Source: Adineta vaga
Lineage: Eukaryota > Animalia > Rotifera
Assembly: GCA_021613535.1 (NCBI GenBank)
Contig: CP075494.1
Coordinates: 1,364,001 to 1,428,000, forward strand
Direction of reading: 5' to 3'
Length of the DNA stretch: 64,000 nucleotides
Every line of letters begins with the position of its first letter. Positions within the stretch are counted from its first letter, which is position 1. The position numbers and the translations under genes are program-made. Below are positions 1 to 64,000 of the stretch, piece after piece. The notes beneath the pieces were generated by a model. It saw only the letters and a list, made by a program, of their open reading frames with translations, searched no databases and was not told where the DNA came from.

Positions 1-42
1 GTATATGTATAGTTATTTTTGGTTTAGATTTAAAACACCATT

Positions 43-1567
43 TCAAAGTTGCACCAATTCGACATCGTTTGATGTATCGCCAATAACAAATTGTTTGTTG
101 TTAAGTACAGCGATAGAATTACCATCATATGTGAGAGCAATTCTTTCCTTTTGTCCCCATGTTCTCACGCAATGAACTAATCTTTGACCAGTCGTGACAA
201 AGAATTGGTTTATACCATCACTGCGAATCTGTATTGAGCCGTTGCACGCACCTAAGTCTTGTTTCTTCACGGGAATCATATCAAGAGTTAGAATGCTAAT
301 TTGAACGACGTAACCATTGTTTTGCGCACGCTTGCTAATCGATGCTACGTAATTATTTGTCAACGAAAAACTCATTCCATGCCTAAATGCAGTTGGTGTA
401 GTCCCTGCAAACTGGATCATACGAATCAATTGAAATTCTGTTGAATAAACATGAATTATATCACTGTCGTACTTTCCAGGATTGATCCATACCCACAGAC
501 TGGCATCATTAGCTGCAACAAGTATGTCGGAGCAATTGAGATCGCGAACGGTGATCATGATTTTGAATACAGGATTTCGATATTCTACTGTATAGATCTT
601 TCCATTCTCGCACAAATAAATTTTTCAATACTCTTCCAATAAATCATATCGACAATCGGTAATTGATGCCAGTGACGATATCGATCGCCAACTTGTAAGT
701 TTTTCAAGTCACAATATGCAATCATAGGTGGAGTAGTATCATAGGTACTATACATGATATTAATACCGTCGCTAGCCATACGATCAATCGGAAAGGATGT
801 TGGCAATAGACATTCTGGTGCACTATCTTCTGAAGTTTCAGCCTGACATGCTTCATCATTCTCGTCCAATACGACATATTGGTTACTGCTTTTGACTTTC
901 TCAATGCTACACGACTGCGATGTTTCAGTCGCTGGAGAAGGATCTTTTTGTGTGACGTCAGTAGTGGGCACAGAGGTACTTTCAAAGTTGATTTCGTAGT
1001 TGAATGTAACTTCAGGAAGTTTTGCCTTTTTGTTTCCTACTATGTTCTTGAGATCATTTTGAATATGATCAAGATCTGTTAATAGACTAGGTATTTGTGT
1101 AAGATCGAAAAGAGTTTCTTTCGTTAGACCGTTAATTTTAATAGATATTTGTTGTAGTTTAGTCAGTATTTCCGATAGATGATCCTAAAATACAAGAGGA
1201 ATTTTGAATCAATTTGAAAATAAAACTTATGAAAACAATATACTTGTCCATGCTTTTCGGCTTGCTCGATATTATCCATGATTTTCTTTTTTGCTTCAAT
1301 TATTTGATTAAACCATTCGTCAACCTCACACCTTGCGTTTTTCACTTCAGTCTCAATCATCTGTTGTTTTGTTTGGTATAATTCATGTACTTCATTGTAT
1401 TGATGTGAGAGATGAGTAATCTTTTCCTGTAGGTCTTCATGATGTTCTTTCATACAATCAAAACAGAACGATACTGAACAATGATTACATCGACAGAGAG
1501 AAACTCGTGTTCTTTTATATTTGCTCGCACATTGTACACAGGAGTCGATAGGAGGAGCAGCCGCCAT
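43..1567 (-). pseudogene. B-box-like Cys/His finger + coiled coil + beta-rich C-terminal domain protein (TRIM-like), frameshifted
   Basis: Exon 1 1567-1244 (CVQC...CRCNHCSVSFCFDCMKEHH, then heptad-rich coil). GT-AG intron 1243-1185. Exon 2 needs two frame changes (~1030 and ~610) to join ORFs 585..971 and 43..615. Confidence 0.55.
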
Positions 1568-2060
1568 GTTGCTGACAAACGTTTTACATGAAACTAGTTT
1601 AAAAAAGGAACAAAAAGTCTAGTAGTATTCATTTTTTATATCATAGACACAGTAGTCAAGAGTGATAACCAATAAAAATGTGATTCTAAATCTTTTGATT
1701 CGAATAGAACGACGCATTCAAAATTCGGATTAAGCTAACGGTACGCATTTTTAAGATTCTAAATGGAAGATTTTATTTTCGAAAGATGTCGCTAGTATTA
1801 GGTCGCCTTTTGAGAGTGGGTGTGGGTGAATATAAGAGACCCACATCCACGCGAGTAATATAATCTGCTGTTCTTAAAATTATTGCGAAATACTTCATTA
1901 AAAATTTGTTTTATATTTGAATCATGAAAAAAGAACTGACGATTATATTTCGAAATATTTTATCGATATTGCGTAATTATTCATATAACTTATATATTCG
2001 GAAAAACATTCATTTTTCTGTGTATTGTTAAGTTTAGTTATATTATTTAGTCGTTAGAAA

Positions 2061-3056
2061 ATGTCAGATATTGAATATGATGGTTTTGATTATGATTCAA
2101 GTCAAGATCCATTCGAACTTGAATATCAAATTGAACAATTTTACTTTCACCTTGATTTCAAATCGAAAAAACATGTAAAAAAGGCTTCGTTTTCAATATC
2201 ATCAAAAACTGCTCAATTTCAATCAATATGTATCAAATTGGATTTAATTAATTGTAAGAAAGTACCATCGAGTCGTAAACGAAAAAAGACAAATTCTAAT
2301 TCGAAGAAGTCTAAATCTTTTGAATATGAACAAACTCCATCGCAAACAAAAGCAAATGTATTTGAAGAACCAGTGGAAAATTTTTCACATTTTCGTCGAC
2401 AATTCTATCAATTGAATCGTCGTTCAATTAACAGTTCTCTCAAACACCAACCAAATATGAAAATAGCAAAGATTCGCTTTGCAAATGTGAATAAATCAGT
2501 TCAAAATGATTTTATGAAAAAACTTAAAAATGAACCTTCATTTTCCCCACAATTAGTTTAACATGGTACAAAATTAATTAATATTCAAAGTATTCTTCAA
2601 TATGGATTTTTAATTCCAGAAAAACCACATCCATCGAACACAAAAGCACCGATAATTCAAATAACAAACGGTGCAGCTTATGGTACAGGTGTTTATTGTA
2701 GTTATACAGCTTCTTATTCTTTAGGATATTCAAAATTGACCAATACTCTATTAGCATGTGCTGCTATACCAAAACAAGACAAAAATGGACATATCGAACA
2801 TCATCATGGAAATATTTTAGTTTTACCAAATATATCACAAATTATTCCATTATTTTTAGTAGATTTTCAATATTTAAATCAATCTAGTTTTAATTATCCT
2901 TGGTTCAAAGAAGGCAAACTATGCAATGAACAAGATCAAAGACAACAACAAATAATTTGTTTAAGAAAATATTTTCAAAAAATCTTGAATTATATGAATG
3001 ATCAAGTACGAAATAACAATCGATATCAATTACGGATGTTTAATCTACATGATTAA
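2061..3056 (+). pseudogene. PARP-catalytic-domain (ADP-ribosyltransferase) protein with one in-frame stop
   Basis: ORFs 2061..2561 and 2736..3056 are in one frame. Reading through TAA 2559-2561 gives PQLV*HGTKLINIQSILQYGFLIP...NGAAYGTGVYCSYTASYSLGYS, the PARP H-G-T / G-x-G-x-Y / S-x-x-Y signature. Confidence 0.85.
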
Positions 3057-5134
3057 CAAATAAAAAAACGGAAGAACTTCTTTCAACTGTTCGAATGTTG
3101 TTGGGAATGTCGATAGGTCCTACTACCTGTTGAGAAGCTCCAAACCAAGATATTTCGTGCCCGTATCGTACTTCTCCTATTCAAAACGGAAAATTTTAGA
3201 GTAAAACTGATATCAGATTCGAAATCAGGATAAAAAACTGAGTCGAATCAAATAGTTTTAGCCGATTTTAAATAAAATCACCTATTCTCCCTACTATTAT
3301 ATACACTTTCAAGCTTGAAGAGTACGTAATTTTAAATCTAGTGACTTAGACTCTCTAATAAGAAAAGATGTGTATTGATGTCATGTATCTCCAGTCAAAA
3401 ATTCAGCGTCGAATCTTTATCACAGCGCGAGAAAAGTGTAAAATACTAATCTTTTTGAGTATACCAAATTGAGAGTTCTTGGCCTAGCGTGTTTTGAAAA
3501 CTCCATACATTAAAGACTTCGATTGAATAGATTTATACCCTATATCACTCTCTCTCGAATGAGACGTCTCCGACCTAAAACCGTCAAGTCAGTCGTGAGT
3601 TATCATCAAAATATTGAATACATTATTTTTCATCAATTTTTGAACGTCAAAAATGGCCCCTTAAACTTGTTTTTGCTCCCATTTTTCGTAGGTTAAGAAA
3701 ATATAACCGAGAAAATCTTTTTTTCCGCGACGCGATACGCATAGAGTAGGGGTCCCCTGTGGCGGATCCTCTCTTAATGTCGATGCAAGACCGATGTACA
3801 GAGTGAAAATAATTTTCGAATCAAATAATAACTGTGATTTGATCGATGCAGCTTCTTTTAGATGTTCAGCTAAATCTGTTTAATAAATTTGATGGTTTAT
3901 AATATTTAGTTTAGTGATTAAAAAAGCATTTAGCTTTTTAATAGTAGTGTGTCTGTAAATATATTTTTCAATTCATGATTGAATTTATTGAAACTTGAAT
4001 TTCAAAGAATCGTTTCTAAATGCGTTTTTATTACATAGTATTTCGTACCGTGATGCACATGTTCTATTTTGAAAAAATATATGAAATAACGTAAAATTTT
4101 GTTTTCGCAAGTCAAAGTAGGCATATAAATATGGTATATGATATTGCAAAAACCAGCTCTATGTACGCATGGCTATATTTATTGGTTTTTTTAGTTAAAT
4201 TTTAATGTGAAGTATATTCTAGCTGTTATTATACTTGATAGTAATTCTTTGTTTGTAGTGGTATAGACGTATTTATACCATGCATTTTTATCAGCACAAA
4301 GAATATGTGTTATTATTTGTTAGCAAATTGAAATATATGTCTTTCGCAGTATGCAATACTATTGATAGTGTATTTTGTATAAGTTTTACACGTAGATATA
4401 TCAATCTTGAGCACATATTTAAAGACTTTCTCTTTTGAGTATAATACTAATTAAATGATACAACGGAATAAACTTACAGATAATCTTGATTTTCGATTTA
4501 TGTCGTTACGAGCTACGCCTCCTCTTTCTATCTGATAGGTTGTTTGGTTTAACTGTTTTGCATATGGTTTTTCCTTTGAATATTGTCAATGCTGTTTTGC
4601 TGTATCTTAACTTATATCTGTCACGGTCCGTGGGGGAGGGGGGATGGGTTCAAATTTCTGCTTTAAACAGTTCAACACTCTTTTTCAGATCGTGTTTCAC
4701 AAAAATTGTAAATAGTAAATGTCAAAATCTCTTAATTAAACTCCCTGTTTACATTATCACTCAGTTGCATTACATGAATTCTTATAGATCTTCAGTTTTA
4801 CGCATCAACAAGATCATCCTAATGGTGATTTTTTATCTGAGTTGAAAACTTTTTTTACCATGTACTAAATAATGGTAATAACTAGTATTGATTGTCAGGA
4901 AGTGTTTCTTAATAAAAATGCATTCATTATGCAAGAATCAACATCATGAATGCTCTCAAACTTTCCCAAGAATGGTAACATTTTACCGGGAAAACATAGA
5001 CAACGAGAATTTTGACGTTATATTGCACACCTGCGTATTAGCGTGAACAAAAATATGACAAAATAAAATTCGTAGTGCTAAGATTTTCCATAATGTTATT
5101 CTTAAAGATTTTATTACATGAAGCAGTGTTTTAG

Positions 5135-6379
5135 TTAATTCGTTGGAGTTGCAGAATCTTCCTTGTGCGCTCCCGCGTGGGGAGGGGAATCTTTTGTTTT
5201 TGGGAAACTCTTTGGCGTATTTCTGCGTGAACGTTTTGAAATTTTACTTTTCAAAAGCTGAGAATTTGAGAACGAATTTGTCCGGGGATGCAAACGCGAC
5301 TGTTTCACGGAAGATTCTGCACCTCTGTAACTCGTGTTTGAATAATCTAATGGGAATGAAATATCATGTTTTGGCAGAATATATTGCGGTGGAGGCGCTT
5401 TAGTCATTGTCAATCCATGAGACCATTCAAATCGTCTAAGAAAATCCAGTCTTCTCTCATTACGAAACACAGGTATTGGAGATGCTCCAGGAAGATTAGT
5501 AAATGTAACCATTCCCCCAGCCATTATTTCGTTCGTCTTCTCATCACTAATATTTTTTAATTGTTCTGTTGAACATATTTCATACCAAAGTGTCAATCGG
5601 CGTTTCGATTCTTGAGGATAAATAACTCGATGAATACCTGCTTTCAATTGATTTTTTGTTATTCGAGATGCTCTTTCTCCTAACCAGATAACTCCAATAT
5701 TTGATTCTAATGGTCCATCAATCCATTCATCATTTATCATCTTTTTCAATTGAAGACCTTCATGTGTTGATAAAATACTAATTGAAAGTAATCCTGGATC
5801 ATAATGTGGAACACAATTCACTTCTTCAGTTGATTCTCCATTTTGTGGTGGTTGAAAACCACTTTTATCATTAAAATAAGACACAATATCAAGCATACCA
5901 AAATGTTCATTTTTCAATGGTAAACGAGCTCGTTTGATAAGATTTGATAAAGATGGATGTTGTTGAAATACTGAATGTTGATCAAGAATTTCGATTAAAT
6001 GCTTTGTGACGGCATCTAACATTTGTGAAAGATAATTTAATGGTTCAATAAGTGTCTTTGGTATCAATCCTTTATTTGCAAACTCTTGCAAATAACTTCC
6101 AGTCAATAGTTTGATTCCTTCTTTGTGATTAGCTTTAGAATAACCATATATTGGTGAATATTTAGAGTACCAACTGTTTTTATCATCAGACTCAAAAAAC
6201 TGTGTTAGTTGCTTGATTAGATCTGGATTTGGAATAAGTTCTTTCGGAAGAAAAACGAAACACCATCCATTTGATTCGAATTCTGTTTGCATTTGTTTAA
6301 TTATTTCTGTAGCATCATTTGTGTTGAATATGTTGCTCAAATCGATAATAATTTGTGATTTGTTGATTGATGAAGACAT
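5135..6379 (-). CDS. 2-oxoglutarate/Fe(II)-dependent oxygenase (isopenicillin N synthase-like), intronless
   Basis: 414 aa ORF with FESNGWCFV N-terminal motif, PHYDPGLLSI (HxD), EGLQL, WLGE, GIHRV (distal His) and RLTLWY (RxS/T 2OG-binding motif). Confidence 0.9.
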   Translation of the reverse strand: MSSSINKSQIIIDLSNIFNTNDATEIIKQMQTEFESNGWCFVFLPKELIPNPDLIKQLTQFFESDDKNSWYSKYSPIYGYSKANHKEGIKLLTGSYLQEFANKGLIPKTLIEPLNYLSQMLDAVTKHLIEILDQHSVFQQHPSLSNLIKRARLPLKNEHFGMLDIVSYFNDKSGFQPPQNGESTEEVNCVPHYDPGLLSISILSTHEGLQLKKMINDEWIDGPLESNIGVIWLGERASRITKNQLKAGIHRVIYPQESKRRLTLWYEICSTEQLKNISDEKTNEIMAGGMVTFTNLPGASPIPVFRNERRLDFLRRFEWSHGLTMTKAPPPQYILPKHDISFPLDYSNTSYRGAESSVKQSRLHPRTNSFSNSQLLKSKISKRSRRNTPKSFPKTKDSPPHAGAHKEDSATPTN

Positions 6380-8890
6380 GTTCCTATGTACAATTCGTAT
6401 GATATGCTGAAATGTGCGTTTTTAATAATAGTGTTAGTATTCTGCAATCGCTTCACTTTATAAAGAGTGATTCTTGCACAACACTCTATTTTTTATGTAA
6501 CGTCATTATTGGTGAACGTAGGCGTGCTTATTTATGCCACATTCGCTATGAGGTGAGTGAAAGGAAAGGAAAAATATTCGCTCTACTATGATCCAATAGA
6601 TATAACTTCAATTTTCATAGTGACATCTGCGTGAATAAAGTTCCTTGTAGTTATTTCAGATGATCAAAATAGAAATGATGAATTTTCTCGCCTATCTTTA
6701 AAATGTATAAAATTTGCACGTGATGGAAGTTAGCAGCAGATTCGAGTATTTCCTGCTGACATTCGCGTAAGTATTTGGGATAGGTCTGATACTTCTGGGA
6801 TGGATAGAGTTCAATATTCTGCATCGAATAGTGCCGCATGAGAAGGGGCTATCACCAAAAATCAGGGTTTTCAGCCAAAATACTGTGAAAATTAGTGGTT
6901 TTACTCAGTAATCCTTGCTGGCATTTGTTTTGGGGGTTGGAATATATAGAGCACGTTCACAGGTAACACACTGAGCATTTTTCACTTTTCAGTGGTTATA
7001 TCTCAAGAGCTATAGGTGCTGCAGACCTGAAACTTATAGCTTCTCAAGATATTTAGACAGCCCATGTTTACTGAAAACCTCGCTTCATTGGGTTGCACCG
7101 TCACAGTTTTAGAGCTTTGAAAAAGCGTGGTAACGCACTCATTAAAAAGGACCCCTGTAACCAGACCGACGCAAAGAAGTTTATACCGCTAGGAAATTTT
7201 TTGCATACGAAAGTAAATATTTTTATATGTATTGAGAGCTAAGATATTATGCTTGATACCCATAAATCTACTCTTTGAAATCTTGTCTCTTCCAAGAGTT
7301 ATTGCTAAATGATTCCGGTAACGCACTCAGCATTATTTTCAAAACTTTTTCATTTATGAAGTTTTGCCCGTAATTTTTTATAAAAACAGCTTCTGAATAG
7401 TATATATTGGTTGTTGTGATGAAAATCTTCTATTTATTGAAAAACCAACGCTTTTTCGATATAAAAATTTGATAAAAAGAATCTTTTTCAATTTTCGTAC
7501 AGATACATTGATTGCTACTTCGGTAATTTCATGTAAAATAATTGTATCGGTTTTAGTTTAAGCAGTTTGAACGAAATCACCCTCGTTTCCATGATAAATT
7601 CAAACTATGGTTAATGGATAATCTCGTTAAATTACAGAACAAATACCGCTGTTTAAACTGCGAGCCAGCACCATCACTAACAAGTAGATATTGTTTTAAT
7701 TCATTGATAATGTAATCAAGACAAGTGTTGACACAATATTTATCATGAGTAAGATTGTTCGATGGTAAAGCAAATGAGAAATTTAATGAACCACATCAAG
7801 CATGTGCAGTAAAAATTGAAATTGATTTCGTTGTTCAGTGTGCTGACTGAATAGAATCTTGTTCTTCAATACTGAAGTTCTCTGAATAATCAACTTGAAC
7901 AATGATTGATTTATCATTCGAATTATCTTTTATTTCTTCGAAAAAATGACCTTTTTTACGTTTAATAAATATATGATTCACATATTGTTCTATTTTCGGT
8001 GACAAAACTTGTACACATTCTTTCACTGTACCTGTATGTTCTGGTTTTTCAGCATGACCACGAGTAATATTCCCATCAATAACTTTGTTTTTAATATGTA
8101 ATTTGAAATTATTTGAACAATAACGACAATTAGACGACATACATTCTTCATTAGACTCATCACAGACGAGTGCTGTGGTAAATTCTTGTAGACTAGAACA
8201 AGCTGTACCATTGATAAATTTGGACAATGTATCAATGGGTAGGATGACATTTTGATGATATAAACATAAGCACACACGATGAGCCAGCATAGATTTCACT
8301 ACCACATGTTTAGGTCGTAATCCCATGTTCTCGATTGCGATGAAATTGCGACGCAATTGCGGCGCAACTGCGATCGCACTGTGAGGCGCAATTGCGAAAA
8401 ATTGCGATGCAATTCCGCACAATTGCGATTAAAAAATCGCAGTTACGCGTAATTGCGGAAAAAAACCGCATTTGCACTGCAATTGCGACGAAATAATCGC
8501 ATTGTCGCGCAACCATATTTCAACACTATTCCAGTTATTATGACATCAGTTATTGTTGATGAAATCGTTTAAATAAAGGGGAAAACCTAGTTTATTATTT
8601 CATATTTATTAAATGTTCACCATTACATACATAACAAAGGTTCAAACATCGAAAAAAGTACGTTCAATAAGCAAGATAATATAAAAAATATATATTCAAA
8701 CAATAGTTTAAGTGAAAAATGTCCATCAGCATAAATCGAGAATGATTTGAGCGCTTGTTCATTGCGTTTATCATTAAGAAGAAAAGTAAAACAACTTAAA
8801 TGTAACATATACAAAAGTAAATAGTTGATTCGTACTATATAAGGTCAAGAAAAATTTTAAAAAAATCAAAATGAAAATGCAATACTTACT

Positions 8891-10854
8891 TTATTGAATA
8901 TTCATTGCGGCTCTTCTGTGTTTGCCAATAATTGTACGACGTTTGGCCAACACGACATCGTGTAGCCAATCCCATATACTATCAAATTCATCAGGACATA
9001 AACGAAATTTACTTCGAACCGCTTCTAAAAAATCAACTGGTAATATAAAAATTGATATATTATGTTCGCTACCTTTCAATAGAATATATCGATCATCGTT
9101 GACCATATCTTTTGCTCCCATAGCTTTGAGATCTTCATGTTTAAATAGAACATCCATCAATGAAGTTACGTAAAGATTGGCATGTTCTTTAACACCCTTG
9201 TATTTTAATAAATCAACAAGAGTACCATCTGCTTTTGTAAATTCCTAAATAAATAAATTATTTGAGTTCAACATATTGGGCATCATTACAAAGGATATAT
9301 CTTACCAAAGAAGTTAGAAAGTTTACATCTTCAGTAGAACCATCTGTACCATCTGGATCAACAATTGATATGTTCATCTATAACAAAAGATTAAGTTAAC
9401 AATCTTTGTATCAAGATCAGTTACTTTTTGTTTTCGTAAAACATTTTGTATTTTCTTCTGATTGGTATTTAAACATTTTAACGTTGTTTCAATTTTTTCT
9501 TGTTTGACGAGCAGCGGCTTCAAGTATTTAGATTCGAACTTATTCATCAAGCTTAGAAATGGTTCAATACTAGATGTTGATGTACCAGACTTCTTCTTCT
9601 TCTTCGATTTGTCATTGTCACCAGTAACGTGATGACCAACAAATGCAGGAGTTTCATTTATTGATAATTGATCTGTGTGTGCATTTGTACGACGTTCAGT
9701 ATGAGCAGATGGTGACGGTTCACTATCATTCGACTCACTTTCAGAATTGTCGATCAAATCAAATGATACTTTTGATGATGGTTTAAGATCAGAACGTTGG
9801 TGAGATTTTTGTAAGTTTTCTTTTGATACAGCCATATGAAATGTTGTTGGACGGTCTTTGTTCAACGTGAAAGATGATGATGGATTTGCCGATGCATCAT
9901 CATTATTGATCAAAGCTAAAAAAGAATAATTACTTTTATGTCAAAGTTCAAAAAAAACTTGCATGGATTAATTGATAATAAATCAGAAAGATTACCATCT
10001 ATTGAAATCAAAAGAAAACTTTTCATGTTATGTAAAGAAAATATTTAGACTATACCTGAACGATCGACAGACATATTAATTGAAGATGTGGTACTTGATT
10101 GGATATTAGAATTCTGCTCTAAATAAAAGAAAATGAATGAGAAATATCTTCGATTTTAAGAAATATACCATTGAATGGAATAATACTTAATGAAACAATT
10201 TCAGATGGATTTTCTACAACAAATTGTAAACAAGGAAATAAAAGATAAGAAAATGATTCAGATTTTTCTTACTTTTATGTCGTTTTGGTAGATTTTCTTC
10301 GTTGTTACGTTCATAATCACTTTCGATTTCAGGATTGACATTTTTCTTTGTTAAACGATCAGCTGCTTGACTACATTCCAAAAGAGTTCCTACACAAAGA
10401 AAATAGGTCGTGGTTTAACTAATATATCCAAGAAAAGCATTTCTAATTGAAGTACTGTTGATAATAAAATCATTTTTTTCGTATTGTTTTAATTTACAAT
10501 TTCCTTAACTGTATACATAAAAGCAATGGTGAATATTTAAATTCAAGAAAATAGACTCCTTAACGACTACGTTAAAAGAATTAAAGTATATCATTCGAGT
10601 CGAGCAATACTTTAGGCATATCTGGCATGTATTTTAAAGACTTTACCTTCCTCGAGAGGGACACCAGTAAATTTCTTTCGACCACTTTGAACATAAATGA
10701 ATCCATCATGTTCAGCTGGTGAACATTGTTTTGATTTAACAACAGCAATTGTGTTATCCGAAGGAAATAAAATCAATTTATAAGTTTCAATTTCAGGAAT
10801 TGTTCGTCGATTTATATAATGTTTTGCATAAGTGTTTGTTGTGGACATGGACAT
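8891..10854 (-). CDS. CACTA accessory ORF2, multi-exon, coiled coil + C-terminal BEN/DUF4806-like helical domain
   Basis: Exon pieces at 10854-10650, ~10390-10273, ~9915-9425, ~9245-9073 and ~9021-8891 with GT-AG junctions. C-terminus YVTSLMDVLFKHEDL...LLKEAVRSKF...IWDWLHDVVLAKRR resembles the BEN-domain pattern. Confidence 0.65.
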
Positions 10855-10938
10855 GGTTGTTAATAAAAAACAATCTATAATACAACTAATAGATAGAAAA
10901 CAAAACAACTATAATTTTTTCGTAAGAAAGAGAAAATA

Positions 10939-13885
10939 TTAGTCATGTTCATAATCCAATCGTATTTCAGATAAACAAAAAACACCATCGAATGGAATTA
11001 TCACACATTTGTGACGTATTTTTTCTACAGGAACAAAACAAAATTCGTCAGATAATTCTACTAAAGGAAATAACTGATCCACTTTCACATGTAATGTATT
11101 AGGAATATCGACATAATGTGAAAAAGATTTTTGACTTAATTTGTACTTCTGAATGAAGGCATAGAATTGTAAATTTGTTTGAAGAAAGACAATAATATTT
11201 CCATAACCGGTAGAGTTGTGCTTTGGATCGTCGAAAGAGATAACATAACTTTGGCATTTAAACGGTTGATCATAAATGATTGTATGATATGTAATGAAGA
11301 AGTTTTTGAATCGTAGAAAGTAATTGCATGAATTTCCATCCAATTTAAAACTTGTCAAATGTTGCAAAACTAGAGAACGATACATACTAAGTCGACGATC
11401 AATTAATTTAATTTCCTAAATTATGTCTTTAGAAGGTAGAAAATTTTATCACAAATTCATATACTTACATTGACTGCTGAAAATGTTGGACTTTTTATTT
11501 TTGTTTGCATCGTTGTTTGAAGATCAATCCAATAAGTAATTTGTGCACCAAGATCTTTACTTCCATGAGCCTTTTTCTGAATAAAGCGAATGCACGATTC
11601 AAAACCGAAAGCAGATGTATGACCAAGACCACCATGACGTCTAACTTGTTGTGCAAGATGAATATGTGCATGAAGTGAAAATAATTCAATAGAAGAATCA
11701 TGTACTAAAGGTGCTGTCTTACAATAATAATGTATTATTTCTTCTGCCATGTTAATTTCATCACCAGAATTAGGTGCATGTAGCATGATAATCGCCATTG
11801 AATAAAGCAAGAAATGCGACGTCAAAAGCTTTGGAAGATGAAGCGTGACAGCAGGTACACCAACATTCAATACGAACAATCGACCGTTCTTGGCTTTCCA
11901 TTGATCGGCATGATCAATGGATTCTAAGAAAGGTACATTTAGATTATGTGGTAAATGAAGTTGACCTAATAAACTGTCAATTTCACGTAACGATGATTTA
12001 TCAACATTTTGGCACCAACGTTTGATTACACATGGAATGTGACCAAGACATACCAGATGCATATAGTCAAATACAATTTGAGAAGGATATTGAAAAATCT
12101 ATAGTACAAAAAAAACAAAGAAAATATAATTTTTTTATTGAAGAAATCGTATCGGATAAACGGCTTCATATCTTAAATGAAATATGCTAGTGACTATCTT
12201 GTTTATCATTTCATTTCCTTCTCAATATGTTCAGACATATATTCCCGTGATTTTGACCGTATATATATGTTGACATAAAAACATTTTTTGACATAATGAT
12301 CATGATGGCGTCACCTAGATTCTCATTGCTATGATTCTTATGCTATGAATCTCATTCAAAGATGTTCTTTGTGTTCGAAATGTAGCAAGAAACACAATTG
12401 TTCTTACCCGAAATAACATTGAAAAACCTTTAACTCCACGAACAGATACAATTTTTCGATGAGTAGACTTCTTCTGTGCTTCTTTCGCTGCATCTAGATA
12501 CTCAGCATGTGTTCGAGGTGCAAGATTATTATTGCTGAATGGATAAATAACCATATTGTTTTCTTTACTCCATTGACCTATAAGCAAACGTATATCTCTT
12601 CATTTATATAAAACAATTTAACTTCTTTGAGAAGAACTGAACTCCTTATTACGCAAGAACAAAGGAGTATTACTATCATTAAACATAGAAACAAATATAG
12701 AAGCAATCAAATGACACTTAAACGAACAAAGATTTTTCAAAACGTAAAAAAAAATTGAATATAACTATACATACCAGTAGTACAACATTCTGTGCATGCA
12801 GAATAACCATTAAAACTGATAGTTTTACAGAACAAAGCTTTTGCTGGTAGATCAGATACAAAATATTGTGTTCGTAAGGTAATTTGATATTCTAAACCAT
12901 TGATAAATAAAGATGTTCCATCATTGATCAACAGTTGCAGTTCTTGGATTGTTTCTTCTAGAAATACGTTTGCATCTGGTTTTTTTCGAGAAATCCATAA
13001 AGACAAAAGAACAATATTTTTTTGATAATCACGTGCCGGTGGAGGTAACTCAACAATTGACGCAAAGCAAGGCCAAAGGCTTTGTTTAGATGATTTTACA
13101 ATTGGTGCACCATCAGCATGAACAATTAAGGTAAGTCGATTAACCATTTTAGTTGATTTTTGTTGATAAAAATCTCCAAAACAAACATCTGTAGTTGGAT
13201 AAAGATCTTTTCGATTAAGAAGAATTTCGTTCCTAGTTAAAATAGATTGAAGTTGGCTGCGAATATCTAAATGAGTCAATTCCACAAGTTCATTTGATTT
13301 TAACATACGATTGGCGTTTACACATTCTTCATTGTCACATAATTTAACTCCATATGCACCTTTTTTACATTGTCTAAAACAATTTGCACATAGATATGAA
13401 GAATGTCCGCTTGATATATGATTTAAAATTTTCGTAATTCCTTTCCAGGTGGTCGGTAAACGATTTGGAGTAGGTAATAATGATTTGATAATGCGAAGTA
13501 AACTAATAGCAGTTTGTTTGTTAATATTATAATCAATCATGAATGATGTTAATCGATGTACAGCGTCCTTCGTTGTAATACTACTACCATCGAACAATCT
13601 TTCAGAGTTCTCGATCTCCACAGGTTCTTCATCAGGTAAATGGTTGTTGTCGAAATGATCATTATGATATTCCATCGTTGTTGAACGTGGTAAATCTAAA
13701 AGAACATTCATTGGTAAAGCTTCTGCTTTACCTTCAACGAGTTCATCAGCAAATAAATCATCGTTATCATCATCAGAACTAATATCTAAAGATTGGAATA
13801 ATTGATTCACCATTTCTCTACGTTGTAGACGTTGACGACGTTGCGTTTTTATTTTATTCGATCTGGTAGCTTTAAACCGGAGCAT
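10939..13885 (-). CDS. CACTA/CMC transposase, 4 exons, ~795 aa, apparently intact
   Basis: Exons 13885-12775, 12577-12408, 12098-11469, 11415-10939 with GT-AG introns join in frame (2388 nt). Motifs HADGAP..SKQSLWP, SDLPAKA..FNGYSAC, FDYMHLVCLG, HAHIHLAQQV..G..SAFGFES. Confidence 0.92.
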
Positions 13886-13994
13886 TGCTCTACTAAAAAC
13901 AAATAGTAAACAATAACATATATGTGATATATAACATAATCTCAGTCAGTTAGATGCAAATAATATAGATGCTCGCTTAAGAATAAATAGTGCT

Positions 13995-14223
13995 TTCAAA
14001 AGTCGTCATGTACTCCAGAACAAGAGCATCTCACTCGCTATTGGCTGACAAAACAAATACCTCTGACCTTATTGATTGAGACAGATACCATCTGAAACTT
14101 CATTGATTGAGAAAAAGAGTATCTCAGACCTCATTGGTCGCAAAAAAGAGCATCTCAAATTTGATTGGTCCTCATGCAATCGATGACTCATCGATTAGAT
14201 GACTCATGTGAAATATGACTCAT
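13995..14223 (-). promoter_or_regulatory. Putative transposase promoter: five 31-bp units each with a CCAAT/TCAAT box, plus three ATGACTCAT (AP-1-type) sites
   Basis: ATTG(G/A) at 14040, 14071, 14102, 14133, 14164 (exact 31-bp period). ATGACTCAT at 14183, 14199, 14215 (16-bp period). TTTGAA on the minus strand at 14000-13995. All lie 110-340 bp upstream of ATG 13885. Confidence 0.6.
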
Positions 14224-16606
14224 GTGTGTGTTGAGTACTACTCACCTTTGACATTGATGACAAAACTATCAAGTGATTTTGTAGTTGAAAATTGAAGAAA
14301 TGAGCTTGAATGTTATTTGCATCTGCTTTTATACACCATCACAAAGAGTAACCGTTATTATTCAAAGCATCCAATGAAAAAGTAAAACAACTGTGGTAAC
14401 TACGCCGCATTTGCGATCGCATTTGCGCCGCAGTTATCGCACTCAGTCACACAATGGTTGCTGCGCTTAGTGCGTCGCATTTGCGATCGCAAATGCGACG
14501 CACTAAGCACAATGCCTTTTATCAGACTTGTGACTGCGACAACTGCGACGCATTTACGCGCAATAGCGTCGCAAAAAGGCCAATGCGCGCAATTGCGACG
14601 CAGTCCTTAAAAATGAGGCGATATGGGATTGAGCAAGCAATGAACGTGATACATAAAGACCTGAAAAAATGACATGTAGCCGAAAGTAAAAATAATTTCA
14701 TACCAGGATTATCTCGCAAGAAAATTTGATGTGCTTCATGTAGATTATATAACAAAACTCTTTTCTGAAACGTTTTCTTACTGCCACCAACCTCTCTGAC
14801 GACGACTGTATCACGTTCATAGTAACGAAGAATAACATTTTTGGTTGTCGATGATAAAGTTCTTGTAACACGTGGATGAGTTTGTATTGGTAAAAGTCCA
14901 ACAGATTCGGGAATTGTTTTTATAACTAGTTGTTTCTTACCTGGATCTTTGAGCAACATTTTCTTGACTTTCTTTGTTGCTTTTGCCACTTTTTGTACTG
15001 TTGGAGATGAATTACTAAGTAAAAAAAGAAAATAATGTACTGTTGCTCATTATTGTTGACACCCGTACTTCTCGTTTGAAGACTTCTTTTTCATATAAGG
15101 TTCCTGTGAATCAGCATGTGCAACCAGATAATTAATTCATGCTGATCCGGTCAATTTTTGACAAAATAGTTTGTCAAAAAAAGTGCGCGTTAGATAACAG
15201 AAAATATATCGTGGTAGACGACTGAAACTCAATGTGAATCTTTTTCTCATCTTCATAAATAATATGAACGAAATATATGACCTATATGAACCGATTCATT
15301 ATTTGACAAGCCAAAGTCGCATGAGTGCGTTACCATTTATTTTGATGTACAAGGCGGTTTTGAACAAACCTAAAATATTCATATAATAGACCCTCAAGAG
15401 TTAGCTAAATATAGATAGTATTCTTTAATATTGTTTAACGTATTAGCAGGGGAAAATTTAAAAAACGTCCAATTAGTAACGCACTCATCACTGTTTTGGC
15501 CAAGTTTTTCAGGAAGACTTTCTCAACCACGGATAGAGATAATAATTCATTTGAAATTCTGGTACAAAGCCCATTTATTACTGATTCTCCTCACATCCTA
15601 ACTGTTTTATAAATCATTGTGGAACGGTCGCTGAGAACCTTTGTCTATATGCTGTCAAAACATATGATAATAAGACCACTTTGTGCCTTATGTTTCGAGC
15701 TCTGATTGTCTTGTTAGATAGAACAGATAAGAAAACAAGATGCATGCTCTTGTACTGTTAAAAATTCTCTATATGAACGAATGGAATCGGAGCGTTGCAC
15801 CTAAATAGTGTTCATCGTTAGCTTTAGCTACAATGAAATTCGAGTTTTTGAAGCAGGATTCTGTTACGTTATGTACGTGCTTCTTTTCTATGCATGCAAA
15901 TGTTATTTCACGGTCAGTGAGCACTCGCACTCTTTTATGTGCGTGTTAACATCGCATGTTCTTGCGTGCAGTTTTCTTTGACGGATATTCGCATGTTAGA
16001 TGCCTTTTCTAAACAAAATATTTGTGTATCTATATATAGACTAAGCTTGGGATCGAAATCTTATCGAAGAGTGAAACACGATTGTCAGGAAGCGACTATT
16101 TACATCGTTATTCGATAAAAGTTCTAGTCTTATCTGGTTCCTTTGGTCTTACAACATTTTCTCAATTGCTACTCTCTGTATACACACAGCATAGATGAAA
16201 ACATCTCTGTTGTAAGAAGTCAAAATATTTTCATCGTACAAATGTTACTAAAATATGCTACTAATTAACGTGTTTCAATGTTGATACAGATGCGTGTTTT
16301 TAGAAGTTCTAGAACAAGCACTGTATATGATTTCTTTTCACATAAATTGTATTTTGTTGTACAATAAGCAGAATAATTATTTATATCTAGTTGCTTATGT
16401 TAAATGTAAATGGTGATAATTGCGTTCTCTAAATACAGGAAATGAGCAAATAGAGTGAAAGCAGCGTAAAATCTCAGCCGGATAGTTCGATTTACTTTTA
16501 GTTGAATTATTTACAAGAAAAGTCTTAATTCAAAGCAGATGTATACAAGCATAGAAGAAAGATTCATTCTCGTCAGATTGAAACTTGTGAACAAGGAAAT
16601 TAGAAA

Positions 16607-17643
16607 ATGTCTTCGCAAATCATTGCAACGCTTAGATTTGCTGGAGAGCAAGTGAACATTTTCTTGGGCATACCAGTTCTGGTCGCTGGTCTCCTCGGAG
16701 GGTTCCTCAATTTAATTGTATTTCTCACTCTTCGAACATTTCGAGAAAGTTCATCTGCATTCTATTTAATTGTCATGTCAATTGTTAACAGTGGTCGATT
16801 ACTCACTGGTCTAATGTCTTATATTCTGATCAATGGATATGCAATCGATTGGACTACAACTTCATTAGCCTACTGTAAAATCCGATATTTCTTGGTTCTA
16901 ACATTTGCACCAATATCATGCACATGTTTGTGTCTATCCACAATTGATCAATATTTCGCCACTTGTTCTCGTCCTCGGTGGCAACATTGGAGCAATATCA
17001 AATTAGCCAATCGTGTAATGATAGGATTCATTTTCATTTGGATTTTGCATTCATCTCCACATTTTTTCTTTTATAATCATGTTCAATCAGTTACAACAGG
17101 TAAAATTTCCTGCACGAGTACGAATGTGATATTTTCTCAATATCGCACTTATGGTATCAATCTCATTCTCATCGGTTTTCTACCAGTCTCGATTACAATT
17201 TCGTTTGGACTTTTCGCTTTTCGTAATGTGAAACAACTGGCTCATCGGGCGTTGCCTCTTGTTCGACGCGAATTAGATAAACAAATAACAGCTATGGTTC
17301 TTCTACAAGTTGTCTTCAATGCCTTTATGACATTACCATACCTCATTACAAGTGCTCTTGCACTAGATACGAATATTATGAGTGATCCAGTCGTAGCAGC
17401 AAAAATACAATTTTTAACTACGGTCACCATTCTCATCTACTATGCAAATTGTTCGGTAGGTAAAGAGCGATTCAATAATATTAAAAATTTTGATTTTGTA
17501 ACTATTTCTAGATTCCATTTTATCTCTATATGTGTGTATCGGAACGATTTCGTCGACAGTTCATTTATGCACTCTTCAAGATTCATCTGAACCGATGGCA
17601 ACAACCAAGAATGCCTAAGAATCAAGTGGTACCAGGATCGTAA
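16607..17643 (+). CDS. Rhodopsin-family (class A) GPCR, 2 exons
   Basis: Seven hydrophobic segments, GGFLNLIVF (TM1), YCKIRYF, STIDQY (DRY-like). Intron 17456-17511. Exon 2 IPFYLYMCVSERFRRQF...PGS* ends at 17643. AATAAA at ~17765. Confidence 0.92.
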
Positions 17644-18034
17644 CGAACAACCGGCTGACAATGATTGTGAACATTACTCTATGTTTACTCTTATTTGATC
17701 AATACGCATATATTCGAACTATTTAATAATTTTTATTATTACTCATTTCTGTCGTTTTTGTCACAATAAAATGTCTTCATCGCAGTTCAGTTTGAGGGTG
17801 TGAGTGTGAGTTAAGCAATGATAGTCACCCACACACGTTTTCTTCACATATTGAAAAACACGGTTATTTCTCTCGTGATGTCAAGATTGATGTTGATACT
17901 TAACCGAATGTGAACCAGCAGGACACTCAGATCCTCACTTAAACGAGGCGCATTTTGCAGCGGCAAAATAACCAATTCTCGTATCGCCATTTACATTAGT
18001 ATACTTACTACCGTTGGTGTATGTGCAATGCATC

Positions 18035-18089
18035 TTGAGGGTGTGGGTGGGTGAAGATAATGAAAGAAAACAACCACATCCACACCCTC
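18035..18089. repeat. Inverted telomere-like hexamer element (copy left of the fusion gene)
   Basis: TTGAGGG TGTGGG TGGG TG - AT-rich spacer - CCACAT CCACAC CCTC. Confidence 0.75.
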
Positions 18090-18297
18090 CATAGAAATCT
18101 GTGCATTGTATTAAATCAATTTTTTCAACAATTTGATATAATAAAAGATGTTGCAATCATATAAGTTATCATTGTATTACTAAAATGAACTATGTCGATC
18201 AGAAAAGATAATTAAAACGTTTAGGAAATAAAAATATGAAAAAAAGTTTCTTTTTCGATAGTGTCATATTGATAAAATAATAATTTTAACGAATAAG

Positions 18298-21219
18298 TTA
18301 ATTAGCAATTGGAAAAGCTATATAATTAGCTTTGTCAAATCGTATTAAAGTGTAATTTATATCATCAAAAAAGTTTTAATTTCACCAAATAAACTTGTTT
18401 TATTATAAAATAATAATGTTGATGCATTATTAAGAATTTCAATATATATGATTGGATTAAATGCATTTATAGTTTTAATCATTCCTTGTAAAGCTATTAA
18501 TTCATGACATTCACAATCAATTTTAATAATACTTATTCGTTTTTCAAGATTAAACAATGTATCAAATGATACACATTCAATTTCTTTGATATTAGCAGAA
18601 GAAGAATCTGATAAATCATCAATTTTAACGTACTAATTGTATCATTATCAACAATATGAGAAGATTCACCGTCATCATATAATAAACTAGTTTTATTTGT
18701 ATTGGAAACTGCATATTTATAAGTAAAAATATTTCCTGTTATATGATAATATAATTTGATGTTTTTTCTTAAATATTTAAATATAGTATCTGATGGTTCA
18801 AAACATATGATTTCAGCAGTTTTATTTGATCTCTTTAATTCATTAGATAATAATATAGAAAATATTCCAACATTTGATCCAATATCAAGTATAACATCAC
18901 CATTTATTGTACGCATAACAATATCATTAATTAAACAACATAAATTTTGATTTTTATGATAAATAAGTTCTTTATAAACTACTCATTGTTTCATAAGACT
19001 TTGAGGTTATATATAATAAAATGTATATAATCGATTATCACAAGATTGTATTTCAATTAGATTTGAATTCTTCTTATTATAATAAAAATGACGAAGAGTA
19101 ATACATGATAAACCTAATAAAAAATGAAATGATAAAATGAAATTATTTAATAAAACTGTTAAAAACTGAGAGAAAATGTGAAATTATTATTTTTATTTAT
19201 ATATCTTCTGGAACTTGTTTCAATAGATGATTGTAAATTAATTCTTTTATCATTTTTGTATAATTTCAATAATCTAACATCTTCTAATAGACTAACATAT
19301 TCAAATCCATGAAAATTTCCAGCTGAAAAACACATTACTTGGTCTCCATAAGGTAATTTTCTTATTTTATTAACTATAAATTCAAGTAATCTTAACCAAC
19401 AACTATTCTTTGAATCACTGAATTGAATATCAAAATAGACCATTTTATTTCGATATATATTTAAAGTATTTGTAACTTTGTATCAACATGAAGAAACATA
19501 ACATATTTGCCTTTACTTTTTGTAAATCCAAAATTCATTTGAAAAGATCTTCCTAAACTATATATTTCATAAATATAAATATTATTGAACTGTATTTTAT
19601 GTTTATATTCAATTATTTTCTTAATAGTATGATCAATACTTCCACCATCAACTATAATTATTTCCAAATGATTTAATGATTTTGCATTTGTTATGATTGA
19701 ATCTAATGTCATAACAATATTTTCTTCTTCATTTAAAGTTGGTATAATGATTGAATATTGAATATTTGTTAGATTTAATGATTCTAAATCTTCAATAGTA
19801 TCAACATCATAAATAATTTCATCTAATATTTTAAGTTGACCATTATATTTCTTGATTGAATTACAAGTTTGTTCAAAAACATTTTCTTTGTAATTTATAT
19901 TTTGAAAAATAGGTATAAAATTCGGTAAACCTAATATATAATATCCATCATCAAATGTTTTACCAATGATATAATGATTATTTTCTATTTCTTTTAAAGA
20001 ATTATAAAATAAATTTTCATTGATTGTTGGAACATCTGAAGGCATTAATATAATTCTATCAAGTAATTCCGATATATAATGCACTCTCTCTTCAAATGTT
20101 ACATCTGGTTGTTTTATAAAAAAATAAATTCTTTGAATTTATAAAACCATTATGAATGACAGTTTTCATGTAATATTCATCATTAACACCAGTATAGTTT
20201 ATTATTATATAGATATTGTTTGAAGAATTTTATTTAATGAATATATATGAAATTCAACAGCAAGTTCATTTCCTATTGATTTTGCTAATCTTGTTTTAGT
20301 TTTTCCAGGTTCAGGATATCGAGTAAATAATACAATATTATTTGAATAAATACGTATAACTGAATTATTTGTAATATCAAATAGAAATGTTTCATTGATT
20401 TGAGTTGTTTTTTTCAATATAAAAATGTCACCTTTATTGTCAATTGATTTACAAAAATCAATTGTTAATTCATTATCGATCTTACATATATTAATAGCTT
20501 CTACTTTTGCTAAAATATCCTTGTTATTTTCAATAATTTTTCTCATCAATTTTTCTTCATTGTTTTGAATATTTATTGTTTTAATTGAATATAAGTATTG
20601 ATTGACATTGCCATTTAATATAAAAGTTTCATTATCAGATTGACATAGTTTATTAACAATTCTATCTATTAATAATTCATCTTTTACAAAAAGAATTCGA
20701 TATATATGAAGTAACATTATGTAATAATTGTATATCATATAAATCCAAATCAATAATGAACCAAATATACTATGCATATGAATAGAATGTAATGAATGTG
20801 AATGATATTTAACTGCTTCAAGTAGATATAAACCTATTGGTAATATAAAACTTTTAATTGTTGATAGATTCGTTGATTTTAGTTCATATTTCGATACTAG
20901 TTTCATGAAATTAATCATAAAATTACATAATAAATATAACACAGCAAATGAAATGTTAATTATATTATGATGTACATATATTCCAAGCATCGTAATTTCA
21001 CGTATTTTATTCGAAATTATATGTAATATATCACCAAACTTTGATTCAACACATAGTTTTTTTTGCTAAATATCCATCAAGAGTATCCAGTAAGAGCGAT
21101 AAAATTAAGTATGGCGTATAATAGAATTGTTCATCATGTATTTTACTTAACAATATCGCATTACATATCAATCCTGTGATCGTTATTAAATTCACGAATA
21201 AAAATAAAATAATATCCAT
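18298..21219 (-). pseudogene. Intronless four-domain fusion: CDP-alcohol phosphatidyltransferase + TIGR04282/DUF2064 glycosyltransferase + TIGR04283 GT2 glycosyltransferase + FkbM-family methyltransferase (~970 codons, multiple lesions)
   Basis: From ATG 21219: VNLIT...LDTLDGYLAKK/LCVESKFGDILH (CDP-AP motif). IVLFTRYPEPGKTKTRLAKSIG, SDVP, IIGKTFDDGYYILG, YDVDTIEDL (TIGR04282). SIIIPTLNEEENI, IIIVDGGSIDHT, GRSFQMNFG, MFLHVDT, LPYGDQ, LLED, TSSRRY (TIGR04283). ILDIGSNVG, CFEPS, IKIDCECHE..LQG...PIIYIE (FkbM). About 7 frameshifts and 2 in-frame stops. Confidence 0.85.
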
Positions 21220-21368
21220 ATTATTTTTTTACGTAGCAACGAATAAACTTTCTTAAAGACCCAAAAATCTCTAGAACAATGTAGCAGGCATATAAGCAAC
21301 AATTCTTTAGTAAATATATTACCAGTAAGTAGTTGAATACGAGCTTAAGAAGAAATAGGTATCACAAC

Positions 21369-21929
21369 TGGGTGTGGGTGGGGGGTAACCGTGTGGGTGA
21401 AATTTATCTCAGCACACCCACCCACACCCGAACCCACACCCCACACCCACCCACACCCACCCTTCTAGTGTGCTAGTTCGATACTTTTTGAGAAGCGGAT
21501 TTCACACTTGTACAGGATGTCTCATCTCGAAGACGTTCTGTGGTAGCAGGTGCTGCCAGTGAGTGTGAATGTTGGTGAAAGTGAGATATGGATACATCGT
21601 CCATCTCATCCACACCCACACCCACACCCTAAAATAAGTGATGCTCTACGTACTGTTTCCAAATTTCCAAATAATTATACTAAATTTCCGAGTTAATTGT
21701 TAGAGTTTAGTAGTTTACTTGAGCAAGAGCAATTTTGTTTAATATACTAGGTCTCAAAAGTTATTATTTGCCAAATTTGATATATTGAAAAGGGAGAATT
21801 TAAAACAAATAGTGAACACCAAGAAAAAAATCAATCGAGAGTGTGGATGTGAGTGAGGGTGGGTGTCGGCGTGCGTATTTATTCTTTAAACCCACACCAA
21901 CATCCTCACACGCCCAAACCCACACTCTC
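21369..21929. repeat. Cluster of three inverted telomere-like hexamer elements (21369-21462, 21559-21630, 21837-21929)
   Basis: G-rich arm (TGGGTGTGGGTG...) followed by C-rich arm (CACACCCACCCACACCC...) in each copy. Confidence 0.75.
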
Positions 21930-23556
21930 TCTTCTATCAAACAATGTAACAAAGAACAAATAATAAATGAAACACATTTATTCTCACCTGATGGATGATG
22001 GCTGATCATTACTGAAAGTATGGTAATAGAAGAATGTGTTTCAGTTTTCTCTTCTGTAGATGATTCCAGATGACTGCTATCAACATGTGCTGCATTCGAT
22101 TCTTCTATATTGTTCCTTTTCTCGCTGCATACCAAAAATTGAGAAGGAATTCTGTACAGTATGATTATCACAATTGTTTTTTTTAAACTACCTTCGTGAT
22201 ATAGAATGCTGTGTAAAAGATGCAGGTATCATAGAATTTCTATTATAAGATAGTTTTTGGATGTTGTTAAAAGGTCATTGTGATGTATTACACGTAAGCG
22301 ATGCTATTCAGAAGTAAGATATATAAGAAAAAGGATGGGTGTTGCTGCGAGAAATGTTAGAAAGCAAGTGGATATTGAACACTGCATAGTGCACGTTGTT
22401 CTATAAGAGGGCAAAATTCTCTATGTGGCTGTTAACTGTCTATTTCACTCTCGATTAGAAGTTCACCTTACGATTACTTACATTACTTCGAGATTTTCTG
22501 AGTTAAAAAAAGTCGAATTTGTGTTCCATTAGCCTGATAAGTACTGAGTAGATAAATTCTGTCGAGTTGAACCGATCAAATGTTTTTGGATTGATGAATT
22601 GAATTCACAAGTATTTTTCATCGTCTGGGTGTAATCTTCGGGAATCTGTAGTTTTATATTAGCGACTGTTTTTCTAAAAAGATTCTTCTGTTCGAATTGA
22701 ATCCAAATATCACATTGAAAATTTTATTCATCATTCAACTTTTTCAACAATTCATATTTACTCCCATCTTCCGACGAGTGTTTGTAAAGACAAATAGCGT
22801 AATCCGAATGATTATTATTGAGAATTAACGTCCCTTTATCTTTCTTTTCCACACGCTCGTCCTTATTTATTAGTCGAACTATCCATCTTCACCTTCTTTA
22901 TTGGAAGTTTCTTTTATTTCACTGGAATCTTGAGGGTGAGTGGGTGTGGATGTGTTTACAATAGAGTCACCACAACGCGTTTCGAGTCAACTACGACTCT
23001 CATCAAGTGGCAAATAGATTAGTTGCGTGCATTTTATTTTCTAAATCGAAATTCAAAACGAGTTCCAATATTAGAAAGGGTGAGGGTGTGTGAATATAAA
23101 AATAAGTTTTGTAGAAATTCAAATAGAATAATCATTCATCTATCCACGAGTGCACAAGTCAATCTGAATAAAATTATCCACAGCGACATGCTTAAATAAG
23201 TACGAGAAGCTTATTTGAAAAGATCACAAAATCAAAGCATGACTCGAACCTACATCTTCCGATAGCCCATCTGGCCGTATAGGATGAATTCACAGCTCTA
23301 TGTTTGAATGTTTGCTGTTATGGGCTGACTAGTGTGTGAACAAATAAGTTAGATTCGATTTTGAATTAAGTTTAAAGGAAAGTGAACTCCAGATAGGCGT
23401 ATTGTTGAAGAAATTCGATCGAGCTATTTCATTAAGTTGAATTACAGTGTCGACTATGTATTTGTTTCGCCCTATTCCGTTGCTTTGCCGTGGAACTCTG
23501 ATACGTCGCATGTCTATCTGTGTTCTGTGAAGGTAAAAATGTGTGATACGTACGTC

Positions 23557-23628
23557 TTGAGGGTGGGTGTGGGTATGGGGTATGGTCTCTCTTTCACTGC
23601 TCACTCACACCCATACCCTCACCCTCAA
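23557..23628. repeat. Inverted telomere-like hexamer element
   Basis: TTGAGGGTGGGTGTGGGTATGGG...CTCACACCCATACCCTCACCCTCAA. The right arm read on the minus strand is TTGAGGG TGAGGG TATGGG TGTGAG. Confidence 0.8.
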
Positions 23629-24230
23629 TTATCATCTTACCTGCTCGCCATCGTTCAAAGTATACAGTCAACTTACAATTAACTGAAGCTGCGAGAATTC
23701 GACATGGAATACAAGCCGAACAGTTATGTTCTTGTGCGTGAACAAAAAGTATCTGATGATACGAAATCCATTTTTTTTTGTTTTCTTAAACCAGATAAAA
23801 GGAAAACATTGATAAAGACAAGATGGTAATCAAGCATTCTTTTCAGGGAATGACATTGAAAAAACTTTTTTTCAATAGAAACTTTCATTTCATTCAAGTA
23901 TTGTTTATCATGTTCATTGAGGATGAAAAGACGTTGATTTCTATTAATTCCTCTTGCATTCTTCTAATTTTTATATTTCTTTACACGATAGGATATATTA
24001 CAAAATATGTGTCTTGTCGTGGTGACTAAGTAACGTGCTTTCATGAATTCATTTATATTACTTTCAGCAATCATCAACTTTTCACAAGAAATAATTATAG
24101 CGTTATGTGATTTCATGTAATGTGATGTACGCATCTGGATGCATATTCACATAAATATAAAAGAAAGCATGTTGACATCATTATATATTTGATATAGTTG
24201 AAAAAATTAGCCGTACATTTATTTCAAACA

Positions 24231-25211
24231 ATGAATACAACTACTATGGAAATATTTGAAGACAAGAATTTTCTTCTTCATCAAATTAAATTTTGGTTAA
24301 TACTTATTCTACAAATTCCATCAATTTTAGTTTCTCTACTCATTTTTGTTTTTCTTTTTAAACATCGTTCTATTCTATTTTCTCCACAAACTCAAATTCT
24401 TTGTATTCTATTGATGGTCAATTTCATTCAATTAACATTTAATCTTCCTCTTCCTCTTCATTTCTATCGACTTGGTTATGTTAGTCCAGCTATTCCACAG
24501 TTTTGTATGCTTTGGACATGTTTTGAATTTACATTATATGCAACGAGTGAATTTCTTGTAGCAACAATGTCTATTCAACGACATATACTCATTTTCAATA
24601 ATCATATTCTTCGTATTGGTTGGAAACATATTTTATTTTATAAATTACCATTATTATTTTGTTTAACTTATCCAATAACATTTTATACATTTGCTATTTT
24701 TTTGTATCCATGTGATGGTCGTATTCCTCATGATTATACAAATAATCTCTGTGGATTCACTGATTGTTATCTTATGTATGATAAATTTTGGGGAACATTT
24801 GATTGGACAGTGAATAATGGTTTACCAGTGGTTATCGATGTATTGGCTAATATCTTCTTAATTCTGAAAGTTGTTAAACAGAAACGTCGTCGTCAACAAA
24901 ATATATCTTGGCGACAACAAAGACATATGATAAAACAATTATTTTGTGTTTCTACTCTTTATATCATTGGATGGGGACCAAGTCTTATAGTTGGAGTTTA
25001 TCAAATCTTTGTTGATCCAACTTTTCTTTCTGAAATTCAATCAGGTTATTTACTTAGTCTTATCTATGGAATATGTCTTTTTCTTCCATGGATGTGTCTT
25101 AGTTTATTTCCTGATTTAAAAAAATGGATTAAAGTGTTATTTCGATATGGACAACATCAGAATGCAGTTGGACCAATAACACATAGAAATCGTATGGAAA
25201 CAGTTTTATGA
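24231..25211 (+). CDS. Rhodopsin-family (class A) GPCR, intronless
   Basis: 7-TM hydrophobic pattern, FCMLW (TM3 Cys), MSIQRH (DRY-like), basic ICL3 KQKRRRQQ. First ATG at 24231. Confidence 0.9.
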   Translation: MNTTTMEIFEDKNFLLHQIKFWLILILQIPSILVSLLIFVFLFKHRSILFSPQTQILCILLMVNFIQLTFNLPLPLHFYRLGYVSPAIPQFCMLWTCFEFTLYATSEFLVATMSIQRHILIFNNHILRIGWKHILFYKLPLLFCLTYPITFYTFAIFLYPCDGRIPHDYTNNLCGFTDCYLMYDKFWGTFDWTVNNGLPVVIDVLANIFLILKVVKQKRRRQQNISWRQQRHMIKQLFCVSTLYIIGWGPSLIVGVYQIFVDPTFLSEIQSGYLLSLIYGICLFLPWMCLSLFPDLKKWIKVLFRYGQHQNAVGPITHRNRMETVL

Positions 25212-25988
25212 TTACATTTATTTTCTTTTTTTTTTCAATATTTAACATGTAATTATGCTTCAACGGATACTCATATATTTTGTTATCCACACCCAACCAC
25301 CCTCAAGATGGTACTTATGTACGCGACGATATATCAGCACAAAATGGAAGATGTTTTCAGAGTTGTTAAATAAAATCGAGTCGATTTGGTTCTGCTTCCT
25401 TTAGAAAACGCAAAAATCGATCATATTACTGATCGAAATTACAAAATGGCACGGGAGAATATATTTTTCCCCTGCTGAAATACCCGTATCGAAAAGAAAA
25501 CGAAGACACTCTTGCGTGTCCTCTCTTAATTGAATGCTTTCGATTACTATTTTACAAAGAAGGTAATTAAACTTACATACATTGAAACAGGCACATCTAA
25601 TAACGATACCAGAATTGAGAAACATACACATACGTACATACCATAAAGTCGCGATAAGTGGTATTTGCATTCTACCATGACGGTCATTACATTAGTAAGC
25701 TGTCAATAATATAAATACAGAGCAAAACTTTGTTTTGTTGTTTCATTTTACATTTCAAACGATGGAGTAAGAACTGTCAATAGTTGAAGGACATCGTTTT
25801 TCGAAAAATGACTTCCTTTAAAGTATTTCGTATCTTTTTCTAAATGAAAGCGAGTATTTATTTGCTCGAAGTTTTAATTGCGTACTGCATCCAATACTTC
25901 CTCCTTTTTAAAAGTTATTTCTATCTTCTTATTATTCTCTTAGCATCATTAAATTGTAGCTGACATTGTTCAGATTTTTGTATTTACA

Positions 25989-28538
25989 ATGGATCTATCA
26001 CCACGGGAAGAAACAATTGCTACTACTTCCGTGTTTTTCTCATATAAAAGTGTTGTTATTTACAGAACAGAATTGATCATTCGTCGCATTTTATGGAGTC
26101 TACTTATAGCATGGATCTTATCGGTTTCTATCGGATTCATATTCATGTTTTTGCCAAGAAGTAATGATAATCAAAGTTATCCAATCGGTTTTACCGATGA
26201 TTCAGGTAGAGAAGCAGAATATTTTATTCTCACTTTCATATCTGATTTTCTGCTAATACACAAAATCTTAAATTTCCTTCTATTTAAATATGAAGTCAAA
26301 ATATTTTTTTAGAATAATTAAGTTTTTGAAAACATTGATACTTTTATGGTCATTTATTGTTTTCTCATGTGACAAAAATATATTCTTAGATTGAGTTCGA
26401 CCATTGACTGTTACAATTCATTTTAATGCCTGGTTGAAACTCTTTTTTATTGTGATATCATAGATTCGACCCTTTTCGATCTTTTCTATGAATCAAATAC
26501 TCAAATCAATGATTCACTCGTCGTTACAGATTTGTCAACATTGGCAGAACAGGTAATAATGTATGAGTCGGTTCATGTAAATGTCTAATATTTTCATTTC
26601 GTAGATCGCCAAAACATATAGTTCATCTCGTAATATAATTCGAGTGCACTCTGCCAGATTCGTACAAAGTTTAATTTTGACACAGCGAAAACGACAAACG
26701 TAAGTAATTTATATATAATATGTCGGCAAACAAAATTCTCGTCTTCTGTATGACGTACGTTTCTTTTAGTTCATCACTTAGTAATACTACGAGCAATAGA
26801 AGTAAACTTCTGTTTCTTATCGAACTCGAAGTGAAATATCCACCTACATGTGGTGATATCAAAGCGTGTAATGATCATTTCATTACTGTTATTCACAGAA
26901 CAATTCAATCAGGCCCATTGGAAGTTTCTTTTCGCGTAACCTTTACTAACAGTATCACATTAAATGTTGAACTTGTATTTGAATCGCTTAATCGATCATA
27001 TGCGTCAAACGCAACAACAACGACAACAACTACCGGTCAGTCATATGCTAGGTGTTTTGCACTGTTTTTTGTAGTTTCTGAAGAATGATTACATCGAATC
27101 AGAAATCAACAGATGAGATAAGAGATCAGTTGTTTAGGAGCCATTAGTGAAACAAGAGACAATCCAATGCATTTGATGGCGCGTTATTTCTTTCTACTTA
27201 TGCACTAGATTTAGTGGACACTGACAATAGTATTGTAAATGACATTTTCACAACGAAGTCAATACGAAAAATGATAGATGTGCATCAAATGAGAGCATGC
27301 GTACAGAAGTCAGATGATTAGAGTAGGTTGTAAATTTGTTGAGATATTACATATGAATATGGAGAGAATTTGAGAGAAGTATTTTAATACACCTTGTCGA
27401 ATATATAAGATTATCGACAATAAATTTGTATATAATTCTGTTGTGTATTTTATTTCTACTTGTTCTCAAATCGCTTTAAATAAAAAATCTTTTGCATTTA
27501 ACAGCATGCACTTCACTCTTCCCCAATCAAATAACTTACACGACTGGTACACGTCCCCAGGCAATAGTAGTTACAGACGTGAATAATGACAATACACCTG
27601 ATATTATTGTTACAAACTACGGTTCGAGCAATGTCGGTGTTCTTTTCAATGCAGGCAATGGGACGTTTCTTTCTCAAACTACTTACTCTATTAGTAGTTA
27701 TTCATATTCATTAGCTGTGAGCGACGTGAATAATGACAATAAACCAGATATTGTTGTCGCAAACTCTGGTTTGAGCACCATTGGCGTTCTTCTTAATATG
27801 GGCAATGGAACATTTTTTTCCCAAACAACTTACTCAGTCGGTAGCGGTCCATATCCAGTAGCCGTAAGAGATGTAAATGGTGACAAAACACCCGATATAG
27901 TTGTTGCATGTACTAATGTTCAAAGTGTCAGCGTTCTTTTCAACATTGGAAATGGAACATTTATTAATCACAGTTCTTATTTGGTTGGTTTTAATCCACC
28001 CTCAGTAGCGATAAGTGATGTAAATGGTGACAACAATCTGGATATTGTCGTTGCCAACTATAATTCACACAATATTGGTGTGCTTCTGAATGCAGGCAAT
28101 GGGACATTTCTTTCTCAAGTAACTTACGCAAGTGGTAACAATCCAAATTCAGTAACAGTAAACGATGTGAATGGTGACAGCAAACCTGATATGATCATTG
28201 CGGTTTATGGTACGAATAATGTCGGTGTTCGTCTTAATGCAGGCAATGGTACATTTCTTTCTCAAACTAATTACTTAAGTGGTATCGGTCCATATTCAGT
28301 ACAAGTAGCAGATGTTAATAAAGACAACATACTCGACATTGTTGTCGTAAACAGGGATTCTAATAACGTTGGTGTTTTTCTTAACAATGGCAATGGAACA
28401 TTTCTTCCTCAGACAACTTACGCAGTTGGTATCAAACCATATTCAGTTGGCGTAAGTGATGTAAATGGTGACAATAAATCAGATCTAGTTGTAACAAATG
28501 GTGATTCGAACAACGTTGGTGTTCTCTTACAATGTTAA
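25989..28538 (+). CDS. Membrane-anchored FG-GAP/VCBS repeat (beta-propeller) protein, multi-exon
   Basis: N-terminal TM exon (25989-~26205), short internal exons, Thr-run exon ending ACC G|GTCAG (~27035), terminal exon 27505-28538 with seven DVNxDxxxDIVVxN..NVGVLLNxGNGTF repeats. Confidence 0.85.
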
Positions 28539-28676
28539 AACTTATTCGTTAATGTTGGATTATTAAACTCGGATTATTCTCCTTGTAACGTGCTCAGCGA
28601 TAGAAACAAAGAATTTTATTTTTTTGATATTGTGACTTTCAACAAAGTTTGTTCTTTAAAATACTCAGTTAAAATA

Positions 28677-28727
28677 AGGGTGTGAGTGTGAGTATGAATT
28701 TTTTCTTTCTCACCCTCACCCACACCC
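28677..28727. repeat. Inverted telomere-like hexamer element between two convergent genes
   Basis: AGGGTGTGAGTGTGAGTATGAA - spacer - TCTCACCCTCACCCACACCC. Confidence 0.75.
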
Positions 28728-29140
28728 ATCACGACGACGGCGGCTCAGCCGCGCAGCTTACTTCTGTATAATTATGACTAGTTGTTTTTCAGATTAAAGA
28801 GCAAGACATTTATTTAGTAGTTTGTATTCATAGAAAAGTAAAACAAAACATGTTAGGATTTCAAAGGTATAAAGCGGACAAAGGTGGTTTTATAAGATAC
28901 ATTGATTAAAAAACAGTAGAGAAAGCAAGGGAATAGTCTTAAATGAGAGTATGGATATTGCGCAAGTGTTGTAACAATGCATTTTGTCAATGTCAGAGTG
29001 AACTGAAATACCAAGCTTATTCGTATGTTTGACACTGATATTGATTTTAAAATTTTATCCAATTCACAACTTTTTCACTAGAAAGATAAGAAAAAATGGT
29101 AATCGGGTGTGTATTTCTTTGCTTTTCTTACAGAATCACA

Positions 29141-32100
29141 TCAGCAACAGTCACATGTATTTTGTAAAATGTATAATCTACCAGATGATGCATCGCCAAT
29201 AGCAAAATCTAATTTACTGTCACCATTAAAATCGGCTACTACAATCGACATTAGACCGCTTTTTCTTCCAAACGAAAATGTGATCTGGTTCAGAAAACTT
29301 CCGTTATCAATGCCAATTAGTATACCAATGTTATGCATATGCTGGTTCACTACAATAATATCTGGTCGACCATCATTATTCATGTCGCCAACAGCCACGG
29401 ATACTGGATGACTGGAACCGCCTGTGTAATATACTGCTTGCTCTTGAAAGGTTCCATCACCATTTCCGAGAATAACTCCGACTTCATTGGTGCCTGAATT
29501 TGCTACAACGAGATCCAATCGATGGTCATAGTTAAGATCATTTGCAACAATCGATGCGGGTTCACTAAACTGTCCTGTTGACATTATTATCGGTGCACTG
29601 AATGTAGCATCACCATTGCCAAGAATCACGCATACTCTCTCATCATTGGGAAGAACACCAGCGACATCTAACTTTCCATCACCATTAAAATCACCAGTAA
29701 CAAGATACGCTTCATTTCCGATCCAAGTCATTACTTTTATTGTAAAAGTTCCATTACCTTTACCTTCAAGAATGTATAGACTCTTGTCATTAGTGAAGCT
29801 GACAACCATATCTGGTATATTATCTTGATTAAAATCCCCAATAATAATGGATTCTGCACTAGAATATAATTCAATACGAAATGCCACCAGTTGACTAAAG
29901 TGTCCGTTGCCATTGTTGAGTAATATATCTATGCTTTTCCTGTTACTGTTGGCGACAGCAACATCTATGTAGTCGTCACGATTAAAATCCCCCAGAGCAA
30001 GTACGGCTAGTTCGTATTTTGATCCAACAGAAAATATTACTTGTGATTGAAAAGTTCCGTCGCCGTTGCCTAGTAAGATATTAATATGCCCAGTGGGTCC
30101 ATTTTTGACAGCAAGATCTAGGTGACCATCACCATTAAGATCGTCGATTGCTATTGATGGCGATGCGAAATCAAAACTATTATTATAGGAGCTGACTTCT
30201 TGAAAAGATAATTGACATGGTGGCACTAACAAAAAAACACAGAACTGTTTCAAAGAATATAGTACGCGAAACACGTATATTGTTTGTTTCCTTCTATATG
30301 AAGCTCAAAATCAGTGAGATCGTACCTTTCTTATTAGCACTTCACGGTCTCTCCAGAACTAAGGATATATCAATGGAGATAAAAATTTGCTTCGAACATC
30401 TTGCCCATACAGTAAATGAGGTCAAAGACAATTCTTGTTCAAATGCGTAGAGATTTATCTATGTAGAGAATAAGCCGAGAGAGTATTTTCTCGAAGAAGA
30501 TGGATATTTTATCTGCATGTATGACGGTCGAGAAAGAAGATCATCCAGTGGGGTTTCTTTCCTCTACTATATGTGATGAAAAAGTTTACTACCACTAGTC
30601 TCTAAAAAATATCTCCAAACACCGCATGAAATTGGTTTAGTCCTAATGTCTCTCTAGGAAATGAACTGTTGCACTTGTTCTAATTTAAACCTGAACTCAC
30701 TCATAATTTTCATATCGAATGTATATTAGAGTACACATAACCACCGCCCTAGTCAATGTAAGTCGATAGCAAGTAGAACTTATCACAGCATAGAAGTTTA
30801 AATTAATCCGAGATATTTAGAGAACTATGTATACTCTCACACGTACTCCTATGTATTTTCTGCAAGTAGTCTCACACATACCACAGTACGAACACTCATG
30901 AAAGTGCTCATATTCCTCTTCCACATAGAAATGATGTATCGAAAAAGTTTTCAGAACATTTCTGTTGCTCATAACAGAAATCGAGTGAAGTATGTATATT
31001 GAAGATCTGCTAAACTCGTGAAAGAACTAAGAATGCAAACAATGTGTAATACTTCTTAATAAAGATGAAACGTAATTGTCCAACCATACCTCAATATTGA
31101 ACATATTTAGGTCTCAATACTAAGACCTGGAGCAATATATTCTACGTGGCTTCAAATAATATCGACGCTGATCATTCCTGACATTATATTATAGCCTTCC
31201 TTTCTCCACAGTTTACAAACCTACTCCGAAAATTTTCAACGCTCGGTCATTTTCGAAACTTCGATGGCTTCTAAAGTAAGGTTTTGTCTGGTTCTCTTAC
31301 TGCTGCCGTTACTTTTCAAAGTAAGCTAGTCAATCAAATCTTATAAGACAGACAAAGTGAGTTTTTCGTTTTATCATTGAACGAGTTAAAATAGAACTAC
31401 TGGCACCATAGTGCAAGAGATGCGGAGAACAGTCCTGACCTGTTGAAACGAGAGATAACGTTGTCGTTGTTGTTGAACCAATGCCATTAGCTGCAATTGT
31501 ACTGGTTGAAGGAACTATGGAACAAAAAGTATTTGACATATGATTTTGTGAGATGAATAGTAGAGTGAAGACTATCACATATTAGTCATATAAAATGCTT
31601 AGTGCTTCATTTATTCTTTAGAGTTTATCTTCTTTTTTAAGGCATATCAAACCTACCGATACGATAACTGACTTATTGCAAAGGAATATATTGATATGGA
31701 AGTCTTCGGATGAGTTAAGTTAAATGTAGAGTCGCTGACTCTCAAAATAGGTATTAATTTCAAAGCCTAGTTTATCACTTGACATTAGGTTCGGCTTTCC
31801 GCCAATTTTATACTACAAAGATGCTCGAAAAAAAATCAAAGTGACTAATATCTAATCAGCATACAAGAGCGATCACTTAAGTACCAAAAATGAAACAAAG
31901 AAGAACATACTCGTGTGCGTAGCGTCAATCTGTCCCTGTCGACTAAGATAAGCGGATGTTCCAATAAAACCTAAACCACCAAACACAAATACCAAAAAAG
32001 CAAAGAACAAGGTTCGTAGCAGTGCCAAACAAAGCATTGACCTAAGAACAAAAACATCTAAATTTTTGTTTCAATAAAAACAAGAATGACATACTTATGT

Positions 32101-35100
32101 GTCGTAACTGCAGATAGTGATTCTGACGATACAGAAGTATTAGAAATGTCAGTTGAGCATAGTTGGGCATTGTTAGTCTCGATGATCGCCACTTCAGTAC
32201 TACGAACGTGTCTAACAGTATTGGACCATTTCTTTCGAAAGTAATACAGTGGAACCATAAGATAAATTATCTTTGGACACATCCATTTGAGAAGCACATT
32301 GAGACCTCCATACAATCCCAACAGAAGGGTCACTGTATAGAGTGAATTGAGCTTCTGAATATAGGTATAAGAGCAGAATATAGGTGAACAATCTTCGAAA
32401 TATGCTGAGTAATTGACATTGGTCGACCAAGTTTCGACAAAAAGCTCCTTAACAAGATCTGCGATCGTTGTATTAGGAAAGAATCGACTCGCATCTGTCG
32501 AAACAAGCGGTAGAGCATATGTTATATTGGTAGTGTTGATATGATTCATCTGTTGTTGAATAAGATTTATACAAGATGTATCGTATAAACATTGAAAAGT
32601 CGAAGCAAGAAATGAATTAATTGGTGTACAACCCATCTTAAAGCCTTGCACTGAGAATACGTCCGACGAGTTCATCTGGTAAAAGACTGCTTTAGTGGTA
32701 CAATCTGCATCCAATGCACATGAACATCTATTGTCATATAAGATTGGTTCAGAGTATGCAATGCCTATAGCTATTATAAACCGTGCAATATTAATGAGAA
32801 TAATCTCATCGGGACTAAATAGAATTTAAGATCTGTGCACTATGGATACTTGTGCATGTGGCTTTTGTCTTTCATTATCCCTTGTCCTCACTCACACCCT
32901 TACTCTAATTGTCAGCTTCTGCTAACAGTGGGTTATATTACTGTCGTAATAAAGCACTTACCAAAAAATACTATATTATATATTTCAGAAACGCTATATC
33001 CGTAACTGGTTCCATATGTTGTAACAAATGCGTTTCCATGATTGATCGATCGAAGGAGGAAAATAAGCCTAGTAAGTGTTTCAGGCGCATTAGTTTTACT
33101 TTGTTTGATTAATGAATTGATATATGAAGAAAGATCACTTGACGATCGAAGTTGAGTAGTGACAGATGATGACGAAAGAAACTGACTAATCGAATCATGA
33201 ACTGATTGCTTAGAGAGATCACATAACCCGTGAAGAAATTGAAAGTGTGCAAACAGAAAACGCCGATAATCTCGCACTTTATATACAAACGGATTACCAG
33301 ATACACCAGCAATGATCTTCGCTCGCCATTCATCCGAAACGAATACACCTGAGCATACCTATGAATGAGTAGAAGAAAACTTATCACAATGGATTATTGA
33401 CTTTTAATCGAAAATAACGTTGCACGAATATTACAAACGAAATGGTTGTTTGCTTTTCAGGATTCGGTATATGTGAGCGATGTTTTCACAGTTTTCATAT
33501 CGATTTTAGGTAAAGGATAGTTGCACTAATACAACATTGTCATACAAAAGCGTGAAGGTTTCTTTCACCTTAGCAACATGTATTCACAACATTGAAGTAT
33601 TCTTCGTTATTCGCACACTATCTATGATTAATAGTGTGTTTTTTCTAAAAATATCTGATAATAGTTCAGTTGATATTCTGTTTGTATACTGAAAATTTCT
33701 ATACTACGCATTTTCATTGATCTTTGTCAAAAGCATATCAGATAAAGTATGTGTTGTGTGAAATATCTCACGTATTTGCACTGTTTGTATTCTGATAAAA
33801 GACGCGGCAAACAAAGAAAAGCAGAGATATAACAGTAATCTTTGGTATTTTAGAAAAAATAGATCACTCAGAAGAATATACTAATGTGAAGTTGCTTCTA
33901 ACTGATGCATCGCAACTGTGGTGAACTATACTACATCTAAGCATTTAGTTCTTATCAAATCAAATTCTTAATATTTTCTGAGGATCTCTGATGTTTTTCG
34001 ATAAGTTCCTCTCTCGATTAACATTCCATATCTTTCAGTTCAGACAAACTTGGATAATATGCTTCGTTTACCTGATGAAACACAGGTTCAATGGATACAT
34101 AACGATTATAAATCGACGAAATTTTGGAACAAGGACATTGTAGTGTGTCGCTGTGTTGAAGTACAAGATCATTGTAGACACGAAGTGACGGTTTACTGAT
34201 TGTTTCTTTCAAAATTCGAGGTTCAATGATGGTGTAAAAGATAAGAATCGAAAAACCAAGAATGAGAAGCACGAGGTGCAGACGCGTAGCGAGTTGTCCA
34301 AAACGTTTACTTTGTGTACGAGTGACACTACCCATAAAGCGATGCGGAGGGAACATATTTAAGTTGAATAGTGTTGTGTACAAGAGTGTGATTAATTTTT
34401 GCACCGCCATTTTCATTCGCTTTGCCAAAGGTGGTCGAACTATACAAAATAAAAGATTATGTTACTCCTTTTTGGTTATCGTATAAAAGATACTGATTCC
34501 TTGGACTCCGTTTTACCGTCAGTAAGAAGAGATGTTGATTCTAAATAAACATCAATGTTTCTTCTGCTTTAACTAGCTTATAACATCTGCCTCGAAAGCA
34601 GAAAACACATGATTTACATATCGTAAAAGACTATTGGTTCCTTCGTGCCATCACATACAACTGATAATTACGTGTCTAGTAATCTCTAGATACATATTAG
34701 AAAAAGACCCTCACTCAGTTTTCAACTGAATTCGATGTATTCGTCTCTGTTGATCACTCTTCATATGTCTCAATCGTTTAGCAAGATATGAAGTAATAGT
34801 TTTATAAAACAATTCGTGTTTAGTTACCCTGTTGTTGCTGACGAATTCGTGGTTGAATCATTGAAGACACCAATGCAACAAGTTTAGGTATGATAAATGT
34901 TAGTGCTGCGACAAGGCCACTGATTGTAGACATTAATATTATAACTATCTCAACAAAACTTTTTGTTCGTGCTGTGATCGAATAAGTGCAATAATTGGGC
35001 GCACATCGTCGATAGTATTGATCGAATGAGAAAGATACATTCCATTTTTCCACGAGCATCTCCCGAAGTATCACGCCGAGTGAAGTATTCAGCGCAAAAC

Positions 35101-38100
35101 GCGTAGATTCAGGGTTATAAACTAGATGATGAGCATTGAACCATCGGATTCCTGTATATTCTGATGATGCTGTTTCATTCATATATAGATAGAGTAATGA
35201 TAGACAGAATTCTGAATAGAAACATTCAAGTGTCGAGAGCTGAAGAGAATCAATCACGAAACATCCCACGGTCATGCCTGGAACAATTCCATCACTACCC
35301 TCTAGCCCATTGACACGCATTGATGGACGACGGGCAACTGGACTTTGACAAGTGGAATTTACGGCGCAGAGACAGTTTATCGGACTTGCATTTACGCCAA
35401 GAACACCAATCGACCGAAATGACAGCTAAATATTATAGAAAAAGTATTAGATTTATTGTTTTGCAAATCAGGGCTGGAAATGAGCCAGCTCTGATCCCTT
35501 TAATCGACATTATATGGACGGCAATGATTTATCACTCAGTTTATTCATGTTTTACAGAGTTGACCTACCGGGATTATTGATTGATCAAAATAACTGACAT
35601 TTTTTGCATAAGTTAACGGCGAGACACTCTCAGAATTTGGTATTGCCAAAGGCTGATCCACGTGAATGAAAAGTTGTGCTGCATTGATGAGAAGATTAAA
35701 ATTGCTCACTAATGTCTGAGTAAACTGATTGATAGTTGTATTCAATCGAGCATCGAAATTATCTTGATTGATAACGGTCGAAGTAATAAAATATCGCTCA
35801 TTAAATCGAAGAATAGCATCATCAATCGTTTTGTTGATTAATTGACATAAGTTGGATAATAGACGAAAATGTCGAGCATCAAAGCCATACCAAAAGTTTT
35901 CTTCAATCAGTTTCGTCATTTCAATCCACGATTCAACTACGAAGTCACTTGAACAAATTTCGTGAAGAGTCACAGATAATGTAATTAATGTTGAGTACGG
36001 CGTTGTTATATTCGAACACGGACATCTCAATGTACTTGAATACAAATCTTGTAAATTATTATACTTAGCTAACGAAGGATTTGTTACAGTCATCATTATC
36101 ATTTCAACTCGGAGCGAAGTGAAAAGAAGAAGAATCATAATTAAACCTGTAAAAGCACATAAAATAGAAATACAATATTCAAATAAGTACAACGTGGATG
36201 AGGTGAGTATGTGTTCAGTGAATTAAGAGTGTACGTTGATCCTCATTCACACCTATAACTACGCCCACATCCGCCACTCTCAAACTGTATTGTTTGTTTA
36301 ATAGGACTCATGCATAAATCTGCACCAGGAGCCATTCTCGCATTCATTTTACGTCTCAAGGTGTTTCACTGCCCGAAGTCTACTCGCAACCCAAGAAATC
36401 AAGTGTTTAAAAATCGAAAAATCAGTGATACCGTCATGCAAGTAGAAATTTAATAAAATATTACATATCCAAAATATCATACCTGAAAGCAAAATTAGGT
36501 ATATACGTGTACTGATACGCTGTTGTTTGATATCATTTGATGTTCGACGGCTAGCTGATTCGAAGATGTTTAACTGTTTCATCCAAATACCGAGTCTTCG
36601 TATGTCTTTCATAGTAAAACCTGTAAATTAAGATATTAATGTTGTGGAGAAGATACCTAGCCGCGTAATAAGAAAAACATACCGTTGCCGACATTGATAC
36701 TGCTCTGATGATGTTTGGCTTTGAATGATAGATTGACTGAAAAAGCCGCAATAAAACGCAGTATGATGGTAAGACCGCCGTAGAGACTGAGGAAAAGAGT
36801 AATTATATAAGAATAATTTGCCTGATTGACTTTAATATAAGTGCATGACTTGACAGCACATTCTGTAAAGTATTTTGAATAGTCAACTTTTGTCGTCCAT
36901 CGTTCAACAAGAAGATTGCTTAGACGATCGTTCAAAGATATATTTGGTCGATTTGATGATGAAAGTAAATTGGTTGAAGTGAAATTTTTCTACATAGAAA
37001 GTATTTATGAAAACAAAAAAGGACTTAATAACATATACTCGATTTAGATTTGGAAAATAATCAGCCAGAAGTTGAAGACAAGTAAGATCGTACAGACAAT
37101 CAAATGTGCTTTGTAATATACCATCAAGTGGGGTGCATCCTGCGAAAAATCCTGGGACGAGAGCAAGTAGATCTGGCTCAAAGAAAAAGGGCTTTTCAGG
37201 CCAATAGTAACGCAAGCTGACGCTAGCACCGTTCACTATCCAATAGAATCCAGATGGAACGGTGGAATTGACGATATGACAGGGCGAAAAATCTCCAGAA
37301 TCTCTAGGAGCATTCTTGTCCACGTACCAAGTAGGTGACAGATCGGCATATTTAGTTCCAAGAGTCCAAACAGAAACGTATGCATTGGTATTGAGAGCCG
37401 AAACAAGAGAATTTGATCGAGTTGAAATTTGAAGAAAATCAAGGAGTAAATTGATTTGAATAGGTATACTATTGCGAATAAGACTGACACTTCCGTCTAC
37501 CTTCGTTTGTACTTCGTCTTCTGGAAGAAGTTCGACCGAGACAAGTTCGCTATTATCCAGATTGACGTTAGCTTGAAATATTGTTTCTTTGCAGAGAGAA
37601 CAAAGTGAAGCAAGAAGTTCGAACTGAATTAAACCAGAAATGAATAAAACAATCATCAGGTAAAATCAAGTATAGGCAATAGAAATGTTCAACTACTATT
37701 GATAGTTTGATATTAGTCGAATGGCTATCATTTGCTAGGAGCATTTCCAAAATTTATCACTCAGTATAAAATTGAAGTGTTTCTATCTCTAGTTGGAGCA
37801 TAAGATGAGTACAGGAGTCTCATCGATATACAATAAACGTTGTAATTCAGCACACTAACTTTTATCTCAACAATGATTTGCCAGTTGGAAAGCATTCTTA
37901 CCTTCCTAACAAAGTTCATGTTCGTTCACATATAAGAGATGTAGCGATCAATTTGATTCGATCTATCTGAATTCCTCATAGAAAATCTGAATTTTGAATG
38001 CTTTCTCATCTGGTAACATCAATGAAAATAGACCAGATGTTAGAAATATTTGGTGGGATGAAAACACGCTAGCAACATGTTCCAGTATGATGACATATAT

Positions 38101-39307
38101 ACCTCTTGTGCGTGTGTTACCCCTTTTAGGATTCGGTCGACATAATTAAACAATACCTAAGTCACTTTGGACTACGAAACCGAATGATCGGGACCGACCT
38201 ATTTCGAGTCCTGGCTCATGGTAACATATCACTCAATCAATAAATTTGTATTTACCTGTTTACTAGCCGTTGTACGAAAATCCATGACAAGATATTCACT
38301 TGCATTGGATAAATACAGTGATTTGATCCATTTTCTGCTGACAAAAAAACTCGAGCATACAGGATGGAATGATATTATGTGTGAAACAAAGGCATTATAT
38401 GGTATAGTGCTCGTTGTACACGGACATGAAAGTGTTTTGCCATATTTAAGACGAAGTTGATCGAGGTCAGCTGAACTAATATTTGAAACACTGGTTAGTT
38501 CAGATTTTGGATTAACGAAGGCCACAAAAAAAAGGGTGTAAAAAGTTACTAAAAATACAAAAAAAAAATTTCTGCTCATTCTTTTATCTATAAAAGTGTT
38601 GATATCCATCTCGACAGAACGAAATTAAATTCGTGAACAACAGGTAAAGCATGGTACATATTTTGCTTGTAACTTATAAGTTATAGTTACCATAATATGT
38701 ATGTAATTATTTTTTATTGTCTGTTACTTTATTTACTTCATTTTATTTTATTTTATGTATAAAAAAGTTATTATGTTAGTCAACTGGTGATTTTTTTCTA
38801 TTCTATAGAATTTTATGTTTTTGTTAAACTTTTTTATGATAATTCTCTGAAATATTGAAGCAAAAACAATTGCTACAACCATTTTCAAGTCATGTCGTTA
38901 ATTAGAACTGGAAATTCGAAGCAAGTTTAAAAAAGATAAAATAGTAGAATCTCAATTGAAATGTAGAATTTATGTAAGTAAGTAAGTATTTTAAAAAGAC
39001 TTATTTGAAAGATATGACCTTTGAAAAATTTTTAATGTACTTTTTGTACTTTCAATACCGGTGCTTAAGTAAAAGGTAAAGTGTCACCCCTATTAATTAT
39101 TTAAGAACTTTCGCGGCGGGAAGAAACAAGTGGATCTCACTTACTTATGAGTAGAATAACATACAACCGAGTAGCATATTTCTGATTTTTTACATTTGTA
39201 TTTGATTGATGATCACTATTATCATTATATTCTTCTTCGTCCGGTATGAATACATTGTAATTTTGTAATTGTTCTCCACACCATCGTAGCAGGTCTTTCA
39301 CCGGCAT
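29141..39307 (-). CDS. Large multi-exon membrane protein: three tandem Cys-rich TM modules + TM + Thr stalk + C-terminal FG-GAP propeller
   Basis: ATG 39307 (GCCACGATG). Each module has TRLY/TRIY-TM, CPCS/CPCT, FH.VCS, GC...ST..C.Y...C, L.VE.W...Y...C....C.Y and a TM with GGL/SGL. Phase-compatible splices link exons ~32041-31912, 31514-31440 and the FG-GAP exon 30225-29141 (DLNGDGHLDL, DFNRDDYID, DFNGDGKLD). Confidence 0.75.
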
Positions 39308-40244
39308 CGTGGCGACGATCAAAAATGAGCACAGGTTTTTTTCTTTTTTTTAGTATATTTTCGCAGATAGAGAAAACATAGAACTCTTCTATCTGAAATT
39401 TGAATGTAATGATATTTTGTGAAAAAAGAACTTTTTTTCCGACGGTGCTACTATATCTGAAAAAAATAACAAAAAAAATGCAGAAAATAGTCAAATGCAA
39501 TTATATGAGAAATCTTAGAGTTCTCAAAAGATAAAAGATCTTTTTATTAATTGAATCGTGATATATCATAGTAAAAGGAAACAATTTTTTCGCATCAAAT
39601 ATTGCTTTTTATATGTTTTAAAATAGTAGTAATAATACGGCAGAGTTGAACTAATTGGACTGACCGATCTTCGCCTGCTCCAACTGAGTTAATCAGTGCC
39701 TTGAAAAGGTTAGATGACGACCTTGACAACGACGAAACGGACGAAAAACTTGACTTTGAGATGCTGAATGGCGTTTTACTCTAACAAAATACATGTATAT
39801 ACAGTTTTTCTTTTCACGTGAACATATGTCACTCTAGAGATGTTACCAGTCGATACAAACGTTTCCACTAATGATTGCAGAGCAAAACTTACGATCAAAC
39901 AGAGTAAAAAAAGTCTAATAATGATATATAAATTAGAAGAAAAAATGGTCATATTAAAAGGGAGAGAGATGGTATTTGGTAGAAATGTGTATAATGAATA
40001 TTTAAAATAGGATATGATATACAAATTGTTTTTTTTATAAGTGCTTATGAAACGATAATTGTGAGGAAATATCTTGTTAATGAATATCATCTGAAGCGAA
40101 AAGAAAGGCATACAAAAGCTTCGAGATTGTCACGTTTTGATTTCTAGAAAAACAACGTGAAACATACTTACAGATCATAATAGAGAAAACTCATTACTAG
40201 AAAACTTATTAGTTCTATGGTGTAAAATTCTTCGACAAGACATG

Positions 40245-40306
40245 TGAGGATGTGGGTGTGGATGTACAATGCATATAATACTCACATTTACACCCACACC
40301 CTCAAG
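40245..40306. repeat. Inverted telomere-like hexamer element abutting a truncated transposase
   Basis: TGAGGA TGTGGG TGTGGA TGTA - spacer - CTCACATTTACACCCACACCCTCAAG. Confidence 0.8.
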
Positions 40307-42354
40307 AATTTAAATGCAGGATCGAAGACTGCGGCCATGAAGTACAATGGATCACCATAATGTTCATCATCGATAACATCAGCTTGATTTAATCGATCCA
40401 TAATACCACAAAATCTCTTTTCAAGAGATGATTTTAATTGTTGTACCAATCTGCTACAAAATTTAACATTCCGTTTAATATCACGGAGATGAGTTATTAA
40501 ATGCACAACAGAAGGTACAACCAAACTTGCAGTAACGGCAGCTTCTGCTTGGCATTTGATTGATATTTCATAAAATGGATCGAGGATGATAACTATTTCT
40601 TCTAATATAATAAAATCATTATTAGAAAACTTCACTAGATTGTCCATTAAAGACGTTATGGTATCAGCATCGATTTTAGCAAGAGATAAAATTGATTTAA
40701 TCAATAAATACTCGCTATTCCATCTGGTAACGTTTGATTTATTGATGTGTTTATTCAATTGATCGAGCATATCAGCAAATTTTGTTGATTTGTGTGAAAA
40801 TTTAGCCAAAGCTTGACATTTAGCAAGTACCTTGGGCACATGAGAAGCCTTTTAAGTCCATCTCGTATAGATAATTGCGTGTGTATTGTGTTGAATATCA
40901 ATAATTGTAAAATTGGTTAAATCATTATCTTCTAAAACGAAAGCAAAAATTGAATGAATATTTTATGCATTATTTCATAAGGAAAGCAACAATGGCTATT
41001 TCTTAAATGTTCACAATTTACTAACCATCTGCAGCTTGTAAAGATGTGTTTGTGTTAATTGATAATCCATCTGGATCATCATCATCAAGAAGACTAACAT
41101 TCGAATCATCAGCGTCGTCTTCAACGGATAAACCAAATCGATATGCTTTTATCGTTGACGATGCTTTGTCCGTGACAATAGGATAAACTTTATCTTTTAT
41201 ATTAAATCGATCAAGAATACATTCAGTCAACTGCTGAATGTTTTCACCCGTGTGTGGTGATTTAAATCGAACAAAATCTATTAAATGTGATCGTGATTGG
41301 ATCTTGTTATCAATAAAATGACATGTCACTCCCAAAAATGATCGACATCTCCTGTCGGACCAACCGTCTACGGTTAATGTTACATGATCAACACCATTTA
41401 ATGTTTGATGAATGATTGCATCAACCTTCGATGAGAATGTATGAATAACATTTTCTTTTAATCGTTTTGTTGATGTGGGATCCCATTTTAAATTACACTC
41501 TTTCATAAAATCACGAAAACCTTGATTTTCCACCAGATTCAACGGCAGATTGCATTTGATAGTTAAATATTTGCCAATGACGACATTAATACGATCTTGT
41601 TTGGATTTCATAAATAATGTATCTGTTGAAATATAATCATCATTTTCATTTGATAAATCATCAGATAATGTTTCATCTTGGTTAGGAAACATTTGTCGAT
41701 ATTCGAAAGTATGCTTGCGTTTCAGATGTTTTAAAAAATTACTTGACATACTCCATATTTTTCATTGTAGTTTTTTTTGCATAATTTACAAAATCCATTA
41801 ACTCTGCTCTTGTCGATGTTACTTAGTTCGAAATAATTTTTCCAGCACTCACCAGCCATAAGTAATGATCAATAATATAATACGATTTGTTTTTAAACGT
41901 TCGGTAACTTGCTGGCTATTTGGAGATAAAAAGCTGGTGACATGACTCGATATCGTGTAGTGTACACAAACTATACGTTTATTTTATCCAATACGCTTTC
42001 ACGCATCGCTTTTTATGACCTCCATTCGTTTAATTGTTTTCCATTATGTTTTGTGAAACAAGATTGTTTACTCTACGGATGTCCTTACAATCGAGAACTG
42101 AAAATTTTCTTGCAGAAAACATCAAATGAAGCTTAATACACGTTTTTTTTCTAAGTGCAAGGTACTGAGTACATATGTACTTAGTACCAGTACTAAAGAA
42201 CGAAAATACTGACGTGAGTATATTCGTACTTTGGTACAAGTACAGAGTACAATGTACTCTAGTATATTGTACTTAAATTCAAGTATCAAGTATACACGCT
42301 AAGTAAAAAGTAAATGTACTGGCACTTGGTGTACTTGTACTGTTCCAGTCTCTG
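40300..42354 (-). mobile_element. hAT transposon remnant, 3'-truncated, frameshifted transposase
   Basis: BED finger (FCKLCKK...NFLKHLKRKH), LTVDGWSD..FLGVTCHF, VTDKASS, VTRWNSEY, AVFDPAFK. No C-terminal dimerisation domain. One terminus CAGAGACTGG (minus strand, 42354) with subterminal GTAC(T) repeats at 42160-42340. Confidence 0.85.
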
Positions 42355-43048
42355 CTTCGACGAAATCCAGTCGCTTTATTGCAAAACTCTCAATGAGAGT
42401 TAAGTTTTCACGCATAATAGAAACTACGCTAAAATAAGATAAAGATTTGTCTTAGTTCATGTACAGAATTAGTTGAGACTTTTCTGTTATATCTGTATGT
42501 TGCTGCAAACACTTTGTCGAAAAATCTGACAGGTAACAGCCAACAACACAATTAAGATTTAAAGAAGAGAAGGGGGAATGATCCAAGCACAACTGGTCAG
42601 AAAGAACTGACATTATATTCAAACTCATCATCACCAATGATCTTTGATACAATTGTAAAAAAACGTCGAAAAAACTGATCTTTTTTTTAACCTTTGAACC
42701 CCCTCCCTCTCCTGCATCCTCTATCTACTCGTCTGAAAGTATTAAAAAATATTAATTGAATTCTGAACTATTGGCGTCTAAGAAACGAAGCATGTTTTGT
42801 GCGCTTCGCTAGAGAGGTAACAATTTTATTGAATATTACAGTAGGTAGTTCGAAACAGGAAAAAACTTGGTATATCCAGTTGTCATTTAAAAAAATCATT
42901 AATGAAGTTAAATTAAATAGTAAAGATATACAGGAAAACGTTGAGGAAACAACTTTCGGAACATAAGGTGCCTGGAAAAAAACTCGAAGTCATTGTAGAA
43001 GCACGGTATTTTTTCTATTTGGAACAAATCACCAGTTGGTTCAGTGGG

Positions 43049-43621
43049 TTATCGACGACCGATAATCGGTATGCAAATTTCATTTCTCCGATATTGGGGC
43101 ATTGTGTCTGGTCGATTGTAAGTAAGATACATGACGTCACTCTCGTTTGGCGACAATAGAATACCGTCTCGAGTTGCAGCCTGTCGAAGTTCTTGTTCTT
43201 TAGCGGCGTTTCTAACTGTAGTTGTTGTCATATTGAATGCAATACAAGCCAACGGAGGTAAATTCGACTGTTCAAAGAGCCGAACACTTCTGTCACTCGT
43301 CATTGGTAACTGATTCAATGACTTAAAATTTGATGGTGACATGATGAAACTCATCTTTCGTCGAATGCTTCTGTCCATTATCGTTTCTTGTGTGATTACT
43401 GGAACTGTCATGGCGATTTTCATATGAGCATTGTTATTACCAGAAATATAGCCGAACAATGGAGAAAAACCATATTCTCTCCCAGATGTAAAATCTGTAT
43501 TTAGCGGTACTTCGTACGTACACTGGGCCCATATTTGTGCATGATAGCGACGAATTTCGTAGCCATTCTTCCTTTCAATTACATCGTACGGTGGAGTCTC
43601 CGTGTTAACTTCAGTTGACAT
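43049..43621 (-). CDS. SOUL/heme-binding protein family
   Basis: ETPPYDVI..YEIRRY, GFSPLFGYISGNN...KIAMTVPV, MSFIM, YNRP...RRNEI motifs; 190 aa, intronless. Confidence 0.93.
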   Translation of the reverse strand: MSTEVNTETPPYDVIERKNGYEIRRYHAQIWAQCTYEVPLNTDFTSGREYGFSPLFGYISGNNNAHMKIAMTVPVITQETIMDRSIRRKMSFIMSPSNFKSLNQLPMTSDRSVRLFEQSNLPPLACIAFNMTTTTVRNAAKEQELRQAATRDGILLSPNESDVMYLTYNRPDTMPQYRRNEICIPIIGRR

Positions 43622-44046
43622 TTTTCTTGCTAAAAATCTAAAATACCGAATAACAAATAGAAATGTGGGAATGAGAGAAAGAGTATTTATATTCTACTAG
43701 TTATGTAAGACGTTGATAATTGCGTCCTTGTGACTTTCACTGTCTTTCTTTCTTTGAAAAGAACGAGAAAACTATGTTTTTTTTCTTTCTGCGCAGAAAG
43801 AAATCAAGTTATATTAGCCACCATGTGACGCCGTCGATCCAGTTTACTGATTCGTCCTCCGTCAAGAACACTCAAGAAAGAGAATGAAAGTATGCTTTTT
43901 TTCTTTTTCTGCCGACGAAAAAGGCATTACGTGAGTAGCAGTTGACAACGCAAGATTGAATAAAATAAAGTAACACAACGAACGAACAACATGAAATGTA
44001 TACGATTCACCATTGAGATAGAAAGTAGAGATACAAGAAGATAGTA

Positions 44047-44432
44047 CAGGAAGGTGCAAAAGTCACTTAACCCAAAAAAAATGGAATATCTCCTTTACAA
44101 CTCAAGTATATGAGCTGATTTTTTATCGATGTTTGAGACTTGCCTAAAGAAACTCTTGTGGCTGATCGTTGTCACATGTGTTTTAGTACAGAAAAGAACT
44201 AACAGTGAATATGTCTTTTTTTTCTTGATAAACTACTTTTCTTTATCATACACTATTTTTCTCTCATTTGTGAGAAAAAGTAAATTTTTCTTGGATGAGG
44301 TCTCTAGTAATACTTAACAAAGAGTTTCTCTAGGCATGTCTCTACCATTGATAAAATAATCAGCTCATTTACTTGAGCTGTAAAGGAGATATTCAATTTT
44401 GTTTTGGGCTAAGTGACTTTTGCACTCTCCTG
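44047..44432. mobile_element. Tc1/mariner-type MITE with ~110-bp imperfect TIRs
   Basis: TA|CAGGAAGGTGCAAAAGTCACTTAACCC...GGGCTAAGTGACTTTTGCACTCTCCTG. The inverted match continues through GAATATCTCCTTTACA.CTCAAGTA.ATGAGCTGATT. The right flank reads TC rather than TA. Confidence 0.85.
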
Positions 44433-44680
44433 TCTTTATTATTCTGATGAAATATCGGTTGCTGAAAATCAAAAGTTAGGACTAACAGATTTCACTTGTC
44501 TTTTCTTCAAGAGGTACGATCAGTCTGCTTTCGAGTGATTGAGGTGTAAGTCTTTTCGAGATCTGTAAAGCGATAAGACTATTTCATCTATCAATTATTG
44601 TCTTGAATGAATCAAGAAATAGTAGTTTATTGAAGTAGAACGGTAGATAGTAAATATAAAATACTTATAAAAAGGGTGCA

Positions 44681-44992
44681 TTAGTGTGTGTAGTCACAGA
44701 CATAAAAATCATCGTATCCTTCAACAATAAAAAAACAAAATCTTGTGCTTTCGCCAATATAACCATTATCACCACGAAGACGAAGAGGACTAGAAGGATC
44801 AAATTGAGTAAGAAGACGAGCAGCAACAGCACCATAATAACCAGCATTCTTATTACGAGGGGTATTAGCAGCAGCATAAGCATAACCATAAGCAGCAAGA
44901 TCACCCTTAAAACCATTAGGAGCACGATGGCTATAATCATCGTCAATATCAACAACATGATCCTCGCGATGACAACGAGGACAAGGTGGCAT
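44681..44992 (-). CDS. Small hypothetical protein (103 aa) with N-terminal CxxC
   Basis: ATG in AAAATG context; MPPCPRCHREDHVVDIDDD...AAYGYAYAAAN...YVCDYTH. Coding-like composition relative to the flanks. Confidence 0.55.
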   Translation of the reverse strand: MPPCPRCHREDHVVDIDDDYSHRAPNGFKGDLAAYGYAYAAANTPRNKNAGYYGAVAARLLTQFDPSSPLRLRGDNGYIGESTRFCFFIVEGYDDFYVCDYTH

Positions 44993-46580
44993 TTTGTTGG
45001 ATGATTCTAAACGAAATTTACGCAAGTTTTTTCAACAGTACTCGTAGACAGAATTTTTGATAATCTGTTCCTAATGGCAAGGCCATAATATATAATGAGT
45101 TCTGTAAATTATCTATTTCAAGAGAAACATTAGTGACGCAAGTATCTTGCTGAAGTTCCACTTTATTCTTTCATTACTAAAATACTGGTGTTAGTTCGTT
45201 CAGGACTGATGAAAAAGTTGTTGAGAAAAAAAGCGATGATGGACGATTTCTAAGTGCGCGACAAAACGTCTCTCTTCCTCGCTCTTTCATAGCTTTCCAG
45301 AATCGTCAGAGTTGACTCGAGATAACCGATCTCTTCAGGCTTTTCTTCAAAGTCCAGGTAGGCTATCGATCATGGAAGTGTTTGCTGGATTTCTAAAAGT
45401 TTAACCACTTTGAAATCGCCTTGCTGTAACAAAGGAAATGCAAAAATTATTCTACGATGTCTAATAGAAACTATAGTATGATAAGTTCTTTGTCTTTATA
45501 TAACCCATTTCATTAGATAGCCAAAAACTACGGCTTCTATGCTTTCTCACACGATGTGACAAACGGTAAGTAATGTGACCGTACGAGTGAAACTGCCTTA
45601 TCCAGTAATTTAGTTACTTATGAACTTGTCGTATTGCAGGAAGCTCGTAGAAATCGCTATATATAATACTGAGGTTTTCTTCGGAAATGTCTGACTTGGA
45701 TATTCCATGAACTATGAAGAAAAGAATGTGTCGGAAAAAGGCGTTGTATATGATGCAATTTGAATAAATTGAGTGATAATGTTCGAAAAGAAAGATTAAT
45801 TGTGTTTCCAGAGATTTAGTAATACACTATGATTTGTACAAAATGTAAGAAAATGTACCACTAGATATCATAGGGTGTTTCAAAACACGAAAAACCAATT
45901 CACTACCGTATTTGTGTTGCTTCAAAATGGAAGTCTAGGGATCGAGAGTCCTGAAATCTTTCATCGAAAAAAGATGTAGTTTTGGTCGGTGATGTTATTG
46001 ACGCCAAAATATATTCTCATGCTGATTTGCTCATTCCTCAATGAGTCACTTTTCTGAAATAGATAATATGGTTCACAATCTATTCAACCGAGAACTTCTC
46101 TTAGAACTTTCGCGTCTTTATCAAGAAAATAAAATGATACTCACAAATGATGCGATATCTTCAGCTGACGCAGATGTCGCTTGTCCAGCTCCTCCAGCAC
46201 CATAAAAATTCAACCAGTTATTATACACTATCTCACCCTCAGAATTCAAAAGGAAATCAAACAGAAACTCATTCGATTTCTACTAACTATGAGAGTCCTT
46301 CTTTTATTTTCAGAAGAAAAAAACTTCTTATTGCAAGAGAAACTAGAAACAAAGGAGGAACCAAAACAATAATAAAAGCACGACGCTATTTTCCTCCTCT
46401 AAGAAGGACGACTAAGGGTTATGTCATCTGATGTGATAATGGTGTAAGGAGTTTATGACGAAAATAAATTACAAAATAATTCAAAATTTCTATACTTTAT
46501 AAAAAGTAATTTATTGAAACGTTCTACAACAATCTATAAAGATACAGACGAGTAAATGAAATGAGTATATATGAAGTATA

Positions 46581-46754
46581 CAGTGGCGTCCCGAGGGGGG
46601 GCGCGTGGGGCGTAACGCCCCCCCTGCTTCGGGAAAATTTTTGTTTTTTTTGCTCGCCAAAATTTTTTGCAGCAGAAAAAAAAAATTTTTTTGGAAAATT
46701 TTCAAAAATTTTTCGCTGCGCCCCCCCTGCTTTTGGCACCTCGGGACGCCCCTG
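46581..46754. mobile_element. hAT-type MITE (174 bp)
   Basis: TIRs CAGTGGCGTCCCGAGG / CCTCGGGACGCCCCTG (15/16 match). 8-bp TSD GAAGTATA / GAAATATA (7/8). Confidence 0.9.
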
Positions 46755-46980
46755 GAAATATAAGGTCTAGAAGTATCTGTCATATTCTATCAATAGGTAT
46801 CATAGGCTGTGAACATCTTTTAGAGTTTAAAAGCGACTATAAAGCATAGCGAGGTCTATCAAAAGTCTATTAAAGGACTACCTGAGTCTACCAGCATCTT
46901 TTCTCCCCTACCTTCATTCAACAAAATACTCACTGTGGGTGTATTTCACATTCACTCTTACCTTCAAGATACACGCGCCG

Positions 46981-47208
46981 TTATTCACCATAAAACGAAA
47001 GTAGCTCACGGTCCTTACCTGATAAAGTATTAAAAGGAACCATATTCGATGAGGTAGAGCCAGAATTAATTCTTTCTCCACTCGTACATTCTGATTTGTG
47101 ACGTGACCAATCGGTTGAACGACATTTTTTGGAACAATAGCAAGTTCGACAATAGGAACAACATTTGCTTGTGCTTGTGAAGATTTGACACTTTGTGCAG
47201 GTAGGCAT
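46981..47208 (-). CDS. MYND-type zinc finger protein (probably first exon or fragment)
   Basis: CTKC...CSYCRTCYCSKKCRSTDWSRHKSEC matches the MYND consensus. Possible splice donor G|GTAAG near 47017; downstream exons not identified. Confidence 0.75.
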   Translation of the reverse strand: MPTCTKCQIFTSTSKCCSYCRTCYCSKKCRSTDWSRHKSECTSGERINSGSTSSNMVPFNTLSGKDRELLSFYGE

Positions 47209-49567
47209 AGCTGTGTATGATGAATATGCCTGCTGTTCTTATCTTACAACAATAATGGTATACAAAGTATTTTTTGAATCAATTCTCTAAATGGAGAAGT
47301 GAAAGAATAGCAATTTTTCGTTTTATCTTGTTCTGACTGTTACGAGATGATTATCTGATTGCACAGCTCAACATAGAGATACCAAGTATAGCCGTATGTG
47401 GAATGAAAATGTGTAACTCATAAACACTGATCGAAATAAAACTAATTTAACCAGAGGCGGACCAACGTAGAACTTTTAGGTGTGTTAATAAAAAGTTTGC
47501 CTGTAGAAGTGTTCCGAGATCGATAATATTGAGAGGAGAGAGAGTGTTGACGATTTTTTCGAATTTCCAGATGGGTTTCAAAGATTCAGAAGAAACAAAT
47601 GAAATTTAAGGGAGTAACCCCTCAACCCAATATGCTTCTTCTCTGAATGATAATCCAAATCTGACTAGGTATCTACATTTGTAATGTTTGCATCTCCGTA
47701 ATAATTAATTTACTTGAACTGAAATTATCAATTTCCTCCTACACTCGCTAGCTCTGCGTACTGTGAAAATATTAGCCAAGTAGGTGAGAATGATTGACCA
47801 GCGTTGAACATGACTCGTATCTCATGGCTTCTAGGATACAACGTACACACTTCTATACAGATAGAAACAATACGAACTTTAGACGATTGAGTACTCACAT
47901 ATACTTCTTATATAGTCGTGCTATTCATAAGGTATAACTTTCAAGAAAACTTGCTTCTAAGTTGTTGCAACTTACCTTGTTAGTAATAACTTGGCCAAGT
48001 TATTCTATCGTTTTGAAAAGACTCAGTACATTATCTACGACTTGGCAACTCTTTTTGTATATAGAAAGAAGAATTACGACTGGAAAAAAACCCACTACAG
48101 AATTGAGAAAAAAATCTACTCGCCAATGAGTCGTTATCGTAAAAGATGTCACCGAATTCAAGATAGCTTATAGTCAGAACCTAAAAAAACGAGTCGTATG
48201 AAGTAAACCAAAAATGTGCTCTGAGAAATGTTGCTCATTGCTACAGATGTGTCGGACCAGTCCTAATTCGAGGCCGAGACCATGAAGAAAAACGTTATCA
48301 GGACTGGACCCGACCTACCAGAAAAATACAAGCTGAGGATGTGGATGAGTGTTATTTTCTCATCCATGCCCATATCCACTCTTACTCACATCACTCTCTT
48401 TCGTATCCTGCACTCGCAGAACACTTTCTACGACGTATATATGATGTAAAAGAGGGTAAAACAATGTATAAGATCACAACACTTGCATGTTTTTTGTTGA
48501 CTCTTATAGCATCCATTGGGTCAATTTTTATTCAGTTATCAAAATTTATCGATGTAGATGTGAGTAGTACGTTGATAGATTATATACAGACAGTGATTCA
48601 CATTGTTATTTTGACGAGCAAATAAAAATACCCAGTCTCATTACTTTTTTTATATAGTGGTAAGAAAATTCTCCAAAGCAAACAGAAAGGAAGAAGAAAA
48701 TAGAAAGACATCATCTACCTACGATAATTTCCATTTACTCGAAAAAGTAACATAACGTAATTAATGAATTAAATTTTCGTGGCACTTGCAAGAAACCGGA
48801 AACTATTTGTGTTCAAGAGCATCGATGCAGCAAGGGACCTGTGTGCTATCCAATCGCTTTAGCAAATCTGGCAGTCTGTCCGTCGATGCCTTCTACAAAT
48901 CTCACAGTTATTGCAAGTATGTCATTTTCCAATTAATATCTATATTTTTCAAACGATTACTCGATATTGAATTCTGATATAAGTTTGGATATTACCTGTA
49001 AAACTGCCAAGACAACTTACACTAATAGCAGCAAAGATTATACCAACTTGGTTGCTTCTTATAGTAGGAATTCTTTAGCTCAGTTTCGATAAGAAAGAAT
49101 CGCATTCTAGCATAGATCTTTACAACAGAGCCATTGAATCTTTTGTCAGATTATTGAACGTATCCTTTGAATTTTAACGAGTACTAATTGCTTCATTTTC
49201 ATTCTTTGGTTTTATATTTAAAATAATACAAGGATTAACCCGTTACGATCGGCTGCGAGCAGAGCGCAGGCAAAAACTTATTATTCTATATATTTTTCCG
49301 CTGTAGATGTGAAGGTCACCGAATTCGAGTTTGGAATCTAAAGAACTGACACTAAGCGGAACGTGAACATGCTACTTTCAGGTACTATCTGGCCGTAAAG
49401 ACACAACAGAGAGTATGAATGCGTGGGTGCAAATGTGGATGTGAGTGCCGTTAACAGTAACGAACACAATATCAGCCACACCCTTAGAACATTCGTTTAT
49501 CAATTCTTATTATTCGAATTCGTTTTCATAAGACTTTTTCATACGTATCTTTTTTATATAGAACCAG

Positions 49568-49736
49568 AATCTGAAATTACAGTTTGTAAAAAAGCAACCT
49601 GAAAAGCTGGCAAAGTAGTGGCAGGTGGTACATCGGGATTCGAATTGTCTCAACTTTCGGTGGCAACAGAATTCGTTAATGATGATGATCGAAATATATA
49701 TATCGCTGATATGCACAATAACCGGATAGTTCAATG
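49568..49736 (+). pseudogene. NHL-repeat exon fragment
   Basis: Manual translation between AG and GT sites: SEITVCKKAT*KAGKVVAGGTSGFELSQL...DDDRNIYIADMHNNRIVQW, with in-frame TGA at 49600. Confidence 0.7.
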
Positions 49737-51007
49737 GTAAACACATTATTGGCTAGATTTTTTATTTCGTCAGCATTTCCCCTTTTTTACTGAATTTGAA
49801 ACACTAATTTTATCGATATTCAGTTTCTCTGACTGTCTGTCAAAGATTAGCAAACAGAAGTGAACTGTAGCCATTCAGCGACAGTTTGACGACTTTTTTC
49901 AGTTTCCTTGCCGAGGTTGCTCTTATTATAAGTGATGAGGTACAATTGTGTTAAGTATGTTGTTTATAAAAGAAATAGTTTTCCACATAATGAGCTGTCG
50001 ACAAGGTAGTATGACGTATATTTTAATTTTTTCCGGGTTTTTACCAACAGTTTCGTAAAACAAGACAGACAACTGATTTGGCCGACAAATGTTCGAAGCT
50101 AAAAAGATTTACTTTTCACACAGAGCTCGATCAAACGTGTGGAAAAGTCAGGATGAAGAAGCAAACTCACTCAAAATTTCATTCATACCTACTATAGTCT
50201 CATCCTCGCCCGCATTCTCACACACACCCTCTCAAGATGGAAACAGAACAAAATCAATATTTGTCTTGATATTTTGCGGTGATTTAGTGAAGGTACTGGT
50301 GTGGATTACTTAGATGTGTGTTCTCACACCCACCCTTACTCTCACCTTCAAACCTACTGACTACTTATTGGTCTATCAAATCGAATTTTTTGGAATGGGA
50401 TCAACTTGAATATAAATTCTGTCACCTAATAACAAGTTTTTTAAAATCAATATTTTCTTTATTGAAATTGCTCTTGAACTAAAACAGATATGTACGAATT
50501 ATGATCAATTGCAGCCATCGTAAGGATGAATTTGAGAGTTCTTTAAACCCAGATCACATCCTCATCCTGAAATGCTTGAACACATTGTCGAAAAAGAAGC
50601 ATGTCGATTGTCAAATGTATTTAGCTGTCATTAAGGGGAAATCAACTGATAATTTTGAGAAATCATGAAAATAAACTTCAAAATCAGGAAATTACTTAGT
50701 TTTTCCTTGGTTTTCATTCGAAAATAAATCAGTCTCTTTGTGATAAAAATTAGCAAAAGAAAATTTTGTTTGTTTTCATTAATGATATTTCTTGAAGTTT
50801 GAGTTTCTTATTACATTTGAAGCGCTAGGAGAACTCGAATATGATCCTAGAAGTGAGAACATCATGAATTGCGAAAGATTATTTATTGAAGTATATGTTT
50901 TTCAGGGTTATTTTTTGTAGAATGTAGACAAGAAAATAACAGCATCATAGGCTCGTATTGTTATCGAGATAAAATGAAATCGAAGAAAGTTGATGTGGTC
51001 GTTGTAT

Positions 51008-51844
51008 TCATATGTCTCTCCGACATCCTGAATAGAATACAGTCATGAGTTTCATAAGATGTTCCTTGATTTTCTCTGATTCGTTTAATAATCCTCGACC
51101 CTTGTAAATAGTCTTGTATTTATCGACCAGATTGTTAAAGTTTTGCTGGCGCGTTATTTTGTTGCCAGAAAATATATGATAGGTTTTACCATTTTCCCAA
51201 AATAATCCAAGATTAATCTCATTATCTCTGATGAGTTGACAAGCCATGGCTATACCGAGACCTACCGATAAATCGTGGTATTCGTCTTTTAAACCACCAT
51301 TGTCATTGTTACGTTTGTGATCGACAATGCGACGACGTACGATCTCCATTAGAAAAAGAAGCATGACTTCGGGATCATCGATACCATCTTCTGGTGGAAT
51401 ACTTCCATATGACTTCGGTATCCAAGTTGATGGGTACAAGCCATAATTTCCTGGTTGTCCAGTTTTGGGGCTTCCATCATAATTCGATACGATGAAAAAC
51501 GCTTTGTCTCCAAACGAGATTCTTATCATCAATCTATCATGGCCTTCTAATGCATACATGTTGTATTTAATAGTATATTCTGATCCATCTGGCAGCTTTT
51601 TACCGATCCCATCTAATTTGGCTTGTTGAAGTTCTATTAAGCAGAGAACTATAAATTTATATTCTTTCTGGTCAAGAACGATTGCTTCAGCGAACTTGTT
51701 GTAGTATTCCTTAGACTCAAAGCAACTATCAACCCTTCTTTTCATTTTTGACAGCCTGTCTGTATAAATATCTTTCCAATTTGTCCAAAACTCATCTTCA
51801 ATATCGAAGTAAAACTTGTTTAGATCACCATCTTGTCCTGCACC
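51008..51844 (-). CDS. Hypothetical protein (terminal exon, ~278 aa); faint ribosome-inactivating-protein-like motif order
   Basis: The frame stays open upstream of Met 51745 to an AG acceptor (GAGQDGDLNKFYFDIEDEFWTNWKDIYTDRLSKM...). No confident family. Confidence 0.6.
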   Translation of the reverse strand, partial: GAGQDGDLNKFYFDIEDEFWTNWKDIYTDRLSKMKRRVDSCFESKEYYNKFAEAIVLDQKEYKFIVLCLIELQQAKLDGIGKKLPDGSEYTIKYNMYALEGHDRLMIRISFGDKAFFIVSNYDGSPKTGQPGNYGLYPSTWIPKSYGSIPPEDGIDDPEVMLLFLMEIVRRRIVDHKRNNDNGGLKDEYHDLSVGLGIAMACQLIRDNEINLGLFWENGKTYHIFSGNKITRQQNFNNLVDKYKTIYKGRGLLNESEKIKEHLMKLMTVFYSGCRRDI

Positions 51845-52446
51845 TGTATTTGTCTAAAACATAAATAATTCGTAACGTATTATCAAAATAATTCTCATGT
51901 TATTCGCATGTAGTTATCTGTCACCGAACAGAAATGTGATGATTTGATTTTCTGTGGCTCTTTCGTAAGGCAATAGTGGGAAGTATTTTAAAGATCATTA
52001 TTGAAAAGTTGTAGGGATCATTTTGTCAGGTATAGCAAGTTAATATTCAGAAAGTCAATCGTGCTCGTAAAGTTATACGGAATGGTCGTCTTCTTTCTAA
52101 TTTGTTATAGTGTTATTTAATACCATTAACATTAAACAAAAGTATCATATTATTATGATAATATTTGAAACTAGAAAATATAACTCGTATTAACAGTTTG
52201 AGTGTGGGTTAAGAGAACGCACTCCCGTACACTCAAAAAATAGCCAATCTCATTTCTTTCAGTAGCTTCAGTTTTTCAGTTGTTTTTTACTTTATCACAG
52301 CGGCTTTTTTATATTGATTAAGTATACAGAAAAAATCTCAACATAGTTGAGATACGATTAATTTAACAAATTCATCCTCATGTATTGGGTTTGAGTTTCC
52401 TTCTTTTTGGAAATTGATCTAAGAAAACTCTATAATACGTTCTATA

Positions 52447-55189
52447 TAGAGTACTGCAGGGCAAGACATTCTGGCAACCTGTAACCTGCCCTTCTCTGAT
52501 TTCGGCAACCTCCAACCTGCCCTGCCCTGTGAATTTTTTGCGTACCCTGCCCTGCCCTGCAAAAATTTCCGTAACCTTTAACCTGCCCTGCCCTGCCCTG
52601 TTTCACATTATAAGAAAACCCAACACTTTCATACCAATTTCTTACACAATTTTATTCATCTATTTCAAATTATAAAGTAAATATAAACAAAAACAATATC
52701 ACATATCTCGAAAATTCCGAATCATTAACATATCGTCGACAACATTTGGACTTAATAATTGTCTTCGTTTTTCTAAAATCCTTCCAGACGAACTAAAAAT
52801 ACGCTCTGATGTTGCTGAACTTGCTGGAATTCCAAGTAAAGATTTTGCTAGTAAAGCAAGTTGCGGAAATATCAAAGAATGTTTTTTCCACCATTTTAAT
52901 AATGTATCATCTTTTGTAAATGAAGTTTTTGTTGAAAGATAACGATCTAGTTCGTCAGATTCATCATCTGAGTCTTCCTCGACATCTCCAGCAAATTCTA
53001 CCATAACATCATTTTCTACAATACGATTCTTTTTCATTTTTTTTGATCGTTTATTGGTGATTTTAGAGTTCATATCAGATGATAAAGATGAGTATTCTTC
53101 ACGAATATCAAGTGTTACTATTATTTTTCTAATATCAGCATAAGTTTCATTTCGATAATTATCATCTAATATCTAAAATAAAATGTCAAAGATATAAGAG
53201 TGGTGTAGCTCTAGAAACAAATCAGGTTACTTGAAGTTTTTTTGTTAAAGGATATAAACATGTAGCTATATAATGTAATGATGTTAAATGAATTTTCTCA
53301 TCCAACATCTTTGAAACAGCATTTTTAAGTTGAATTAATAATAAATGATCATCATCTTTAACCGTACAAGAACCTTTTAATTTCCAGAACCAAGGAACAA
53401 CTAGATGTAACGTTGGCGAAGAATCAGCGGATAATTGTTCACTTGCTACTTTGAATAATGATAAAAATTTCTCCAGTTCTATAACTAATTTTCGATTAAT
53501 ATTATGCAAATAATGTGTTTCATTTCGTTCCAATAAAAGATCTTCACAATTATTGAAGTTCAATGATATTGATTCAAGCATATCATGAATCGAGTTCCAA
53601 CGAGTTTCAACATTCAACTTAAGACTAGTTGATAATAATTGATTCATTTCACATCGTTTAAAATGGCTACACAACTCTTGACATGACTTAATTAACAATT
53701 CTAAGTTTGGACATAGTTTAACACCATTATGCAATGATAAGTTCAAGCAATGGCAGATACATCTAAGATGTACTTCTCCCTCTAAACAGAAAAAATATTA
53801 TGCAAAATGAATTCGCACGTATAAGTCACTCACTCAAACCACAAACAAGATTTGAACCATTATCCGTTATGTAGATTATATGATATTTGTCCGGGTCAAT
53901 ATCATAACCTGACAAAATAAAAAAGATTTTTTTCTTTGTATTATCACCTGTTTTTGATTGTTCAAATAAGCAAGTATGTAGCATATAAGTAATATTTTCC
54001 TCATCTCTACAGTAATGAATATTAATTGTTAAATAACTCTCACTTGTACCACTGTTTTTCCAATAATCGGTTGATATACCTATTAATTTCACACCTTGTA
54101 AATCAATCTTCAGGATATCTTTCAATTTTTTTCGATAATCTTCTGATATTCTAGAAACAGTACGAGAGATATTAGTTGGATCAGGTAATAATGATGTTGA
54201 TGTAGGTGCACCAAGTTTAGCAACACCATATTGATAGCCAAGATTAATTAAAGATTGACATAAATATGTAAAACCAGAACCTTTTACAATATTGAAAGAT
54301 CTCATATCAAATGAACAAAACTTTGCACAGGCTACTGTTATTGATCGTTTATCATCAGCTGATATACTAACTTCATTTGATTTATTTAAATATTTATCAA
54401 GAGTGTTATTGTTCTTTGGTTGATTTGATTTTTCAAGACAATTTTTAACATGATAACTAATGGTAGAAGTTCCATTAGAAATTGAATATGATAAAATGTC
54501 ATTGCATAATCGACATTGAACAAATGGTTGATATACATCACTGGAGGATTTAACACGTAATAAATGTTGCCAAAATGAACCATGTGATAAAGATGGTGGT
54601 TCTGCTTTAGCAATAAATTCACCATTCTTCAATTTCTCCATCACCTCTTTTTTTTTTCGTTCCATATCTTTTTTTAAATCTGACATAGATGATACTTCAA
54701 AAAGCAGAAAATCTAGATGATATTAATGACGATAATAAAAAGAATGTATACTATAACATTGATAATGCTAATAAAAAGACTAATATGATATTAATAATAA
54801 TAATAACATTTAAACGATCCAAATTTACAATGTTAATAATGATACTAGAAAAAAAAGATAATAGTAAAATTTAGAAAATTTAATATACATCTTTGTACCT
54901 ATATGTATATAAAGAATAAACTAAACTAAATTAGCGATATTTACATTCCTATTGGATATCTATGTGGATCAATTTGAATGGTTTCTGTTTAATTTTATTC
55001 TTTTCGTTCTGTATAATTTTACAAAAGATGTCAATAGTATTTGGTGTGTAAAATTTATCACAGGTTGAAGACAGGTTACGACATTCGTACCCTGCAACCT
55101 GCCCTGTATAAATTTTCATAACCTTGCCCTGTCCTGCCCTGGCCGGGCAGGGCAGGGCAGGGCAGGTTGGTTCGACCTGCAGTACTCTA
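52447..55189 (-). mobile_element. Full-length autonomous hAT transposon (Hermes/hobo-like), 2743 bp
   Basis: Perfect 14-bp TIR TAGAGTACTGCAGG / CCTGCAGTACTCTA. Perfect 8-bp TSD GTTCTATA (52439-52446 / 55190-55197). Subterminal CTGCC repeats at both ends. Confidence 0.97.
52699..54686 (-). CDS. hAT transposase, 3 exons, 625 aa, intact
   Basis: Exons 54686-53834, 53781-53231, 53172-52699 join in frame (1878 nt). BED-like CRLC, STDYWK, ITDNGSN, RCICHCLNL (CxxH), ETRWNS, IPASSATSERIFS. Confidence 0.95.
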
Positions 55190-56418
55190 GTTCTATATGA
55201 GTTTTTAGAACGTTCAACATGTAATAATAGAAAGAAATATGCACTGAATGAATCGAAAATTTTTTATAACAAGCCATTTCGACATGTATTGTATTATTCG
55301 CACTTTTTCGCTTACGAATGGGAATCATCTGCAGTGATACCTCCCGTTTTTATTCACTCATATCTCGTTTGATCAAGTATATTGAGGCAGTAAAAAGTCT
55401 GAAAAGATTTTTTCCTTATCATCTTCCTTCAAAATGTATAACTCTTGTGCTGTAACTTTAATTCGTTGCTATACATTATCCGACAAAAGTAAATCAATCG
55501 ATATCGGTCTGAAAATTTGCCCGAACATACGTCTTATGACCCTAAGATAATCCTGAAAATCTCAACTAAAAAAATGTGCATTTCAAAAGATAATTTATTT
55601 TTAAACAAACTCCGTTTTAAGTATCATATCTCTCTTCTAATGCACTTTTATCTTAAAAAATTATTTGAAACTATAATAATTATGATTATAGTAAGATATC
55701 TGGTTTATATTACATCATATTCGGTAAAAAGCATCTTAAGAATGTGAATATTCTCTTAATCTACATCTCTATTCTATTAGCACAGCCCATATGACTTTTA
55801 CCAGTGTTATAACGAACCCTAGGTTTTTGATGAAAAAAACAGTAAAACATATTTTTCTGAATTTATTCTATTTATCTGAGTTGCTTACATTGTTCGAAAT
55901 GCTCTCTTGTGGTATTGTCGATGTATTGATATCAGGCTGGGTATCACTTCCGCTTTTTGGAATAGAACCTTCGTCGTGATCAGTAGAAGAAGGTGTGCTC
56001 CCTAAAAATGCAGAGTTATTGTTTAATATGAGTTAATAGAGCAAAACTGTTTCACCTTTGAGAAGCGGAAGTGTGTCTGAGTTTAATGAGAGGTTTTGTA
56101 CTTCTTTATTGATATTTGTTACTGATAATTCATTTTGTTGTTCATTCGAGGACGCCATGAAATCAAGTTTATCTGTAAAGAAAAATTTCAACGATTGGAC
56201 CACTCTTCATATACTCAACATATCAAGAAATTAAAAGAGAAAACATCGAATACAGAGCCAGATAACGATATACGGTTTAGAGGCCAAATAATGAGTAAAA
56301 TATTTGCTCTGCTGTTATCTAATAAGGTTACTTAACTTTAACTGATGATAATAGAGAGTCGAGTAGATGAACCTTAGATTTATCCACTGACTTAGAAATA
56401 AGAGAGCGCTAGTATATA

Positions 56419-56458
56419 TTGAGGGTGTGGGTCTCTTGTATTCACACTCACACTCTAA
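56419..56458. repeat. Minimal inverted telomere-like hexamer element
   Basis: TTGAGGGTGTGGGT-CTCTTGTATT-CACACTCACACTCTAA. Confidence 0.7.
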
Positions 56459-59024
56459 AATAAAGTATCGATTTCTCGATTTGAATTAACATCTACGAGA
56501 CACCAATAATGATGATACTTGTCTGTCAACATAATTTCTGATTATAAATACATTCTGCGGCTCATTAACAGATCACTTACACTTAATCGAAAATCAAGTA
56601 AAAACCACCCTAATTCGGGAATGAAAATGAGAGACACTAAATCTTTCCACAGCATTTATAATTCATCGAGCTCTACCTGTTGCAAACCAAATACAACCTA
56701 AATTGCTCAGACGCCTAAATATACGCTCACACGAAGAGATCTAATGTAGGTTTGAGAAGAGATTCCACTAATGAGACAGCGTTTAACTACTTACAATTAG
56801 ACAGGCATTAGAAAGTCGAGACTAGAGTAGAATCAACAAAAAAATACATATATAAAATACTCGATGATTCATCAAGATGCTCTTGTAACATTTAATGTCC
56901 ATTTGAGTTTAGACACTGAATAGTATCAATATCAGTTTTTTTTTCAATTAAACTCAGTAACAAGTAAGACCGAATTTCATAGTGATTTATGTACAAAGAC
57001 CTTACTTATATTTTACTGTCATGAGTAAAAAAATGTCATTCAGAGATACATTCTAGAGTCAAAAATTCTTTGAAGAATGCCGGTACAAATAACAAGATGT
57101 CAAAACTTTTGAAAAATTTTCTGAAAATAAAATTCTGACAATGTTATCCGTATCATGAATCATTTTCAATATGAAATGGTAGCTACATGTGACATCAATG
57201 CGATTTGCCTCATTCGATTCGAATGTATATTTTGCTCCACCATCAATTGATTGTCCCAATTTCATATAGTACTAGGCCTGATAGAATCTCAATCAGGACT
57301 AATTACTAGTCAATCGAAATAAGATAAGATTACACAGTTTATCTACCTGGGACTAACGAAGAAAACTGATGTTTCAGCTAGCGAAGTATCGGTTAAGTAT
57401 GACACTCCTGAAGTCGCGCTGTTCCCTTAATCTCGAGCAGAGCTAAACGATTCACGATAAAGATAAAAGTTCACAAACTATTTTATAACAATTATGTAAA
57501 GAAAGTTTACCCTTCAATCTTACCTTTTTATCGTGTTTGATAGATTTTTTTGAAACTAAAACTATATATACGTTAGATTTAATAGGTGTAGCGGATGTCA
57601 TTTTTATGTTTATTATTCTGACTGTAATTCGTTGAATACAAGAATATTCAATGAAGTTTTGAATATTCTTTTTCAAATACATATGCACCTCTTGCATCTA
57701 ATGTTTTCTTAGATGTTTTATGTAAGAAATTATTTTGATGATCATATTCTTGTTGACTGTCAAGCAGAACTGAAGAGAAAAATATGAAGTTATTCGTTGC
57801 TAGTCCCCAACAGTAGAAAGAGAATGAGAAAAAAAACAATCAGTTTTTCCTTTTAAAATATCGTCTCTTTACGGTGTTGGACGATTTTTTGGCGTCAGAT
57901 TGATATTATTTGCGTTAGAAAATTGTGAGAGCATTAAAAAATAGAGGACAAAAGTATAGGCATAAGGAAACAATTACGATCGAAGAATATAAAAGAAAGA
58001 AATATTTCACTGGGTTTTTTCCATTCTGTTCCGAACAGTAACGATTATCGAACAACTATAACAACCGCATGGAAAAAGATTTTTCTCAACTAAAAATGAA
58101 GTTATATATAAGATGTAGCGTACACAAAGATGATATATCAAACTGAAGTTGGTTGTCAGTGAAAATAGACCTTCTTCAATTACACCACTATTAACAACCA
58201 CCTCGAAAATGGTACATATTCTGATCGTCTATAGCAAATATCATAACAATAGTTTATTAAACTATGAATAAATCGAATAAATAAATAAACCTATGAAAAA
58301 TAAAACAGATTCTTATCACACAGTAAACAGTCAAGAAGTAGATTCATTTTGACAGAGGAGATGGAATAAAATATCCTTGATACGTTGTCATCGATACGAA
58401 CGTAATTAAGTATGTTCACAATCACAAATAGTCATTTAATCAATTGCTTCTATGCTCAGTTGTGCTGCTCTTATTTCTTCCAAACGTATACTATGTGTCA
58501 TTCTCAAAGTAGCAAGAGTTGCATAACCATAGTTGCTCTGGATATGAGATATGAAAATGAACATTCTGGAACAAAACTAGTTCATTTCCTATAAGATTTC
58601 GTTCTCGAAAAGAAAGAAAAAGATCGATGCGTTGACAATTCGGTATTTGATTTTGCATATATTGAATACATATATTTCTATCAGTGAAATGTCGAACACG
58701 ACGCCCAAGATTACTCTAACTAAGTGGGTGTCGATGGGTTGAGTCAAGAAGAACAGCAAGTTGATTATTCATGTACGAAGATATCTACAAATAAAGAAAA
58801 ACAAAAGAACTCTTCAAAGTATTGATTACTGATTACAGTCCGTATTTTTCATTCTAAATTCATTAATAAATTGACAGCGATGGAAAATATATTTTTTCGT
58901 AAGTTCGGATGCGCTTTAGAAATTATCGGATTATCGAAAAAAGGATATAAAATTTAAATGTCTTTTCCATCAGTCGCAATCGTTGACTTTCTGTTCAGCG
59001 AAATTATTCAATCCATTTAAGATT

Positions 59025-59591
59025 TCAATACATTGATCGTAGTTCTTGTTTTTTTTTCCTAGCATGTTGATCACCCCGGATTCGACTTTGCATTGTCATA
59101 TCGATTGCTATGTGTACACTTAATTCTTCAAGATTATCCGACATATAACAAATAGAATAATATTTGGTGAAGAACTTTTCTGTTTCATGTTGAGTCGTCG
59201 GCTGTGATCCAAACAGATAAATCGATGGAGGTTGATTACGTGAACATAATTTTTCCAAAAACGATTGATCAGTCTTAGTTTTAAATGAGGAAACGATGAC
59301 TGATAAATCAGTGCGATCTAGTACCCATTGATAATCCTGTTGTTCTTGTATAATCATCAAATTTGTACCAATAACTTGTTTAAGAATTCCAGAAATGTTC
59401 TCAAATGTTTCTTTCGAAAATGACGACTTCAGGAGCATAACGTTCATATTGAAATTATCCGTGCGTTCGAATGAAGAAATGTCGTTTTCATTATCCACCA
59501 CAATACTCCGAACAAAAGGAGATATTTCAATTGAATTTAGACTATGTACAGCATCATTTTCATAGCTTAATTTCACAAAACTGGTAGACAT
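59025..59591 (-). CDS. Hypothetical protein (188 aa), possibly C-terminally frameshifted
   Basis: ATG-initiated ORF with a globular alpha/beta pattern and TATA-like TATATAAA ~65 bp upstream. It ends shortly after an A8 run. No family recognised. Confidence 0.55.
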   Translation of the reverse strand: MSTSFVKLSYENDAVHSLNSIEISPFVRSIVVDNENDISSFERTDNFNMNVMLLKSSFSKETFENISGILKQVIGTNLMIIQEQQDYQWVLDRTDLSVIVSSFKTKTDQSFLEKLCSRNQPPSIYLFGSQPTTQHETEKFFTKYYSICYMSDNLEELSVHIAIDMTMQSRIRGDQHARKKKQELRSMY

Positions 59592-60909
59592 AATGTATAT
59601 ATTACTTATTACAAGTGAAAAAGTGATTCTATTTTATCGATTCAATTTAGCGTATTTATATAGCGAGAGAAGTGTCAACATTCCAGAATCATAATTCTGG
59701 AAGATCTAACAAATAATTATTTTTTTCCTCGTAAGTAATCACCATCATTTATTTACTTTTTATTATCACAAGTAGCATGAAATGCGTTTCCGTCAATAAA
59801 CGGTTCAATTCTACAGACATAAAAATGAATCAACGATACATCGAAGAGAAACAGGGGTGAGATGTGGATTAAAGTAAAACACACCCACACCCTGTCTTTT
59901 CTATGTTACAAAACTATATGATGTACTTTTGTTTTTCAGGGTTATCTAAAAGCTATATTGTTTTAGTTTGGTGACTAAAACTATGCAGTGGCTGAATTTT
60001 CTGAAATTTAAGTCTGTTTCTGGTTTTGACACTTCTTCTCTGATTTGAACATTTTCTTGTAAAATCTTTTTATCCAAAGATTATGTTTGTAGATTGTTTT
60101 CGTGAACGATCTTTAACTTCTGTGTAAACGTTTGACTTCACAAGTATTTTCTATTACCTATTGGCATGGTTGATTCTAATGTCTTCCATTGTATTGAAAT
60201 AAAATATCCTGAAAGAATTGATACATGAATGAACAGTATATCAGAGATAAAATAAATTGAGAAAATTACCTATTTGATCTGGTCATTCTGATGATATGGT
60301 TAAGAATTTATACAATGATTACAGTCATGATTTTTTCATCTATGATGAACATCAATATTTTTCATTGGACTAAAATATTGAAAAGAGATCAAAATTGAAC
60401 TTGTTATTCTAAACATTATGTTGTGGTTTCGTAGAAAACCAATATTATATTAAAGATAAATATTCAAGGTCTTCTAGAATTTTCTATTGACTATACTTTC
60501 AAAAATGATGTTTTGCTAGAAATCAATGTTTTTAATTAACAAAATTTTGAATTGATAAATATAAAAGTCATAATTTGAGTTACGTGAGGATATAATGGAT
60601 GGCACGTGAAATAATATGACTTCATCGTGTATTTTACAACATTGTGATGAAATTTTTCGATATTGATTTTTTTAACTGATGATTTATTTTTGTTATTTGT
60701 AATGATATGTAACTGAAATATTCTTCTCTTGTTTGCTTACTTTTTGCAAAATATAGAAATTTGAATATATAGAATAATAGTCACTCTTTTTTTTATAGCA
60801 AAAACAAAAATAATAGAAGCTGATGAATATGTTAAATTAATGAATAAAGAAATAATAAAAAGAAGCGTTACAATATATATATAAAGCATTATTTGATTGT
60901 CTGTTCATA

Positions 60910-62772
60910 TTAATCAACTTTTGATAGACTTGCAGGAAGTTCACTGATGATAGATATGGTAAATGAACCGGTCATTTCTACTTCTTCAGTTGAAATTACC
61001 AAAAAATAATCGGTCATTGACTGTAATAATCCTTTCCACAGAAATTGATGACCTCTATGTAATCCTCGATAACCTGCGCCTCCACGTATAGGGTATTGTG
61101 ATAACTGAGGATCAAAAGGAACATCGTATAGATCACCCTTGATGAGGATAGTACTATTAGAACAAATAGCGTAATAATCAGTTTTTGAAACATTTACTTG
61201 AATAATTTCATAATAGTAAACTGAATTTGGATATGGACGTTGGTAAAGCAAGAATTTACTCTCGTTAGTCAATGATGATGTATATTCTACTTGTGGTAAA
61301 CTTGTCATGCTCAAAGTTTCTATTCAAATACAAAAACGTATATATTAATCATTGAATGATCTTATATAAGATTTTTTTCTGAAACTCAATGTCAAGTGAC
61401 ACTGATGAGAACTGGTTTTGAACTTAGTTTACCTGTTATATTAATGGGAAATAAACTGATGACTCCAGATCCTGTGATATTGATTGCAAATTCATCGAAT
61501 TCTATGTGTGTTGAGTTATATACAACTAAGTCGTATATTTTCATAGCTTCCAACATAATGCAATTGGTAGAGAAAGAATAAGACTAATTGAAAAATAAGA
61601 AGAGAATATGGATAGAAAATTATCATTACCACCATATTATTTTCTGGATAGAAAGGACGAAATGTTCCATCGTATAAACGACTATGAGCAAAAGTAGAAC
61701 TTTTCAATGCAATTTCATATTTGGTTGTTACTGATACATTAAGTTGAAAAGCTTTATAATAGTGATATAAATATAGATTTGGACAAGGTGACCATATACA
61801 AAATGAAGGACTTTGTGGAGTTAAAGTTGATTGTTCATATACATGATAGTTCGGGAGATCATCTAATGAAAATAATAACACAATTGCTATGTTAATTATG
61901 TAATAAATATATTTCCGATCTTCTAACCTGTTATCTTTACCGACTTTAACTTAATAAGATCTGGACCAGTTACATTAACTGACATGATCAAGGGGGGTTG
62001 ATCATATAAAGGTGCCATTACTAGAGTGTAGTTTGTCATGGTGTATAACAGTAATATTATATTCTGATTTACTGAGTGCTCTGTATTCTCGTTTGTTACT
62101 ATTAAATTGGTATATCGAAAAGCAGGATGAAAACTAGTATTGTAGAGATAATAAGTTATAGTTCCTCTGGTTGAAGTTTGAAAACTAAAATTATAATCTG
62201 CAGTTGTTAAAACATTGAATTCCAAAGCTTCATAATAGTTAGGATATTGAAGACATGGACGTATAGCATTAAATTTATTACTATTTGTCGTCAATACGTA
62301 CGAATGATGAGATGATTTTTGACTTGAAATAACTAATCAAGAAATAGAAAAGATATTTCGTCACATTTTTTATTCCTAATTGGTTGTTTAGATGATTTAC
62401 TGATTATCGATTGCATAGTTGTCTCATTTGTCATGATGCTGCTGCTACCAGTGCTTGTTGAACTGTCTATAAAATAACAATCAGAAGATTTTGTTTTCTT
62501 CAGAATTTCATTTTCAGTTTGTATATTTACTTATTGTCGTTCTTGTCACCGAATCAATAGTAGATGTAAAAGATACATTTTTTGACTTTGTGATCGTATC
62601 TGATCATATCAAATAAAATAAAATTTTCTTTGTCAAAATATACGCAATCATCACCTGTTGATTGACTTTGATTGCTTTTCTTTCGAAGAGAGACAAGAGT
62701 TGCTACAGTAATAACTATTACCACCACTGTAAATACTAGGAATACAATACCAAACTTTAGATATGGATTCAT
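60910..62772 (-). CDS. Type II membrane protein: N-terminal TM, Thr/Ser stalk, three repeated beta-sandwich-like modules (multi-exon)
   Basis: TM FGIVFLVFTVVVIVITVATLV. Recurring module LT..S..F...YYEA/I..NV..T..Y.....S......LY...F.P in ORFs 61923..62294, 61516..61881 and 60910..61314, with GT-AG junctions. Confidence 0.7.
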
Positions 62773-63246
62773 TGATTGTGTAAAGTCACAGATCTGTTAC
62801 AAATAGAATAAAATATATAAATTTTGATTAAATGAAATAAATTATACTTTTATTTCCAAGAAAAATACTAATATATCATGGTTTTAATAAGTTTTTTTTA
62901 TAATATACGTTTAAGATTTTCTCGAATATTCTATTGACAATTGCTAAAGATCAAATATTGTTAACACGATGTAGAAGTAATAAATCATAATATTCTTTAA
63001 AAAAAGCCTCCAGCATTCTTTCTTCAGATCTCACACCTCTCTTATGGTTATTTTTATTTTAAATCACTCATATATCCAAATGCTTAAAGTAATTTAGATA
63101 ATCTCTCATTTGGATTAATAAATGTGCTGGAGCATTCGACAGTGTTTTTAATTAAAATACCGGTAATATTGTGTTTTTAATAAAAAATATACCACGCTTA
63201 ATGAAAAGCTTAAAATCGTGGATTTTGATTTCCTTATTTCGAACAT

Positions 63247-63324
63247 CTCTCATGAAGTCGGAACGTGCAACCTCTACGTGGTATGAGAGAGAAACTTAAA
63301 GATATCTTTAAGGCTAATGCGCGT
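63247..63324 (+). ncRNA. HDV-like self-cleaving ribozyme
   Basis: P1 CUCUCAU(63247-53)/AUGAGAG(63283-89). P2 ACGUGCA(63263-69)/UGCGCGU(63318-24). P3 ACC/GGU. L3 UCUACGU. P1.1 CU/AG(63290-91). P4 CUUAAAGAUAUCUUUAAG. J4/2 G-C(63314)-U-A-A. Confidence 0.88.
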
Positions 63325-63707
63325 ACGCAGAAACTATCGGGCAGCAGCGATAGTGAATCGCAACGAAGTAATTCGGACTGCGCTGAAGAAGGAAATGGTA
63401 AACCACTTCAGTATACCTACCAAGAAAATTCAATGAACAGACAATCAACGACGTTTCAAGTTATGGTGCTGGAAGATGAGACCCTCAGGTTGAAAGGCAT
63501 CGAAAGTATGACTGGGGAAGAGCCAAGGTCGAGTACAATTAGTACTGTAAATAATGACGCTATTGAATCAAAACCGAAAGGAAGTTCAATCACTGAGCAA
63601 TACAGATACAAGCGGAAAGACCAAAGCTTTTTAAAAACACACTAAATTGACACATGGAATGTAAGAAGCATGAATCAAGGCAAGCTCGAAATAGTCAAAT
63701 CAGAAAT
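63247..63707 (+). mobile_element. RTE-clade (BovB-like) LINE, 5' end, interrupted by a hAT insertion
   Basis: After in-frame TAA 63643-45 the frame reads IDTWNVRSMNQGKLEIVKSE, the start of the RTE AP endonuclease. The upstream GAAGGAAATGGTAAACCACTTCAGTAT and DETLRLKG...TGEE resemble RTE/BovB 5' regions. Confidence 0.88.
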
Positions 63708-64000
63708 CAGACATGGGCAAGTCATCGGGTTTTTGACCCAAGTCAAGTCGAGTCGAGTCATAGTCTGTTTCTAAAAATTTCAATTCAAGTCAAGTCAAAT
63801 CATATCTGAAAATCGTCAAGTCGAAGTTAAAATTCAAGTCAAGTCAAGTCATTTGTTGACTTGAAATAAATCGAACCGAATTTAAGTCAAGTGAAGCAGA
63901 TTTTTCGCTAAATTTCATCAATCTCATTTATTTTTGAAAAGATCAATATGGTACTTTCATTCTATATGAAAAGAAGTAAATTTTCAACACGATTATAGGC
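63708..64000. mobile_element. Left end of a hAT-like DNA transposon running off the window
   Basis: Abrupt start CAGACATGGGCAAGTC inside the RTE ORF, followed by many subterminal AAGTC/GAGTC repeats (63718-63890). Confidence 0.7.

Follow-up and report, generated by a model that had tools for sequence, protein, structure and literature searches.

Proteins of the TIGR04282 and TIGR04283 families, formerly known as rSAM/selenodomain-associated transferases 1 and 2, are named arsenosugar biosynthesis glycosyltransferases, and fusions of the two are common in bacteria, often as proteins of 430-460 aa. A literature search returned no experimental paper on either family. In Crocosphaera/Cyanothece and one further bacterial lineage, longer fusion proteins (683-719 aa) combine a DUF2064 domain, a family-2 glycosyltransferase (GT2) domain and an FkbM methyltransferase domain. 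Examples are cce_2404 (Crocosphaera subtropica ATCC 51142), CY0110_09882 and the metagenomic proteins P0002 and P0165; the Crocosphaera/Cyanothece members are uncharacterised and carry the names "FkbM family methyltransferase" or "DUF2064 domain-containing protein". Another relevant fusion is the archaeal IPCT/DIPPS, a bifunctional nucleotidyltransferase and CDP-alcohol phosphotransferase (CDP-AP). In Adineta vaga, a rotifer of the bdelloid group, 2,679 candidates for horizontal gene transfer (HGT) account for 8.3% of genes and are enriched subtelomerically, and the telomeric repeat is (TGTGGG)n (PMC8494291).

Here we describe a locus on the minus strand of A. vaga chromosome 5, at positions 18298-21219 of the window, i.e. 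the stretch of 64,000 nucleotides that was analysed. It encodes four collinear domains: a CDP-alcohol phosphotransferase-like, a TIGR04282/DUF2064-like, a TIGR04283-like GT2 and an FkbM methyltransferase domain. We put the probability at roughly 80% that this is a horizontally acquired gene of bacterial type, that its ancestor encoded a single four-domain polypeptide of ~970 aa, and that it is now a decaying pseudogene.

Results

The locus coincides with an AT-rich island, 1.38 Mb from the end of the 16.9-Mb chromosome, in which mean GC is 21% as compared to ~33% in the surroundings. Its borders are sharp, its GC3 is ~0.10, and its composition is uniform over all segments. Animal rhodopsin-type GPCR ORFs lie on either side, and telomere-like inverted pairs flank the island (Table 1). 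The possibility that the telomere-like module is a dispersed element was ruled out, as matches elsewhere are limited to the telomeric tract itself. The gene is single-copy in the genome (100.8 Mb, 6 contigs); the proposed search for intact copies thus yielded none elsewhere in this genome, nor was a four-domain relative found. Two gene models are annotated at the locus, P0151 (233 aa) and P0001 (447 aa; UJR19138.1).

Table 1. Features of the locus and its flanks (positions within the window).
Feature	Position	Strand	Evidence or remark
AT-rich, probably foreign island	18200..21220	.	GC 0.20-0.23 per 200-nt bin vs 0.33-0.49 just outside
Telomere-like (TGTGGG)n-derived G-rich/C-rich inverted pairs	17793..18088	.	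3' side of island; pairs 17793/17826, 18036/18070
Three telomere-like G-rich/C-rich inverted pairs	21367..21929	.	5' side; 21367/21414, 21560/21600, 21836/21890
Start codon and N-terminal CDP-AP-like part (TM1-2; D-x2-D-G-x2-A-K)	21058..21219	-	PF01066 E 0.003; NF040950 E 4e-4; custom HMM 25 bits
Rest of CDP-AP-like membrane domain (hydrophobic helices after G-x3-H-x3-N)	20690..21056	-	custom HMM and ESM Atlas
Linker, ~115 codons, in frame with both neighbouring domains	20340..20689	-	stop-free frame
TIGR04282/DUF2064-like (CofC-like, GT-A fold) domain	19785..20339	-	NCBIfam, tblastn; two frameshifts
TIGR04283-like family-2 glycosyltransferase domain	19075..19754	-	NCBIfam, tblastn; two frameshifts
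Conserved inter-domain segment with both stops	18896..19074	-	tblastn, contigs
FkbM-type SAM methyltransferase domain	18298..18895	-	Pfam, NCBIfam, tblastn; two frameshifts
ORF pieces (n=6)	21219-21046, 20990-20205, 20084-19461, 19443-19159, 18916-18533, 18557-18357	-	
Frameshift, A8 homopolymer inside CDP-AP motif	21064-21057	-	present in X1, X3, X7
Frameshift, 16-nt deletion, DUF2064-like domain	~20211	-	ancestral state in X3/X7
Frameshift, one extra base in T7 run, DUF2064-like domain	20124-20118	-	
Frameshift, 25-nt deletion, GT2 domain	~19471	-	ancestral state in X3/X7
Frameshift, GT2 domain	~19176-19171	-	common to all samples
Frameshift, two extra bases, FkbM domain	~18631	-	
Frameshift, T6 run in FkbM domain	18372-18367	-	common to all samples
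Stop TAA	19009-19007	-	CAA in X3 and X7
Stop TGA	18985-18983	-	TTA in X3 and X7

The reading path was fixed by three-frame translation and by tblastn with intact bacterial homologues (summed E 1e-84), and was compared in three samples: X1, the 2013 read set, and X3 and X7, two others under the same organism label. For HMM, tree and frame work the broken rotifer sequence was either read through with X at the breaks, or replaced by the X3 and X7 haplotypes rebuilt from contigs; database searches used unjoined, unrepaired sequence. A previous sequence-only reading had joined five ORFs and an unlisted 57-codon ORF, collinear on one strand, into a path of ~970 aa across about seven frameshifts and two stops, and we recovered all six pieces, seven frameshifts and both stops. 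The longest stop-free run on the minus strand is 286 codons, whereas 1000 shuffled versions of the island reached 128 at most; this run contains the CDP-AP remainder, the linker and the start of the TIGR04282-like domain. In the X3 haplotype, a 539-codon frame connects the CDP-AP remainder with the GT2 domain, and a 274-codon frame, lacking the two stops, joins the GT2 C-terminus and FkbM in other-sample haplotypes. The earlier statements that the CDP-AP, TIGR04282 and TIGR04283 motifs share ORFs or frames, and that FkbM is in frame with the TIGR04283 C-terminus, agree with these frames and with a single ORF that holds parts of both TIGR families. Our results support that the domains are real and were formerly one coding line.

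That ORF (207 aa) contains the TIGR04282 C-terminus (58.6 bits) and the TIGR04283 N-terminus (69 bits); the TIGR04282 N-terminus lies at the end of a 261-aa ORF (34.6 bits), and a 94-aa ORF corresponds to TIGR04283 positions 106-192 (42.6 bits). The intact closest relatives do not reach the whole-protein cut-offs of either TIGR04282 (a hypothetical equivalog; 134 bits; relatives 121.6, 101.2 and 121.6) or TIGR04283 (an equivalog; 182 bits; relatives 145.1, 163.1 and 170.2). The last two ORFs belong to the FkbM family (TIGR01444/PF05050): PF05050 scored 28.4 bits on the last ORF (cut-off 22.7), and TIGR01444 (cut-off 37.7) gave 33.1 and 26.2 bits for the pieces, with 66.3 bits for the P0001 model. 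The HMM searches proposed earlier hence placed FkbM above its cut-off, whereas PF01066, TIGR04282 and TIGR04283 were matched below theirs.

For the N-terminal part, PF01066 gave 18.4 bits (E 0.003) on the 57-codon ORF, under the Pfam cut-off of 22. A custom HMM built from 9 CDP-AP proteins aligned, over HMM positions 16-116, with the X read-through at 27.6 bits, as compared to 4.3 bits for the best of 300 shuffles, and the top matches in the ESM Atlas were all CDP-AP clusters (score 0.90). The similarity is significant, and points to a CDP-AP identity despite the sub-cut-off scores. We tested the signature D1-x2-D2-G-x2-A-R-x8-G-x3-D3-x3-D4, with all four Asp. The motif across the A8 shift, D-T-L-D-G-Y-L-A-K ... 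G-D-I-L-H-I-I-S-N, departs from it by R to K, D3 to H and D4 to N, which confirms the previous observation that the last two Asp read H and N. The PF01066 scan of the A. vaga genome did not have the island locus among its listed matches, a Pfam search of the 285-aa frame after the first piece gave no match, and the N-terminal piece returned only the locus's own model in a word-indexed search and no match in a PDB sequence search. Relatives of the linker were not detectable, and the ESM Atlas gave nothing usable for it. A 509-aa CDP-AP ORF on chromosome 6 proved unrelated to the island. The CDP-AP portion may be a secondary fusion, as every relative found lacks such a domain.

In tblastn of P0002 and P0003 against the island, residues 9-681 were covered in the same order. 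Two trees group the rotifer copy and 17 three-domain proteins of bacteria in one clade (SH-aLRT 100), with the rotifer copy placed as the sister of all 17 and not nested among them (support 95). Order, collinearity and monophyly place it in the three-domain subfamily. Further close relatives were sought in metagenome contigs, which gave one weak GT2 match, and in viral contigs, which gave none. Non-metazoan phylogenetic affinity, alien composition and independent data that show the locus joined to host genes together identify it as horizontally transferred.

Read evidence consisted of assembled contigs, which drop rare variants. X1 contigs show 0-1 differences from the window at every break, which answers at the level of contigs the earlier proposal to check the lesions against raw reads, and contigs of X1, X3 and X7 show 0 differences over 20921-21300. 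The island stretch is present in runs from four studies, and those of 2013, 2015 and 2022 reproduce the breaks and extend into the telomere-like flank. X3 and X7 carry sense codons where the window has both stops, and their 16-nt and 25-nt stretches restore NIKNINI and LPYHFD, conserved bacterial residues; three frameshifts (A8, 19176-19171 and T6) are common to all samples. Between samples, 28 substitutions are non-synonymous and 3 synonymous, with a random expectation of 19.5% synonymous. A deletion allele of 420 bp at 20951-21370 is also suspected. The few RNA-labelled runs contain ~0 of the words sampled from the locus and transcript contigs were not found, which weakly suggests that the rotifer copy is silent in expression. 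Disabling lesions in read contigs and the lack of purifying selection define a pseudogene. Since the lesion subsets differ among the three samples, they indicate neutral erosion of a transferred gene. Furthermore, because all sampled haplotypes have a disrupted frame, two catalytic Asp of the CDP-AP motif have been lost, substitutions are unconstrained and transcripts were unseen, the gene has no function in the rotifer, consistent with the earlier view that this copy is probably dead.

Discussion

According to the reading that we favor, the donor would have been an unsampled, very AT-rich organism, and capture would have taken place in a region rich in telomere repeats, with an animal GPCR gene on either side. 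The ancestral polypeptide of ~970 aa would have comprised a CDP-AP-like membrane domain, a linker of ~115 aa and a DUF2064-GT2-FkbM module. The proposed chemistry is drawn from family names alone and should be interpreted with some caution: seated in the membrane via its CDP-AP domain, the donor protein may have worked in successive steps on a single small product, a lipid or a head group, with the CofC-like DUF2064 domain performing nucleotide activation or glycosyl transfer, CDP-AP phospho-alcohol transfer, GT2 sugar addition and FkbM O-methylation. It is an improbable extension that no other trace is known of a pathway which, in an extremely AT-rich unsampled microbe, combined the four domains in a single polypeptide, that the product was a lipid head group with a phosphodiester link, glycosylated and O-methylated and perhaps part of an arsenosugar phospholipid, and that the Crocosphaera proteins represent the soluble core of the same chemistry. 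The claim of an undescribed architecture holds for the CDP-AP addition only, since DUF2064+GT2+FkbM was already annotated (cce_2404).

It could be hypothesized that the locus is the remnant of an operon, in which the donor's CDP-AP and three-domain genes were separate neighbours that became fused when, in the course of transfer or later, a stop and the sequence between the genes were lost. The lack of PF01066 in all 17 three-domain relatives (0/17; 683-719 aa) and a 115-codon linker without relatives are compatible with this, and so is a survey of 82 bacterial TIGR04282/3 loci, in which only one CDP-AP motif ORF, a doubtful one, lay 6 kb or less away. However, the junction lies inside a frame of 286 codons in the window and 539 codons in X3, at 21% GC, where 1000 shuffles gave at most 128, and composition is uniform across segments. 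We regard an operon origin as unlikely.

The sequence-only reading had singled out arsenosugar phospholipid as the product of the ancestral enzyme, the TIGR04282/3-like domains processing the ArsS product and CDP-AP attaching the phosphatidyl group. The top NCBIfam matches are indeed the two families named for arsenosugar biosynthesis, and the one cyanobacterial carrier genome of the fusion that was examined (G001) encodes an ArsS above cut-off, on another contig, with its sole DUF2064 domain residing in the fusion. Yet the same genome has a separate canonical TIGR04283, scored clade members fall under both cut-offs (101-122 vs 134 bits and 145-170 vs 182 bits), and FkbM differs from ArsM. Arsenic genes were not found beside cce_2404 or other homologues, and radical-SAM genes were not found near the bacterial homologues. 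The proposed arsS/arsM check was negative in the rotifer, whose genome has no ArsS (TIGR04167) match and no ArsM above cut-off. An arsenosugar role, as put forward earlier, is improbable on these grounds, and the locus supplies no evidence for arsenolipid synthesis in rotifers.

It is very improbable that the annotation of P0151 and P0001 is right, as a pair of functional, spliced genes in which the breaks are introns. The two models do exist, and P0001 is named in a public database, but the "introns" would delete bacterially conserved blocks (the GT2 C-terminus and the segment with both stops). The breaks are shifts of 1-2 nt or deletions of 16 and 25 nt for which other samples have the ancestral sequence in frame, the substitutions are unconstrained, and none of the pair's words occurs in RNA-labelled runs. 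Finally, homopolymers (A8, T7, T6) are the site of several breaks and island GC is far from host GC, but an assembly artefact or wrongly joined bacterial contamination is scarcely credible, given that runs of four studies contain the stretch, those of three years show the breaks again and extend into the flank, two in-frame stops and the deletions of 16 and 25 nt are not errors of the homopolymer kind, and agreement of the X1 contigs with the window at all breaks rules out assembly error.

For rotifer biology, the horizontally acquired pseudogene is another captured foreign gene that failed, and a clean, datable example; the telomere-like repeats beside it are consistent with capture close to the ends of chromosomes. 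In enzymology it directs attention to a protein of the cce_2404 type, conserved, three-domain and uncharacterised, in the marine nitrogen-fixing cyanobacterium Crocosphaera, and the extra CDP-AP domain of the rotifer copy hints that the product of such proteins is membrane- or phospholipid-linked.

Comparison with known systems

The cce_2404-type proteins share with the rotifer copy the three domains and their order, with the C-terminal tail and the segment between domains conserved as well, and the two that were aligned are collinear with the island over their full 684-687 aa at 30-41% identity. In contrast, the rotifer copy has ~330 extra N-terminal codons (CDP-AP-like domain and linker), a GC of 21% as compared to 29-42% in cce_2404-type genes, and a broken frame where those proteins are intact. 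TIGR04282 and TIGR04283 are the families that the two middle domains match best, and bacterial fusions of the two have the order seen in the island. The three-domain clade is nevertheless set apart by a long branch of its own (1.45-1.81 substitutions per site), and adds FkbM to the pair and, in the rotifer, CDP-AP as well.

IPCT/DIPPS resembles the island in that a soluble GT-A/NTP-transferase-like domain is fused to a CDP-AP membrane domain, a likeness that suggests phospho-alcohol activation and transfer in one protein. The domain order is, however, reversed, the sequence relationship is only at family level, and the island lacks two catalytic Asp. Like the foreign genes and pseudogenes of bdelloids, the island is non-metazoan between animal genes, intronless, compositionally alien and flanked by telomere-like sequence. 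It is no different in kind from these; what makes it special is that its decay is visible lesion by lesion across samples.

Results

The window spans 1.364-1.428 Mb of chromosome 5 in the Adineta vaga genome (100.8 Mb, six contigs), and one public gene model for the locus is UJR19138.1, "hypothetical protein I4U23_022268 [Adineta vaga]". The island is sharply bordered, with a GC content of 0.20-0.23 in all 200-nt bins across 18200-21000 versus 0.33-0.49 outside, and a GC3 of about 0.10. Rhodopsin-type GPCR ORFs lie on either side (16607-17590 and 24198-25211), and degenerate TGTGGG inverted pairs occur in both flanks (see table). The window contains 15 near-matches to two TGTGGG repeat units versus 0.04 expected; more short telomere-like tracts occur at 1815, 23562-23579, 28713, 40251-40304 and 56420. 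Rotifer telomeres carry the repeat (TGTGGG)n, and rotifer subtelomeric regions are enriched in foreign genes (PMC8494291). The scattered tracts are consistent with a subtelomeric neighbourhood, former or current. Two long intronless ORFs rich in FG-GAP/VCBS-type repeats (27492-28538, plus; 29141-30274, minus), a type common in bacteria, may be additional foreign genes, and a 382-aa ORF matching Transposase_21 (tnp2) and DUF1258 (12737-13885, minus) is a transposon relic about 5 kb from the island.

Every detail observed in the sequence-only reading was confirmed. All six minus-strand ORF pieces within 18298-21219 are present, curated models match them in the collinear order described, and the reading path, set by three-frame translation and tblastn of intact homologues (summed E 1e-84 and 3e-76), crosses seven frameshifts and two stops, as had been estimated, with both stops inside a segment conserved among homologues. 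The H and N residues reported for the CDP-alcohol phosphotransferase-like (CDP-AP) motif also stand (D-x2-D-G-x2-A-K / G-x3-H-x3-N, across the A8 shift). The stop-free maximum in the island is 286 codons, whereas shuffling this 21%-GC DNA 1000 times gave no run above 128.

Features of the island gene, its flanks and its variants among samples
Feature	Position	Strand	Basis or remark
TGTGGG inverted pairs (2), degenerate, 3' flank	17793/17826, 18036/18070		
TGTGGG inverted pairs (3), degenerate, 5' flank	21367/21414, 21560/21600, 21836/21929		
PF01066 (CDP-alcohol phosphotransferase)	57-codon ORF 21219-21046	minus	E 0.003, 18.4 bits; weak, cut-off 22
TIGR04282 positions 1-41	end of ORF 20990-20205	minus	curated model
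TIGR04282 positions 96-189 and TIGR04283 positions 2-86	ORF 20084-19461 (both)	minus	curated models
TIGR04283 positions 106-192	ORF 19443-19159	minus	curated model
FkbM	ORFs 18916-18533 and 18557-18357	minus	curated model
Frameshift	A8 run 21064-21057	minus	reading path
Frameshift	about 20211	minus	reading path
Frameshift	T7 run 20124-20118	minus	reading path
Frameshift	about 19471	minus	reading path
Frameshift	19176-19171	minus	reading path
Frameshift	about 18631	minus	reading path
Frameshift	T6 run 18372-18367	minus	reading path
Stop TAA	19009-19007	minus	reading path
Stop TGA	18985-18983	minus	reading path
X3, other indel	20118		one base fewer
X7, other indels	behind 19471; 18630; 20559		25 extra nt; two bases fewer; own 16-nt deletion

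The island stretch is present in sequencing runs of four studies, and contigs from three (2013, 2015, 2022) were compared, the comparison resting on assembled contigs rather than raw reads. Contigs of X1, the 2013 read set, span 18261-21300, show 0-1 differences from the window and lack indels at all of the breaks; the lesions are thus not errors of this assembly. X3 and X7, two further samples under the same organism label, read CAA and TTA at the stops at 19009 and 18984 and carry 16 extra nt behind 20211. These 16 nt and the 25 extra nt of X7 translate to NIKNINI and LPYHFD, opposite VKNVNIV and LPEHWD in the alignment with the bacterial proteins; consequently, the extras are ancestral and the window state is derived. 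In X3 the frame stays open for 539 codons, from the remaining part of CDP-AP into GT2, and X7 has one frame of 334 codons covering the DUF2064 C-terminus and all of GT2 and another of 274 codons covering the GT2 tail plus FkbM. Three shifts (A8, 19176-19171 and T6) are common to all samples. Substitutions among samples comprise 28 non-synonymous (two stop changes included) and 3 synonymous changes, where 19.5% synonymous is expected at random, and almost none of the sampled island words was found in the organism's RNA-labelled runs. Taken together, the lesions in the contigs, their polymorphism, the shared shifts, substitution counts of an unconstrained type and the near-absence from RNA-labelled runs show that the island gene, earlier judged probably dead, is a pseudogene, broken before the sample lineages split and still eroding.

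In X1 and X3 one contig tracks the island to 20950 and then jumps to the telomere-like tract at 21371-21400, with one base changed, and depth across 21004-21300 is about 0.6-0.7 of the remainder; a second haplotype probably carries a deletion of about 420 bp (20950-21371) removing the start codon and CDP-AP motif. Heterozygous bubbles at 19090-19228 and 20013-20122, each at about half depth in all three samples (one with 6 substitutions and 12 nt fewer, the other with 3 substitutions), retain the same two alleles across samples. Contigs of 151 nt at depth 2-3 in X12, a run labelled organism B, match 19580-19932 and 20694-20844 with at most 2 differences and probably reflect a trace of rotifer DNA in X12.

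When the 207-aa ORF was used in an exhaustive HMMER search, just three proteins fell below E 1e-30, and one of them was the model of the locus itself. In the remaining two (687 and 684 aa), a TIGR04282-like, a TIGR04283-like and an FkbM domain follow one another as in the island; both proteins are encoded on bacterial metagenome contigs, next to genes for ClpS, GspH, AddB, RecG and glutathione synthetase. Additional searches gave 17 clusters, 683-719 aa long, that combine PF09837, PF00535 and PF05050, most from Crocosphaera/Cyanothece, including cce_2404 (C. subtropica ATCC 51142) and the genome of "Unicellular cyanobacterium SU3". The architecture believed undescribed is therefore known from bacteria in its DUF2064-GT2-FkbM part, but the four-domain form with CDP-AP was seen nowhere else. 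Two trees place the rotifer sequence in one clade with the three-domain proteins (SH-aLRT 100), on a long stem. The rotifer sequence is sister to all three-domain bacterial proteins (support 95), but its exact position is unsure because of its long branch and deviant composition. Searches of protein collections and of metagenome and viral contigs found no closer relative. The donor lies outside the sampled organisms, and was probably far richer in AT than the known carriers, in whose genes GC is 29-42%.

Discussion

The locus is a captured bacterial gene that has since decayed, an ordinary kind of object for Adineta vaga. Two features are modestly unusual: the four-domain architecture has no counterpart elsewhere, and the decay is documented by polymorphism lesion by lesion.

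The CDP-AP assignment is significant, yet it is weak. Three observations point to it: the Pfam/NCBIfam match of the first 57 codons; the piece after the A8 break, whose ESM Atlas neighbours are all CDP-AP clusters (score 0.90, 184 shared features); and the read-through with X at the break, which scores 27.6 bits against a custom HMM built from nine CDP-AP proteins (best of 300 shuffles, 4.3) in an alignment spanning the break. PF01066 is absent from the three-domain relatives, and a CDP-AP motif ORF within 6 kb was found at one, doubtful, case among 82 bacterial TIGR04282/3 loci. A 509-codon stop-free ORF on chromosome 6 (G000:C6:1314403-1315932; L089:2404-3933) has a CDP-alcohol phosphotransferase domain (48 bits) and is unrelated in sequence to the island N-terminus. 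The four-domain frame could have arisen by accident after transfer; against this, the uniform composition of the island, the 286-codon frame of the window and the 539-codon X3 frame, which spans the junction, together favor a true four-domain polypeptide by about two to one.

The suggestion that the ancestral enzyme acted in arsenosugar biosynthesis, the unsupported part of a partly correct interpretation, could draw on the SU3 genome, which has the radical-SAM arsenosugar enzyme ArsS and whose only DUF2064 domain is part of the fusion, but all scored members of the three-domain clade fall below both curated cut-offs (TIGR04282 and TIGR04283), the rotifer has neither ArsS nor an above-cut-off match to the arsenic methyltransferase ArsM, and no arsenic or radical-SAM genes lie near cce_2404 and other homologues. 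Our literature search found no experimental paper on either family.

The DUF2064 domain also matches CofC and NTP_transf_3 models, and the one relative with a solved structure is 3CGX, a "putative nucleotide-diphospho-sugar transferase" from structural genomics. GT2 and FkbM are generic families of sugar transfer and O-methyl transfer, respectively. From these domain assignments, our best inference is that the ancestral protein would have been anchored in the membrane and worked as an assembly line, producing a lipid head group that is phosphodiester-linked, glycosylated and methylated. In archaea there are enzymes in which a nucleotidyltransferase is joined to a CDP-alcohol phosphotransferase, and the proposed assembly line would resemble them in logic, though not in sequence.
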